This document shows, piece by piece, positions 1-64,000 of a stretch of DNA of 64,000 nucleotides. The DNA is taken from NCBI GenBank assembly GCA_963422375.2, contig OY729428.2, forward strand, positions 1,728,001 through 1,792,000, written 5' to 3'. Source of the stretch: Bryobacterales bacterium (GTDB taxonomy: Bacteria; Acidobacteriota; Terriglobia; Bryobacterales; UBA6623). A program made the translations under genes and the position numbers. Numbering within the stretch: the stretch's first letter is position 1; the number at the start of each line of letters is the position of its first letter. The notes beneath the pieces were generated by a model. The model saw nothing but the letters and a program-made list of their open reading frames with translations, had not been told where the DNA came from and searched no databases.

Positions 1-265
1 GACGCGCCCGGCCGGATTCGTTCGGGGGGTGTCGGATAACCAGCGCTCGACGGTCCCTTCCTCACGGACGGCCTGTCCAAGAGTCGATCGCTGGGAGGGT
101 CCTGCTCATGGGATCCCCCTCTACCATCCTCGACGATTTCGCCCTCTCCGCCCGGCCGGGGCATCGCCGAGCGTCGTGCGGCGCGCTGTTCGACCGCCGC
201 GGCAAGCACAGTCCGTTGGCGGCAGGACCTCGGCTGGACAAGGCTTCAGATATGCCGCGCCCAGA

Positions 266-271
266 TATAAT
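266..271 (+). promoter_or_regulatory. Sigma70 -10 box (TATAAT) 6 nt before the sppA TTG; possible leaderless transcript
   Basis: Perfect TATAAT in a very GC-rich context immediately upstream of the probable start. Confidence 0.5.
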
Positions 272-277
272 GGGAGC

Positions 278-2053
278 TTGAAGGACTCTACCGCCACATT
301 CATCAAGGGAGTCGTCGCAGGAATTCTGTTGGTCGTTCTCGGCCTCGGCTTGATCGCGATGATCGTTCTCTTCGCGGGTCGCGGCGAAGATGACCTTCCT
401 GCGGAAGCCGCCCTCGTGCTGCGGCTGCAGGGCTCCGTCCCCGAGCACGCTGACGCCGAGCTTCCCAGCTTCCTGCCGGGGCAGCCCGGCGGCCCTTCCG
501 TTACGCTGTACGACCTGACCGAGGCAGTCCGGCGGGCTGCGGACGACGAGCGGGTCAAGGCCTTGGTTCTGCGGTGCGACGGGTCGAGTGCGGGGTGGGC
601 CAAGGCCCAGGAGATCCGCTGGGCGATTCAGGCATTCAAGGAATCGGGCAAGCCGGTGTGGGCGTACCTCGCCCAGAGTGGCAGGGAGGGCTACTACATC
701 GCTTCGCTTGCGGACAGGGTGTTTATGCAGCCGCAGAGCTTCCTCAATCTGAGCGGGCTCCGTGCGGAGGTGATGTTCTTTAAGGGCAGCTTGGACAAGC
801 TTGGCGTGGAGTCGGATCTCGTTAGGAGCGGCAAGTACAAGAGTGCTGGCGAGCCGTTCTCGCGCGAGGAGATGTCTCCGGAATGGAGGGAGGCCCTCAA
901 CTCGACGCTCGACGAGTTCTACGACCAGCTGCTGGATGGGATTGCCGAGGGGCGCGGCGAGGATGCCGCACACTGGCGGGCGATTCTTGACGAGGGTCCG
1001 TTCACCGCCGGGGGCGCTGAAGCACATGGCCTTGCAGACGAGGTGGTGTACGAGGACGTTTTCTTTGACCGCTTGGGCGAGTCCCTCGAAGTCGAGGACA
1101 TCGAGAGGGTCAGCCTTCCTCGGTACGCCGCTGACGCATCCACGCGGGGACAGCGCGGAGGCAAGACCGTCGCGATGTTCCACGCGATTGGCACGATCAG
1201 CTCGGGCGAGAGCTGGACGGATCCGTTCGGCGGCGGCAGCGAGGTCCTCGGGGCGGACACGTTCGAGTCCCAGCTCGAGCGGCTGCGCGACGACGACAGC
1301 ATCGACGGCGTGATCTTGCGCATCGACTCGCCCGGCGGCGACGCAATCGCTTCGGACAAGATGCTGCGCGCCGTGCGGCGGCTCCGAGAGGAAAAGCCTC
1401 TTGTCGTGTCGATGTCGACCTTAGCCGCTTCGGGCGGATACTACATCGCGTCCGTTCCGGACGCTCCCATCGTCGCGTACCCGGGTACCTATACCGGTTC
1501 CATCGGCGTATTCACGATCCATTTCAACCTGAAGGACCTCTACGGCAAACTCGGGATCACGAAGGAGATCCTGACACGGGGGCGCTTCGCGGCAATCGAA
1601 TCCGATTACAAGGCCCTGACCGCCGAAGAGCGCGAGAAGCTCGCGCGCTATGTCGATGACATCTACGACGCCTTCGTTGCGAACGTTTCCGAAGGGCGCG
1701 GCATCCCGCCCGAGGCGGTGCATCCGCTTGCACAGGGCCGGGTCTGGATCGGAGCGCAGGCCGCAGAGAACGGCTTGGTCGACGAGATCGGGGGCTATGC
1801 CAAGGCCATCGAGCTGGCGAAGAATGCCCTAGGCCTGGAGTCCGATGAGTCCGTGCGAATCCTGCACTACCCGCCGCCTAGGAGCGTATTCGAGATGCTG
1901 TTCTCGGGGGGGCGCTGGACGCTGCTGAGGCAGTTGCTGGAGCCACCCGCGCTGGGCGAGGCGTACAAGACCTGGTTGCGCGGCCTCGGCTGGGCCCGGC
2001 GGATCCGAAGCGGGCCCCTGTTCATGGCGCCCTACACGCTCGAGGTGGACTAA
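278..2053 (+). CDS. sppA: Signal peptide peptidase SppA (protease IV, 67K type)
   Basis: N-terminal TM helix; two S49 domains with RSGKYKSAGEPF, LRIDSPGG, SMSTLAASGGYY, TGSIGV, AQGRVWIG. Likely start is the in-frame TTG at 278, just after TATAAT, rather than 29. Confidence 0.93.
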   Translation: MKDSTATFIKGVVAGILLVVLGLGLIAMIVLFAGRGEDDLPAEAALVLRLQGSVPEHADAELPSFLPGQPGGPSVTLYDLTEAVRRAADDERVKALVLRCDGSSAGWAKAQEIRWAIQAFKESGKPVWAYLAQSGREGYYIASLADRVFMQPQSFLNLSGLRAEVMFFKGSLDKLGVESDLVRSGKYKSAGEPFSREEMSPEWREALNSTLDEFYDQLLDGIAEGRGEDAAHWRAILDEGPFTAGGAEAHGLADEVVYEDVFFDRLGESLEVEDIERVSLPRYAADASTRGQRGGKTVAMFHAIGTISSGESWTDPFGGGSEVLGADTFESQLERLRDDDSIDGVILRIDSPGGDAIASDKMLRAVRRLREEKPLVVSMSTLAASGGYYIASVPDAPIVAYPGTYTGSIGVFTIHFNLKDLYGKLGITKEILTRGRFAAIESDYKALTAEEREKLARYVDDIYDAFVANVSEGRGIPPEAVHPLAQGRVWIGAQAAENGLVDEIGGYAKAIELAKNALGLESDESVRILHYPPPRSVFEMLFSGGRWTLLRQLLEPPALGEAYKTWLRGLGWARRIRSGPLFMAPYTLEVD

Positions 2054-2114
2054 CAGACGCGGCAGGATCGGGAACGGTTCTCAGCTTCCAGATCATGGGC
2101 TGGAACGATGCGGG

Positions 2115-2378
2115 TTGGACCCATCCTCGGATCGCGCGCCGAGTGCGGAAGGAGCCAGCGAAGTGGGACCTAGAACACTCGCGCTGATCGCTGTCTTGGC
2201 GCTCGTGCAGTCCTGTTCGTACGTGGAGTACTGCGAATTCGCAGGCTTGACAGGCATGGAGGATCACGGGTTTCGCGACGGGTACGCGGCCGGGTACCAC
2301 ACGACGTGCCGAACCCGAACTACACTCGTATGCGGACACAAGCATCCTTCGTACCAGCGAGGATACAAGCGCGGCTAG
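2115..2378 (+). CDS. Small hypothetical, possibly a lipoprotein
   Basis: Hydrophobic stretch then VQSC; GFRDGYAAGY and YQRGYKRG glycine-aromatic motifs. Confidence 0.4.
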   Translation: MDPSSDRAPSAEGASEVGPRTLALIAVLALVQSCSYVEYCEFAGLTGMEDHGFRDGYAAGYHTTCRTRTTLVCGHKHPSYQRGYKRG

Positions 2379-2890
2379 GATCACGGGGCGCGCGCGTGCC
2401 AATCGAAGTCCGCGCAGGACAGGAAGCAGCGGCACGACCGGCCAGCGCCGATATCCGAGGTTGCATCCGCGTCGCACGACCGGCCCGTGGCGCCTGAGCC
2501 ATGTTGGCTGAGCTAACGCATGGCCCGCGACCTGTTCGATTTTCTTGGAATTCTTAACATAAGGAAGTGGCGGCAGCGAATCCCGCCCCGCTGCATCCGC
2601 TTTTCGCTACCGTCGGGGCGGGCAGGGCGACAACGGGCGGCAACACGATCTCGAGCCGCTTTGGGTCGACCTGCCCTGGGCAGTCAGACTTGACGTGCCC
2701 CCGACTTCCCGTCGCGCAGCGGTCCGCTTTCGGTCTGCAACACGCGCTCCCGCGGGCAGGGTGACCTTCGGAGCGATTCGGGTGCCTAGCCCCCCGGGCA
2801 TTTCGGCCTGCGTCCGGAGGGCCGACCGGACGATACAATGAGGCGAGGCTCGCGGTTCGGCTCCGGAATCAGCGCAGCAGGGGTTAGGTC

Positions 2891-3451
2891 TTGAACGTAC
2901 AAGCGACGCAGCTTCGGCCAGGCATGGTCATCCGCTACAACGGCGACATCTGCACCGTTCACCGGACGGAGCATCGGACACCGGGCAACAAGCGGGGCTT
3001 CGTCCAGACCAAGATGCGCAACCATCGCTCGGGCGCGATGGTGGAGGAGAAGTTCTCCTCGGAAGACTTCGTGCCCAAAGTCACCCTGGAATCGCAGGAA
3101 ATGCAGTACCTGTACTCCGACGCTGGCGCCTACCACCTGATGAATACGGAGAATTACGAGCAGATCGAACTGACTAAGGAGCAGCTCGGCGACCAAGTGA
3201 ACTACATGATCGAGGATACGGTTGTGCGGGTGCAGTTCCTAGACGGCGTGGCATTCAATCTAGATCTTCCGTCGTCCGTCGAACTGACGGTCGTCGAAAC
3301 CGAGCCGGCGATCAAGGGGGCGACGGTTACGAACGTCAGCAAGCCCGCCAAGACCGAGACCGGCTTGGTCGTGCAGGTTCCTCCGTTTATCAAGGAAGGC
3401 GAGATGATCCGCGTCAATACATCGGACGGCAGCTACCTTGGCAGGGCCTGA
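2891..3451 (+). CDS. efp: Elongation factor P
   Basis: 186 aa; HRTPGNKRGFVQTKMRN, QYLY, KPAKTETGLVVQVPPFI, YLGRA C-terminus; TTG start. Confidence 0.97.
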   Translation: MNVQATQLRPGMVIRYNGDICTVHRTEHRTPGNKRGFVQTKMRNHRSGAMVEEKFSSEDFVPKVTLESQEMQYLYSDAGAYHLMNTENYEQIELTKEQLGDQVNYMIEDTVVRVQFLDGVAFNLDLPSSVELTVVETEPAIKGATVTNVSKPAKTETGLVVQVPPFIKEGEMIRVNTSDGSYLGRA

Positions 3452-3468
3452 GGTCCTGCTCGCTTGGC

Positions 3469-4881
3469 TCACTCGCCGCGAAGCGCGGCTTCCAATTCGA
3501 GCACCGCGTCGAGAACGATGTAGTCGGCGTGAGGACGGCCGACGATCTGGACGCCGATCGGCAGCCCTTCCGGAGACTTGCCCACCGGAGCGGTGGCTGC
3601 GGGGACTCCGAGCAGGTTGAAGACCTGGCTATAGACGAAGGCGTCGGGGTAGCCGACCTTCTCCCCGTCAATGCTCCAGGCCCGCTCGCCGTGACGGAAC
3701 GCCGGGATGGCCGCCACTGGGCAAAGGAGGAGCGGATACCTTTTCATTTGGTCGATGAGCCTCGCCCGCATCTGGTCCTGCAGGACCCAACCCGCGAGCA
3801 GGTCACGGAAGCCGCACGCGGCCTCCTCCTCGTCCGTCGCGAGAAGGTCGTAGGCAAGCGGATGCAGCCGGTAGCCGCTTGGAACCGAGGTCTCGATCAG
3901 GGCCTTGAGCCCGATCATGAACTGTTGGCGCCACACGCGCGGCGCCTCGTCGAGTCCCTTCAACTCGACGCGCTCCATTCTGAAGCCCCGAGTCCCCAGC
4001 GCCTTGGCGGCCTCTCGCACTGCGGCACGGGTCGCGGGGGTCACCGGCGTGCCCCACGCATGGTCGAACCATCCGATGCGCTGCTGGCGGATCATGGCTA
4101 TGTCGATCGGCTTGAACTCCTCTCGCAAGGACGGATTCAGGGACGAGATGTCGCCGTCGTCATGTTGATCCGCGCTGGAAAAGAGATCTTTGAGGTCTGC
4201 GGCGGTGCGGGTGATCGGGCCGATTGCGGCCAGCGTTGTCGAAGGGCCCGCGACGGGCGGCCAGTGCCCGGATCGCGGGATCGCGCCGGGAGTCGGCTTG
4301 AACCCGTACAAGCCGCAGAAGTGCGCCGGAACGCGCACCGAGCCGCCGGCGTCGCTTCCGAACGCGGCCGTTGCGAATCCGGCTGCCACGGCGGCAGCGT
4401 CGCCACCGCTCGACCCGCCGGGCGTGAACTCGCCATTGAGGGGCGAGATTGTCCGTCCGTAGAGCGCGTTGTCTGTCTCATAGGCCAGAAGGAACTCCGG
4501 AACATTCGTCGATCCTAGGACCGTCGCGCCACCCTCCTTGAGCCACTTGACGATGGGGGCATCGTGCAAGGCCACTCGGCCGCGGCGCAAGGGCGTCCCG
4601 CATTCGTGCCGAAATCCCTTCACCGCGATTGAACTCTTGATGGTGATCAGGATGCCCTCGCTGTAGGCTCGCGTGGAGCGTACGGCACGCTTGTCGAATG
4701 CCTCCGCTCGCTCGCGCGCCCTGTCGGCCTGAAGGTCGACGATGGCATTGATTTCCGGATTCAGCTTGGCCGTCCGACCTATGTGGGCCTCGATGACCTG
4801 GAGCGACGAGACTTCGCGCTGCTGCACTAAGCGTCTGATGTCCGTCGCTCCGAGACGGGTCAGTTCGGATTCCGCGGGCAT
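3469..4881 (-). CDS. Amidase-signature family enzyme
   Basis: ITIKSS, TPGGSSGG, GSDAGGSVRVPAHFCGLYGFKPT, GLPIGVQIVG. Confidence 0.93.
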   Translation of the reverse strand: MPAESELTRLGATDIRRLVQQREVSSLQVIEAHIGRTAKLNPEINAIVDLQADRARERAEAFDKRAVRSTRAYSEGILITIKSSIAVKGFRHECGTPLRRGRVALHDAPIVKWLKEGGATVLGSTNVPEFLLAYETDNALYGRTISPLNGEFTPGGSSGGDAAAVAAGFATAAFGSDAGGSVRVPAHFCGLYGFKPTPGAIPRSGHWPPVAGPSTTLAAIGPITRTAADLKDLFSSADQHDDGDISSLNPSLREEFKPIDIAMIRQQRIGWFDHAWGTPVTPATRAAVREAAKALGTRGFRMERVELKGLDEAPRVWRQQFMIGLKALIETSVPSGYRLHPLAYDLLATDEEEAACGFRDLLAGWVLQDQMRARLIDQMKRYPLLLCPVAAIPAFRHGERAWSIDGEKVGYPDAFVYSQVFNLLGVPAATAPVGKSPEGLPIGVQIVGRPHADYIVLDAVLELEAALRGE

Positions 4882-5227
4882 CTTCTCAACCTAACAGTAG
4901 AGCGCTGATAGCCCGGCGTCGCGCTGCCCTGTGGGCGTTCGGGCGAGTTGCGGACAGGTGGACTCCCCGCGGCGGGATCTCTGGCGATGCACCCGCATAC
5001 TTCCGCGGTGGCCTGCCACACGTTCTGACTTGAAGCAGGGGAGAAGCCGTATACGCCAGCGCGAAGGTGCGGATTTGCGGGGCGGGAGTCCACCAGAGAG
5101 CGAAATTCTGGGACATGAATGCCGTACTAGATACATTCAGTGCGCTCTGGCCGCCATCGATAGCACTGCATGTAGATATGGGTCGCGAGGGGCGGCCAGA
5201 GCGTCGTGTCCCGGGGAGAGGACGGCC

Positions 5228-5632
5228 GTGACATCACCTACGATCCCCAGCGAGGGTGCTCTACGCCAAGAGTGGGAGCGAGCCTTGGACTGCGACGGCG
5301 TTCAGGCTGTCCCGAACCTGCCGATCGAACGCCAAGCCTCTTTGGGCATCTCAAGCAGGGACCTCGGGGTGCTACTGCACCTCACCTGCTTCTGGTGGAC
5401 GCCGGACCGAGATCCTCATCCAAGGCCCGGATTGATCGCAGACCAAATGGGTCTCCACCGGCGGACTGTCGAGCGCAGCTTGCAGCGAATTGAGCAGAAG
5501 GGTCTGGTCACTCGAAAAAGAGCGGATAAAACGGACGGGCACAGTGGTGTGTTCCCGGTCAGCTTGGCACCATTGGCCAACAGGTTGACTGCGATTGCGG
5601 ACTCCGTGCTTCAGAGGCGTCGGATTGAGTGA
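5228..5632 (+). CDS. Winged helix-turn-helix protein, phage/plasmid replication-initiator-like (DnaD-N/HTH_36-like)
   Basis: AVPNL..ERQASLGIS...LLHL..FWW....PHP....IADQMGLHRRTVERSLQRIEQKGLV pattern; probable GTG start at 5228. Confidence 0.65.
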   Translation: MTSPTIPSEGALRQEWERALDCDGVQAVPNLPIERQASLGISSRDLGVLLHLTCFWWTPDRDPHPRPGLIADQMGLHRRTVERSLQRIEQKGLVTRKRADKTDGHSGVFPVSLAPLANRLTAIADSVLQRRRIE

Positions 5633-5634
5633 CG

Positions 5635-5962
5635 ATGACGATACGCGGTTTCCAGTACAAGCGTCTACGACGCCTCCACACGAGATTGGTGACGTTCAAG
5701 AGATTCCGCCACAGTCCGTTGAAAAGGTCCGAGCGATCCTCGCCTCCTAGACCAAGCCGACGAACCCACCGACTTGGACGTCCAGGGCCACGGGCTGCAT
5801 CCTATCAATAGTGTTCCCAACGGGTGGAACGTCCGCGTGTCCGCCAACTGGTGTTTGATTTCTCGGTATGAAGATCGCGAGGCGCACCAAGTAGACCTAG
5901 TTGACTGCCATTACGGCGAGTGGCTCGCCTTGGCACAGCGCAAGACATCGGTACGAGTTTAG
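5635..5962 (+). pseudogene. higB: HigB (RelE-family) toxin, frameshifted
   Basis: MTIRGFQYKRLRRL in one frame and LDVQGHGLHP...WNVRVSANW.L..RYEDREAHQVDLVDCH in another. Confidence 0.8.
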
Positions 5963-6002
5963 GAAGTCTCGAGGACTACCATTGGAATGGTAGTTCGCTA
6001 GG

Positions 6003-6170
6003 GTGATGCATGATCCGCCTCATCCGGGCCTGAACATCCGCAAAGGCTGGATGGTCGACGGGATCTCGGTCTCCGAGGCCGCCGCACGGGCCGGCGTGCG
6101 GCCGGAGACCCTACACCGGGTGATTGACGGGCGAGACGCGATCTCGCCGGACTCGGCAGGCCAGAGACGG
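6003..6170 (+). pseudogene. higA: HigA antitoxin (HTH_3), truncated
   Basis: MHDPPHPG...GISVSEAAARAGVRPETLHRVIDGRDAISPD; similarity is lost after this; follows higB. Confidence 0.75.
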
Positions 6171-6258
6171 GCACGAAAGCGCCAAGGCGGCCTTGGACTT
6201 GCCGTCAATCGGGTCGCGTCACGCGCCGCGCTCGAGGCACTGTATGCTGATAGGCGCA

Positions 6259-6894
6259 ATGAGAACGACCATCCTCGCGCTGGCCGCCTTGGCGTACCTC
6301 GGGTGCGGGCCGTCCGGCCCGCCACAGGAACAGCTCTTCAACGGGTCGGATCTGACCGGCTGGCGGCATGTGGGGCCCGGCGGCTTCTCCGTCGAGGAGG
6401 GCGCACTGAAGACCTCCGGCGGGATGGGCCTGCTCGTGTACGACGGCAAGCCCATCGGGAACGCCGTCCTTAGGGTGGTTTACAAGCCCGAGTCGCCGGA
6501 CTCGAACGCCGGTGTCTTCATTCGCGTTCCCGTTCCGCCACGGGATCCTTGGTTCGCTGTTCACAAGGGATACGAGGTGCAGATTCAAGACACCGGGGAC
6601 GAGTTTCACCGCACGGGTTCCCTGTACTCCTTGGCCTCCGCCGGTACGTTCCCGCCGAGTGGCGACGGCTGGAACACGATGGAGATCTTCCTAGACGGCC
6701 AGTCCACCAAGGTCGAAGTCAACGGCACCGTGGTCAACGAGTTCGACGGCGGCCAGGAGGTCCCCGAGCGCAAGAAGTGGTTCGAGCCGCAGCGCGGTCC
6801 GCGGCCTGCCGCGGGCTACATCGGCCTTCAGAACCACGACGAAGAGTCCGTCGTGTTCTTCCGCGAGGTCAGCGTCCGCCCGCTCGCTAGATAG
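6259..6894 (+). CDS. DUF1080 / 3-keto-disaccharide hydrolase lipoprotein
   Basis: Lipobox YLGC; LFNGSDLTGW, SNAGVF, GYEVQI, WNTMEI, GYIGLQNH. Confidence 0.9.
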   Translation: MRTTILALAALAYLGCGPSGPPQEQLFNGSDLTGWRHVGPGGFSVEEGALKTSGGMGLLVYDGKPIGNAVLRVVYKPESPDSNAGVFIRVPVPPRDPWFAVHKGYEVQIQDTGDEFHRTGSLYSLASAGTFPPSGDGWNTMEIFLDGQSTKVEVNGTVVNEFDGGQEVPERKKWFEPQRGPRPAAGYIGLQNHDEESVVFFREVSVRPLAR

Positions 6895-6925
6895 CGTTCC
6901 GACCGGCCGGCGACGCCCGCGGCCC

Positions 6926-7783
6926 TCAGCGCGCCACCTCGCGGCGGGTTACGCAGGCATGTAGTTCGCCGACTCCCCCGATGCGAGCTTCCACCGTGTC
7001 GCCCGGGCGGATTCTGGCCCCCTTCGGGCAGCCGGTCGAGAGTACGTCGCCCGGCTCGAAGGTCATGACGCGCGTGTGGAACGCGGCCAGCTGCATCGGA
7101 CGGTGCTTCATATTCGCCACGTAGTCGTGCGAGAACAGGCGCGAGTTATGCACTGTCTGCACCTCCAGTGCGTCCACGTCCTCGATCTCGTCCGCCGTCA
7201 CGATGACCGGCCCGAAGGAGAAGAAGGTGTCGAAGCTCTTGGCCCGCTGCAGGTAGCGGGTGTTGCGCGCGAGGACATCGAGCGCCGTCATGTCGAGTGC
7301 CGTCGTGTAGCCGAACAGCACGCTCGGCACGTCTTCCAGCGGCACGTCCCGGCAGCGCCTGCCGAAGACCAGGGCCAGCTCGCCCTCGGCGTCGACATCC
7401 TGCGAGAGATCCTCGGGCGGAAGCTCGATCGCCCCTCCCGGCTCGAAGAACGAGGAGGAAGGCTTCATGAAGCTCCCCGGCTCCTCCGGCTGCACCTCGC
7501 TGAGGTCCTCGGCATGCGACTTGTAGTTGAGTCCGATGCACCAGACTTTGCCCGGCCGGGAGTACGGGAGTCGCAGACGGGCCTCCTCGAGCGGGATCTC
7601 GGCTTTGAGGCCTTGGGCCAGCGCCCGCAGGGCCTGTCCCGCCCCGGACGCGATCAGGGCGTGCATCTCGACCGGAAAATCGGCGCCGCGCCGCGCGTTG
7701 ACCTGGCTCACCGGCAGGATCCTGCCGTCTCTCAGGATGCCTGCCTCGCAGGCCCCGGCATGCTCGAAAGTGCAGAGTCTCAT
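6926..7783 (-). CDS. Fumarylacetoacetate hydrolase family protein
   Basis: CIGLNYKSH, FMKP, DAEGELA, RAKSFDTF, EPGDVLSTG. Confidence 0.92.
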   Translation of the reverse strand: MRLCTFEHAGACEAGILRDGRILPVSQVNARRGADFPVEMHALIASGAGQALRALAQGLKAEIPLEEARLRLPYSRPGKVWCIGLNYKSHAEDLSEVQPEEPGSFMKPSSSFFEPGGAIELPPEDLSQDVDAEGELALVFGRRCRDVPLEDVPSVLFGYTTALDMTALDVLARNTRYLQRAKSFDTFFSFGPVIVTADEIEDVDALEVQTVHNSRLFSHDYVANMKHRPMQLAAFHTRVMTFEPGDVLSTGCPKGARIRPGDTVEARIGGVGELHACVTRREVAR

Positions 7784-7831
7784 CGAACTTCCATCGTAGC
7801 CGGGCTGACGGTCGTCCCGGGCGGCGAGGGC

Positions 7832-10459
7832 TCAGAACGACAGGTGCAAGCTGAACCTGAACGCCCGACCGTCGTTGAGCGTGTTGGTGATCTGCCCGAA
7901 GTTGGGCGAGGTGAGCTCGCGGCCGGGCTCGGCGAACTGCGGGTGATTGAGGAGATTGAGACCCTCGGCGCGGAGCTGCAGCGACGTGTCGCTGGGTAGC
8001 GACCACTCCCTTGAGAGCGCGGCGTTGACATTGAAGATTCCGTCCTTGCGGAACGCGTTGCGGCCGAGGTTGCCCGCAGGGGCGAGCGGGTCGATAAATG
8101 CGAAGGCTGCTGTCGGCAGCATCCGCGTCGACGTGTCCGGGTCGTCCGCGGACTGCCCCAGCACGGAGGGGTCGAGCAGATTGGGCCGGTCGCCGGGGGA
8201 CCCGTCCACGTTGCCGAAGCCTTGGCCGTCCGATCCCGCGATGACGTCGAACGGCGTGCCCGACTTCGCGAGGATGACCGAGCTGAGGCGCCAGCCGCTC
8301 GTCAGGGCCCCCGTCGCGCCACGAGCTTGGGGCAAGTCCCAGGTGGCCTTGACCAGCAGGGCGTGGGGCTGGTCGAATGAGCTGACCGCGCGCATCTCGG
8401 CGTGCGAGTTGAATTCGGACTGGCTGCGTCCCAGCCGCCCGGAGCGTCCCGAGGCGGTGTTCGAGAAGTCGTTGCCCAGATCGATAGCCTTGCTCCACCA
8501 GTAGGACGACTCTAGGCTCACCCCCTTCCAGTTCGGCACGGTCAGCACCGCCTTGGCCGCGTCGAAGTAGCCTCGCGAGCCGTTCAGCACCAGGCGATTG
8601 TCGTAAAACCGCGGATCCGGTCGGCGCCGGTTCACGGTGCGCGTGGTCTGGGGTATCCCCGCGACGGGCCCCGCCCGGTTCGTGTACCACACCGTCAGCA
8701 GCTTGTGCGTCCGACTGCCGACGTACCCGAGGTCGAGCGTCCATCCGCGACCGAGGCCCCGCTGCCAGCTCAGCCCGTACTGGTGGGAATAGGGCGTCGC
8801 CAGCTCGGGATCCATGGAGAACACGGTCGAGCGCCCCTTGAGATTCAAGCCCGACGTCTCCAGTCTCGCGAGCGGACTGATCAGGTCGGGAGCCTGGAGG
8901 GTGACATTGACGTAGTGCGGGGGGCTGAAGCGCGCCTGCCCGTACGTGACGTCGAAGATCTGGCCATGCTGGAGGCCGTACGAGCCCCGCCAGACACCTA
9001 GGCCGCGACCAGGGCGGTAGGCGAAGCCGAAGCGCGGCGCGAGATTGTTGCAGTCGCAGTCGTACGGGATTCCCGTCAGCCCCTGGACTTCCCGCGGCGC
9101 GGTCACTGGCTCGTAGCGCAGGCCCAGATCCAGCGTCAGGGAATCCGAGACCCTCCACTTGTCGCCGAGGTAGTACTGCATGGCCCAGTTGCGGAAACCG
9201 CGGTGAATGTTGCCGATCGCCACACGGTACACGCTAGGAGTGCCGAGGCGGATGTTCGTGATCGCATCCCGGCCGAAATCGTTCCGGAAGAAGAATATGC
9301 CCCGGTGGCTCTCGGCTTCGGAACCGTTCACCTGCCTGCGGGTGACCTCGGTTCCGAACGTCCAAGCGTGGTCGCCCCGCCGGTGCTCGGCGCGTGCGGC
9401 GTAGGTGAAGCGGTTCAGGGCGCGGTCGATCGGAATGTTCGAGCTGGGGCCGAGAAATTCCACGACGAAGCCCGTGAGGACAAGCGGCCCCACGGACGAC
9501 TCCTCGGGAACGAGCAGGCTACCCACTCGCTCGTAGGCCGCGGAGACTTCGGTGGTTGTGGACGCGGACCAGATTCGCGTCCACCCCGCTGCTGCCACGT
9601 GGCTCTTGGTCGTGGTATCGGGATTCTGCCCGCCCACCAGCTGGAAGGCGTCGACCCTCTGCCCGGTGAATCCATACTGCATGGCGAGGTGGTCCCGCCT
9701 GCCCGCCGTCTGGCGGAGGCGCAGGGCCCCGCGGTCGTTGTTGATGCTCTGGATGTCGTTGGTGTTCAGGGCTCTCGGGTTGATGTCCGTTCGATTCGGC
9801 AGCTCGTCCGGGTAGGCGTCGAGCACCCGCTGGACATAGGCCCTCGCGGCGGGATCCGTGGCCAAAGGCGTTCGCTCGTCCGGGGCGGGCACTAAGACGT
9901 TGCCGTTCACATTGCCCCGCGAGCGGACTTGGTTCCCGTCCAGAGTGAGGGATGCGCCTTGCCACGGAGTCAGTCCTAGGGTGAATCCGAAAGTGTTGTC
10001 ATGGGCCGGGCGCACGCCTCCGGCCTGAAAGAACGACCGCGCGCTTGTCACGCTGTTCTGGTGAGTCCAGCGGAGCTCGGCATGCGGCTTTGACACCGCA
10101 GGGGCGGCCGCCTGCTTGTAGCGCTTCGGCGGTTGTCCAAACTCCGCAGCGAAGTAACGATTCTCGATCCGAAGGCCAAGTGGCACCGTCGCGGTCGTGC
10201 CCATGCGGGTCGTGAGTTCCCTTAGGACGTTGTTGTCGATCAGGGTGATCCGGACGTTTTCGTTCCGTCGCCCCTCGCCCTCGTCGGAGTCGACCTCGCC
10301 AAGCAGATTGAGCGCCGTCCTGCCCGCGTCGTCTCCGTCGGATTGCGCGGAAGCCTCCCTTTCTGCGGGAGGAGTCGCCGGAGGGGCGGCGTCTGGCGGC
10401 TCCTGCGCCGTCGCGGCCAAGGCGAGCGCCATCAGCCAGGCTGAAGCCAGTCGCCGCAC
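7832..10459 (-). CDS. TonB-dependent receptor-like outer-membrane beta-barrel (Oar-like)
   Basis: Signal peptide; DKWRVSDSLTLDLGLRYE, NNLAPRFGFAY, GNLGRN, LNHPQF; terminal F. Confidence 0.88.
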   Translation of the reverse strand: MRRLASAWLMALALAATAQEPPDAAPPATPPAEREASAQSDGDDAGRTALNLLGEVDSDEGEGRRNENVRITLIDNNVLRELTTRMGTTATVPLGLRIENRYFAAEFGQPPKRYKQAAAPAVSKPHAELRWTHQNSVTSARSFFQAGGVRPAHDNTFGFTLGLTPWQGASLTLDGNQVRSRGNVNGNVLVPAPDERTPLATDPAARAYVQRVLDAYPDELPNRTDINPRALNTNDIQSINNDRGALRLRQTAGRRDHLAMQYGFTGQRVDAFQLVGGQNPDTTTKSHVAAAGWTRIWSASTTTEVSAAYERVGSLLVPEESSVGPLVLTGFVVEFLGPSSNIPIDRALNRFTYAARAEHRRGDHAWTFGTEVTRRQVNGSEAESHRGIFFFRNDFGRDAITNIRLGTPSVYRVAIGNIHRGFRNWAMQYYLGDKWRVSDSLTLDLGLRYEPVTAPREVQGLTGIPYDCDCNNLAPRFGFAYRPGRGLGVWRGSYGLQHGQIFDVTYGQARFSPPHYVNVTLQAPDLISPLARLETSGLNLKGRSTVFSMDPELATPYSHQYGLSWQRGLGRGWTLDLGYVGSRTHKLLTVWYTNRAGPVAGIPQTTRTVNRRRPDPRFYDNRLVLNGSRGYFDAAKAVLTVPNWKGVSLESSYWWSKAIDLGNDFSNTASGRSGRLGRSQSEFNSHAEMRAVSSFDQPHALLVKATWDLPQARGATGALTSGWRLSSVILAKSGTPFDVIAGSDGQGFGNVDGSPGDRPNLLDPSVLGQSADDPDTSTRMLPTAAFAFIDPLAPAGNLGRNAFRKDGIFNVNAALSREWSLPSDTSLQLRAEGLNLLNHPQFAEPGRELTSPNFGQITNTLNDGRAFRFSLHLSF

Positions 10460-10643
10460 CCTTCGGGGATTCTCGCATACCTACTCGGGCGCGTCAGGCA
10501 GTCCGCTGACGGTTCCCGCGGGCGATTCGTTGCCTTCGCCCGGCCCTGTATGATCTACATGCGGCCGGAACACGAAGACCTGTCCCGGCGCGCGACGGCG
10601 CGGGGGCAGGCTTGCTCCGGCAAGTGCCGAACAGGGAGGCTCG

Positions 10644-11423
10644 ATGAGGAAGCTGGATGGCAAAGTGGCTCTGGTCACCGGAGCCGGGCGGGGCATCGGA
10701 CGAGCGATCGCCATCGCGCTTGCGAAGGAGGGCGCGCGCGTGGCCCTCTCCGCAAGGACAGGTGCCGAACTGAGGGGAGTCGAGGCTGTGATCGGGACCT
10801 TTGGCGAAACCGCGCGCACGTACGAGGTGGACTTGGCGGATCGCGAGTCTTCCGGCTTCCTGGCGGGCGCTGTGGCGCGGGACCTGGGCCCGGTGGAAAT
10901 TCTCGTGAACAACGCCGGCGTGGGGGGCGGTGCCAAGTTCAGGCCCGTCGAGCGATTCGACGACGACCACTGGCATCTGACGCTGGCTGTAAATCTGACC
11001 GCTCCGTACCTGCTGACCAAGGCCGTCCTGCCCGCCATGCTAGAGCGGCGCTGGGGGCGCGTCATCACGGTGGCCTCGATCAACTCCAAGAGGGCCTCGT
11101 ACCATGGCTGTGCCTACGCTGCGAGCAAGCACGGAGTGATGGGATTCATGCGCAGTTTGGCGCTGGAGTCAGCCCCGTTCGGCGTTACGGCGAACTGCAT
11201 TTGCCCCGGTCCCGTCGAGACGGCCATGCTGGCCAAGCGCATCGAGTACGACTCCGTCCGGCTGGGCCGGACCGCTGTCGAGCACGTGAAGCAGATGACT
11301 CCGATGGGCAAGATTCTGGTCCCAGAGGACATCGCTCCGATGGCTGTCTACCTTGCCTCCGACGATGCCCGCATGATTACCGGCCAGGCGTACAACGTCT
11401 GCGGCGGAATGGTGATGCATTAG
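10644..11423 (+). CDS. SDR family oxidoreductase
   Basis: TGAGRGIG, NNAG, YAASK, ICPGPVET; GGGAGG RBS. Confidence 0.95.
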   Translation: MRKLDGKVALVTGAGRGIGRAIAIALAKEGARVALSARTGAELRGVEAVIGTFGETARTYEVDLADRESSGFLAGAVARDLGPVEILVNNAGVGGGAKFRPVERFDDDHWHLTLAVNLTAPYLLTKAVLPAMLERRWGRVITVASINSKRASYHGCAYAASKHGVMGFMRSLALESAPFGVTANCICPGPVETAMLAKRIEYDSVRLGRTAVEHVKQMTPMGKILVPEDIAPMAVYLASDDARMITGQAYNVCGGMVMH

Positions 11424-11439
11424 GTCGTGGCTGGTCGTG

Positions 11440-12600
11440 GCAGGTGCGTGGGGATGCTCTGCCGGGAGTTGCTGGGCTGGACCCACAAAGCGGGGAGGAC
11501 TCGCCGTAGGGCGGGCCTCGGGTCCTGCGGCGTGGGCATATTCACCCGAGTCTTACGCATGGCGGGCTGAGAGATTCACTCGGAGAGTGCCATACCCGTT
11601 CATTGCACTGCTCGGAGAAACTCCATGGAATGCTGTCTTGACTTCCACGCTCGATCCAACATTGGTCGAATTGTTTTCGGGATAAGAGAGAGTTCCAGAA
11701 GTTATCTTGACGGACGCTAAAACGCCTCCTGGAATCCGAAGAAGAAGACGCCCTCCAATTCATTTTCTCTCTAGCCATGCAGCATTGAGAGACGCCAATG
11801 AACTCCCTACAGCAAATTGAAAACCACCGCCGAATTCAACATGTGGTTCCTCTCTCTAATCGTGTGTTGGACACAGCCACAAATCTCGGGATCATCGTTG
11901 TCGAGGGATTCAACAGCGGCAACGATCTCATGAGACTTGGAGATATACTAGAAACTCTCGAGAGTGCATCCGGTGGGCAGGTGCTTTGGTTTGGAGGAGC
12001 TCATCAAATGAATCATGAATACAAGATTGATCTCAATGCGGGGGTCGAGTCTCGACAGATCCTAATGGTTGAGGAATACCTAAGTACTATAATCGCAGAT
12101 CTCCGTGCAATCGGCAAGCTCGGAAGGGTCATTGAATCGGATTCTGAGGAAGTCGTAATCATTACACATAAGAATGGAAATCAACTCGAGACTACTCATC
12201 ATCTCCGCTTGACGGTTTGAGCAGTCGCCTCAATTGTCGACGATGCGTAGACCGCCTTTCTTCCATCCTTAGGGCCGGTGTAGAATATGATGCCGTTCGC
12301 AAATTACATGGTCAATTAAGAGGTCTTCGTGCTCTTGTTGAAGGTGTGCATCGAGAGTTTTCCATCAGGCGCGAATTAGAATGAGTCTTGTATCACCGAG
12401 AAGCTACCGGAATCTCTAGCCACTCGGCCTTGAATGATCCGATTGTTATGCACGGGAAATCTAGTACAGGAGTTACCGGTCAGGAGTCTATCGGTAGTAG
12501 GGATATATTTGAACGGCCCCGGAAGACTCCACTTCGCATGGGGCGTCGTACGCTTGTCTGCAGCCCCCTGCCTCTTGTCAGCGGTCCGACAGTGTGACAT
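11440..12600 (+). pseudogene. Degraded lower-GC gene, probably SIR2-like domain plus P-loop NTPase
   Basis: Consecutive fragments: PWNAVLTSTLDPTLVELF (SIR2-like), GIIVVEGFNSGND, PIVMHGKSSTG (Walker A-like); several stops and frameshifts; visibly lower GC. Confidence 0.45.
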
Positions 12601-12928
12601 AGGCAGTACTCGTCAGGCACGCGATAATTGCCGTGGAAGAGACTCTCACGAGATCAGATTTGAGTGGAGAATAGCCTAGCAAGATTCCGAAGCTTGCGGA
12701 GCATCGCAAGTCTTGAATTGTTCGAGGTGCAACGACCGGTCCTGAGGTACTCTATATGCCAAGAATGTATTGGATTGATGGATTTGCGTTTCGGTTCAGT
12801 TTCGAGCCCTTGCGTCTGCTTGGTCGGAAAGAATTCCGCTATTGGCCGTCCATGCGGTCGGACAGGTGGGCCTGCACTTAGGACGCTTGGAGGTGTTCTT
12901 CAATTGGGGCATCTTTGGCAGATTTCGG

Positions 12929-14020
12929 TCAGTCCGCGGGTTGCAGCCTGTTGATGGCCTCGTGGTCGAACTCCAGTCCTAGTCCGGGCGCTTCGGGAAG
13001 CACGACCTGTCCGTTGACGATGTTGCAGGCCTGCTTGAACAGCGGAAGCGCCCACGGCATGAACTCGACGATGAGGCCGTTAGGCGCCGCCGCGACGCAA
13101 TGCGCGAGGATTTCCGGCGCGAGGTGACTGACGACCGGCCTGTTAAAGCATTCCGCGAGGTGGGCGACCTTCATCCAGTGCGTGATGCCGCCCGCGCGCA
13201 GCAGGTCGACCATCACGATGTCGACGCTCCCTCTCTGGAGCATATGGGCGAACGGGGCGATTCCATAGTGGTACTCCCCCGTAGCGATGGGCGTGTCGAG
13301 CGCGTCGGCCACCCGCGCCATGCCGTCATAGTCCTGATGGTGGATGGGATCCTCCAGCCAGAATAGCCCGCACTCTTCCATCGAGCGTCCGACCCGAATC
13401 GCTCGATCTACGCTCCACCCTTGGTTGATGTCGACCATCAGGTCGACTTCGTCGCCCACCGCCTCGCGCAATGACCGCATGCGCTGAACTTCCTCTGCTG
13501 CCGATTCCGCGCTGCCCATGCGAAACTTCATGGCCCGAAATCCTTGGGACACGAGCTCGGATCCCTTGCGGGCAAGTCTCGTGGCGTCGTAGTCCCGCCA
13601 CAGGAAACCGCTGGCGTAGGCTTCGACGCGGTTCGACCCGCCCCCGAGCAGGCGGAAGAGCGGCTGACCGGCGGCCTTTGCCTTGATGTCCCACAAAGCC
13701 ACGTCGATAGCCGCTGCGGCAGAAGTCACCAGTCCCGCGGGCGCTCCGAAGCCGCCCAGCTCGAGCAGCGTCGCGCTGACTGACTCGACCGCATGAGGAT
13801 CCTCGCCCACTGCCCGCTCGGCGAGAGCGTTCAACATCTCGCGGAGGGGCTTGAGCATCTCGATGCTGACGAAGCCGGCGTATCCGATCCCTTCGATGCC
13901 TTGGTCGGTCCGCAGTTCGACCGTCGCGAAATTGGCGACCTTGGCGGCAATCGATTCTTGGGCGAGATCGGCCAGCTGGGACGGGCAGGCGACCCGCGTT
14001 CGGAAGGAGCAGATCTTCAT
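12929..14020 (-). CDS. Mandelate racemase/muconate lactonizing enzyme family
   Basis: AAIDVALWDIKAK, MKFRMG, MVDINQGW, WLEDP, ATGE, VSH, PGLGLEFD; probable start ATG 14020. Confidence 0.92.
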   Translation of the reverse strand: MKICSFRTRVACPSQLADLAQESIAAKVANFATVELRTDQGIEGIGYAGFVSIEMLKPLREMLNALAERAVGEDPHAVESVSATLLELGGFGAPAGLVTSAAAAIDVALWDIKAKAAGQPLFRLLGGGSNRVEAYASGFLWRDYDATRLARKGSELVSQGFRAMKFRMGSAESAAEEVQRMRSLREAVGDEVDLMVDINQGWSVDRAIRVGRSMEECGLFWLEDPIHHQDYDGMARVADALDTPIATGEYHYGIAPFAHMLQRGSVDIVMVDLLRAGGITHWMKVAHLAECFNRPVVSHLAPEILAHCVAAAPNGLIVEFMPWALPLFKQACNIVNGQVVLPEAPGLGLEFDHEAINRLQPAD

Positions 14021-14116
14021 GATGTCGGTCCAAGGCAGCGAGCGGGGCGACGGAGATGCCGTATCGCCCGGCACCGCTAAATCAGACAGTATACGAGGGA
14101 GCCGCGAAAATCTCGG

Positions 14117-14400
14117 CTAGTTCGTCCGGCACCAGGCCAAGCGGATCCGGTACGAATGACCTCCAGGCGCCACGGGAGCCGTCTCGATCACCAACGTGTC
14201 ACCGTCCAGCCGGAAATGCCGGAGCTGTTCCGTGCCCACCCGGTTCGGATCCCGGCTGCCGAGCACGCGATGGGTGACCGAGCCTGCACCGTTGTCCGCC
14301 GCGTAGGTTCCGAAGTAGCCGAGGTATCCGAGTAACGTCGCGTGGGTCTTCTGAGGGCTCGCTCGCCGCGCGCCCCGGCTGAGCCGCCGGACATCGCGGC
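14117..14400 (-). pseudogene. Lipocalin-like domain protein, C-terminal part
   Basis: GYLGYFGTY...VTHRVLGS..PNRVGTEQLRHFRLDGDTL...RLAW; N-terminus not recognisable. Confidence 0.6.
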
Positions 14401-15189
14401 GTATCAGATGGCCTGACTCATAGTTGCTCGAGGCGGAGCCCAAAAGCCCCTCCGGGTCGGGGCGCTAGGGCAGGTTGGCTTGGCCGATTGGCCAGAGGAT
14501 CTCGCATCGGACGAGCCGGTAGGTCGCTTGGATATTCATTCCCGCTCTCGCATGTTGACGACCGCGGTCCCGTTGGCCGGCCCCTCCGCCGCGGCCGGCG
14601 GCGCGGCCATCAAGGCCCCAGCGCAACCGGGAAGCCGGAAGGCCGCGTCCACGCGATCAGCCGGGACTCGACCGCAAGCGGTCTATCTGCTCGGTCCTCG
14701 AGGGCACGGCCATGCGTGCCGACCCCGCCAGTCCGGCCAGATTCAATCTGGGCGAATGGGCAGGTTCCGAATGGGTCTCCGGCAGGATATCGTGTTCGGA
14801 ATCCGTAGCGGTCCGCGCTTCCGACATCAGACCAGCCGAATCCGATTGGCGGAATCGCGGCGAGGTGCGCCTCGGAGCCCGCGCAGCACGATGTACCTGC
14901 ACGCTGTCTTGGCGCCCGTGGGTTCTGGAACATCGCTCCGGACACCGGCTCTCGGTCCGCCCAGGCGCTGGCAACCTCCCGTAGAATGCTCGCGAGCTTG
15001 CGTGCGGAGTCCCTGCCCGGGTCTCCAGGCAGACCGGGCAGTCGAGGTGCCGCCGGTAACGCACCTGTAACCGAGAAGTAATGCGGTCGTGGTGACCCGC
15101 AATTCCGACGTGACATTTGGTTGGGACTCTCGAATTGACGCCCCTTTTCGCGGGGGCGATCACGAGAAGGGAGTCTAAAGACCAAGAAA

Positions 15190-16340
15190 ACACTCTTTCC
15201 TTCCGGCGACGTCGGATTCAAAGGCAACGAGCCTCGGCGCTCTTGCAGCGACCCCCTTGACGCGGTGCTCACCCGCCGAATCAGGCGCCGTGCATTTCTC
15301 AAGGGAGGACTGCTTGCGCCCGAGTGCATCTTGGGTCCGGCCTCGAACCTGCGGGGGAGCAGCCACGAGGGCACGCTCGCATTTTCGCCCATCGCAGGCA
15401 GTCCGGCCGACCAGATCGGAGTTCCTTAGGGCCACACATGGGTTCCGCTGGCCGAGTTGGGGCAGCCTCTCACCACGGGCACGCCGGAGTTCGACTCCGG
15501 AAACCCGGGACGACGCCCGCTTAGAAGGCGTCTACGGGTGCGCCTTCGACGGGGTCCACGAGGAATGCAACCTAAGCAGCTCCTCGACAGCGGCACTCTC
15601 TACTTGGCCAATTTCAACGACAATGGCAACGGCGGGCGGATGCCGCTGGTCTACGAGAGCGGTCCGCTGAACGCTAGCATCGGGCTTAAGAGCCAAGCCG
15701 CCGCCCTGCCCATTGCCCGCCAAGCCGGCGGCCTGCTGGGAGCGACCCAGATGGACCGTCCCGAGAACACCTACACTAACCCGTCACGGGAGATGTGTAC
15801 GTGGCGCTATCCAACAACACCCGTCGCGAGGCCGGCAGGGAGACTCCGGCCAATCCCCACGCCCCCAACCCGATGGGACACATTGTCGAGATCGTCGAGG
15901 ACGGCAACGACACCGGCGCCACGCCATTGAAGCGGCAGATCTTCATGCTCTGCGGCAACCCGGCCGACGCGTCGCACGGAGCGTACTCCGCCGGATCCGA
16001 CACCAGCCGCGTGAGCGAAGTCGCGAACCTGGACAATCTGGCCTTCGACCGCCACGGCAACCTGCTGATCGCCACCGACGGCCAGCCCCGGCGGAGCGGA
16101 ATCGACGACGGCGCCTTCTTCGTTCCAGCCGAGGGCGAGGAGCGCGGCTAGAACTGCCAGATATTCAGCGGGGTTGTCGGTGCCGAGTGCGCTTCGACGA
16201 TCTTGAACTCGGCCCAGGAGCGAATGCTCGTTGCGATCCAGCATCCGGGACAGGGCGGTACGTGCGAGGACCGGGTCTGGACCTTCGGCGGACCGGATGT
16301 CAACCGTCCGACGGTCGTCGCGGTCACGAGGACGCAGGCC
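15190..16340 (+). pseudogene. phoX: PhoX (DUF839) alkaline phosphatase, internally deleted and frameshifted
   Basis: Tat-like RRRAFLKG; LLDSGTLY, GATQMDRPE, YVALSNN, NLDNLAFD..GNLLIATDG, VAIQHPG in different frames; stop at 16149-16151. Confidence 0.82.
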
Positions 16341-16453
16341 CCCCTATCGCATCGGCGCGTGGTCGAGGAGCGCAATCACCGGGCGGCAGGCCTCCCGCCG
16401 CCCGGGCAGCGAAGCAGGGGGGCCCTCGACCGAAGCCGGAGCGGGCGGTGGAG

Positions 16454-17953
16454 CTAGCCCCGAGAGTTTCCGCGCCCCCGCTCGGGCTGCCAGGTCAGGA
16501 CGGGCTTCCTCGCAGCACGCGTCTCGTCGACGCGGCTGGTGCGGGTGCTGGTCGGCGCGCGCCGGATCAGTTCTGGGTCGCTCTCGGCTTCGTCCGCGAT
16601 CGCCTGCATGGCTGCCACGAACTCGTCCAGCTCCTGCTTGCTCTCGGTCTCGGTCGGCTCGATCATCAGCGCGCCCCGGACTATCAGGGGAAAGCTCACG
16701 GTGTAGGGGTGGAAGCCGTAGTCGATCAGACGCTTGGCGATCTCCCCGGTCCTCACGCCGCGCTTCGCTTGCCGTGCGTCGCTGAAGACGCACTCGTGCA
16801 TCGATGGCGCGCTGAACGGCAGGTCGTAGCGGTCCTCCAGCCCCTTGCGGACGTAGTTCGCGTTGAGCACGGCGTCCACCGTGGCGTTTCGCAAGCCGTC
16901 GCCGCCGTGGGCCAGGATGTAGGCCAGCGCCCGCACGAGGACGCCGAAATTGCCGTAGAACGCGCGCACCCGGCCGATCGACAAGCTGCGGTCCCAGTCG
17001 TAGCGCAGGCCCGCAGCAGTGTCACGGATCCGCGGAACCGGCAGGAACGGCTCTAGGTGGCGGCGCACCGCGACGGGTCCCGCGCCCGGCCCGCCCCCGC
17101 CGTGGGGGGTCGAGAACGTCTTGTGCAGGTTCAGGTGCATCACGTCGACGCCGAAGTCTCCGGGCTTGGCTATCCCGACGAGCGCGTTCATATTCGCGCC
17201 GTCCATGTACAGCTGCGCCCCGCGGGCGTGCAGCAGGCCCGCGACGCGCCCGATCTCCTGCTCGAAGATGCCCAGAGTGTTGGGATTGGTGACCATCAGA
17301 GCGGCGACGTTGTCGTCGACCGCTGCCTCGAGTGCTGCGAGGTCGATCGTGCCCCGGGAGTTGGAGCGGATCTCGACCACCTCGTAGCCCGCGATGCGGG
17401 CGGTGGCCGGGTTCGTGCCGTGAGCCGAATCCGGGATGAGGACGACGCGCCGGGCGTCGCCGAGCGAGTCGTGGTACGCGCGCACCAGCAGCAGGCCCGT
17501 CAGTTCGCCGTGGGCCCCCGCCGCCGGCTGGAGCGTGACGGCGTCCATGCCCGTGATGTCGGCAAGGTAGCGCTCCAACGTGACCTGAATCCGCTGCATC
17601 CCTTGAGAGAGGGCCTCGGGCTGGTACGGGTGCGCGTCGATGATGCCCTCGATGCGCGCCACCGCCTCGTTGAGGCGGGGGTTGTACTTCATCGTGCAGG
17701 AGCCCAGCGGGTACATCCCGAGGTCGATGGCGTAGTTCCAGGTCGATAGCCGGGTGAAGTGGCGAATGACCTCCACCTCGCTGACCTCCGGGAAGCCCTC
17801 GATGTCCCTCCGGACGCAGCCTGGCCCTAGCGCCTCGAGGGGATCGACGGCCGGCACGTCGAGCGGCGGCAGCTGGTAGCCGACCTTGCCCGGCGAGGAG
17901 CGCTCGAAGATGAGCGGCTCGTCCTGTGTCTGGTGCGGCCGGATCCTACGCAT
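16454..17953 (-). CDS. gcvPB: Glycine dehydrogenase (decarboxylating) subunit 2
   Basis: YPLGSCTMKYNP, QPAAGAHGE, SAHGTNPA, HLNLHKTFSTPHGGGGPG. Confidence 0.97.
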   Translation of the reverse strand: MRRIRPHQTQDEPLIFERSSPGKVGYQLPPLDVPAVDPLEALGPGCVRRDIEGFPEVSEVEVIRHFTRLSTWNYAIDLGMYPLGSCTMKYNPRLNEAVARIEGIIDAHPYQPEALSQGMQRIQVTLERYLADITGMDAVTLQPAAGAHGELTGLLLVRAYHDSLGDARRVVLIPDSAHGTNPATARIAGYEVVEIRSNSRGTIDLAALEAAVDDNVAALMVTNPNTLGIFEQEIGRVAGLLHARGAQLYMDGANMNALVGIAKPGDFGVDVMHLNLHKTFSTPHGGGGPGAGPVAVRRHLEPFLPVPRIRDTAAGLRYDWDRSLSIGRVRAFYGNFGVLVRALAYILAHGGDGLRNATVDAVLNANYVRKGLEDRYDLPFSAPSMHECVFSDARQAKRGVRTGEIAKRLIDYGFHPYTVSFPLIVRGALMIEPTETESKQELDEFVAAMQAIADEAESDPELIRRAPTSTRTSRVDETRAARKPVLTWQPERGRGNSRG

Positions 17954-19289
17954 CGCCCTTTTTCCGGAAGCACGCCGCGTAGCGCTCCAGCGCGTCGCGG
18001 GTCGATGTCTCCGTGGCGCACACCAGCAAGGTCCCGGCCAATTCCGGGTAGAAGCGGCCGAGGTCGAGTCCGCCGATGATCCGCTCGCCGAGGGCGCGGG
18101 CGTTCACCTCGCTCGCGGGCAGCCGGGTCGGCCGAACCGCGAATTCGTTGAAGAACGACCCGGCAAATGGCAGGTCGGCACCGGCCGCCCGCAGGCGATC
18201 CGCGAGGAAGTGCGCCTTGCAGAGGTTCTGCTCGGCGAGCTCGCGCAGGCCCTTCCTGCCCATCAGCGTCATGTAGATAGTGGCCATTAGTGCGACCAGC
18301 GCCTGGTTCGTGCAGATGTTGGAGGTCGCGCGGGCGCGACGGATATGCTGCTCGCGGGTGGCCAGCGTGAGGCAGTAGGCGCGCCTGCCGCGGGAATCGA
18401 GCGTCTCCCCTACGAGCCGTCCCGGCATCTGTCGGATGTGCTTGGTCTTCGTCGCGAGGACGCCGACGTACGGGCCGCCGTAGCTGGGGGGGTGGGCGAA
18501 CGATTGCAGCTCTCCCGCCACGATGTCGGCATCCTTCGGAGGCTCGAGGAGGCCCAGCGAGACGGCCTCGGAGAACACCGCGACAAGCAGCGCCCCCCGG
18601 CGGCGGACGAGTTCGACCGCCTCGCCGATTCGCTCCACGACACCGAAGAAATTCGGCGTCTGCAATATCACCGCCGCCACGTCGTCGGACAGCTTCGCTT
18701 CGAGATCCTCGAGGTCGATCTGCCCGCTCGCCCGGTCGTACGCGAGGGTCTCGCACGGCAGGGCTTGGTGCCTGAAGTAGGTGTCGAGGACCTGACGGTA
18801 CTCGGGGTGCAGCGTGCGCGCTACCAGCAGCCGGTTGCGGCGGGTGATGCGCGCTGCCATCATGCCCGCCTCCGGGACCGCCGTCGAGCCGTCGTACATC
18901 GACGCATTTGCGACGTCCATGCCGGTGAGCTGGGCGACCATCGTCTGAAACTCGAAGATGCTGGTGAGGATTCCTTGCGAGTACTCCGCCTGGTAGGGCG
19001 TGTAGGCGGTGAGAAACTCGCCGCGAGTCGCGAGCGAGTCGACCACGACGGGCCTGTAGTGGTTGTATGCGCCCGCTCCGAGTAGGCAAGCGTAGCCCTT
19101 GCAGCTCTCGCTGGCGCGCGCTTCGAAGTAGTCCCGGATTTCGTATTCCGATCGGCCCGGCGGAATAGCGAGAGGCTCGCTCTGCCGGTGTGACGCCGGG
19201 ATGCCGCCGAACAGATCCTGGGCAGAATCGAGGCCGATCGCGGAAAGCATCTCGCCCCGCTCCGCAGGGGACTTGGGAAGGTAGCGCAA
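17946..19289 (-). CDS. gcvPA: Glycine dehydrogenase (decarboxylating) subunit 1
   Basis: MRYLP, FLTAYTPYQAEYSQG, NASMYDG, TREQHIRRARATSNICTNQ. Confidence 0.97.
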   Translation of the reverse strand: MRYLPKSPAERGEMLSAIGLDSAQDLFGGIPASHRQSEPLAIPPGRSEYEIRDYFEARASESCKGYACLLGAGAYNHYRPVVVDSLATRGEFLTAYTPYQAEYSQGILTSIFEFQTMVAQLTGMDVANASMYDGSTAVPEAGMMAARITRRNRLLVARTLHPEYRQVLDTYFRHQALPCETLAYDRASGQIDLEDLEAKLSDDVAAVILQTPNFFGVVERIGEAVELVRRRGALLVAVFSEAVSLGLLEPPKDADIVAGELQSFAHPPSYGGPYVGVLATKTKHIRQMPGRLVGETLDSRGRRAYCLTLATREQHIRRARATSNICTNQALVALMATIYMTLMGRKGLRELAEQNLCKAHFLADRLRAAGADLPFAGSFFNEFAVRPTRLPASEVNARALGERIIGGLDLGRFYPELAGTLLVCATETSTRDALERYAACFRKKGDA

Positions 19290-19302
19290 AGGGCTTCCCC
19301 CG

Positions 19303-19695
19303 CTACGCCCCTGCTTCGGCGGCGACGTACTGCTGATACTGCTCGGCAGTGAGCAGTGCCTGCAACTCGTTGGTGTCGAAGACCGTCATCCTGACCAGCC
19401 AGCCTTCGCCGTGGGGATCGTCGTTGATTTTCTCCGGGGCGTCGATCAGGTCCGCGTTCACCGCTGTGACCTCGCCGCTGATCGGCGCGTAGATGTCTGA
19501 GACGGCCTTAACCGACTCCACCGCGCCGAAGGCTCCGTCGACTTGCAGTTTGGTGCCGGCCTCGGGCAGTTCCACGTAAACGACATCGCCGAGCTGGTCT
19601 TGGGCGTGATGCGTGATGCCGACCGTGGCGATGTCTCCATCGACCCTCACCCATTCGTGCTCGCGAGTGTAGCGGTACTCTGCCGGGTATTCCAT
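19303..19695 (-). CDS. gcvH: Glycine cleavage system H protein
   Basis: EHEWV, GITHHAQDQLGDVVYVELP, VESVKAVSD (lipoyl Lys). Confidence 0.98.
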   Translation of the reverse strand: MEYPAEYRYTREHEWVRVDGDIATVGITHHAQDQLGDVVYVELPEAGTKLQVDGAFGAVESVKAVSDIYAPISGEVTAVNADLIDAPEKINDDPHGEGWLVRMTVFDTNELQALLTAEQYQQYVAAEAGA

Positions 19696-19701
19696 GGACG
19701 T

Positions 19702-20838
19702 TCAGTGCCTCTTGCGGTCGTAGAACGGTGTCGGGACGATCTCGGCTGCGACCCGCCGCCGCCGGATCTCGATCTCGACCGGCTGGCCCTTGCCGCAGTA
19801 TTCGACCGGGAGCATGCACAGGCCGATGTTCCGGCCTAGGGCCGGGGAGGGCGACGCGCTGGTGACGCGGCCGACCTCCCGGCCGTCCGATAGGACGCGG
19901 TACCCGTCGCGCGCGATGCCGCGCCCCCTCATCTCGAAGCCCGCGATCTTGCGACGGACGCCCTCTCTCCTTTGGCGCGCGAGCCGCTCACGGCCGCAGA
20001 AGGCCTGCTTCCCGAGCTTGACGATCCAGCCGAGCCCCGCTTCGTACGGAGTGGTGTCGGCGTCGATCTCGTGACCGTAAAGGGACATGGCCGCCTCGAG
20101 CCGCAGCGTGTTCCGTGCGCCTAGGCCGCAAGGCCGGATCGACTCGCCTGCGCCGGCTGCCATGATGGCGTGCCACGTTCGCACCGCTTCGGTCGGGGGC
20201 AGGTAGACCTCGAAGCCGTCCTCCCCGGTGTAGCCGGTTCGGGCAATGATCGCGGGCGCGCCGGCGAATTCGCCTTGGGCGAACCAGTAGTATCTCATCC
20301 CGTCTAGGTCCAGACCGGTCAGGCGGCGGGCGACCGCTAGCGCCTGCGGACCTTGGATCGCCAGCTGCGCATAGCGCTCGCTGGCGAGCTCGACCTCGGC
20401 GTCGAAGGGGTTGTTGCCGCGTATCCATTCGAAGTCCGCTACCTGGTTGGCTGCGTTGACGCACAGGAGGAAGTGCTCGGTCGCGAGCCGGTGGACGAGC
20501 AGGTCGTCGAGGAACCCGCCGCGCGGATTGAGGAGACCGCTGTACTGCGCCTGGCCGTCGCGCAGGCTGGCCGCTCGGTTCGAGCAGAGCGAGTCGACCA
20601 GGTCTACGGCCTGCGGGCCGCGGACCTCGATCTCCCCCATGTGGCTTACGTCGAAGAGACCTACTCCGGTTCTGACTGCGTTGTGCTCCGCCACGACGCC
20701 CTCGTATTCGACGGGCATATCCCACCCGCCGAAACCGACCATGCGAGCCCCGGCAGCGCGATGCAGGCGGTTCAGGGGCGTGGGCCGCAAGGGGGGCTGG
20801 CGATCGGTGGCAGCCATCTGGCCAGGTGCCGCCGCCAT
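19702..20838 (-). CDS. gcvT: Aminomethyltransferase (T protein)
   Basis: FGGWDMPVEY, LFDVSHMGE, RTGYTGEDGFE, GLGARNTLRLEA. Confidence 0.97.
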   Translation of the reverse strand: MAAAPGQMAATDRQPPLRPTPLNRLHRAAGARMVGFGGWDMPVEYEGVVAEHNAVRTGVGLFDVSHMGEIEVRGPQAVDLVDSLCSNRAASLRDGQAQYSGLLNPRGGFLDDLLVHRLATEHFLLCVNAANQVADFEWIRGNNPFDAEVELASERYAQLAIQGPQALAVARRLTGLDLDGMRYYWFAQGEFAGAPAIIARTGYTGEDGFEVYLPPTEAVRTWHAIMAAGAGESIRPCGLGARNTLRLEAAMSLYGHEIDADTTPYEAGLGWIVKLGKQAFCGRERLARQRREGVRRKIAGFEMRGRGIARDGYRVLSDGREVGRVTSASPSPALGRNIGLCMLPVEYCGKGQPVEIEIRRRRVAAEIVPTPFYDRKRH

Positions 20839-20867
20839 CGGCTGCGACGGGAGTCAGGCGAAGACAT

Positions 20868-20896
20868 AACCTAGCAACCGCCCGCGAACCTGTCAA
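20868..20896 (-). promoter_or_regulatory. Putative sigma70 promoter of the gcv operon
   Basis: Minus strand reads TTGACA-N17-TAGGTT about 30 nt upstream of gcvT. Confidence 0.6.
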
Positions 20897-21038
20897 ATTC
20901 CCGAGCGCCGACGGCGGGTCGCGGACAGCCAGAGAGGTCCTTCCCGATGTCCGAGAGCGACTTGAACGGTACCGTGCCCCGGCGAGGATTCGGGCGAAGC
21001 GTCGGGCACGGTTCCGGAGGCCCGCCGGGGCGATTTCA

Positions 21039-21047
21039 TGCTATAAT
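21039..21047 (+). promoter_or_regulatory. Extended -10 promoter (TGcTATAAT) of the four-gene ATPase/helicase operon
   Basis: Perfect TGnTATAAT followed by GGGGAG RBS and ATG at 21075. Confidence 0.65.
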
Positions 21048-21074
21048 GAAAGATTAACGTTCAGGGGAGTTCGA

Positions 21075-21929
21075 ATGGCGGCCTCGGTCGCCTGTAGGCG
21101 CACGACGGAGGCAAGGCACCGAGTGGCAACGTACGAGCAAGCTCTTGCAGCGGCCGAAGCGGCCGCGCTAAAGGTCCGAGACGCAGCCGCCGCCACGAGA
21201 GTGGCGGCCGGCAGGCTGTCGAAAGCAGCCGAACTCGGCAAGATGGCGGATTTCAGAAGATTCACCGAACACCTCGACGTTTCGATCGCGACCTTGAACG
21301 AGTCGGCGGCTAGCCTGCGGGGGGCTACGGACGCGACGCTGGCGTGGCCGGGGCAGGACAGAGACTCGGGCGCGTCGTTCGAGGACTGCTACAGCGAGGA
21401 ACTTTGCCAGGTCGCGGCCTCCGAGAATGTGATAGTCGAACGGCGCGAGAGCCAGCTCGTCTCGTTTCCTTCTGTTATCCGCGTCCTTCCCGGTTCGAGG
21501 GCGCTCGAGGTCGACAAGAAGAAGGAGCACGTGACTCGGCCGTCCAAGGTCGTCGGCATCTTGCAGGCGAAGCAGAAGAGGCTGGACAAGTTCAAGCCGG
21601 AAAACTTCATCGAGGCACTCTACAAGGTCTACGCATACCTCACAGAGGATACGTCGTCCGCCAGGCTGATGGCAAACGACCGTCCGCCCGTGCTCCTGTC
21701 CAAGATCTACGGGTGCTGGAACGCGCTGCCCGGGGCTAAGTACACGAAGGCTGACTTCTCCAGGGATCTTTTCGTGCTCGATTACAAGGGAGTGCGGACG
21801 ACGAGAAAGGGGAAGTTGCTCTCGATGCAGGCAGCGACAGGTACTAGGAGGTCCGGCTTCTTCACGTTCGTCGGGCCGGACGGACAGGAAGGCAAGTACT
21901 ATTCGGTCAAGTTTTCGGAGCGAGGCTGA
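21075..21929 (+). CDS. Hypothetical protein (Ala-rich helical N-terminus; basic, possibly winged-helix C-terminus)
   Basis: Open frame with RBS (alternative GTG at 21123); stop overlaps the next start (TGATG). Confidence 0.75.
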   Translation: MAASVACRRTTEARHRVATYEQALAAAEAAALKVRDAAAATRVAAGRLSKAAELGKMADFRRFTEHLDVSIATLNESAASLRGATDATLAWPGQDRDSGASFEDCYSEELCQVAASENVIVERRESQLVSFPSVIRVLPGSRALEVDKKKEHVTRPSKVVGILQAKQKRLDKFKPENFIEALYKVYAYLTEDTSSARLMANDRPPVLLSKIYGCWNALPGAKYTKADFSRDLFVLDYKGVRTTRKGKLLSMQAATGTRRSGFFTFVGPDGQEGKYYSVKFSERG

Positions 21930-22873
21930 TGCCGAAAGCCTATTCGCCCGATGAATGGCTGGACGTGGTCGAGAGGGAATACCTGTCCGGCTTCATCCCC
22001 GACGGAGGGGCCACGATCAAGTTCGTCGTGTCTTCCGAAGGGTTGAGGAGGCGGCTGATCGAGGATGCGACGTATCGATGCGAGCGACTGGGCTACTTGG
22101 CCTTGGAGGTCGACGCAGCGACTACTCGATTCCACATGCCGCAGGACATTTTCCTGAACCTGTCGGCTCAGATTAGTTGGCCCAGCTTGGCGCGTCGCAT
22201 GGTGTTGCGACTTGCCGAGAAGAACGGCTTCAAGACGGAGGGAATCGATGCGGACAGCGTCGAAGCCGTTTACGAGGCGGTTGCCGATGCCAACGACGTG
22301 GAGATCCGCACCGTGCTGAGGGACTTGATGCACGGCATCGAGCAAGCCGTGGGCAAGAACCGCGACATGCTCAGGGACTTTCGCGAGGCGATGAGGCACC
22401 TCTGCCGAGCGGAGCGGGTTGATGATTCCCACCCGATCGTCGGCTGGCTTGGCGGGGCGCGCGTCAGCAGTGTCAGGGACTTCGGAATCTACACGAGGAT
22501 CGACCGGACCACGGCGCGGTACTTCATAGAGTCCACGCTGATCTGGATTCAACAGGTCGGGTTCAGCGGCACGGTATTGGTCTTGGACAACTCCAGGGTG
22601 ACCGAGGTCGACAGACCCAAGGACGGTAGCCAGTACTATACGAAGGCAAGGGCCATGGACCACTACGAAGTCCTGCGCGAATTCGTGGATGACGCGGACC
22701 GGCTGGTGTCGACGTTCATGCTTGTCGCCGCGGAGGAAGCGTTCGCCGACGACTCCGGGTCAAGGCGCTCGAAGGGCTACGGAATCTACGAGGCGCTGAA
22801 GACTCGCCTAATGCTCGACATTCGCGACAAGACACTGGCCAATCCGGTAGCTTCTCTGGTTCGACTGTCGTAG
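21929..22873 (+). CDS. BREX BrxD/DUF2791-like P-loop domain protein with degenerate Walker motifs
   Basis: GGATIKFVV, VGWLGG, RIDRTTARYFIESTL....VGFSGTVLVLDN, YEVLREFVDD, GYGIYEALKTRL; no GxxGxGKS/T. Confidence 0.7.
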   Translation: MPKAYSPDEWLDVVEREYLSGFIPDGGATIKFVVSSEGLRRRLIEDATYRCERLGYLALEVDAATTRFHMPQDIFLNLSAQISWPSLARRMVLRLAEKNGFKTEGIDADSVEAVYEAVADANDVEIRTVLRDLMHGIEQAVGKNRDMLRDFREAMRHLCRAERVDDSHPIVGWLGGARVSSVRDFGIYTRIDRTTARYFIESTLIWIQQVGFSGTVLVLDNSRVTEVDRPKDGSQYYTKARAMDHYEVLREFVDDADRLVSTFMLVAAEEAFADDSGSRRSKGYGIYEALKTRLMLDIRDKTLANPVASLVRLS

Positions 22874-22884
22874 GGGGAGTCCGC

Positions 22885-24165
22885 ATGCCTGACAGCAGCA
22901 ACGACCGCCATTGCGCACGGAGAGCCATTGAGGCTCTTCGAAACGGCGTGCCGAACCGCGATGCTGTCCGGTCGCTCGGCTGCGACCAGCCTAGGGCGGA
23001 AGAGGAATTCGACCGGCTCCTTGCCGCTGCTGGGTCGGGCGGAGAGGCGGAGGGCTCCACCGGCATGGTGGTGTCCGGCGATTTCGGCGAGGGCAAGTCG
23101 CACCTGCTCGCGTACTTGCACCAGAGAGCCTTGGACGAACGATTCGTTTGCAGCAAGGTGGCGATCAGCAAGGAGACGCCGCTGTACAACTTGGACAAGG
23201 TCTTCCAGTCGGCGGTTGCGAACGCCAGCGTGCCCGACCACAACGGGCGGCTGATCGAGGAGCTGGCCCTGTCTGCGAAGCTTGATTCGACCTCGTTCGG
23301 CGAGTTCTACGGATGGGTTGCCAACGAGGTCCGGCGCGAGAGACTCAGCCCCATGTTCCAAGCCACCCTGGTGGCCTACGAATGCTCCGACAACTTGGAT
23401 CTCAAGGGGCGCATCGAGGGCTTCTGGTCCGGCGGTCGGCTGAACTCCTCCGACCTCAAGAGAGGGCTGAGAGCGGTCGGCAAGCGCGAGTTCTGCGCCT
23501 TCCGCGCGCCGAGGTTGGCCGACTTGCCGCCTCAGCGCACACGGTTCCTGCTGGAGCTCGTCAAGGGGGCCGGCTACAGTGGCTGGGTGGTGCTCTTGGA
23601 CGAGATCGAATTGATCGGATCCTACTCCCAGCTGCAACGGGGCAGGGCCTACGCCGAGTTCGCTCGCTGGTTCGGTCGCGCGCCCGGCCATCGCTACCCG
23701 GGCTTGGTGGGAGTCGGTGCCGTCACGGGCGATTTCGCTATTGCTTTCATCAGCTCCAGCGGAAGGAGGAAGGACTCGGACTACATCGGCTCGAAGCTGA
23801 GCGCCCGCCCCAGGGACCAGCACTTGGCCCAGCCGGCGGAAGCGGGGATGAGTTTGCTGCAAAATGACTGCATCCCGCTGAAAGTCCTTGACGAGGAGGC
23901 AGAGCGAGCCGCCTTGGTGCGGTTGCGCGAGCTCTACAGCGAGGCCTACGGCTGGACCGCGCCCGATCCTCAGAGGATCCGTCATCCGGTCGGAGTGCAG
24001 AATCGCATGCGTTACAAGGTTCGGTCCGCGATCAACGAATGGGACCTGACGAGGCTCGATCCAGAGTCCGCGCCGGAGACAGTTGCCGACGATTTCCGGC
24101 CTAGGTTCGATGGCGTGCCAGACGCCCTTGAAGTTGGTCCCGCCGGACTCGCTGACCTTGAGTAG
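22885..24165 (+). CDS. BREX BrxD/DUF2791-like P-loop ATPase
   Basis: AIEALRNGVP, Walker A GDFGEGKSH, ISKETPL, GAGYSGWVVLLDEIE (Walker B), RGRAY; GGGGGAG RBS. Confidence 0.82.
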   Translation: MPDSSNDRHCARRAIEALRNGVPNRDAVRSLGCDQPRAEEEFDRLLAAAGSGGEAEGSTGMVVSGDFGEGKSHLLAYLHQRALDERFVCSKVAISKETPLYNLDKVFQSAVANASVPDHNGRLIEELALSAKLDSTSFGEFYGWVANEVRRERLSPMFQATLVAYECSDNLDLKGRIEGFWSGGRLNSSDLKRGLRAVGKREFCAFRAPRLADLPPQRTRFLLELVKGAGYSGWVVLLDEIELIGSYSQLQRGRAYAEFARWFGRAPGHRYPGLVGVGAVTGDFAIAFISSSGRRKDSDYIGSKLSARPRDQHLAQPAEAGMSLLQNDCIPLKVLDEEAERAALVRLRELYSEAYGWTAPDPQRIRHPVGVQNRMRYKVRSAINEWDLTRLDPESAPETVADDFRPRFDGVPDALEVGPAGLADLE

Positions 24166-24219
24166 AGCAGGCCCTTCGCGTGCTGGTCCCGGGCGGCGCG
24201 ACCTGAGAGGTGATCGGGC

Positions 24220-26287
24220 TTGCCCGTCCCGTTCGACGATCCGTCGGAGGAGGCGTCCGAACCCAGTATCGGCTGGCTGCGCTGCGTTCGGGAAGGGCAC
24301 GGCGACGAACTGCGCGTGGCGCTGTTCCAAACGGACGCGCGGGCGTCCCCGCTAGGATTCTGCTGGACCCGAGCTCACACTCGGGAACGGTTCATCGAGG
24401 CCGGGCCGGCACGGCTGCAAGCCGCGCTGGAGGCCTGCGTCGGGTCGGTATTCCGGAAAGCCGATCCGTCGCCGTCCCTGGTAGTCGGGCTCGCGAGCGA
24501 CCTTCCGACGGAGAGGTGCCTCGGCGCATTGCGAGCTGCAATCCCGTTCGGGTGGATTGAAGGCCGGCCCGGTCATGGCAGATCCCGGGCGCCTGAGCCC
24601 GTGCCTCGCGTCCGTTGGCAGGGAGCGGAACCGCGCCAAGGGACGCCGGCGCAGCGTCTGTTGCTCGCCGCGATGAACCGGGCTGACCCGGTGGAGCCCT
24701 TGGAACGAGCTGCTCGGGGGTTGGACGAGGTCTGTTCCGACACTTCGGATGGTGCTTGGGCCGGCGACCCCGACCTTGCCTTGTCGCTCGGCCCTCGCGT
24801 GCTGTCATCCTCCGTTCATTCCCGGCGAAGTCCGCCGGGCCGGTTTGACGGTCCGGCCGGCGGCTCCCCGACGCTGGCCAGTCGGATGCGCTCCGTGCTG
24901 GCGCCTGCGCCGTCTCTCGCGGCTATTGCCGGCGATCTGAACCTCGCTTGGCCCGGCTACCTCAGGCCGTTCCAAGTCGATGGGGTGCGCGCCTTGCTTG
25001 ATAGGGATCGCTTGCTTCTCGCGGACGACATGGGTCTCGGCAAGACGCTTGCAAGCCGTCGTGGCGTTCCGAATCCTGCGAGCGAAGGGCGATGCTGGCA
25101 GGTGTCTGGTAATCGCGCCGGCCAGCGTGCTCGAGCACTGGCGCAGGGAATTCGGAAAGTGGGCGCCCGAGGTCCGCACGCTCCAGGTCCGCGGAGCCGC
25201 CAACGATAGGGACTGGCAGTGGCGAGCGGACATCGACGCGTTTCTCGTGAGCTACGACACGCTGCGAATCGACCTTAGGCGCTCTGAGTTCGTCCGCCGG
25301 CGTACTTGGGACGTCGTTATCGCCGACGAGGCGCAGAGAATCAAGAACCGGAACGTCACGAGCTTCGCGATCAAGGGCGTCCTCCGCTCGCGGTCATGGG
25401 CCTTGACCGGCACACCCTTGGAGAATCGGGAGGCGGAACTGGCTTCCGTAATAGAATGCGTCGACGATGATCTCCCAGGGTACCCAACCCGGCAGGTGCC
25501 TGGACCCGCGCTACGCGCCGTGCATCGCGAGCTCCAACTCCGGCGCAAGAAGGCGGACGTACTGGAGCAGCTGCCTCCCAAGCAGGTCACCAAGCTCGGA
25601 ATCGACCTGACCCCGGGCCAGCGGGAGAGCTACGAACGAGCGGAGCGCAAGGGCATTGTCTTCCTCAAGTCCCTCGGCAAAGATGTCCGCATCACTCACG
25701 TTCTCGCGCTGATAACCCGACTGAAGCAGATCTGCAACGCCGACCCAGAATCCGGCGATTCAAGCAAGCTGGACGACATCCGGGACCGCATGGAGCAGCT
25801 CGTAGCCGAGGGCCACAAGGCGCTCGTGTTTTCGCAATTCACGGACGCCACATTCGGTGTGGCGGCCGTCGAGAGGCACTTGCGCCAGTTCAATCCCCTG
25901 TGCATCACCGGCACGACTGCCCAAGAGGACCGGGCCGGGGTTGTGGACCGGTTCAAGTCGGACAGGGCGTGCCCAGTGCTCGTCCTGTCCCTGCGCGTCG
26001 GCTCGCTGGGACTGAACTTGCAGGAAGCCTCCTACGTGTTTCACCTTGACCGCTGGTGGAATCCTGCGGTGGAACGGCAGGCCGAGGACCGCAGCCATCG
26101 CCACGGTCAGACCGTCAAGGTCAACGTCGTCAAGTACTCCTGCGTCGGCACGATCGAAGACCGCATCGACGAAATCCTCGAGGAGAAGCAGTTGCTGTTC
26201 GACGAGATCGTAGACGATGTGTCGATTGATGTCAGTGCCAGGCTGAGCTTGGAGGAACTCTTGAGTCTCTTCAACTTGCAGCGCTAG
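24220..26287 (+). pseudogene. SNF2-family (DEAD/DEAH) helicase with unknown N-terminal domain, split by a 1-bp insertion near 25048
   Basis: LRPFQ..G, LLADDMGLGKT (frame of 24220 ORF), then LQA, APASVLEHW, DEAQRIKN, LTGTPLEN, LVFSQF, GLNLQEA, WWNPAVERQAEDRSHRHGQ (frame of 24980 ORF). Confidence 0.85.
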
Positions 26288-26417
26288 ACGCCGCTCTCCG
26301 TTACGCCCGTCGACCTCTCGGGCGCTGTCAGCACGGCGGATCCGCCGAATCGCCTCAAGCCAGCCAAGCGCCGCTCGGTCGCGGCGCGGGACCGCGTCCG
26401 AGGCGCAGCACCGCCCC

Positions 26418-28553
26418 TCACTCGCGTGGCGCGCTCGCCTCCGTCCCTGGCGGCAGGGCGAACGCCCAGAATCCCATGCCCGACGCAATCGAGACAAACT
26501 GCCTCCCTCCCACCATGTAAGTCATGGGAGAGGCCTTCCATTCCTGGCTCGCCTGAAAGTGCCACAACGGCTTGCCCGTTTGCGCGTCGAGCGCCGCGAA
26601 GGCGCCGCTGTCCTCGCCGAAGAACACCAGTCCGCCAGCGGTCGAGAGCACGCCCGAGTATGTAGTCGAGTCTCCGGTTTGCGCGTAGTTCCAAACCGTA
26701 CTGCCCGTCTGCATGTCCAGGGCGCGGACGTGCCTGCGGCTCGGCGAGCCGTCCGAGAGGCGGAAGGTCCCGCCTAGCCAGGACTTGCCTCGCTGCCACG
26801 GCCGGTCGTGCTTCGTGTAGGTCATGCACGACTCGTGGACCATCAGGTAGAAGAGCTTGGTGTCCGGGCTGAAGGACGAGGCCCACCAGTTGGTGGCGCC
26901 TCGGATGCCCGGACAGACGGTGCTGCCCTCTTCGGTAGGGTCGCTGCCGGCACGCACCACGGGGCGTCCGCCCTCGTCGATCCGTTCGGCCCACGTCTGC
27001 TCGACGAACGGTTCCCCGAGCAGGAATTCGCCCGTCTCCCGGTCCAGCACGTAGAAGAAGCCGTTGCGGTTGCCTTGGAGCAGGAGCTTGCGCTGCTCCC
27101 CGCGGAACTCGGCGTTCACGAGCAGCAGGGGCTCCTGGGCGTCCCAGTCGTGAGTGTCGTGCGGGGTGAACTGGAAGTGCCATCGCAGCTCGCCTGTCGC
27201 CGGGTCGAGCGCGAGCACGGAGTTTGTGTAGAGATTGTCCCCGGGGCGGCGGTCGCCGTTGAGATCCGGGCACGGGTTCCCGGTCGGCCAGTACAGCAGG
27301 TCCAGCTCCGGGTCGTAGCTGCCTGTGAGCCACGTGGCTCCGCAGCCTTTCTCCAGAATCTCGGGGTCGCCCCAAGTCTCCGACCCCGGCTCGCCCGGGG
27401 CGGGAATGGTCCAGAATCGCCACGCGCGCTCCCCGGTCGCGGCGCGGTAGGCGTCGAGGAAGCCGCGCAGGCCCGTGTCGCCGCCAGAAATCCCGAAATA
27501 GACCAATTCTCCGACGACCAGCGGCGCGGCGATGGCGCCGTAGTGGTCGCGCGAATCCGCCATCTCCACATCCCACTCCAGCTGGCCGGTCCAGCGGTTC
27601 AGCGCGATCGCGTGCGCGTTGTCGGTGACGGTGAACAGCAGGTCGCCCAAGACGGCCACACCGCGGTTGAGGCCGATCGCGGCGTCCCCGATCAGTCCCT
27701 TGGAGCGGGGCCTGGAGTACTCCCAGATCCGCCGGCCGGTCGCGGCGTCGAGGGCGAAGACTTGATTCGTAGCCGTGACGTACATGATTCCGTCGATCAC
27801 GACGGGAGTGCCCTCGATCATGCGCTGGCCCTCGACCGGGAAGAACCAAGCGGTCGAAAGCGAGGCCGCGTTGTCGCGGCGTATCTGATCCAAGGGGCTG
27901 TGGCGGTTGCCGCTGAAGCTCCCGTGGTACGTCGGCCAGTCGGCCCGCGGTCCGCTCGCCGCCTCGCGAAACCGTTCACCCTCCCTTCGAAGCAGACGAA
28001 TACGCCCGTCGACCGTCCGGACTTGGGCGTCGAAGCCGCTCTCGTTCAGGACTACACCTCGCGCCGTGCCCCCGCCCGCTAGCTCGATGGAGACGACTCG
28101 CTCGGTATCAGCTTCGGCAGGTTCATTCGCGAGGGTATCGAGATGCGCCACGAGGCTGGCGAGATCCCGGTCGTCCAGATCGAAGGGGGGCATGCCCCGG
28201 TTGGGAACGCCCGCCCGGATCAGGGCGGCCACCTGCTCGGAATCGCTCGCGTCGAGGAACGCAAGCATGTCGGGGGCGCGGTTCGTGCCTCGACCGTCGC
28301 CGGCATGGCAGAGGACGCAATGGCGCGCGAAGAGATCCGCCCCGCGCGCCGACGGCTGCGCGACCGCCAAGCCCGGGGCTCCCACAAGGACGGCGAGTCC
28401 GGCGAGCAGGGCCCCGTGGACGGCCACGCGGCTCGCTGGCCCGCACGTTGGGTGTGCGCTGGGAGGCTGACACCCGCCTGGCGAGCCAGCCTTGGGGCTC
28501 GGACCTAGCCGCCGCGCCCCGCGCTCATGCCCGGGGCGGATGCGATCCGGCAT
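26418..28553 (-). CDS. Cytochrome c-fused PQQ beta-propeller dehydrogenase-family protein
   Basis: CVLCH haem motif; WPTYHG, FALDAATGRRIW, GDNLYTNSVLALD, PHDTHDWDA; true start probably near 28430. Confidence 0.88.
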   Translation of the reverse strand: MPDRIRPGHERGARRLGPSPKAGSPGGCQPPSAHPTCGPASRVAVHGALLAGLAVLVGAPGLAVAQPSARGADLFARHCVLCHAGDGRGTNRAPDMLAFLDASDSEQVAALIRAGVPNRGMPPFDLDDRDLASLVAHLDTLANEPAEADTERVVSIELAGGGTARGVVLNESGFDAQVRTVDGRIRLLRREGERFREAASGPRADWPTYHGSFSGNRHSPLDQIRRDNAASLSTAWFFPVEGQRMIEGTPVVIDGIMYVTATNQVFALDAATGRRIWEYSRPRSKGLIGDAAIGLNRGVAVLGDLLFTVTDNAHAIALNRWTGQLEWDVEMADSRDHYGAIAAPLVVGELVYFGISGGDTGLRGFLDAYRAATGERAWRFWTIPAPGEPGSETWGDPEILEKGCGATWLTGSYDPELDLLYWPTGNPCPDLNGDRRPGDNLYTNSVLALDPATGELRWHFQFTPHDTHDWDAQEPLLLVNAEFRGEQRKLLLQGNRNGFFYVLDRETGEFLLGEPFVEQTWAERIDEGGRPVVRAGSDPTEEGSTVCPGIRGATNWWASSFSPDTKLFYLMVHESCMTYTKHDRPWQRGKSWLGGTFRLSDGSPSRRHVRALDMQTGSTVWNYAQTGDSTTYSGVLSTAGGLVFFGEDSGAFAALDAQTGKPLWHFQASQEWKASPMTYMVGGRQFVSIASGMGFWAFALPPGTEASAPRE

Positions 28554-28593
28554 ATTCCTGCGCGCCGCGTCGACCGGATGTCTCCGCCTTGCC

Positions 28594-29985
28594 CTATCGC
28601 CTCGCGCCCTTCAGCGCCCCCCTCGGTCTCGATCGCAGGTACGCGGCCACCAACTCGTTGTGTTTGAGGCGAAGCGCCCTCAGCGCCTCGCCGATTGCCG
28701 GCGCGTCATCCTCTCGGACGGGCATTGCCGAGAAGATGAGCGTGCCCATCTCGTCCTCGGACCCGCGTCCCCAGACGACTCGCTTGGGCGGGCTGCTGGG
28801 GTTTCTCGGATTCTCGGCTGAATTGTCGTAGCGTATCCGGGCGTGGATCGTCGCTCCCGCAGGGAGCGTGACGGGCTCCTCGTAAACGTACATGTCCTGC
28901 CAAGCGAAGTCCCAGTCCTTGATCCAAATCAGCGGGACCTCGTCCCCGGATGGCAGTTCGGCCCAAGCCTTGAATTCCTTGCCGATGTAGTGGGCGTGCG
29001 GCGTCACGCCGTACAGCTCCATGTCCGCCGGCAGGGTGAATGACTCTCCGATTTCAAACTCTGTGTCACCCGGAGCGATGTTGATGCCCGCGCCCAAGCC
29101 GAATCGCGGGGGAAGCTGGATCGAGTAGTTGGTGCGCGTCGCGGGCCGGTCCGTGAAGTACAGGGCGACGGCGGAGCGCTCCGTCTCCTCCTTGCCGGAG
29201 GGGTGGAAATGGGACTCGAACAGGAAGTCGCTGCCGGCGGGCAGCTTTCGCGGCGCATCCTCGGGGAAAACCCGGGCGATCCCCCCCAAGGCCCAGCCTC
29301 CTAGGCTGATGCGCCCCGGGATCGAGCCCGAGCCCATCCCGCCGTAGCCGGCCTCCTCGTCCCTGGCGTCCAGCTCGCGTGCCCGGCGGCCCGAAGGGTC
29401 GGCTTTGAATAGGCTGTGATGAACGACGCTTCGGGCCGCCGGGCGGAACTGGAGGGCGCGCAGCCATTTGTCCTCGGCTGTCGGCACCCTGGCGGGAAAG
29501 TTCCTGTAGATGTCCGGGCCGTCCGCCGGAACGGTGTAGGGCACCTCCATCTCCACCACGAGATCCGGTTCGCCCAGCGCCCAGCCCGTCGAGAACTCCG
29601 GCGGCTCGGGGGCTGCTCCGGGGCCCGCGGGGGCACCCTGGTCGACCCAGCGGGCAAGGAGCTCGACCTCAGAGTCGGGCATGCGCCGCTCGCCCTTGAA
29701 CTTGCCGTATCCGGGCTCAGCGTGCCAAGGCGGCATATACCTCGACTGCGTGACGGCGCGGATCAGCTGCGCCCGCTTGGCGACGTCTTCGTACGTCAGC
29801 AGCGAGAACGGCCCGGCCTGTCCCGGCCGGTGGCAGGCGGAGCAGCGCTGGTGGACGATTTGCGCGACATGCTCGTTGAAGGTGACGTCGTCGCCCGTGG
29901 CGACGCGGGCGCTCTCGGCGCCGACGGCTCCTCCGGCCGACGACGTGAGGGCGGCGAGCGCCCATCCGAATACGCGGTTTCTCAT
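28594..29985 (-). CDS. Cytochrome c + copper type II (PHM/DBH-like) monooxygenase domain protein
   Basis: CSACH, MPPW, VVHH, SHFH, PHAH, WDFAWQ, EDEM; start ATG 29985 overlaps the upstream stop. Confidence 0.8.
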   Translation of the reverse strand: MRNRVFGWALAALTSSAGGAVGAESARVATGDDVTFNEHVAQIVHQRCSACHRPGQAGPFSLLTYEDVAKRAQLIRAVTQSRYMPPWHAEPGYGKFKGERRMPDSEVELLARWVDQGAPAGPGAAPEPPEFSTGWALGEPDLVVEMEVPYTVPADGPDIYRNFPARVPTAEDKWLRALQFRPAARSVVHHSLFKADPSGRRARELDARDEEAGYGGMGSGSIPGRISLGGWALGGIARVFPEDAPRKLPAGSDFLFESHFHPSGKEETERSAVALYFTDRPATRTNYSIQLPPRFGLGAGINIAPGDTEFEIGESFTLPADMELYGVTPHAHYIGKEFKAWAELPSGDEVPLIWIKDWDFAWQDMYVYEEPVTLPAGATIHARIRYDNSAENPRNPSSPPKRVVWGRGSEDEMGTLIFSAMPVREDDAPAIGEALRALRLKHNELVAAYLRSRPRGALKGARR

Positions 29986-30551
29986 TTCGGCTCTCCTTGA
30001 CCGAGCAGGTCCAGGGAAGGAATGAAGCACCCGACCGCCTGGGTCCGAGGATTGGAGACTAGCAGTCCGGCCAGCACCTCCTCCAAGGCGGCTCGCAGGT
30101 CTTGCTCGGTCGGCTTTCTGCGGGGCGTTCCCAGCGAGGCGTAGAGGTTGTCGATGCGCCCCCGGTACGCCAGTCTACCGGAGCCGTCAAAGACGGCGGC
30201 CTCGGGGGTGACAGTGGCTCCCGCTAGATCTACGAGTTCGTGCCCGATGTCGCGGATGGCAGCCACCGATATGCCATACTCCCGGCGGTGTCGCCGGACC
30301 GTCGCCTCGTCCGCTGTCGGGTCGATGTAGGCCGTCAGGCACCGCAGCCCCTTCTCGGCATACTTCTTGCAAATCCTGCCGATCTCCGGCACATACCGGT
30401 TCGAGATGGGACAGTCATGTGTCAGGAAGTAAACTACCGTCGCCTTCGCCCCGGGCTCCGTTGGCAGCCGACGGTCGATCCCGTCGATGTCTCGCAGGGT
30501 CAGCGCGGGCGCCGAAAGCGCGACGATTAGCAGCAAGACGCTGGATCGCAT
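29982..30551 (-). CDS. Redoxin/thioredoxin-like exported protein
   Basis: FLTHDCPISNRY, GATVTPEAAV, YRGRIDN, AVGC. Confidence 0.85.
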   Translation of the reverse strand: MRSSVLLLIVALSAPALTLRDIDGIDRRLPTEPGAKATVVYFLTHDCPISNRYVPEIGRICKKYAEKGLRCLTAYIDPTADEATVRRHRREYGISVAAIRDIGHELVDLAGATVTPEAAVFDGSGRLAYRGRIDNLYASLGTPRRKPTEQDLRAALEEVLAGLLVSNPRTQAVGCFIPSLDLLGQGEPK

Positions 30552-30923
30552 AGCCTCGATCTTCGGAGATTGTACCAGTCGGACTGGTCGGGGGCCGGCC
30601 GGACCGTCCGCTGCAGCGCCAGTCGGAGGCGCGTGCCGCCCGCCCTCGCGTCGGTCGGTCGCAGATGTCCTGCTGATCGTGCATCGGCGGCGTCAATCGC
30701 GTTCCAGTCCGGCCGGGAATCGGGGGCGGCAAGGCCCGCGTCGGTTCTCGGCCGTTCGGGCTCCGACTGGCCGAGGAACTGCGGCAGGTTCCTATCATCC
30801 GGCTGATTGGCCGCTTGGCAAGTGCGATTCGCAACGCGGTATCCGCCGCGGTGATCTATAATATCAGCGAGCCCAGCCCCGCGTGGATTGGTCCGGACGG
30901 GCGGCCGACACTGGAATTGCACC

Positions 30924-33566
30924 ATGTGCCGTAGGCAAGATCGTCGAACCGTCGGGGCCTTGGTGGCCTGCTTGGTCGCGGCTCCCGCCTCGCTCGCCGG
31001 TACCCTGCCAGACGAGATCTATAGGTCCACGATTCAGCCGACGTTGAAGGATCAGTGCCTCGGCTGCCACGGGGAGGGCAACTTGCTCGGCGAACTGGAC
31101 CTTCGCACCCGCGAGTCGGCTCTCAAGGGCGGAAAGCGGGGTCCCGCGATTGTCAGCGGCGACCCGGATGCCAGCCTGCTAGTGCGCGTGATCGACCATT
31201 CCGGCGAGCTGCAGATGCCGCCGGGCGGAGCGGAAAAGCGCCTGTCCGACGAGGCGGTCGGGGCGTTTCGCGCGTGGATCGCGGGCGGCGCGCCCTTCGA
31301 GGAGGTTGCCACCGCCGCAAACTGGGAGTTCGATGAAGAGGATCTCTGGGCGTTCCGTCCCGTTGAGCGCGTCGAGCCGCCGACCGGCCTCGCCCTTGCC
31401 GAGGGGGTCAGCACGCCTGTCGACAGCTTCATGTTGGCAAAGCTTGCCGAGAACGGTCTCGATCCGGGGCCGAGGGCGGACAAGCTGACTCTGATTCGCA
31501 GGGTGACGTTTGACCTGACGGGCCTGCCCCCGACACCCCGCGAGGTGTCCGCGTTTCTCCGCGACGAGTCGGACGGAGCCTATAAAGCACTGGTCGAGCG
31601 TCTGCTCGACTCCCCCCGGTACGGCGAGAAATGGGGCCGCCACTGGCTCGACGTGACCCGCTACGCCGACACGGCAGGGTATTCCAACGATTTCGAGCAG
31701 CCCAACGCTTGGCGCTACAGGGATTACGTAATCCGCAGCTTCAACACGGACAAGCCCTACAACCGCTTCGTGCTCGAGCAGATCGCCGGGGACGAGCTGT
31801 TCCCCGGCGATCCCGAAGCGATCATCGCGACCGGATTCCTGCGAACCGGCCCTTGGGAGCACACGGGGATGTCGGTGGCAGCTGTCACGCGCCAGCTCTT
31901 CCTCGACGATGTCACCCACCATGTCGGCCAGTCATTTCTCGGACTGACGCTGGGCTGCGCCCGCTGCCACGACCACAAGTTCGATCCCATCCCCACCAAG
32001 GACTACTACCGCATGCAGGCCGTGTTCGCCCGCACGGCTTTCGCCCGTCGCCCGCTAGCGTTCCTGCCTTCCGAATCGCAAGAGGGCCTTGTCCAGGGAA
32101 GGGTGCCGTTCGACGCGCGGCTCGGTGAACTCGAGCGACGCATGCACGACCTCCACGAAGCTGCCCGGGAGAGGCTCGCGACCGAAAAGGGTGCCGAGGT
32201 TGCCGCCAGGGCGTCCAGCGGCGTCCTGCAGCGCTACATGGGCAAGGAGCAGGCCGAGCTGCTGAAGCTGCTGCGCAAGCGCGTCACGATGCACAAGCTT
32301 TCGATGCTGCGGTTCGAGCCGCTGGCCATGACGGTGACCAACGGCCTCGTCGCCGAGTGGGACACCGTCGCGGCGCGCAACACCTACATGCGGGCGAAGG
32401 AATACGACAGTGCGAGAACTTTCGTGCTGGTGGGCGGGGACATCCAGGCGCCTTCCGAGGAGGTTGCGCCGGGGGTGCTCGCGGCTGTCGAGCGGTATTC
32501 GGACCTGCCGGCCCCGCAGGTGCCCGCGTCCTCGGACGGCCGCCGCTCGGCGCTGGCTGAGTGGATCGCGGACCCGCGCAACCCGCTCACGGCCCGGGTG
32601 ATGGTGAATCGCATCTGGCAGTACCATTTCGGCCGGGGACTGGCCGCGAACGCGAATAACTTCGGCAAGACTGGCAAGAAGCCGACGCACCCGGAGCTGC
32701 TCGACTGGCTGGCCGGGTTCTTCGTGGACCAGGGTTGGAGCGTCAAGGCGGTGCATCGGGTGATCCTCAATTCCGAGGCGTACCGGCGGTCGAGCCAGCA
32801 TCCGGCGCGCCAAGTGCTGGACCGGGCAGACCCTGACAACCGGTATCTGGCGCGATTCTCCCCGCGACGACTCCAGGCCGAGGAAATCCGCGACAGCATG
32901 CTCGCTGTTGCGGGAGAGCTTAGCGCCTCGGCCGGCGGGCCCGGCACCTATCCACAGATCAACGCCGCCGTGGCCCGCCAGCCGCGTCACGCCCAAGGGA
33001 CGCTGCAGCCGCTGTACGAGGCCGAGCCGACGCGCCGGAGGCGCAACCGCCGATCCGTCTACAGCTTCCAGCAACGCAGCCTGCTGGATCCCATGGTCGA
33101 GGTGTTCAACGGCGCGAATCCCGACCTGACCTGCGAGCGGCGCGAGACCTCGACCGTGCCGACGCAGGCCTTCGCCCTGCTCAACGCCGAGCAGTCGAGG
33201 GACATGGCCCTGATCATGGCCCGCCGCTTGGCGGCGGAGCCGCCTCGGAGCCGGGTTGACCGGGCCTTTCTCCTCGCCTACGGTCGGCTGCCGACGGACG
33301 AGGAACGCGGCTGGACGACGGAATTCCTCGGGGAGATGGCCGAGCATCATGCCGCCAATCCGGTCTCGCCGAGGCGACCCCCCGACGACGTGGTGCATCA
33401 CATCACGAGCGAGCTGACGGGCGAGCGGTTCGAGTTCGTCCAGCCGGCCTACACGGGGCCCTACGAGCACAACCCGCATCCCAGTGAGGCCTCGCCCGAG
33501 ACCCGCGCCCTGGCGGATCTGACGCTGGCCCTCTTCAACTCCAACGAATTCGCCTACGTGTACTGA
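30924..33566 (+). CDS. PSD1/planctomycete cytochrome c protein (DUF1549+DUF1553)
   Basis: CLGCH, WAFRP, YGEKWGRHWLDV, CARCHDHKFDPI, NPLTARVMVNRIWQ, PTHPELLDWLA, NSNEF. Confidence 0.93.
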   Translation: MCRRQDRRTVGALVACLVAAPASLAGTLPDEIYRSTIQPTLKDQCLGCHGEGNLLGELDLRTRESALKGGKRGPAIVSGDPDASLLVRVIDHSGELQMPPGGAEKRLSDEAVGAFRAWIAGGAPFEEVATAANWEFDEEDLWAFRPVERVEPPTGLALAEGVSTPVDSFMLAKLAENGLDPGPRADKLTLIRRVTFDLTGLPPTPREVSAFLRDESDGAYKALVERLLDSPRYGEKWGRHWLDVTRYADTAGYSNDFEQPNAWRYRDYVIRSFNTDKPYNRFVLEQIAGDELFPGDPEAIIATGFLRTGPWEHTGMSVAAVTRQLFLDDVTHHVGQSFLGLTLGCARCHDHKFDPIPTKDYYRMQAVFARTAFARRPLAFLPSESQEGLVQGRVPFDARLGELERRMHDLHEAARERLATEKGAEVAARASSGVLQRYMGKEQAELLKLLRKRVTMHKLSMLRFEPLAMTVTNGLVAEWDTVAARNTYMRAKEYDSARTFVLVGGDIQAPSEEVAPGVLAAVERYSDLPAPQVPASSDGRRSALAEWIADPRNPLTARVMVNRIWQYHFGRGLAANANNFGKTGKKPTHPELLDWLAGFFVDQGWSVKAVHRVILNSEAYRRSSQHPARQVLDRADPDNRYLARFSPRRLQAEEIRDSMLAVAGELSASAGGPGTYPQINAAVARQPRHAQGTLQPLYEAEPTRRRRNRRSVYSFQQRSLLDPMVEVFNGANPDLTCERRETSTVPTQAFALLNAEQSRDMALIMARRLAAEPPRSRVDRAFLLAYGRLPTDEERGWTTEFLGEMAEHHAANPVSPRRPPDDVVHHITSELTGERFEFVQPAYTGPYEHNPHPSEASPETRALADLTLALFNSNEFAYVY

Positions 33567-33568
33567 TC

Positions 33569-34990
33569 ATGAAGCGCCAAGTGTTCACCGCGCGACCCTC
33601 CCGTCGCGACCTGCTGTACCACTCCGGCATGGGGCTGGGAGCCGTCGCGCTGTCGGGCATGCTTCACCGGGACAGCGCTCAGGCGAGCCCGCTCGCCGCG
33701 AAGCGCGGGCACCACGAGGCGAAGGCTAGAAACTGCATCTTTCTCCTGATGGAGGGCGGGCCGAGCCATATCGACACATTCGATCCCAAGCACAAGCTCG
33801 CCGAGCTCCACATGACGGAGTTCGTCAAGGAGCGCAACAAGTTCGAGGCGAGCATGAACACGGGCAAGCGGTACTTCGTCCGCAGCCCCTTCGAATTCCG
33901 TCGCGCCGGCGGGCTAGGGATCGAGATCAACGCCAAGCTCCGCAACTTCGCCACGTGCGTTGATGACATCTGCTTCTACCGCGGGCTTCAAGCGACTTCG
34001 GTGAACCATCCCACAGCGTTGTACCACCTGAACACGGGCAACCGCTTCGGCGGTGACCCGGCGTTCGGTTCCTGGGTGACCTACGGACTCGGCACGGAGA
34101 ATCAGAACCTGCCGGGATTCGTCGTGCTCCCCGACCTTGCGTATCCGCAGGGTGGCGCGGGCAACTGGTCCAACGGATTCCTCCCTGCGCACTACCAAGG
34201 GACTCCGTTGCGCTCGCAAGGCTCGCCGGTGCTGGACATGCGCCCGCCGGAGCACGTGACGCAGGCGCAGCAGCGAGGCACGCTCGATCTGCTCGGGAAG
34301 CTGAATCGCAGGCACATGGAGCGCCATCCGGACCACGACGACCTCGCCGCTCGGATCGAAAGCTACGAGCTTGCGTTTCGCATGCAGGCCGAGATGCCGG
34401 AGGCGATCGACATCGACTCGGAGCCCGAAGCGACCAAGGCCCTGTACGGCGTCGGATCGGACGATTTCGAGGTCGATTCCATCGGGCGGCGCTGCCTGCT
34501 CGCCCGGCGCTTGGTCGAGCGGGGGGTCCGGTTCGTGCAGGTTATGGTCGCCGGATGGGACTCGCACGACTACATCGAAAAGGCCCACGGAACTAGGCTC
34601 GACTCGATCGACCGGCCCGTTTCCGGCCTGCTCAAGGATCTCAAGCGCACGGGCTTGCTGGATGAGACCTTGGTCGTCTGGTCCGGCGAGTTCGGTCGGT
34701 CGCCGGACAATGGAATTCGCGGAGGCGGTGCGGCTTGGGGCCGCGACCACAACGCTCCGGCCATGGCCTTCTGGATGGCGGGGGGCGGAGCGCCGCAGGG
34801 CCGGATCGTCGGAGCGACGGACGAGACCGGGCGGACCGCCGTCGAGGTGGTGCATCCGATCCGGGACATGCACGTCACTCTGCTGCACCTGCTCGGCTTG
34901 GATGATGCTAGGCTGACGTACTTCGCCCAAGGCCGGGACAAGCAGCTGAGCCAGACGGGCGGGGAACCCATTAGGGAATTGGTGGCATAG
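33569..34990 (+). CDS. DUF1501 (sulfatase-like, Tat-exported) protein
   Basis: SRRDLL, MEGGPSHIDTFDPK, YGLGTENQNLP, LLARRLVERGVRFV, GEFGRSP, GRDH. Confidence 0.93.
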   Translation: MKRQVFTARPSRRDLLYHSGMGLGAVALSGMLHRDSAQASPLAAKRGHHEAKARNCIFLLMEGGPSHIDTFDPKHKLAELHMTEFVKERNKFEASMNTGKRYFVRSPFEFRRAGGLGIEINAKLRNFATCVDDICFYRGLQATSVNHPTALYHLNTGNRFGGDPAFGSWVTYGLGTENQNLPGFVVLPDLAYPQGGAGNWSNGFLPAHYQGTPLRSQGSPVLDMRPPEHVTQAQQRGTLDLLGKLNRRHMERHPDHDDLAARIESYELAFRMQAEMPEAIDIDSEPEATKALYGVGSDDFEVDSIGRRCLLARRLVERGVRFVQVMVAGWDSHDYIEKAHGTRLDSIDRPVSGLLKDLKRTGLLDETLVVWSGEFGRSPDNGIRGGGAAWGRDHNAPAMAFWMAGGGAPQGRIVGATDETGRTAVEVVHPIRDMHVTLLHLLGLDDARLTYFAQGRDKQLSQTGGEPIRELVA

Positions 34991-35260
34991 CGTCGCCCCG
35001 GCGAAGGCTAGTCCAGGCTTCTAGGGCTCCTCGATACCGCAGGACGGGCCGTTCACGAGTCGGCTCCGGGACGGGCGGCGCTGCCCCTCCGAGTGCAGTC
35101 GGCAAGTCGGTTCCTCCCGGCAGGTGCCCGGGGTGCCCGCCGAAGTCCCGGCGGACCTGCAGTCATCCGGGGCAGTATTTCCGGCGGCCGAGCATTTCTC
35201 TAGAATCGGCCCAGTAGCGGGTTGGCGCAGCGCGACCGGATTGTGTCCAGCCGGCCTTCG

Positions 35261-35278
35261 CCCCCCCCCCCCCCCCCC
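35261..35278. repeat. C18 homopolymer tract
   Basis: 18 consecutive C in intergenic DNA. Confidence 0.9.
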
Positions 35279-35856
35279 GCACCGCGGGCGCTGAGCTCCC
35301 GCCGACCCTCCTTGGCGCCCGGCCCCTGCCGAGCCCGTCCTAGCCAGAAGGAACTAACGGAGCCCACTTCGGAGAGGCTGTGTGGTGCGTCTGGGGTTTT
35401 CTGGCTCGGCGAGGGGGTCCTCCGCTCCCCTTCGAGGACGGAACTCGCCGCTGCCCAACGCCAATGCACGCTTCGACCGCGAAAGTGAGGGATTTTGAGC
35501 AGGCTATGCGATTACGGCATGAGCTTGACGGCTGAGCCTGGATTACGCCGAGGGAATCAGGCTAGCGCCCTCCGCCCGCTGGCAGCCCGTGGAAGACCGC
35601 TCGCGCTCCTCACTCCGAGGGGTGACCCCTGCTGGGAGCAGAGCGCAGTGAACCTCAGGTCTGCCCGATCTCGGGGCGACAGGGACGGTAGTGTGCAGCG
35701 CCGGCACGCGTAGCCGCTCGACTGGTGACCGCCCGACCGAGGGGCTCGGCTGATCGCCGACTCGGGATCAGGGGGTGGAGTCTCAGGACGCGCCGACTCC
35801 CAACGAAACATCGCATCCCCCTCGTGCGTCGAATCACACACCAACGGAGGAGTTGC

Positions 35857-37638
35857 ATGACCTCAGCCTCTCAATCAGAACTGTTTCGGCTCGCCGCTTC
35901 GGTCGATCGCGACTGCCCGGACCCAGCGGCCGAGATTCTGGCGCGCGATGCTCTGGAGTGGGCGGCGAGAGATGTCTGCAGCCCTCTCCCGCCTTCGTCG
36001 AGCATGATGCAGCCGTTTTCCTTTCGGTCCGGCAACGCCAGATGCACCGTCGCCCGGGCAACTGAGGATGACCTCGACCTGTGGGCGATGAGGACGGACG
36101 CGCCGGACGCCAAGTTTCCGGAACTCATCCGCAGCACTGAGGTGGTCGTCGAACACCGTGCCGGTGGGGGCACCGCGCTCACTGTTCGTCAGCTTGTGGA
36201 CCGCAATCAGCACAATTTCGCACTCCTTCCGGAAGTCCCGGGTTTCGTGCATTCGGCGAGCACGCGAATTCCCCTCGTCGTGGGGAACGACAAACTCAAC
36301 TCCAAGCCTTGGACGGTCGATTCGGCGGAGGGCTGCTGGAATCTGATTGAGACACTCCTTGACAACGACAGGGCTTTCCCAGTCGTGATTGTGACCGAGC
36401 TTGGCGCGGGATCGGCGACTGCATCCCTGATACCGATTGCCCCGGAGCCGCTGGCTCGCGCAACAGTCGGATTGGCGACTGTTGTCGTGCTGGCGCAAGC
36501 ATACACGCACCAGTTGACGGACCACGTTGGCCGGAATCTCTCGGTGTTCGGAGGCGGCGCCCGAATCTACCGCCCCGGATTCGATCACGGGGCGGATCGG
36601 AATGTGCATAAGCTGTGGCTTCCTGAAAGGCTCAAAGAGGCATCATCTCGAGCACAGGCTATTGCTGAAATTCGTCGCATCGCCGCCAAGGACAGCAGGG
36701 AACGATTCCGCAACGACTTGATTGCGTTTGGCGATGTGCAGGCGAGATGTGCAGACACCGATCAGCCCACTCTTGGCTCGGCGAGATCCAATGCGTTGAA
36801 GAATGTGGCCGAAGGATTCTCGCGTCGGATTCAAGCTGCAATCGCTGGGCTTGTACGCGTGGTAGGTCCCACGAAGGCAGCTATTGAACTCGAAGGAGCG
36901 AGAATCCGTATCACGGACCTGCAGAGCCGGAACGAAGCGCTGGAGCAGCGGATCGCGCGAATCGTCGCTGATCACGAGAAGACATCCGTCGAACTCGTGA
37001 AGTCGAAGAGTCAGATTGACGGCCTGCAGGCTCAGGCCGCTAAGTCGAGGCGGGCCATCAAGTCCATGCAGTCCGAGCGGAAGCAATTGGAAGGGACGAT
37101 CAGCTGGCTTTCACGGGAGCACGACGTTGCCGAGAAGCAGGGCAAGAAAACTCGGGCGGAGGTGTCCAAGGTAGTCCAGCGCAACAAGACGCTGGAGCGA
37201 CAGATCGCGCTGATCGTCCCGGACTGGGAGCGTGACCTCCCGGTGGCATGGGAGGAGTTTCCCGCTTGGTGCGAAGACGCGTTAGCAGGCAGAGTCATGC
37301 TCTTGGAGCAAGCGAAGCGCGAGATCAAGAAGGCTAGATTCGGCGATGTCGTGCTGGGCGCTCGCGGCGTTCTCTGGCTTGGGAGGGACTACAGGGCGCG
37401 ACGCAGAAACGGAGGGAACGGCGATCTTCTCGGGCCGATCCTTGACGGCAAGCTGTTCAACGCCCGATGCGGGAACACGAGGTTCTCCGTGTCGTGGTGC
37501 GGGCGGCAGATGCCGGTGGACTGGCATCTCAAGAACGGCGGCAACACGCACGATCCGACTCGGTGCCTCCGCATCTACTATCTATGGGACGATGTTAACG
37601 ACCAAGTTGTGATCGTCTCCATGCCTGCCCACCGCTAG
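35857..37638 (+). CDS. Hypothetical protein: N-terminal alpha/beta domain, long coiled coil, C-terminal HLK..G..DP..CLRIYY domain
   Basis: GGAGGAG RBS before ATG 35857; about 130-aa heptad-rich region; WHLKNGGNTHDPTRCLRIYYLWD...VVIVSMPAH. Confidence 0.75.
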   Translation: MTSASQSELFRLAASVDRDCPDPAAEILARDALEWAARDVCSPLPPSSSMMQPFSFRSGNARCTVARATEDDLDLWAMRTDAPDAKFPELIRSTEVVVEHRAGGGTALTVRQLVDRNQHNFALLPEVPGFVHSASTRIPLVVGNDKLNSKPWTVDSAEGCWNLIETLLDNDRAFPVVIVTELGAGSATASLIPIAPEPLARATVGLATVVVLAQAYTHQLTDHVGRNLSVFGGGARIYRPGFDHGADRNVHKLWLPERLKEASSRAQAIAEIRRIAAKDSRERFRNDLIAFGDVQARCADTDQPTLGSARSNALKNVAEGFSRRIQAAIAGLVRVVGPTKAAIELEGARIRITDLQSRNEALEQRIARIVADHEKTSVELVKSKSQIDGLQAQAAKSRRAIKSMQSERKQLEGTISWLSREHDVAEKQGKKTRAEVSKVVQRNKTLERQIALIVPDWERDLPVAWEEFPAWCEDALAGRVMLLEQAKREIKKARFGDVVLGARGVLWLGRDYRARRRNGGNGDLLGPILDGKLFNARCGNTRFSVSWCGRQMPVDWHLKNGGNTHDPTRCLRIYYLWDDVNDQVVIVSMPAHR

Positions 37639-38170
37639 GTGCCGGACCGAGCACCGGTACGGTGCATTTCCCGCCAGTGCTACACGAATGCTGACCTGAT
37701 CGGCGTCCGAGCCACGGGGTTGCCGATCATCTTGGACTGGAGTGTCGCTCAAGCGGTCCACCATAGAGGGGGGCTGACGGCCGCGCTCTAGCGAGGCTTC
37801 AACTCCGGCCAGTGAGTGACGGAACCTCCAGAAATAACGGGGTCGATGGGCGCTGGCCCGGCCATCTACGAGACACCGCCGTGAAGAGACTCGCGGGCGA
37901 GTACGAAGTTGCCAAGGGAGTCTGCTGGATGTACACGTGTGGGGCTTGTCGGGCCTTGGTTCGGAACATTGATCGCTTGGCATTGGGTTGGTCTTCGGAT
38001 TGACTAGCAAGAATCCTCCGCGTATCACCGTCGGATCCATTGATCAACCGGCGCGGCATGCCTAGCCCGCGACAGCATCAAGGAACCGCCTCGGGATGTT
38101 CATCAAGCCTCTAGATCGCACATCAAATGGGGCTCCTATCACCGACTATACGTCGGGGTGATTTTAGTTT

Positions 38171-38587
38171 GTGGAATCATTTATCTGAGTGTCTAAGCAG
38201 CCAATGCGGCGAAATAATTAAGGCATCAGATAATCTCATATTTCTTCCCTATATCTGGTGATATTCGGTGGATTATCTTGGTAGAATAGTCTTAGTATAT
38301 GAGTCTATAAATGAAGAAGATATGTCGTAGAAAGGGAATTTGTAAAATCATCACTTTATCCAAATGATCGCCATGTTTCCCGATGACGAATCCACGGAAA
38401 CATGGTTCGCCCCCATGCGCTGGCCGAACGGCCCGTGTGCTCCCTCTGCCTCGGCTCCGGCGTGCAGTCCGGCACGGCCCACCCTTCGATGCCGAACCGT
38501 TGATCCGGCTGCGGCAAGCGCTTCTCGGTGCGCACCGGCAGCGTGATGGCCGACACCGAGCTCGGCTACCGCATTTGGGCCATGGCC
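38171..38587 (+). mobile_element. Degenerate left fragment of IS1595-family element (type A)
   Basis: Decayed TIR GTGGAATCATTTATCTGAGTGTC; homologous to the 40285 and 53871 left ends and transposase 5' part; cut by the ISNCY at 38588. Confidence 0.75.
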
Positions 38588-41450
38588 CAGCGATTCTCAA
38601 TTTGGGCATTTGGGATTTCCAGAGTGTCTGAGAAAGGTGTCGAAGGCAGTCTGGCACTTGACTTTTGCTAGCGGAATGTGTGAGCTAGGGTGAATGCCCC
38701 ATGTCCTGGACGCGCTGCTGAGCGCCTTCCGCGAGACGGCCGCCGGCCGGCCCGACCGGCGCGACGGTCGCCGCAACAAGCGCTACGAGGTCAGCGACGC
38801 CGCCGGTTGCGCCCCGGCCTGCTTCTTCACCCGGTGCGAGTCGTTCCTCGCGTTCCAGCGGCGCATGGAGCGGGACGGCTCGCGCTCCAACTGCCGGACC
38901 CTGTTCGGCGTGGGCCGCATCCCCTGCGACAACCGGATCCGCAACTTGCTCGACGATCTCGACCCGGCCGCGTGCGACCCGCTGTTCCGGCCGTGCCTCG
39001 CAACCGTGGCCGCGCAGGGCGCGCTCGAGCCCTTCCAGCGCCTCGACGAGCGCCTGCCGGCGGCTCCGGACGGCGTCCGGTTCCACCGCTCCGACAGGGT
39101 GCATTGCCCGCAGTGCTCGGTGCGGCGCGCCGGCAGCGAGCGCCGGCCGCATCACTTCCACGCCATGGCCGTCGGCCACGCCACGGTCCTGCCGCTGATG
39201 CCCGAGTTCGCGTGCCCGCAGCAGGACGCGGCCGCGACCCGCGCCGACATGAGCGAGGACGAGCGCAAGCAGGACTGCGAGCGCAACGCCGCCAAGCGCT
39301 GGCTCGCCGCTCAGGGCGCCTGGCTGCAGGCCTACCGCCCCGTCCTGCTGGGCGACGACCTGCACTGCTGCCAGCCGGTCTGCGAGGCCGCCGCGGCGGC
39401 CGGCATGGACTGCATCCGGGTATGCAAGCCCGGATCCCGCAAGCACTTGCACGAGGTGCCGGAGAGCCGGCGGGCGAGCGGCGCGGTGCGCTCGACCGGC
39501 TGGCTGCCGCGGCGCGGGAAGGGCAAGCGGTCCGAGCGGCACCGTTTCCGCCGGACGGCCGCGGTGCCCCTGCGCAAGGGCCGCGACGCCCTGCGGGGCA
39601 CTTGGATCGAGTACGCCGTGGAGCGCGACGGCAAGCGCACCTGCGCCAGCAGCTTCTTCGCCAGTCTCGCGGTCACCGCGGACAACCGCGGACAACGCGG
39701 AGCGGATCGCGCGCGCCGGCCGGGCGCGCTGGAAGATCGAGAACGAGGGCTGCAACTGCCTGGCGCGGCACGGCCGCAACTGCAAGCGCAACTTCGGGCA
39801 CGGCAAGGAAGGGCCGGCCAACGTGCCGGCCGTGCCGAACCCGTTCGCCTTCGCGCTCCGCGCCGTGGTGCAGTGCGTCTGCGCGCTGCGGCAGCAGTGC
39901 CGGCGCCAGCCGGTCACGCGCCGCGCCCTGTTCCGGGAGCTGCAGGTCGCGCTGCGCTGGTTCCGCTTCCCGGACCGGCCGACGCTGCTGGCAGCGGTGC
40001 GCGACGGACGCGCGCCTCCGGGCTGCCAGGCGGCCGGGGCCTGGATTCCGCGCAGTTTCGTGCCGGCAGCGTCCGGCCAGCGGCCGGCCGTCAAAGCCGG
40101 CTACCGCCGGAGTACGTCCGGCCGCGGGCTCGGCACTCCGCGGACCCGCGACGCGAGCCGCTCCACGGCCCTGCCCGCCGTCCGACGCTCCCGCGGGGCG
40201 GCCTCGGGAGCGCAACCTCTCGGTCAACTTATTCACCTCATCCTCCGAAACAACGTTCACGCACCCCCTTGACGGCTAAATTTAGGGAATTATATATCTG
40301 AGTGCCGAGGCAACCGATTTTGCAAATTATCAGTCCATAAATTAATTTCATATTTCTTCCAGAGATCTGTTGAAAGTCGGTGGATTATTTTGATAGAATA
40401 GTTCCAATATATGAGGTCGTATATGAAGCAGAAAGGTCCCGGGAAGTGGTTTCGTAAAGGCATCACTCTGATTGAAGTGATCGCCATATTCCGCGATGAC
40501 GAATCCGCGGAAAAGTGGTTCGCCTCCATGCGCTGGACCGACGGTCCGGTATGCCCCTTCTGCCGCGGCTCCAGCGTGCAGTCCGGCACGGCCCACCCTT
40601 CGATGCCGTACCGTTGCCGCGGCTGCGGCAGGCGCTTTTCCGTGCGCACCGGCAGCGTGATGGCCGACACCAAGCTCGGCTACCGCACCCGGGCCGTCGC
40701 CCTGTTCCTGCTGACTACCGGCATCAAGGGCGTCTCAAGTATGAAGTCAGGCACTCCGGCGGCGAGTACGTGCGCGGGGCAGCGCATGCGAACGGCATCG
40801 AATCGTTTGGGTCCCTGTTCAAGCGCGGCCTGTACGGAACCTATCACCGGATGAGCGTCCGTCATCTCGGCCGCTACCTGACGGAGTTCGCGGGACGGTG
40901 CAACGACCGCGACTGCGACACGGCGGAACGGATGCGGCGCATGGCGCGGGGCCTGGTCGGCCGGACGCTGACCTACCGGCAGCTGACCGGCAAGGCCGCG
41001 GTCGCGGCCCGAGCGGCGCCCTCCGAGCTGAGCGCCGCAGCCCGCTGCCGACGCACTCTTCACGCTCGATGCGCTTCACGCTCGGTGCGAGGGTCGCGCC
41101 GGCTCTGGAATCCCCCGGCGCGACCCGCGTCCGGCCCGGACCGTCCATGCAGGCCGTCGAGCGCCGGGGATCCGCTGTCTTCGGCCCTCGGAGGGCACGC
41201 AAGCGGCTTGCAAGGGGTGCCCTCCACCGCCAACCGGATTCCACCGGGGCATGCGAGGGGGCCTCTCTTATCCGTGCCTCGTCCATTCCGCTGGCAGGTT
41301 CGATTCAGATACGATCCCACTTTTCCGTGCCTACCGCGGCCGCATTCGAATGACCCCAGCCAGACGCCGACCTCCCTGCTCAGAGCAGTTCTCGTCGGAC
41401 ATGGCGTTGTCGGCACTCAGATATATAATTCCCTAAATTTAGAACCGCTG
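38588..41450 (+). mobile_element. ISNCY-family element with frameshifted transposase (38694-~40270); right TIR interrupted by IS1595
   Basis: PDRR.G.N..Y...D, FF..CESFLAFQRRM, LFGV..IP.DN.IRN.LD, KQDCERNAAKRWL, GRARWKIENE; left TIR CAGCGATTCTCAATTTGGGC versus reconstructed right end GCTAAATTTAGAACCGCTG. Confidence 0.8.
40285..41433 (+). mobile_element. IS1595-family element type A, internally deleted
   Basis: 24-bp TIR GGGAATTATATATCTGAGTGCCGA at both ends; 8-bp TSD TAAATTTA (40277-84, 41434-41); Zn-ribbon CPFC/CRGC kept, VEVDETY core deleted relative to the 53871 copy. Confidence 0.92.
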
Positions 41451-42333
41451 GTGTATGCCGCAAGGCCCGAAGACTCCGACGAATCCTCGAACTGTCCATT
41501 CCCCAAGTTCCGATAGAGCGTCGGCGCCTGCCCTCGGTACTTGTTGGGGTGGCAGTAGGAGCGGTATCCGGGCCGTCGCTCGCCGCAATGCAAGTTCCCT
41601 TCGGTGGACCAATCCAAGTAATTGGCGATCGCGAGGTCGAGCAGCCCGTCAAGGTCGTAATCGAACCACGCTGCGCTCGTCCCCCACTTGCCTTGATTGG
41701 ATGTACCGGCCTCTCGGTGACATCGCGAAACGTCCCATCCCCTTCGTTCCGGAGCAGGACCGACCGCCCATAGCCGCTTACGGCCAAGTCCGTGTCCCCG
41801 TCGTTGTCGAAGTCGCCCGCGGCTAGGCCCATCGCGAACAGGTGTTCCAGCCCGACTCCAGTTCCGGGCCCGGCCACCTCGAATTTCCCATCCCCGATTG
41901 CTCGATAAAGAGCACCGACTAACGGGCTGGGCGGATCGAACTTGTCTGTAGCCGCACTGTTGGCCAGATACAGATCAAGGTTGCGGTCCCCGTCATAATC
42001 GAGCCACGCGGCCCCGCCCCCCATAGTCTCGATCAGGTACTTGTCAGCAGTCGCGGCGTTCTCGTGAACGAAGTCGATTCCTGATTCCCGCGTTACGTCA
42101 ACGAATTCGACAGTCGCCCGCGCCAACGCGTCCTGGCAATTCGCGGGAGGCGTAGCGTGCCATGCGGACGCGCCAGCGAGCAGCAGCCGGATCGCGACCT
42201 GCCGCCCCCGGCCAAACCGTGGCACTGGGCTACCGGTCGCGAGCAGTTGCAAGCAGGCGCGCGATGCATAGTAGGCAAGATGTCCGTGCCGAGTCTGGCG
42301 TCTCGGCGGGGCGGTGGCCGTCTTAGTCCGCAT
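41451..42333 (-). pseudogene. CRTAC1/ASPIC-UnbV FG-GAP repeat protein, 5' part only, frameshifted and truncated by IS
   Basis: FVDVTRESGIDFVH, KYLIETMGGGAAWLDYDGD, AGDFDNDGDTD, YCHP..Y.G...LYRNLGNG. Confidence 0.85.
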
Positions 42334-43158
42334 GTTGAAGTGTTGGAGACCGCTGCAATCAGCGCGTCGAACCTATCCAGTCGTTCAGTCTGTCGCGTTT
42401 CGTCGGAATGGCCCGGCCGGGCAGGGCCACCCGAGGCTCGGGCAGGTCGGGGGGCTGGTGGCGACGAACGGACCGCGAGTGTCTCCGCCCGCGCACTGTC
42501 TCTAAGAGTCGGTCGCGACCCATGGTGTCCGACCATCGCGGGAAGTCCGAGTCTTTGAACGGCTGCAAGGCAAGGTCTCAATCCCGAAAACCCCCAGGAC
42601 AATCTCTGTGAATCAGAAGAAAAGCTCGCCTGCGTCTGATGCTCTCCTCGCGAAGACATCGGGACGGTGGCACACGCTGAAAGGTGCGTGTTGCCCAGCG
42701 AAGCGTTCATTCTTGGGGGATGTAGTCGAATCGAAGTGCCGGGGACTACCCTCGATTCCCGCCAGAATCCGCCTTAGAAGCCAACTCGGCTGGCACCGAG
42801 GGGCCTGCCGACCAGACCCCCTCGGTGCCAGGCTCGTTCAGGAGCAATGGGGTCAGAAGACGACCTTGACTCCGAACTGGATGTTCCGTGCGCCGAACGT
42901 GCTGGCGACTCGCCCGAAATTGCCGCTCTGCAGGCTGCCGTTCACCGAGCCTAGGTTGACGTGGTTGAAGACGTTGAAGAACTCCGCCCGCAGGTCGATA
43001 CGACCGCCCTCGCCGAGCAGCGGCACGCGAATCTGCCGTAGAAGGTTCAGGTCCGCGTTGGCGAAGCCCGGGTTTGTGAAGGTGTTGCGTCCCAGCGTGC
43101 CCGGGCGGACGGACTGCAGTTTCGGGAAATCCGCCGCGGTGAACAGGCCGTTTATGTA

Positions 43159-46082
43159 GTGCTTGTGACAAAACCATGATATTTTGGGGATTCTAGCTGA
43201 TAGATCCCGACCAAATGATAGCTATGGAAGAAACAAGCTGTGCCAATTAACCGCACTCATTGCCTTATATTCCATTTTCATTGTGAGGATACAGTTAGTT
43301 CTGTTCTAGTTGTACACTTTTCCTGAACCTTGTCTCTTCAAGGTTTCAATTCAGGGCAATTCAGATCGCTGCAGACTGCCTATGCAGCCAGCGGCAAGGG
43401 TCCCGTCTTGAGACGCTCCCTCTCTCTGTCGCGCTCTCTGTCGCGCACGATCCGGCCCACTCGATGCACGTTCGCCGCCAGGACCGCTAGCCCGATCATC
43501 CGCTCGAATCCCTCCGCTCCCCGGTCCGTCACCCCGTCCGGACCGCGGCACTCGAGATTGTTGATCGCGGACTCCACGGCCGGGTGCGCCTGCCTCGCTG
43601 CCGCGAATTCGGGCGCGCCTTCCGTCTCCTTCGCCGCCTTCGACCGCCTCCCCTTCCGCGGCATCGCGTGGCACGACAGCAGTTCCCCCAAGCGCGTCCG
43701 GTTCGCCGGGCTGTGAAAGCCCTTGTCGAAGCTGCAGCTCGACAGCCCCGCGTACAGCCCCTGCGCCCCCTCGACGATTCCCACCGCCACGTCCGCGTCG
43801 CTGCCCTTCCACGTCACTTCGTGATTCATCACGAATCGGTGCTCGCTTTCCACGATGCATACCGGCACGCCCGGCTCCACCGGCACCCCCGCTTTTCCTT
43901 GCACGCACCAGCGCGTGTGTTCCTCGAAGATCGAGAACACTTTCCCCTCGTGCGGGATCTTCTCCCCCCGCAGCACGCGCCGCTCCACCGGGTCCGCCAG
44001 GAGCTGCACGCACCCGAGGTAACTCCTTGCCGCTCCCAAGGTTCCCTCGTCTTCCCCGGCCCGCTCCAGGGCCGCCAGCGCACCCTCCGCCCGCCGCGCT
44101 ATCTCCAGGGCCGCCTCCAGGTACGACCGCACCCTCTCCGGGTTGGCTTTCCTCCTCTTCGCCTGCCGCACCCGGTTGAATTCCTGCTTCAGCGTCTTCG
44201 GCAGCCGCGCGCTCTGCCGCCAGCCGGCGATACCGCGCCCCTTGCACAGCGGCGCAATAGAGCGAATCAGGCAGCGCACCGCGTCCCATAGAAGACTCAC
44301 GTCCGTCGGGTAATGCACGTTCGTTTCCACCGCGAAAGAGTCGCACCGCGCCTTCAGCGGATCGCCTTCCTCGCACCCCGCCAGCGCGTGCCCTTCCTGC
44401 ACCACCAGCTGATTGATTTCCGCGAGGAGGTCGGGCGTGAGAAGCTTCGGATTCCGGTTGACTGTCCGGTAGCTGAAGACCCGCTCGTCGAGCGTCGCGT
44501 TCAGACCGAGGAAGCGCCGGACGTCCGCATGCTTGTTCGCCAGCTCCGTCACGCGGTCGCAGTCGCAATTCAATCCCTGCTTGAGCAGGCCCGGGACGAG
44601 AATGTTCCACAGCTGCATGCCGGGACGACCGAGGGCAGGGTTGATCCTGCCGGACTCGCCTGCGGAAGGATCGCTTCCGTTCCCGCCGTTCCCGCTACTC
44701 TCGCCGAGGCCGAGGATACGGCTCTCGAGCAGTGCGAAAACCCTGTCCCGCAACTCCTCGGTGCGATAGATAGATTGTATTCCTAGCAAGATGGCCGGGA
44801 TATCGTCGCGGGAACGGACGTCGGGATCGATATCCTCGATTGCAGTCCGGCCAAGGGTGAGCTGGATCTCCTGAACGGTCCTCACGGGCGGTTCCTCAAC
44901 GAAGATCCTGATTACCAACGAACGTCAGCCGAGGATAGGCTATACTGAAGGAGGTCGGAAATCTCTGATAGGAAAGGGGATAGCAGCTGAAACGCAATCG
45001 CGTGCAATGCCAGAAGGGACTCAGCCCGGGCAAGTTCCTGCAGCGCTACGGCAGCGAGGGGCCATGCGAGCAGGCCGTCTTCAAGGCCCGCCGGCCGGAC
45101 GGCTTCCGCTGCCCGGAGTGCGGCTCCCGCCGGCACTGCCGCATCCGCTCCCGCAAGCTCCGGCAGTGCCACGCCTGCCACCGCCGGACCTCCCTCGTCG
45201 CCGGCACGATCTTCGCCGCCACCAAGCTGCCGCTGACCGTCCGGTTCCTGGCGCTCCACCTGCTGACGCAGGGCCAGCACGGCGTTTCGTCGCTGGAACT
45301 GGCGCGGCAGCCGGGCGTGAGCCGGAACACGGCTTGGAAGGTGAAGCACAAGCTCCTGCAAGTGCTGAAGGAGCGCGACGAGCGCGTGCCGCCGGGCGGC
45401 ATCGTGCAGGTGGACGACGCCTACTGGGGCCTGCTGGGGCGGGGAGCGGACCGGCGGCAAGCGCGGTCGCGGCGCGGCGGGCAAGACGCCGTTCGTCGCC
45501 GCCGTGCAGGTCACCGCCGCCGGCCAGCCGGCAAGGATGCGCCTGAGCAGCGTGGCGGGCTTGCGCAAGAAGACGCTGGCAGCATGGGCCGGGCGGCACT
45601 TGCAGCCCGGCACGGAGGTGCATTCCGACGGCCCGGCCTGCTTCCGGGGCGTGGCCGACGCCGGCTGCGAGCACGTGCCGACCGTCACCGGAGGCGGGCA
45701 GCGGAGCTGCGGGGATTCCCGCTTCGTCCGGGTCAACGTCCGGGTCAACACGATGCTGGCGAACGTCAAGCAGTCCCTGGCGGGAACCTGCCATGCGCTC
45801 GACGGCAAGCACCTGCCGCGGTACCTCGCCGAGTTCCGCTACCGCTTCAACCGCCGCTACGATCTGGAGGCGCTGGTCCCCCGCCTGCTCCACGCCTCCG
45901 TGCGCACCCCGCCCAGGCCTTTCCGCCTCCTAACCTTGGCTGAGTCTTGTGGGTAATCAGGACGAAGATTGTCGCACAACCCCCGGAAACGCGCAAGCCG
46001 GCCCGGATCGCCCCGATCTTCGTCCCACGGACCTGCTGCAACCTCCCGGAAACTAAGGGCTTGCGCGTTCTGTCACAAGCAC
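43159..46082 (-). mobile_element. ISNCY-family (ISDol1-like) element, transposase ~44885-43380
   Basis: TIR GTGCTTGTGACA; 6-bp TSD TATGTA (43153-58, 46083-88); SRDDIP, GRPGM, RCDSFAVETNVHYPTD, SFDKGFHS, AVESAIN. Confidence 0.92.
44907..45961 (+). mobile_element. IS1595-family element type B (copy 1), frameshifted, nested in the ISNCY 5' leader
   Basis: TIR CCTGATTACC; 8-bp TSD ACGAAGAT (44899-906, 45962-69); start codon is CTG where the other copies have ATG. Confidence 0.92.
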
Positions 46083-48791
46083 TATGTAGTCCTGCCTGGA
46101 GGCTCCGTCGATCGAGCTTCCGAAAGCCGGGGTGTCCGGGTAATCGTTGTTGAGTCCGTCGGCGTTGAAGTCGCAGCCGTTGTTTCCGATCATGTTGCCG
46201 CTGTCGTCGAAGACCGGATTGAAGGGCAGCCCGCAGTTGACCGTGAACGGGGACCCAGTCTGCAGGATCGAGGTCAGCCCGAACTGCCATCCGCCGAAGA
46301 TCGCCTTGCCCGGGCCGTTCCGAAATGGCGACGGAATTTCGAAGATCAGGCTGGTCGCGAACTTCTGCCGCACGTCGAAGCGCGAGCGCCCGCGGTTCAG
46401 GCGCATGTTCGTCAGCTCGATCAAGTGCTCGCCAGAAAAGCTGCTGGCTGTGTCGATCGCCTTCCCGAACGTGTAGGCCCCTTGGAATAGCAGGCCATGC
46501 GCGAAGCGCTTCTTGAGGCTGAGGTTGCCTCCGTGGTAGTACGACTTGCCGTTGTTCTGGCCGTACGTGATGCTGCCGAAACTGGGGTTCAGGCGGTCCA
46601 GCCGCCCGTCCAGCAGATCGCCCGCGAAGCGGTTGACCTCGTAGTTCTGGTACAGTTTCGATCCCTGAGAGCCCACGTAGTTGGCTTCGACCGCCCAGTC
46701 GTTGCCCAAGGCGTACTGGATGCCGAAGAACCAGTTGATGGCGTATTGATTCTTCAGGTCCGGCTCCCATATCTGGATCGCCGCCGGCACGCCGACCAGC
46801 ACGCCGCGCTCGTCGAGCCCGATCTGGAGATCCGGCGGGCGCGGGAACTGCCACGGCGACTCCATGGTGCTGCTCAGGCCGTAGACCGGCTGCGCGTCGG
46901 TCTGCTTGCTGACGTCCGCCACCGCGAAGATCGGCAGGCTCGTGCAGCAGTCTCGGTAGAACTGGCCGCCGGGACGGTCGTAGAACATCCCCGCCCCGCC
47001 GCGGATGGACATCTTGCCCCGCCCGGTCGGGTCCCACGCGATACCGAGACGCGGCGCGACGTTGTTCATGTCGGTCGAGGCCAAAGGCGGCCCCTGCCTC
47101 ACGCCGACGTCGGCGATCCGCTCCGTGAAGTTGCTGCCGCCGCGAAAGTTGGCGCCGACGAAGATGGCGTCCAGGTCGGTCGGGATCGGGAAGGCCTCCC
47201 AGCGGACGCCCCAGCTGACGGTGAGATTGGGCCGGACCTTCCAGTCGTCGTTGACGAACATTCCGAAGTTCGTGAAGCGCGGGCGGAAGTCGAAGCCGCG
47301 TGCGTCGCCCGTGGCCGGGTCGAATCCGATGTTGCCGTGCGAGAACGGGTCGTCCAGGATGAAGTCCCAGGTGTTGTTGAAGCCGTAATTCGGACGCTCC
47401 CAGACCGCGGCGAACAGGGCGCCCGCGCCGGGGGAGCCGCTGTCGCAGTTGAAGTTCCCGCCGAACTTGAACGAGTGCGAGCCCTTGTTCCACGTGGTCA
47501 CGTTGCGCCACTGCTGGTTGTTCTGGATGAAGACCGCGTCGGAGAACCCTTGCCCGTAGCTGGAGATTCCGGGCACGTTGATCAGGGGAATCTCGCCGCG
47601 TCCGATGGGCGCGTCGCCCTCTGCGTGCTACCGGGACCACGAGAGCTCGTTGATGACGTTGGTCGAGATGATGCGGGTCCAGTTCAGGTTGGCGAAGGCC
47701 GTCCACTGCTCCTGCATTTTCGTGAAGGCCGGATAGACCGAGGGGTTGCCGAACAAGACCTGCTGATTGGTGGTTCGGGCCACGCTGCCGTAGATGCGGT
47801 CCCTGCTCTCGTTGAAGTTGTGGTCGATCCTAGTCGTCCATTGCAGGCCGTCCCGCGGGAGCGTCTGGGCGAAGGACCCGCGCTCGGTCACGGGGAAATT
47901 GCAGGGCATCATGCCGATGGGCGTCTCGATGGGAGTCGTGCCGGAGCAGTCCGAGCCGGCCAGCCCCCCGGCTGTCTGCGCAACTGCCTTGTTAGTCAGG
48001 ATGTCGGGAAACTCGTTCATCACCATGCTGCTGATGTTGTCCGGGTATCGCTGGCGCACGAAATCGGCGAACTGCCGGCTCACTACGGTGTTGCTGAATC
48101 CGGCCCCGACGCCGGAACGCAGGATGTCCATCGAGGCAAAGGCGAAGGTGCGGTTCCTGAGGATCGGCCCGCCGAGACTCCAGTTGGCCTCGTTGCGGCG
48201 GAACACCGGCACCTTGGGCTGAAAGAGGTTGCGTGCCTGCATCTTGTTGTTGGTGTGGTACCAGCCCAAGGTGCCGTGGTAGTCGTTGGTGCCTGACTTG
48301 GTGACCACATTGACGAGGACCGAGGAGTTCCGACCGTATTCCGCGGAGAAGTTGTTGACGGAGACGCGGAGCTCCTGCACGGAGTCGGCGTTTGGGTTGT
48401 GGTTGACGACGCCGCCGCGCGGGCTGGCGTTGACGGAGGCGCCGTCGACGTTGAAGCTGTTGGACTCGGCGCGCTGGCCGTTGCCGCTGAGGTTGACGCC
48501 GTACTCGGCCGAGAAGATGTCTCCGGTGGCCTGCGCGTAGGCCTGCCCGCCTCCGGACGGCAGGCCTACCACGCCTGGCGTGAGCACCACCAGCGTCATG
48601 AAGTTGCGCCCGACCAGCGGCAGGTCCGCGACCTCCATCTCCTCGATCTGCCCGGACACCTGCGCCTCGCCGGTCTCGATGAGCGGCGCTTCCGAGGTCA
48701 CGCTGACGGTCTCGGTAGTCTGGCCCACCTCGAGCTGGATGTTTAGGGTGGTGGTCTGCGCGACCTCTAGCGTCACCCGTTCCTGGACGTA

Positions 48792-49944
48792 CTGAGGGGC
48801 GCAAAAGTCGTTCTGGCCGTTCGCGCCCTCTGCTGAGACCAGTTCCGACACTTGAACGTGGTAGAATTGTTGCATGAATCCCTTCCAATTCGACGACTTT
48901 CGGCGACTCCATCATAAGCTTGAGATTACCGTTCGAAAGTTCGTCTTCACGCAATTCACGCTCGGCTATGTTCCGGAAGAACTCGCGATGAAATTCGGCA
49001 TCGGAACCGGAACGGTCAAGTCCTGGGTGGCTAGATTCATCGCCGGAGGCATGGGGGCACTGGATGATCGGCCCGGAACTGGACGCCCTCGCATCTTGAC
49101 CGAGGAGCACGCGCAGTGGATCTTCCATACCGTCGTCGATAAGAATCCCCGGCAGCTCAAGTTCGAGTTCGCCTACTGGACCGTCCAGAGAGTCCGCCGC
49201 GCTTTCATCGACGAGTTCGGCATCGACGCGAGCCGCTGTGCCATCCGCCGCGTCATGCGTCGGCTCAGGCTCACGCCGCAGAAGCCTCGCTTCCGGGCAT
49301 TCCAGCGCCGGACGGGGCAAGTCGCGCGATGGATTGACACGACATTCCCGGAAATCAAGCAGGAGGCCGAGCGGGAAGGGGCCTTGATCATGTTCGCTGA
49401 AGAGGCCGGAATGCGCTCCGACTATCACGTGGGACGGACGTCGAGAGTGCGCGGACAGACGCCCGAGGTGACCTGCACGGCCACGAAGTTTCGCTTCAAC
49501 ATGCTGGCAGCGATCAGCCCGGACGGCCGCATCCATTACATGCTGCACGAGGGCGCGGCGGATGCTGGAAGGTTCTGCTCGTTCGTGAAGCAGGTGGCGG
49601 AAGAGACCGGCAGGAAGGTGCGCTTCGTAGTGGACGGCTGCCGGATTCGCACGGCGCGAGAGGTGGCGAGTTTCCTCGAGAAGGAATTCGAGGACGGGCA
49701 CGTGAGGATTCGTATTCTTCCGGCGTACTCCCCGATGCTGAACCCAGCTGAGCTGCTACGGTCGCACGTGAAGCGGATGGTGAGCCGGAAATGCTTCAAG
49801 ACCGAGGACGAGCTGTTGCGCCTGCTCGAGGCGGAATTCAAGTCGCTAAGGGACTTGACTGACAAGGTGGCTCGCTTCTTCAAGGAGCCCGATTGCAAGT
49901 ACATTCTGGCGTGACCCGCCCGAGACGACTTTTGCGCTCCTCAG
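48792..49944 (+). mobile_element. IS630-family element, transposase 48874-49914
   Basis: 20-bp TIR CTGAGG(G/A)GCGCAAAAGTCGT; TA duplication; GRPR, YWT, LPAYSPMLNPAE. Confidence 0.93.
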
Positions 49945-50539
49945 TAGGTCTGGAACCCCTCCGCGCTTGCCGTGACCCGGTAGGTGCTGGCCGCCAAGGC
50001 GGTCGCGCGGTAGCGCCCGACACTCGAGGTCTCAAGCGTGCGAGTCGTGCCAGTAGCGACGTCCTCGATAATGACCTCGACCGCGGGAATCACGGCGTCG
50101 GTCGGATCGCTGATCGTTCCCTCGAGAATACTGCTGAACTGCGCCTGCAGGCCAAGTGTGCCGACCAGCAGCAGGACCAGTGGGCGGAGCATCCGCCCGG
50201 CGCGCCGCATACGGCGAGAAGCAGGACTCCCTGCCCGTGATCGATGATTCATTCGCTCTCCCTCTGGTCCTGGCGCTGCGGCTGGTCAGCCCCGATAGCC
50301 GCCAATATGGTAGAGCATTCCGGCTGGCGCATCGCTACACCGGATTACGCTGAACGGGGAATTCAGGGCTCACCACGAGGCCTGCCATTCAGTCCGACCG
50401 ATATTCATCCGTGTCTGCGAGCCAGCTCTTCGAGGGCCGAGCCACGAGGCACCTGAGGACCGGAGTTGCGAAGGCGGAGCAGCGTGCTTTGACCGTCACC
50501 GACCGGTGGGTAACGAGATCGGTCGGACCGGGGCACTCC

Positions 50540-50830
50540 AGCCCGAGATTCGTCGCCCGCAACGCCTTCGGCGTGACGCGGTGCAGGAGCGCCGTCAGTT
50601 TCTTCTCCCGCAGCTACCTGTTCACTGGCTGCCGTACGCGTTCGGTGCCGCTTGGCATGGATCCGCGACTCTGCGTCCAGCCCGAGTCGGCTGGTCCCGT
50701 CTTTCCCTTGATCCCGGCCATTCACTCCGGCGGCTCCGGCGGGACTCGCGCCCCTTTGGTCGCCGCCTTCGTCGCTACGACGCCCGGGTCTGACTTCTGC
50801 GCGCCGTGCATCCGCGACTCCGGCTCACGG
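50540..50830 (-). mobile_element. Group II intron remnant (domain II-III region and start of the RT/maturase ORF)
   Basis: Minus strand ATGCACGG..AGAAGTCAGAC..CGTAGCGACGAAG..GGAG..GGCCGGGATCAAGGG.., then the reading ERVRQP..EKKLTALLHRVT typical of intron IEP N-termini. Confidence 0.65.
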
Positions 50831-50889
50831 TGTAGGGGCCCACTTTGTTCAGTTGGATCACCGCCGTGCTTTCGCGAATTGGATTGATA

Positions 50890-51937
50890 CGGTTATGCAC
50901 TTAGCTCTAGTATGCTCAAAGTTTGCGCTGCGAGCGGAGGTGTCGGGCGATGGGAAGCGATTCCGAGGCGTTCCCGCGGAACGCGGAACATCCTCGAATG
51001 CATGGAGCGGTTCGGTACGGAGCGGGCGTGCGCCGAGTACCTGGCCGCCGTGCGCTGGCCGCGCGGTTGCGCCTGCCCGCGCTGCGCGGGCGCCGAGGCG
51101 TGGACGACTGCGCGCGGCATCCTGTTCTGCAAGGCGTGCCGCCGGCAGACCTCCCCGACGGCCGGCACGGTCCTGCACAAGTCGCGCGTGCCGTGGCGCG
51201 GCTGGTTCCTCGCGATGCGGCTGGCTTGCACGCAGCAGACCGGGCCGAGCGCGGCGGGCTTGCAGCGCGAGCTCGGGCCGGGCAGCTACCGCACGGCCTG
51301 GCTGCTGCTGGCTGCTGCTGCCAGAGCTTCGCTCGGCGATGGCGAGGCTGGGCCGCGAACGCCTGCAGGGGGCGGTCGAGGTGGACGAGGCGTATGACGA
51401 GGCGTATGTCGGAGGCGCGGAAAAGGGCGTTTGCGGGAGGGAACCGGCCGAAAAGTGCCTGGTCGCGGTCGCCGCGGAGCTGGAGGGGCATGGCGCGGGG
51501 CGCATCCGCCTCCGGCACGTGCCGGACGCCTCGGGGGCGAGCCTGGCGGGTTAGGTAGCGGACTGCGTCGAGCCGGGCAGCCTCGTGCAGACGGACGGTT
51601 GGAGCGGCTATCGCAGCCTCGAGCGGCGCGGGTACCGGCATCAAGTGACCGTCACGCGCGGCAGCGGGGACGTTGCGGGCACGGCGTTTCCGCAAGTCCA
51701 CTGGGTGATCTCGCTGCTGAAGCGCTGGCTGCCGGCCACGCATCAGGGCAAGGTCGGCGCGAAGCACTTGCAGCTCTATCTCGACGAGTTCACGTTCCGC
51801 TTCAACCGGCGTCGGTCGCGTCACGTTGGCAAGATCTTCTACCGGCTCTTGGAGCAACTGGTCTTGCAGCGAGCGGCTACGTACCAAGAGCTAATCGACA
51901 GGCCGGAACAGCCTGACTAGAGCTAAGTGCATAACCG
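50890..51937 (+). mobile_element. IS1595-family element type C, pseudogenised
   Basis: TIR CGGTTATGCACTTAGCTCTAGT at both ends; RWP.G..CPRC, VEVDEAY, QTDGW, HLQLYLDEFTFRFNRR; frameshift and TAG; flanks not duplicated. Confidence 0.9.
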
Positions 51938-51946
51938 TATTCAGGG

Positions 51947-51962
51947 GTTTTGTCACAAGCAC
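51947..51962. repeat. Solo terminal repeat of the ISDol1-like element
   Basis: GTTTTGTCACAAGCAC followed by TATATA (TANNTA target), matching the 43159 end in reverse complement. Confidence 0.75.
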
Positions 51963-52281
51963 TATATAGTTCCCATAGTTTGAGAATCGCCCGAATGAGA
52001 CGCCCCAACCCAAAACGAGTGCAGTTGGTCGCACCTCGTGGCCGTGCAGCCCCGCAATGGGCGCCTCACGGCTCCTAGCCTCTAGCACCGCGCTGAATGG
52101 GACAATCGATCGTCATTCGCGAGAAGCCGTTGAAAGCCCGCCCTACTGCTAGACTCTCCGGCACGGCCACTTGGTCGACCTTCCAAATGAATCGACATGG
52201 GGCTGCTTGTACATGAGGCTAGCGGAGGACCAGAACTCGACGGGATCCAGTCAGTGGAGGAATAAGACCCTCAATTGATCA

Positions 52282-52714
52282 TTAGGTCTCATTGCTTGCA
52301 TCATGTAGGAACTTGATCGATGCTTCTCTACTGCGAAATGAACCTCGAACTTCATCCCCATTTGAGGATTCCATGAAAAGTTCATATCTTACGAAACTTC
52401 TTGGCCTCAACGATTCATCATAAGCCAAAATAAAACTGATCGCTGACTCTACAGAAGTGAGTTCTTGAAAATCGCCTGAAACAGGCAAAATAGACACGAT
52501 CTTGATGAACTGTGTGAGACTAGACTTCAATTTACGGAAGAATGATAGCCCGGACCGAGTCAATAGTGATGCAAGTTCATTGCGGAGTAGGCTCCTCGAG
52601 TTGGAGTCCAGCCCGTGTAATGCTGCGACTCTTCGCCGTAGTTCCTCTGTGGATGTACCCTCCTCTGACGACACATCTAGCCCTGCCCGATGGAATGCAT
52701 CCACAATACTTCTA
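52282..52714 (-). pseudogene. C-terminal fragment of a probable type II restriction endonuclease
   Basis: AT-richer; IVDAF..AGLDVS, ILPVSG...SVESAISFI..YDE, FVRYE....SNGDEVRGSF; lies downstream of, and co-oriented with, the MTase fragments. Confidence 0.5.
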
Positions 52715-53756
52715 CCTGGTTACCCACAAGACTCAGCCAAGGTTAGGAGGGGGTAAGGCCTGGGCGGGGTGCGCACGGAGGCGTGGAGCAGGCGGGGGAC
52801 CAGAGCCTCCAGGTCGTAGCGGCGGTTGCAGCGGTAGCGGAACTCGGCGAGGTACCGCGGCAGGTGCTTGCCGTCGAGCGCATGGCAGGTTCCCGCCAGG
52901 GACTGCTTGACGTTCGCCAGCATCGTGTTGACCCGGACGAAGCGGGAATCCGCGCAGCTCCGCTTCCCGCCTCCGGTGACGGTCGGCACGTGCTCGCAGC
53001 CGGCGTCGGCCACGTCCCGGAAGCAGGCCGGGCCGTCGGAATGCACCTTCGTGCCGGGCTGCAAGTGCCGCCCGGCCCACGCTGCCAGCGTCTTCTTGCG
53101 CAAGCCCGCCACGCTGGCCACGCTGCTCAGGCGCATCCTTGCCGGCTGGCCGGCGGCGCTGACCTGCACGGCGGCCACGAACGGCGTCTTGCCCGCCGCG
53201 CCGCGCCCGCGCTTGCCGCCGGTCCGCTCCCCGCCCCGGTAGGCGTCGTCCACCTGCACGATGCCGCCCGGCGGCACGCGCTCGTCGCGCTCCTTCATCG
53301 CTTGCAGGAGCTTGTGCTTCACCTTCCAGGCCGTGTTCCGGCTGACCCCCGGCTGCCGCGCCAGTTCCAGCGACGAAACGCCGTGCTTGCCCTGCGTCAG
53401 CAGGTGGAGCGCCAGGAACCGGACGGTCAGCGGCAGCTTGGTGGCGGCGAAGATCGTGCCGGCGACGAGGGAGGTCCGGCGGTGGCAGGCATGGCACTGC
53501 CAGAGCTTGCGGGAGCGGATGCGGCAGTGCCGGCGGGAGCCGCACTCCGGGCAGCGGAAGCCGTCCGTCCAGCGGGCCTTGAAGACGGCCTGCTCGCATG
53601 GCCCCTCGCTGCCGTAGCGCTGCAGGAACTTGCCCGGGCTGAGTCCCTTCTGGAATTGCACGCGATTGCGTTTCATCTGCTATCCCCTTTCCTATCAGAG
53701 ATTTCCGACCTCCTTCAGTATAGCATATCCTCGGCTGACGTTCGTTGGTAATCAGG
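52715..53756 (-). mobile_element. IS1595-family element type B (copy 2), ORF 52720-53676
   Basis: TIR CCTG(A/G)TTACC; near-identical to the 44907 and 55424 copies; flanks not duplicated. Confidence 0.92.
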
Positions 53757-53870
53757 TTTCTGATAAGCGAGACATAGGAGTCTAAGTTAGGAGCCATATG
53801 TTCCGCTTTCCTGATCACAGAGCTAACGCGGTCAAAATACTCATCTGGCGAAATGCGGTATGCAAGTTTA

Positions 53871-55414
53871 GGGAATTATATATCTGAGTGCCGAGGGAAT
53901 CAAGTCGGCAAATTATCAAGCCATTATAAGATTTCATATTTCTTCCGACTTTCCGTTGACATTCTGTGGTGTTTCTTGGTAGAATAGTTCCAGTAGGGGA
54001 TACCGTAAATGAAGAAACAAGGTCCCGGAAATTGGTTCCGTAAAGGCATCACCTTGATCGAAGTGATCGCCATGTTCTCCGATGACGAATCCGCGGAAAA
54101 GTGGTTCGCCTCCATGCGCTGGCCGGACGGTCCTGCGTGCCCCCGCTGCCGCGGCTCCAGCGTGCAGTCCGACGCGGCCCACCCTTCGATGCCGTACCGT
54201 TGCCGCGGCTGCGGCAAGCGCTTTTCGGTGCGCACCGGCAGCGTGACGGCCGACACCAAGCTCGGCTACCGCACCTGGGCCGTCGCCCTGTTCCTGCTGA
54301 CTACCGGCATCAAGGGCGTCTCGAGCATGAAGCTGCACCGCGACCTAGGCATCAGCCAAAAGTCGGCCTGGCACCTGGCGCACCGCATCCGCGCGTGCTG
54401 GGAGCGCGATCGGGGCCTGTTCGCCGGCCCGGTGGAGGTGGACGAGACCTACGTCGGCGGCAAGGAACGCAACAAGCACGAGAGGAAGAAGGCCCGCGCC
54501 GGGCGCGGGCCCGTCGGCAAGACGCCCGTGGCGGGGGCGCGGGACCGCGCCACGAACGCAGTGGCCGCGCGGCCGCTGCCGGGCACCGCCGAGGGCGACC
54601 TGCAGGGCTTCGCGCGCGCCCGCGTCGCGCCGGGGGCGCAGCTCCGCTCCGACGAGGCGGCGGCCTGCGCCGGCATGGCCGAGTTCGCGCACGAAGCCGT
54701 CAGGCACTCCGGCGCTCCGGCGGCGAGTACGTGCGCGGGGCAGCGCATGCGAACGGCATCGAGTCGTTCCGGTCCCTGTTCAAGCGCGGCCTCTACGAAA
54801 CCTATCACCGGATGAGCGTCCGTCATCCGGGTCGCTACCTCACGGAGTTCGCGGGACGGTACAACGACCGCGACTGCGACACGGCGGAACGGATGCGGCG
54901 CATGGCGCGGGGCTTGGTCGGCCGGACGCTGACCTACCGGCAGCTGACCGGCAAGGCCGCGGTCGCGGCCTGAGCGGCGCCCGCCGCGCTGAGCGCGGCA
55001 GCCCGCTGTGGGCGCGCGCTTCACACTCGGTGCGCTTCACGCTCGGTACGAGGGGCGCACCGGATCCGGAATGTCCCGGCGCGACCCCGGTCCGGTCCGG
55101 ACCGTCCATGCAGGCCGTCGAGCGCCGGGGATCCGCTGTCTTCGGCCCTCGCAGGGCCTGCAAGCGGCTTGCAAGGGGTGTCCTGCCACCGCCAACCGGG
55201 TGCCACCGGGGCAACCGGGGCAGGCGAGGCGGCCTCTCTAGTCCCTTCCTCGTCCAATCCGCTGGCAGGCTCCATTCAGATACGATCCCACCCCACTCCA
55301 CCCCTCTGTGCCCGCCGCGGCCGCACTCGCATGACCCCAGCTCGACACCCACCTCCCTGCTCACAGCAGTTCTAGTCGGACATGGCGTTGTCGGCACTCA
55401 GATATATAATTCCC
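53871..55414 (+). mobile_element. IS1595-family element type A, full length, frameshifted transposase (54009-54973)
   Basis: 24-bp TIRs; CPRC/CRGC, GVSSMKLHRDLGISQKSAW, VEVDETYVGG, NGIESF, YLTEF; 8-bp duplication at 54707-22. Confidence 0.92.
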
Positions 55415-55423
55415 AAATTAATT

Positions 55424-56456
55424 CCTGATTACCAACGAACATCAGCCGAGGATATGCTATACTGGAGGAGGTCGGAAACCTCTGACAGGAAAGGGGATAG
55501 CAGATGAAACGCAATCGCGTGCAATTCCAGAAGGGACTCAGCCCGGGCAAGTTCCTGCAGCGCTACGGCAGCGAGGGGCCATGCGAGCAGGCCGTCTTCA
55601 AGGCCCGCTGGCCGGACGGCTTCCGCTGCCCGGAGTGCGGCTCCCGGCGGCACTGCCGCATCCGCTCCCGCAAGCTCTGGCAGTGCCATGCCTGCCACCG
55701 CCGGACCTCCCTCGTCGCCGGCACGATCTTCGCCGCCACCAAGCTGCCGCTGACCGTCCGGTTCCTGGCGCTCCACCTGCTGACGCAGGGCAAGCACGGC
55801 GTTTCGTCGCTGGAACTGGCGCGGCAGCCGGGGGTCAGCCGGAATACCGCCTGGAAGATGAAGCACAAGCTCTTGCAAGTGATGAAAGAGCGCGACGAGC
55901 GCGTGCCGCCGGGCGGCATCGTGCAGGTGGACGACGCCTGCCGGGGCGGGGAGCGGAGCGGCGGCAAGCGCGGTCGCGGCGCGGCGGGCAAGACGCCGTT
56001 CGTGGCCGCCGTGCAGGTCACCGCCGCCGGCCAGCCGGCAAGGATGCGCCTGAGCAGCGTGGCGGGCTTCCGCAAGAAGACGCTGGCAGCGTGGGCCGGG
56101 CGGCACTTGCAGCCCGGCACGAAGGTGCATTCCGACGGCCCGGCCTGCTTCCGGGGCGTGGCCGGCGCCGGCTGCGAGCACGTGCCGACCGTCACCGGAG
56201 GCGGGCAGCGGAGCTGCGGGGATTCCCGCTTCGTCCGGGTCAACACGATGCCGGGGAACGTCAAGCAGTCCCTGGCGGGAACCTGCCATTCGTTCGACGG
56301 CAAGCACCTGCCGCGCTACCTCGCCGAGTTCCGCTACCGCTTCAACCGCCGCTACGATCTCGAGGCGCTGGTCCCCCGCCTGCTCCACGCCTCCGTGCGC
56401 ACCCCGCCCAGGCCTTACCGCCTCCTAACCTTGGCTGCGTCTTGTGGGTAATCAGG
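55424..56456 (+). mobile_element. IS1595-family element type B (copy 3), ORF 55504-56451
   Basis: TIR CCTGATTACC; 8-bp TSD AATTAATT (55416-23, 56457-64). Confidence 0.93.
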
Positions 56457-56519
56457 AATTAATTTATGGACTGATAATTTGCAAAATCGGTTGCCTAGGC
56501 ACTCAGATATATAATTCCC
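56457..56519 (-). repeat. Isolated inverted left end of IS1595 type A
   Basis: Reverse complement matches the start of the 40285 element; followed by CAAGTTTA. Confidence 0.88.
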
Positions 56520-57104
56520 CAAGTTTAGCCTGCACGATCTTGGAAATGGAAGGATGAGCCTCGATTCCCCAAGACTCAATCCCGCATTGCTCGGCAGCGA
56601 TTAGAGTTGTACCGCATCCTACAAACGGGTCCAAGACACGCGCATGATTCTTCTTGACTTCAAGAGAAATAACCCCTTCAGCCCATGCACCGCTGAATCC
56701 CGCGCTGTACCGAAACCACCGGTGAACCGGCAGCCTCATGTTGCCCACGAAGCTGGACGACCTCTCTTCAGCGGGAATCGTGGCTTCCATAATCACCGTA
56801 ATGCTAGGGTAGTGGACCGCACTGCGGGCGAATGGCAGGCCGGATGGGTTGGGACGCAGCTTGACGATTCACCTCTAACAAGCGCTTGGGGGCTCCAAAC
56901 CGCATTTGACAACCGATCTGATTGAGGATAGCATACTCGGAGAGGCTCGGCGCGTCGGCACCCGCTTGAAGCGCCTTCTGCCGATGAGTTCGGACGGACG
57001 TCTGGAGTGTCGTTGGAGCACTGCGATGTCAGGCGACTTTCGCAGACGCTCAAGTGTCATCAGGCCAGGCATGTCCTGCCGCCCCAGTGTCGTAACGAGT
57101 CGAG

Positions 57105-58589
57105 TCACTCGCTACTCGATGCAACCCGCTCGAGGAGCGCGAGGAGTTCGCGCTCGATCGTCACCGACGCCCGCTTCTCGACTTGACTGGTCCCGAGCCA
57201 CGTTTCGTATCCGCCGAGCTCGTGCTGCTCCGGCGTCGGGAGGTACTTCTCGGCGCCGTTGGCGAGCGAGATGACGAACGTCGGTCGGAGCGGACTGGCG
57301 CGCTTGATCGCCAGACCTGTCTCCGCGAACGTCTCGAAGGGCAATGCCGCCATTCCTAGGTCGCCTACCCGGATCGCCTGGAGGAGGACTCCGACCTCGT
57401 CCGGGCCGTCGTTGAGTCGGACCGCCCGCTGGGCATAAATCAGCGGCCTTGCTTCCGTGGCCTCGGGCGGGCTGGCGAGCAGTCTGCGCGAGCGCTCCAG
57501 AATCCGGGTCGACGGCTTCCGGAGCGCAAGCGTGACTTCGCTCTGGGCCATCGATACTTCGGCCTGCCTCCGGTGCTCGATGGATCCATAGATGCCGAGG
57601 ACCGTGTCCGCTAGCTCGGCCGCCACCCTCCGGACCTGCTCAAACGGTTCCTTCGGCACTCTCGGCTTGGAGAAATCGAGGTTGTTGACATTGCCGCTGG
57701 TTCCGTTCGCAAGGATGCCCACGAAAGTCCCTGCGGCCCCCATCCGCTGGGCGACTACCCTTGCGAATTCCCCGAAGTAATCAGCCGAGACCCGCCCGGC
57801 GGGGATCCCTCCCACGTAGTGCAGCGAGTAGTTCGCCAGCAGGGCCAGAGGCTCGCCCGCAGTTGACCGAACGGACAGCACCGACACCTCCGGATCGACC
57901 GGACCCGACGGCTGGGCGAGGTCAGGGCTTGCGAACGGAGGATTCATGCGCACCCTGTCCGTTGTTTTGCCGAACGGGTCCGGCGGTATCGCCCCTTCCT
58001 TCATGAACCACCGCCGGTTGAACACCTCGCCCGGAAGCGCTCCCGTGCCCCATCCGACCTCCGCGGGCTCGAGGCGCTCGTGGGCCGCGACTATCGAGGA
58101 AGCAATGCCGTCGATCAGTCGCTCCGAATAGAGCGCCTCGTTCTCTTCGAGACGCTCGACCTCCAGGCCGCGCAGGCCGGTGTCCGGGGCGGGCGGAGGA
58201 GCGGAATGGGTGTGCGTGGCGGCGACTAGGATTCGGTTCGTGGCGAGGCCGATGGCTGACTGCACTCGTCGCTTCGCTTCGTCAAGGATTTCGCGGGGAA
58301 TGTAGCAGCTGTCGACGATCGCGATCGCCACCGGCGTGTCGCCGTTCCGAAGGACTAGCGCTCGGGAATGCAGGGGGTCGTGCGCGGCGGTCGCCGGACG
58401 GTAGCGGAAGGACCCGATGAGGGGAAGCGGCCATGCCTGCGGCGTGATGTCCACTGCCGCTGCCCCGGCGAGCACGTCGATCCGGTTCGGGGCGCTGCAT
58501 CCAAGCGGAAGAGTCACTACCCCTAGAATCAGCAGTGCGGCTGCGCTCCGGCAAATCTTGCGTTCGCTCGACCTCGCATGAACCCTCAT
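57105..58589 (-). CDS. Neutral/alkaline ceramidase N-terminal-domain-like hydrolase (lipoprotein)
   Basis: GAAAVDITP, HDPLHSRAL, AATHTHSAP, FNRR, GPVDP, NYSLHY, SADYFG, YLPT...GGYE. Confidence 0.8.
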   Translation of the reverse strand: MRVHARSSERKICRSAAALLILGVVTLPLGCSAPNRIDVLAGAAAVDITPQAWPLPLIGSFRYRPATAAHDPLHSRALVLRNGDTPVAIAIVDSCYIPREILDEAKRRVQSAIGLATNRILVAATHTHSAPPPAPDTGLRGLEVERLEENEALYSERLIDGIASSIVAAHERLEPAEVGWGTGALPGEVFNRRWFMKEGAIPPDPFGKTTDRVRMNPPFASPDLAQPSGPVDPEVSVLSVRSTAGEPLALLANYSLHYVGGIPAGRVSADYFGEFARVVAQRMGAAGTFVGILANGTSGNVNNLDFSKPRVPKEPFEQVRRVAAELADTVLGIYGSIEHRRQAEVSMAQSEVTLALRKPSTRILERSRRLLASPPEATEARPLIYAQRAVRLNDGPDEVGVLLQAIRVGDLGMAALPFETFAETGLAIKRASPLRPTFVISLANGAEKYLPTPEQHELGGYETWLGTSQVEKRASVTIERELLALLERVASSSE

Positions 58590-58814
58590 TCTGCCGACCG
58601 CTCCCGCTGGCCTATACTACAGGAGGCACTGCAAATCGTCGTTTCCGGTACGCGGTCTCGGTGTCGGGCCGAAGTCTGGATGCCGGTCGCGTCGCGTGAC
58701 GGCGGGAATTCGGCAGCGGCTTCGGGCCTGAAGGTCGGCTCCCTGCACGATTCGCGCCCCGCACGCGATTCTATGTCGAAGGCCCCCGGGGCGGCTGGTA
58801 GGCTGAGGTGCGCA

Positions 58815-61346
58815 ATGAAGCAGAGGCTGCGTGGTTGCGTATTGCCACGTTCGCTGGTTGTCGCGGCAGCTCTCGCAGCCGCTTCGGCATACTCGCTGGC
58901 CCAGTCTCCCGACCACGCGGTACTCGGTCAGGCCTTCCTGTCGGGGTCGCAAGGCGAGCACTTCGGCGTCGCCGGAGCAACGGTTGAACTGCACTCGATC
59001 GCCGTGGAGGAGCCCGACCCCGCAGGTGGTGGTGGCGTCGGCCCGGCCACGGCCGAGGCCGACGAGCTGGGGTTGTTTCGTTTCGACGGCCTCGCGGAAG
59101 GATGCTATTTCCTGATCGCGAGTTCGCCGGGTCTCAGCGGCCAGAGCGACATCCTGTGCGTTCCCTCCGGCGAAGGCCCCCTCCGGATTGACGTCGAACT
59201 GGATGTGGAGACGGTCGTCGAGTCCGTCGAAGTCACAGCATCCGTCATCGCGATCGATCCCACCGAGACAACTTCGTCCGGCTCGGTCGGTGTGTCGACC
59301 CTCGACAACGCTCCCAAGGCGAACCGGAGCGTCGAGGACGTGATGCCGCTGATTCCCGGAGTCCTGCGGGGGCGTGCCGGCGAGATCAACATGAATGGAG
59401 TGCGCGCCACGCAGAGCGGGTCGCAGCTCAACAACGTTGACGTCACCGACCCGGTTGCCCGCACATCCGAGATGACGCTTCCGCTGAGCGTCGTGTCCAG
59501 TGTCGAGGTTCTATCGAGCCCCTACGACGCGCAGTACGGCGGATTCGCCGGGGCCATGTCCACGGTCGAGACCAAGGCAGCCGATCCGTCCGAGTTCCGC
59601 TTCGACCTGCAGAACTTCACGCCGCGCATCCGGCGGCGCGCCGGACGGGTGATCGGCGTCGAGTCGAGCACTCCCCGCCTGACGGTGAACGTGCCATTGA
59701 TTTCGAATCGGGTGGCGTGGCTGCACGCTACCGAATACCAGTACGTCCGCGCCGACCAGGAGGACGCCAACCTCCCTCTGATGGAAAGAGACGTCGAGCG
59801 CGAGATGTTCACGATATTCAATCAGTTCGACGCCTTCGTCTCCGAGAAGAACACGGCGTCGCTCACCGCGCTGGTGTATCCGGAGAAGTTCAACTACTTC
59901 GGACTCAACGCCTTCACGCCGCAGGCATCGACGGCGGATCTGCGCAAGAGGGCGTTTCTCTACACGATCAAGGACTCGCATCAGTTCGCCTCCGGCGGCG
60001 TGCTGCTGTCCCATTTCTCCATCCAGGATCTTGCCAACGACGTCAAGCCGCTCGGGCTGGATCCTAGCGTGATTGGCCTTGACCGCGCTTCGGGCTCCTT
60101 CTTCAATCGGCAGTCCCGAACGACGACCCGGCGCAAGTTATCCGAGCTCTTCCACTTCCGCCCCCGTGGGGCCCACCAGCTCAAGGCCGGCTTTGAATGG
60201 GGCTGGGAAAGCTACCGAGGGAGCCATAGGTACAGTCCCGTAACGTGGCTTGGCGCGAGCGGTCAGCCCGTCCTAGGCCTGCGCTACACCTCGCCGGTCG
60301 AGGTTCGCGGCCGCAAGACCGACCTGTCTGCGTTTCTCCAGAACAAATGGACGGTCAACGACCGGCTGACTCTCGACTTGGGTGCGCGGCTCGAGCGGGA
60401 CTCGCTCTCGGCGCAGCTGAATCCGTCGTACCGAGCCGGGTTCGCCTATGCCTTCGGCGGTGGGTCGCGAACCGTGCTGCGGGGCGGCTCGGGACTGTTC
60501 ATTGATCGGATCAGCCTGCTCGTGCCGACCTTCGAGGCTCTTCCCCTGCGCATCGAGACCCTTTTCGGCCCTGGCGGGACCGTGGAGTGGGAGCGGCGGC
60601 TGCAATCGCGCTTCGACGGGCCCGTCCGCAATGCGCGCAGCCTCGGGTGGAACTTCCAGCTGGACCGGGAGCTTGTCGAGAACCTATTCCTGCGCACCGG
60701 CATCCAATACCGCCGGACTGTCAGCAACTTCCTGATCGACCCGGTCTACGCACGAGACCCGAGGGCGGGACGTGACGCGCTGACGATGAGCAGCGACGGC
60801 CGTGACCACTACCGCGAGTTTCAGGTGTCCCTTCGCTACCGGCTGAGCGGGACAGGGCACATCACCGCCTCGTACGTCCGGTCCAGCTCGTCCGGCGACT
60901 TGAACGACCTCGGCTCGATTTACGGGCCGACGCCTTCGGCGCTGATCCTCCCGAACGAGCGGGCCCCGTTGCGATTCGACGTACCGCATCGCATGCTGAC
61001 ATGGACCGAGTTCAACCTGCCGTGGGGCCTGAAGACGATTCCGGTTTGGGAAGTGCGCAGCGGATTTCCCTACTCCAAAGCGGACGAGTACCGGCGCTTC
61101 GTCGGCCCTCGGAATCGCGCCGGCAGGTTTCCGGTATTCAACGCGCTCGATCTGCAGGTGACCAAGAAGGTGACCATCCCTTTCAGGGGCAAGGACCGGC
61201 GCTTCCGGGCCGGCATCCGGCTGTTCAACCTGCTCAACAACTTCAACCCTCAGGATGTCCAGGGCAACCTTGCCAGCCCGCATTTCGGGATGTTCTACAG
61301 GGGCGTCAAGCGGAAGATCCGGGCGGTGTTCGAAATCGGCTACTAG
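58815..61346 (+). CDS. TonB-dependent receptor with carboxypeptidase-regulatory-like N-domain
   Basis: GAGGTG RBS; LIPGV, PYDAQYGGF, LTLDLGARLE, terminal FEIGY. Confidence 0.87.
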   Translation: MKQRLRGCVLPRSLVVAAALAAASAYSLAQSPDHAVLGQAFLSGSQGEHFGVAGATVELHSIAVEEPDPAGGGGVGPATAEADELGLFRFDGLAEGCYFLIASSPGLSGQSDILCVPSGEGPLRIDVELDVETVVESVEVTASVIAIDPTETTSSGSVGVSTLDNAPKANRSVEDVMPLIPGVLRGRAGEINMNGVRATQSGSQLNNVDVTDPVARTSEMTLPLSVVSSVEVLSSPYDAQYGGFAGAMSTVETKAADPSEFRFDLQNFTPRIRRRAGRVIGVESSTPRLTVNVPLISNRVAWLHATEYQYVRADQEDANLPLMERDVEREMFTIFNQFDAFVSEKNTASLTALVYPEKFNYFGLNAFTPQASTADLRKRAFLYTIKDSHQFASGGVLLSHFSIQDLANDVKPLGLDPSVIGLDRASGSFFNRQSRTTTRRKLSELFHFRPRGAHQLKAGFEWGWESYRGSHRYSPVTWLGASGQPVLGLRYTSPVEVRGRKTDLSAFLQNKWTVNDRLTLDLGARLERDSLSAQLNPSYRAGFAYAFGGGSRTVLRGGSGLFIDRISLLVPTFEALPLRIETLFGPGGTVEWERRLQSRFDGPVRNARSLGWNFQLDRELVENLFLRTGIQYRRTVSNFLIDPVYARDPRAGRDALTMSSDGRDHYREFQVSLRYRLSGTGHITASYVRSSSSGDLNDLGSIYGPTPSALILPNERAPLRFDVPHRMLTWTEFNLPWGLKTIPVWEVRSGFPYSKADEYRRFVGPRNRAGRFPVFNALDLQVTKKVTIPFRGKDRRFRAGIRLFNLLNNFNPQDVQGNLASPHFGMFYRGVKRKIRAVFEIGY

Positions 61347-61446
61347 GTCTCGGCCTGCGCCGACCATTCCAGGGGCCGCGGCGAAAGGCTTGGTTCCCCC
61401 GCGCTGACCCGGCCGGTCGCGGACGCTTCGATATACTCGGATCGGC

Positions 61447-62826
61447 ATGCCCCTGCGCGCCGACCGTCGCCCCGCGAGCCGGCGGGATTTCGTGCAGTCG
61501 CTTTGCGGAGGCTTCGGTGCCGTCGGCCTGGCCGCCCTGCTTGCGGAGCAGCTGGGCGCTGCGAACCGCCGCCCGCCCGGACCGCATTTCGAGCCCAGGG
61601 CCAAGCACGTCGTGTTCCTGTTCATGACGGGCGGCCCGTCGCACATGGACTTGCTGGATCCCAAGCCGGCGCTGCTGGAATACCAGGGCCAGCGGCCCGA
61701 ATCGGCGAATCTCCGCACTGAGCGCATGACGGGCGGCCTGCTCCCGTCGCCCTTCGCATACGCCCGCCACGGGCAGAGCGGCATCGAGGTCAGCGAGCTG
61801 CTGCCGAACCTGGCTCGGGTGGTTGACGAGCTATGCGTCATTCGCTCCATGCACACGTTCAACCCGACGCACGGGCCGGCGCGGAACCTGATCCACTCGG
61901 GGAACATCGCTGCGACGAGGCCCTCCCTCGGCGCTTGGATCTCGTACGGCCTCGGAACGGAGAACCGCAACCTGCCAGGATTCGTAGTCCTCAGCCCGGG
62001 CCACCGTGGCGGCAACCTCTGGCGCTCGGGATTCCTGCCCGCCGAGCACCAAGGCACCCATTTCGATCACGCCCAGACCGATCCGGAGCAGATGATCCAG
62101 TACCTGCGCAATGACGCGCTGGATGCCACTTCGCAGAGGCGTCAGCTCGACCTGATCCAGGCGCTGAACCGGGACCACCGCGAGCGGTTCGGCCGCGACG
62201 CGTATCTTGACGCCCGGATTCGGTCGATGGAGACTGCCTACCGGATGCAGTTCGAGGCGTTGGACGTGTTCGACGTTCGCAACGAGCCCGCGGGCATCCG
62301 GGAGGAATACGGCGACACCCCGTTCGCCAACGGCTGCCTCCTCGCCCGCCGGCTGGTCGAGCGCGGCGTGCGGTACGTTCACGTCTACTACGGGCCCGGC
62401 CAGCCGTGGGACGACCACAAGGCTATCAACAAGAACCTGCGCGATCGCTGCCCCGACATGGACAGGGGCTCCGCCGCGCTCATCCGGGATCTCAAGCGGC
62501 GCGGGCTGCTCGAGGAGACCTTGGTCGTGTGGGGAGGGGAATTCGGGCGCACCCCAGTCTCGGAGGCCGGCGACGGCCGCGATCACAACCCCTACGGTTT
62601 CACCATGTGGCTGGCGGGCGGCGGGATGCGCGGCGGCGTGGCGCACGGGGCCACCGACGACTTCGGGTTCCAAGCCGTCGAGGATCGCGTCAGCGTCCAC
62701 GATCTCCACGCCACGATGCTCGACCGCCTCGGCTTCGATCACGAGCGGCTGACCTACCGCTACGCGGGCCGGGACTTCCGTCTGACGGATGTCCACGGGG
62801 AGGTCGTGCGCGAGCTGACGGTATGA
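61447..62826 (+). CDS. DUF1501 protein (Tat-exported)
   Basis: SRRDFV, FMTGGPSHMD, YGLGTENRNLP, GEFGRTP, GRDHN, GRDFRLTDV. Confidence 0.93.
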   Translation: MPLRADRRPASRRDFVQSLCGGFGAVGLAALLAEQLGAANRRPPGPHFEPRAKHVVFLFMTGGPSHMDLLDPKPALLEYQGQRPESANLRTERMTGGLLPSPFAYARHGQSGIEVSELLPNLARVVDELCVIRSMHTFNPTHGPARNLIHSGNIAATRPSLGAWISYGLGTENRNLPGFVVLSPGHRGGNLWRSGFLPAEHQGTHFDHAQTDPEQMIQYLRNDALDATSQRRQLDLIQALNRDHRERFGRDAYLDARIRSMETAYRMQFEALDVFDVRNEPAGIREEYGDTPFANGCLLARRLVERGVRYVHVYYGPGQPWDDHKAINKNLRDRCPDMDRGSAALIRDLKRRGLLEETLVVWGGEFGRTPVSEAGDGRDHNPYGFTMWLAGGGMRGGVAHGATDDFGFQAVEDRVSVHDLHATMLDRLGFDHERLTYRYAGRDFRLTDVHGEVVRELTV

Positions 62827-64000
62827 GGCTCCCCGCACTGCTGGCGGCCATCGCGGCGGCCGCGTCGGCGCAGAGTCCGGAGATCGAGCACTTTGAGCGC
62901 CGAATCAGGCCGGTGCTAGCGGAGCAGTGCGAGCCCTGTCATTCGTCCAGTCTGCCCGAGCCGATGGGCGGCCTGCGCGCGGACAGCCGCGAGGGCTTGC
63001 TGGCAGGCGGGCAGTCCGGACCGGCCGTCGTGCCCGGATCGCCCGACTCGAGCCTTGTCATGAAGGCCTTGCTCTATCGCGACCCCGCGCTCAAGATGCC
63101 GCCTTCTGGCAGGCTGCCGGACAGGGTGGTGGACGACTTTCGGGCGTGGATCGCGGCCGGAGCGCCGGACTCCCGCGGCCGGCCAATGGCGGACGCGGCG
63201 AACACCTCCGGGGAATCGGACGGACCGGGCACACCGATTGACGAGGGGCGCCAATGGTGGGCGTTCCAGCCCTTGCAGGAGCGGGTCTCCCCGGCGCTTT
63301 CCGATCCTGCTTGGACCCTGAGGAAGATCGACGCGTTCGTGCTCGCAAGGCTCGAGCGCCACGGCCTGCGACCGTCCCCCGAGGCGAACCCGAGAACCTT
63401 GGTGCGGAGGGCCTTCCTCGATCTGACAGGGCTGCCCCCGACCTACGCACAGGTTGAGAGCTACGCACGAAACTGGTCGCCCGAAGCCTACGCGGAGTTA
63501 ATCGATGAGTTGCTGCGGTCCCCCCGCTACGGAGAGCGCTGGGGACGGTACTGGTTGGACGTGGCCCGCTGGGCCGAGGACCACCCGACTACCGAGGCCA
63601 CCAACCGTCCCTTCGACTTCGCTTGGCGTTACAGGGACTGGGTGATCGAGGCCGTCAACACGGACATCCCGTACGACCGCTTTGTTCGCATGCAGTTCGC
63701 GGCGGACCTGCTCCCCGGCTTCGTCCCGTCCGACATGCGGGCGCTCGGCTACCTCGGCAATGCGCCGGTCTATCACAAGGACCGCCGCCTGTCCGGCGAC
63801 GTGATAGAGACGATCGCCAGCGACGACTGGGACGAGCGGGTCGACGCGGTGACGCGCGGCCTGCTGGGCCTGACCGTCGCCTGTGCCCGCTGCCACGACC
63901 ACAAGTTCGATCCGATCACCGCTGAGGACTACTACGGGCTCGCCGGGGTCTTCGCCAGCATGTGGCCGGCCAGCCGTCCCATGGTCGCGATGAAGGCCGA
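62823..64000 (+). CDS. PSD1/planctomycete cytochrome c protein, partial (runs off the window)
   Basis: Not in the ORF track. ATG 62823 overlaps the upstream TGA; FERRIRPVL..CEPCH, KMPP, WWAFQP, YGERWGRYWLDVAR, CARCHDHKFDPI. Confidence 0.9.
   Translation, partial: MRLPALLAAIAAAASAQSPEIEHFERRIRPVLAEQCEPCHSSSLPEPMGGLRADSREGLLAGGQSGPAVVPGSPDSSLVMKALLYRDPALKMPPSGRLPDRVVDDFRAWIAAGAPDSRGRPMADAANTSGESDGPGTPIDEGRQWWAFQPLQERVSPALSDPAWTLRKIDAFVLARLERHGLRPSPEANPRTLVRRAFLDLTGLPPTYAQVESYARNWSPEAYAELIDELLRSPRYGERWGRYWLDVARWAEDHPTTEATNRPFDFAWRYRDWVIEAVNTDIPYDRFVRMQFAADLLPGFVPSDMRALGYLGNAPVYHKDRRLSGDVIETIASDDWDERVDAVTRGLLGLTVACARCHDHKFDPITAEDYYGLAGVFASMWPASRPMVAMKA

Follow-up and report, generated by a model that had tools for sequence, protein, structure and literature searches.

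IS elements in the window

The window, the whole stretch of 64,000 nucleotides of Bryobacterales DNA that was analysed (genome G000), contains copies of several IS families. Three copies of IS1595 family A, which has 89 full-length copies in the genome, lie at 44906..45962 (plus strand), 52715..53756 (minus strand), and 55424..56456 (plus strand). The first carries derived CCGG at W36R (45092) and W59R (45161), further changes to derived CCGG at L14P, W86R, Q67R, L109P, L136P, L213P, and W245R, and tandem duplications of 10 bp and 12 bp. The second contains a 9-bp duplication, and short-read unitigs cover both of its junctions with 0 differences. The third has an open frame of 315 amino acids, with derived CCGG at W147R (55942) and L250P (56252), among others. 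The copy of IS1595 family B (83 full-length copies) at 53864..55419 (plus strand) retains the ancestral CTGG at 54276, a position at which 71 of the 83 copies carry CCGG (W90R), and a family B copy with an internal deletion (40274..41439, plus strand) has derived CCGG at 40689.

Other elements surround these copies. An older B-like relic (38166..38588, plus strand; 79% identity to B) is truncated at the start of a family C IS (38588..40274, plus strand; 28 full-length copies, no Pfam match), in which 20 CYGG/CCRG sites vary among copies (unpolarised). An ISDol1-like element of family F13 (13 copies; 43157..44906, minus strand) shows L>P at CTGG in LVPGL (44593), in VEPGV (43873), and at 43540, in 9/13 copies each. 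An IS630-family copy (5 copies; 48790..49946, plus strand) has two polymorphic CCRG sites (3 versus 2), and an IS1595-like relic of low copy number (2 to 3 copies; ~50888..51950, plus strand), called type C in an earlier note on this DNA, contains the putative L>P motifs ELGPG (51269) and WLPAT (51726).

That note, made from the letters alone, had described sister copies that differ by CTGG versus CCGG, and all 10 of the 4-mers that it cited read back as described: CCGG at 45091, 45160, 55941, 56251, and 40689 is paired with CTGG at 55608, 55677, 45424, 45756, and 54275, respectively. The pair at 45160/55677 is the W59R site, where outgroups have Y or F, so that its polarity is assigned by analogy. 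The motifs ARQPGV, SDGPAC, LTVRFL, and HRRTS, read in the note as departures from L, L, W, and Q, occur in all three family A copies of the window, and the expected residues do predominate among 107 outgroup proteins (L in 82 and I in 20; L in 106; W in 107; Q in 106). The L>P reading of the ISDol1-like enzyme was equally correct. The signature is confirmed as real and is found across the whole genome.

Direction and context of the substitutions

Substitutions were polarised in four IS families using outgroup transposases, and an allele was treated as spread when it was present in at least 10% of copies. At CTGG, T>C had spread at 21 of 37 sites, compared with 30 of 513 for T in all other contexts (odds ratio 21, p 1.3e-14), the latter comprising 7/31 other TGG sites, 7/14 TAG sites, and 16/468 of the rest. 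Both the 4-mer enrichment and the T>C direction anticipated in the earlier note were thereby borne out, and outgroup polarity excludes methylcytosine deamination (CCGG>CTGG) as the source. The hot context is mainly CTGGG, with T>C spread at 12/12 sites, and TCTGG (6/7), compared with 0/3 at GCTGGA and 1/5 at GCTGGC. The CTGGG sites are mid-sweep together, at frequencies of 0.38 to 0.98, none being fixed and none absent.

A wider AT>GC drive acts on these families, with CTGG as its strongest component, and the description "IS-restricted CTGG to CCGG" therefore fits that component but does not cover every change. Outside CTGG, AT>GC alleles had spread at 59/1120 sites versus 3/1725 for GC>AT (p 5e-21), whereas singletons lean to AT (51 AT>GC versus 77 GC>AT). 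GC-neutral changes at the same threshold were intermediate for C<>G (10/985) and absent for A<>T (0/595). C>T had spread at 1/739 sites, so that the C:G to T:A transitions of RIP are nearly absent and the observed direction is the opposite. T>C singletons amounted to 12/106 at CTGG versus 216/3023 at other sites, and C>T singletons to 31/375 at CCGG versus 369/4478 elsewhere. The spectra of families within this one genome differ, family A being rich in A>C and family B in T>C.

Host genes, pseudogenes, and low-copy repeats

The mark is restricted to IS-derived DNA, in line with the impression in the earlier note that neighbouring host genes look unaffected; host synonymous sites, intact genes, and single-copy pseudogenes are without CTGG excess. 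CTGG changes numbered 30/5653 in intact genes. Host synonymous NCT-GG and CCA-G sites showed no depletion versus other contexts or versus the relative G003, T at synonymous NCY-GGG stood at 4 to 6% with a G000/G003 ratio as in other contexts, and host third codon positions are ~90% GC in the open reading frames listed. In single-copy pseudogenes, a small, undated set that was compared with 2.0 of the 6.9 Mb of one relative, CTGG changes (3/189) did not exceed other T>C changes (45/3347; p 0.74); multi-lesion pseudogenes gave 2/59, and transposase-like genes of low copy number gave 14/47. An initial set of 57 "broken" genes had consisted mostly of false calls (upstream stops and shadow frames) and was replaced by the stricter one. 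IS-split genes had 2/19 CTGG changes in one tally, between both expectations. Joining IS flanks recovered only 6 split genes among 299 blocks, and in six IS-split genes C-TGG-G still encodes Trp 7 times versus Arg 2 times.

IS1595 relics that now have 0 to 3 partners carry the mark (CTGG 9/35 versus 33/600; p 2e-4), as do single-copy IS relics, so that a reading based on conversion must assume past partners. CYGGG differences were 0/5 in a young 3-copy IS66-like family and 0/13 and 0/12 in prophage duplications of 3 to 4 copies. An unpolarised comparison of low-copy repeats was set aside; it consists largely of host paralogues and prophage, and for that reason gave no overall CYGG excess (142/1827 versus 3936/36786).

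Exchange of sequence between IS copies

The copies are fine mosaics that are 4 to 7% divergent. Among 84 polymorphic sites, the four-gamete test found 3338 of 3486 site pairs to be incompatible, and r2 fell from 0.15 at 1 to 5 bp to 0.015 to 0.019 past 60 bp, where independence would give ~0.011. Up to 17 copies with otherwise unrelated backgrounds share the same multi-base haplotypes (three synonymous changes in 7 bp) and identical 7- to 14-bp duplications, which makes recurrent point mutation a poor explanation. The mosaic tests thus indicate non-reciprocal exchange between homologous copies, as in gene conversion, reciprocity itself being unobserved. For two T:G-type sites on opposite strands with a spacing of 2 bp, each of the four allele combinations is represented (27, 25, 12, and 6 copies), an independence that very short patches would allow but that recurrent mutation would equally produce. 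A link between duplications and CYGG sites, suggestive in family A, was gone across eight families (5/38 versus 3.5 expected).

In toy Moran fits to the frequency spectra, models with conversion bias do better than models lacking it for families A and B alike, the two large ones: the lnL rises from -587.8 without conversion bias to -579.9/-566.0 in family A and from -496.5 to -473.7 in family B. In family A, freeing the CTGG mutation rate gains 14 lnL units and implies a ~15-fold higher T>C supply at CTGG, whereas in family B a stronger conversion bias with the mutation rate untouched is the better fit (-473.7 versus -477.7); on de novo CCGG origin, the two toy fits disagree. The supply estimated for family A and the differing A and B spectra count against conversion as the main reading.

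Candidate enzymes

The vsr gene for which the earlier note recommended a search is present at G000:C2:2578401-2578835 (minus strand; PF03852, E 5e-30), and alignment of its product with 1cw0 shows that the catalytic motifs PD and HGCFWH are intact. Its neighbours include MTAP, with dinB ~1.5 kb away, and no linked cognate C5-methyltransferase was found among them. The closest vsr homologues are flanked by members of one methyltransferase family; a 62% match to this family lies elsewhere in the genome, split by a family A copy, and this remnant is without bias (C>T 8/232, T>C 6/171). No methyltransferase specificity was found via the PDB, the Pfam families of the neighbours, plasmid annotation, or Atlas, and signs of a CCGG C5-methyltransferase were absent in that there was neither CCGG avoidance (O/E 1.04) nor C>T excess at CCGG. 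The genome contains mutS, mutL, and mutY (282 bits versus a cut-off of 286.5), and nucS was not found in it. An orphan Vsr is the likely agent at CTGG; passages on the gonococcal enzyme V.NgoAXIV describe cleavage of a CTGG/CCGG substrate (PMC6116569). MutY may be the agent for A>C, being described in part of PMC12606429 as removing the A of a G:A mispair.

Other genomes and assemblies

Within the genus, vsr is present in 30 of 31 genomes. G038, which has vsr and mosaic IS1595 families, showed no CTGG change in a family of 29 copies (0/13 sites) or over all pieces (0/693); its families are less eroded, which limits power, but vsr alone is insufficient, and this counts against the main reading. 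The vsr-less G036 was rejected as a natural control, having only young copies at 0.3 to 1% divergence. Eroded low-copy IS elements of G012 and G032 showed T>C at 34/331 versus C>T at 4/395 and T>G at 24/262 versus C>A at 3/396. W36R, Q67R, L136P, L213P, L286P, W95R, and L118P were found in proteins from other assemblies, encoded on contigs of 41,662, 185,925, 1,462,510, 3,859,267, 17,870, and 10,706 bp, lengths that match no contig of G000. The recurrence of the same alleles there argues against an artefact.

Proposed mechanism and alternatives

The pattern is probably, though by no means certainly, the outcome of ectopic gene conversion among IS copies combined with GC-biased short-patch repair. 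IS copies would trade sequence by ectopic, non-reciprocal recombination, and heteroduplex mismatches would be resolved singly by short-patch repair that retains G/C. T:G would become C:G, with CTGG(G) as the most efficient context, as expected if Vsr nicks on the 5' side of the T, and A:G would become C:G, as by MutY. GC alleles would then spread within a family and AT alleles be purged, even where conserved Trp, Leu, Tyr, Phe, and Lys codons are ruined; single-copy genes would escape for want of an ectopic partner, and inactivation of the transposases would be a by-product rather than a selected defence. The data directly support the mosaic structure of the copies, the direction and context of the changes, their restriction to IS DNA, and the presence of vsr, mutY, mutS, and mutL, and the toy fits lend model-based support to a transmission bias in conversion. 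We infer that the bias is created during heteroduplex repair and that these enzymes perform it. The earlier interpretation is thus partly supported: exchange between copies agrees with biased repair on repeat heteroduplexes, but its CCGG-only specificity does not stand, since the drive extends to A>C and to T>C in other contexts.

The 12 CTGGG sites in mid-sweep at once are hard to explain by alleles of single origin, which counts against conversion with biased repair and favours a doubtful but serious competitor in which CTGGG>CCGGG originates many times over with no donor allele involved and conversion merely shuffles the outcome. Copy pairing or recombination-repair synthesis, perhaps with Pol IV, would make T:G, which Vsr would fix as C:G. 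The marked low-copy and now single-copy IS relics, the free CTGG rate preferred in family A, and the proximity of dinB to vsr fit such de novo mutagenesis, and portions of the literature describe overexpressed Vsr as mutagenic in E. coli (PMC2715241) and suggest that an orphan Vsr may cause breaks after methyltransferase loss (PMC12907096), the candidate partner here being IS-split. Against it stand the family B fit, the unmarked IS66-like family and prophage duplications, the modest share of T>C singletons at CTGG, and duplications untied to CYGG sites. Similarly tentative is the proposal that a Vsr left orphaned when an IS destroyed its methyltransferase introduces new CTGGG>CCGGG changes specifically into recombining repeats, and that this activity and GC-biased conversion have jointly put several unrelated IS families out of action; if true, such a repeat-dependent mutator in a bacterium would parallel RIP but run towards GC.

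The single-copy relics, the AT>GC lean in G012 and G032, the multi-lesion pseudogenes, and the GC-rich host third codon positions would also suit a genome-wide hot spot, with Vsr fixing T:G replication errors under AT>GC pressure, visible only in long-dead DNA if IS elements have been dead longer than pseudogenes. This is improbable given the usual host NCY-GGG frequencies, no balancing C>T rise at CCGG, the unmarked pseudogenes, the retained Trp codons of IS-split genes, and the unbiased methyltransferase remnant, and it leaves shared duplications and the removal of C>T alleles unexplained. Damaging alleles are present in every copy (at least 3 in family A, 5 in B, and 6 in F7), as would be expected had they been picked by a host that gains from dead transposases or by a silencing system evolved against IS elements; equally damaging L>P changes in CTGH contexts are nevertheless rare (2/47 versus 18/30), damaging GC>AT changes are too, and a median of 12 to 15 hits per copy far exceeds the need for inactivation, making such selection very improbable. 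An assembly, polishing, or methylation-miscall artefact limited to repeats is already largely refuted and scarcely credible. The raw Hi-C runs X7 and X8 placed 0 reads on the stretch, and none of the 20 variant rows listed is at CYGG; yet short-read unitigs from two other studies contain family alleles (e.g., F8C) and a 10-bp gap, unique flanks and both junctions show 0 differences in the listed pieces bar one 7-bp gap, the seven changes from W36R to L118P recur on other contigs, and CTGG codons of the host are intact.

Implications and relation to known systems

Whether GC-biased gene conversion acts in bacteria, and through which enzymes, is an open question that bears on bacterial GC content. 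With 80 to 90 neutral copies per family, one genome gives direct access to the frequency spectrum and the sequence motifs, which implicate two candidate enzymes, Vsr and MutY. Under conversion with biased repair, the more successful a transposon is, the more ordinary repair could disable it, without dedicated silencing, and consensus transposases of such genomes would not equal the active ancestors.

A literature search found no comparable case. RIP of fungi is a de novo, premeiotic C>T process that requires a methyltransferase-like protein (RID/DIM-2-like). As in RIP, point changes in a specific context accumulate selectively in repeats and inactivate transposases; unlike in RIP, the changes are T>C and A>C, and GC>AT alleles are removed. 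On confinement to duplicated DNA, a feature of RIP, the observations are mixed: IS families carry the mark and pseudogenes do not, yet it is present in single-copy IS relics and missing from prophage duplications.

Very short patch repair (E. coli Vsr/Dcm, N. gonorrhoeae V.NgoAXIV, and Caulobacter VsrA/ScmA) resembles the present case in the change of T:G to C:G in a short motif and in the presence of a Vsr family protein with the catalytic motifs, with passages on V.NgoAXIV matching its CTGG/CCGG substrate (PMC6116569) and passages on Caulobacter matching the unlinked vsr (PMC12907096). In the accessible account of E. coli, however, the system acts on CTWGG/CCWGG and protects methylated sites (PMC2715241), whereas here the context is CTGG(G) and the effect is IS-confined and gene-damaging. 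The T>C motif seen here is a population pattern. In Wolbachia wBm, conversion keeps non-functional IS copies alike (Cordaux 2009, via PMC3196728), the passages on it describing homogenisation only; the copies here are 4 to 7% apart and show a directional, context-specific bias. GC-biased gene conversion, proposed in bacteria to explain GC content in passages of PMC2936535, shares with the present case new mutations that lean to AT, high-frequency alleles that lean to GC, recombination, and the spread of harmful alleles. It differs in that the exchange here involves ectopic copies in one bacterial chromosome set, the spectrum is read from 83 to 89 copies, the motifs are enzyme-like, and the motif bias is absent from host synonymous sites.

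Directional CTGG change in the IS families

The source genome (G000; 6.0 Mb, 67% GC) consists of three contigs, C1 to C3, and the window, at G000:C2:1728001-1792000, is syntenic with Bryobacterales sequence at 74 to 79% DNA identity. Repeats with at least 10 self-hits account for approximately 8.5% of G000 in a self-comparison. The alignments covered nine insertion sequence (IS) families, whose full-length copies number 89 (A), 83 (B), 28 (C), 19 (F7), 19 (F9), 18 (F8), 13 (F13), 8 (F12), and 5 (E). Families A and B are IS1595 elements, F7 and F9 belong to DDE_Tnp_1 types, E resembles IS630, and F12 resembles ISAzo13; family C had no match in a Pfam search.

The CTGG-to-CCGG signature is real, genome-wide, and largely confined to repeats. 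All 10 of the 4-mers that the earlier note had cited as differing between copies read as written there, and the peptides it quoted were located in the window. In family A, 107 outgroup proteins identify the ancestral residues as W, L, or Q, and the direction of change is therefore CTGG to CCGG and CCAG to CCGG, a polarity that rules out deamination as the source of the difference. Families A, B, F7, and F13 were polarized at codons conserved within each outgroup set, with the analysis limited to sites at which the ancestral codon still segregates or forms the consensus. The suspected context dependence is pronounced: T>C was present in 10% or more of the copies at 21/37 CTGG sites versus 30/513 others (odds ratio, 21; P = 1.3e-14; by family, A 10/14, B 5/7, F7 3/9, and F13 3/7), with a mean derived frequency of 0.35 at CTGG versus 0.024 elsewhere. 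Every CTGGG site reached this level (12/12; frequencies, 0.38 to 0.98) versus 9/25 other CTGG sites (P = 2e-4), as did 6/7 TCTGG sites; other TGG (7/31) and TAG (7/14) sites were also elevated relative to the rest (16/468). Among the families compared unpolarized at few sites each, pairwise differences at CYGGG (CTGGG or CCGGG) versus other sites were 0.95 versus 0.09 in C, 0.48 versus 0.09 in F9, and 0.64 versus 0.12 in E, and the contrast was small in F8 (0.07 versus 0.04) and F12 (0 versus 0.03).

An assembly or sequencing artifact is largely ruled out by independent unitigs and by identical alleles outside G000: short-read unitigs from two other studies cover a family A copy with the family alleles, and the W>R, L>P, and Q>R alleles also appear in proteins on six contigs whose lengths match none in G000. 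Unique-flank and junction pieces among those listed for a short-read run from another study (X2) showed no differences save one 7-bp gap. On the other side, none of the 20 variant rows listed fell at a CYGG site. Seven bases absent from X2 at window position 50975, inside a low-copy IS1595-like relic, represent a strain difference. Related transposases from other sources (7 clusters, 15 members listed for each) were mostly without the alleles; one cluster was polymorphic for W257R.

Host genes, pseudogenes, and low-copy repeats

The proposal that the mark is limited to IS DNA holds to a large extent, since counts from intact genes, pseudogenes, and host paralogues show it to be largely repeat restricted. 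Comparison of G000 with 2.0 of the 6.9 Mb of its relative G003 gave radical T>C at 30/5653 CTGG sites in 821 intact genes, in line with neighboring host genes having looked unaffected by eye, and 28 undated single-copy pseudogenes had no CTGG excess (3/189 versus 45/3347 for other T>C; P = 0.74). Radical T>C at CTGG was found at 14/74 sites in 13 low-copy repeats, comprising 14/47 in nine judged by eye to be transposase-like and 0/27 in four host paralogues, and at 3/15 in 8 high-copy repeats. Against restriction to IS DNA alone, three IS-split genes with opportunities gave 2/19 CTGG changes; six further IS-split genes (2270 codons) had no detected loss of CTGG codons. Against a need for partners, CTGG was changed at 9/35 sites in ten IS1595 relics with 0 to 3 present partners. 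Host synonymous sites retained T in NCY|GG at 7.4% and A in CCR|G at 7.8%, and G000/G003 ratios there and before GGG match other contexts. C>T singletons in the IS families were not elevated at CCGG (31/375 versus 369/4478 elsewhere), which rules out a two-way CTGG/CCGG mutational hot spot masking the effect.

Wider AT-to-GC drive and recombination among copies

Outside CTGG, AT>GC changes were present in 10% or more of copies at 59/1120 sites versus 3/1725 for GC>AT (P = 5e-21; A, B, F7, and F13). Singletons in the polarized families ran the opposite way by count (51 non-CTGG AT>GC versus 77 GC>AT), and GC>AT made up 129/219 singletons in family A. Spectra differ by family, with A high in A>C (13/158) and B in T>C (12/127). 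No copy is free of damaging alleles (minimum and median per copy, 3 and 15 in A, 5 and 12 in B, and 6 and 15 in F7). At the inner C of CCWGG in the IS families, C>T singletons stood at 9/56, compared with a rate of about 0.08 elsewhere, which hints at methylation of the Dcm type.

In family A, 3338 of 3486 site pairs failed the four-gamete test (84 polymorphic sites, 88 copies), and r2 was 0.15 at 1 to 5 bp, 0.04 at 16 to 30 bp, and 0.015 to 0.019 past 60 bp; linkage extends further in family B, where r2 drops from 0.48 to about 0.1. Linked synonymous triplets and identical 7- to 14-bp tandem duplications turn up repeatedly, in as many as 17 copies, against unrelated backgrounds; this mosaicism points to conversion between IS copies. 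The duplications show slight microhomology (mean, 1.1 bp across all IS families); footprints at target sites, or staggered breaks filled in and then spread through conversion, may account for them. All four combinations occur at positions 516 and 518, which are T:G-type on opposite strands, and variants at 934, 936, and 937 are mutually exclusive; these patterns would fit short patches and also context-dependent recurrence. At window positions 52714/53758, an X2 unitig links the right end of a family A element to its left end (side of 37 letters), possibly a circle junction or a tandem copy.

Candidate enzymes and restriction-modification

The Vsr-type repair suggested earlier has a candidate enzyme: one vsr gene was found at C2:2578401-2578835 with motifs intact, adjoined by MTAP, near dinB, and without an adjacent methyltransferase. 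The dinB gene (Pol IV; G000:C2:2575560-2576864, L029:2561-3865) lies about 1.5 kb from this orphan vsr, which is kept across the genus (83% to G003; some vsr in 30/31 genomes). Genes for mutS and mutL are present, a mutY-like gene scores 282 bits against a cutoff of 286.5, and nucS was not found in G000 (96% complete). There were 18 C5-methyltransferase matches, many fragmentary. The methyltransferase family adjoining the closest vsr homologues occurs in 4/31 genus genomes and has a 62% match in G000 (C2:1865763-1868161) that is interrupted by a family A copy, contains a stop, and reads PY in place of PC within the catalytic motif. At least a second broken methyltransferase lies in pieces at C2:398765-401145. 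An intact methyltransferase and a HATPase protein are encoded by a prophage-like region with three near-identical copies at contig ends (C1:1-21456, C2:1307817-1350162, the C3 ends, and C1:1824037-1843727). Avoidance of CCGG was not found across the whole genome (O/E, 1.04); GTGCAC is strongly avoided (0.19) and CCWGG moderately (0.67), which suggests restriction-modification systems for those sites, present or past.

Relatives in the genus

Sampling covered the 30 best-scoring loci of each search together with 40 selected copies from the relative G038. That genome has mosaic families akin to those of G000, with shared A/C alleles (19/26 shared sites in one family), and showed no CTGG changes (0/13 in one family; 0/693 overall). 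Eroded IS relics of G012 and G032 lean toward AT>GC. Because of these patterns, the GC drive may be a trait of the genus, and the strong CTGG component appears peculiar to the G000 lineage among the relatives sampled. The spectra of this AT>GC-leaning IS variation also differ within the genus, with A>C in G038 (L324-L363) and G032 (L207 and L368) and T>C in G012 (L206, L367, and L372).

Mechanism and comparison with known processes

We consider it probable that the IS copies are eroded by ectopic conversion between them, which would be biased through short-patch repair. This choice, whose chief competitor is repeat-coupled de novo mutagenesis, draws on toy Moran models of families A and B (star start, no transposition tree, optimizer convergence unchecked), in which conversion bias was preferred over none. 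Mutagenesis draws on the family A fit, where an approximately 15-fold extra T>C supply at CTGG improved lnL from -579.9 to -566.0, but family B was fitted better by stronger bias at normal supply (-473.7 versus -477.7), and we regard mutagenesis as the main cause as rather unlikely.

The processes invoked here have reported precedents: Vsr is described as acting on CTGG/CCGG (PMC6116569), as occurring in orphan form (PMC12907096), and as mutagenic (PMC2715241); repair of A:G is ascribed to MutY (PMC12606429); IS conversion is reported in Wolbachia wBm (PMC3196728); and AT-biased mutation is reported, and biased conversion proposed, in bacteria (PMC2936535, PMC3205602). Directional, motif-specific erosion of IS families was not found described in the titles and abstracts searched, which mostly excluded subscription papers. 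Through this system, bacterial GC-biased conversion and its enzymes become directly testable, and the IS erosion seen here combines known processes in a new way.
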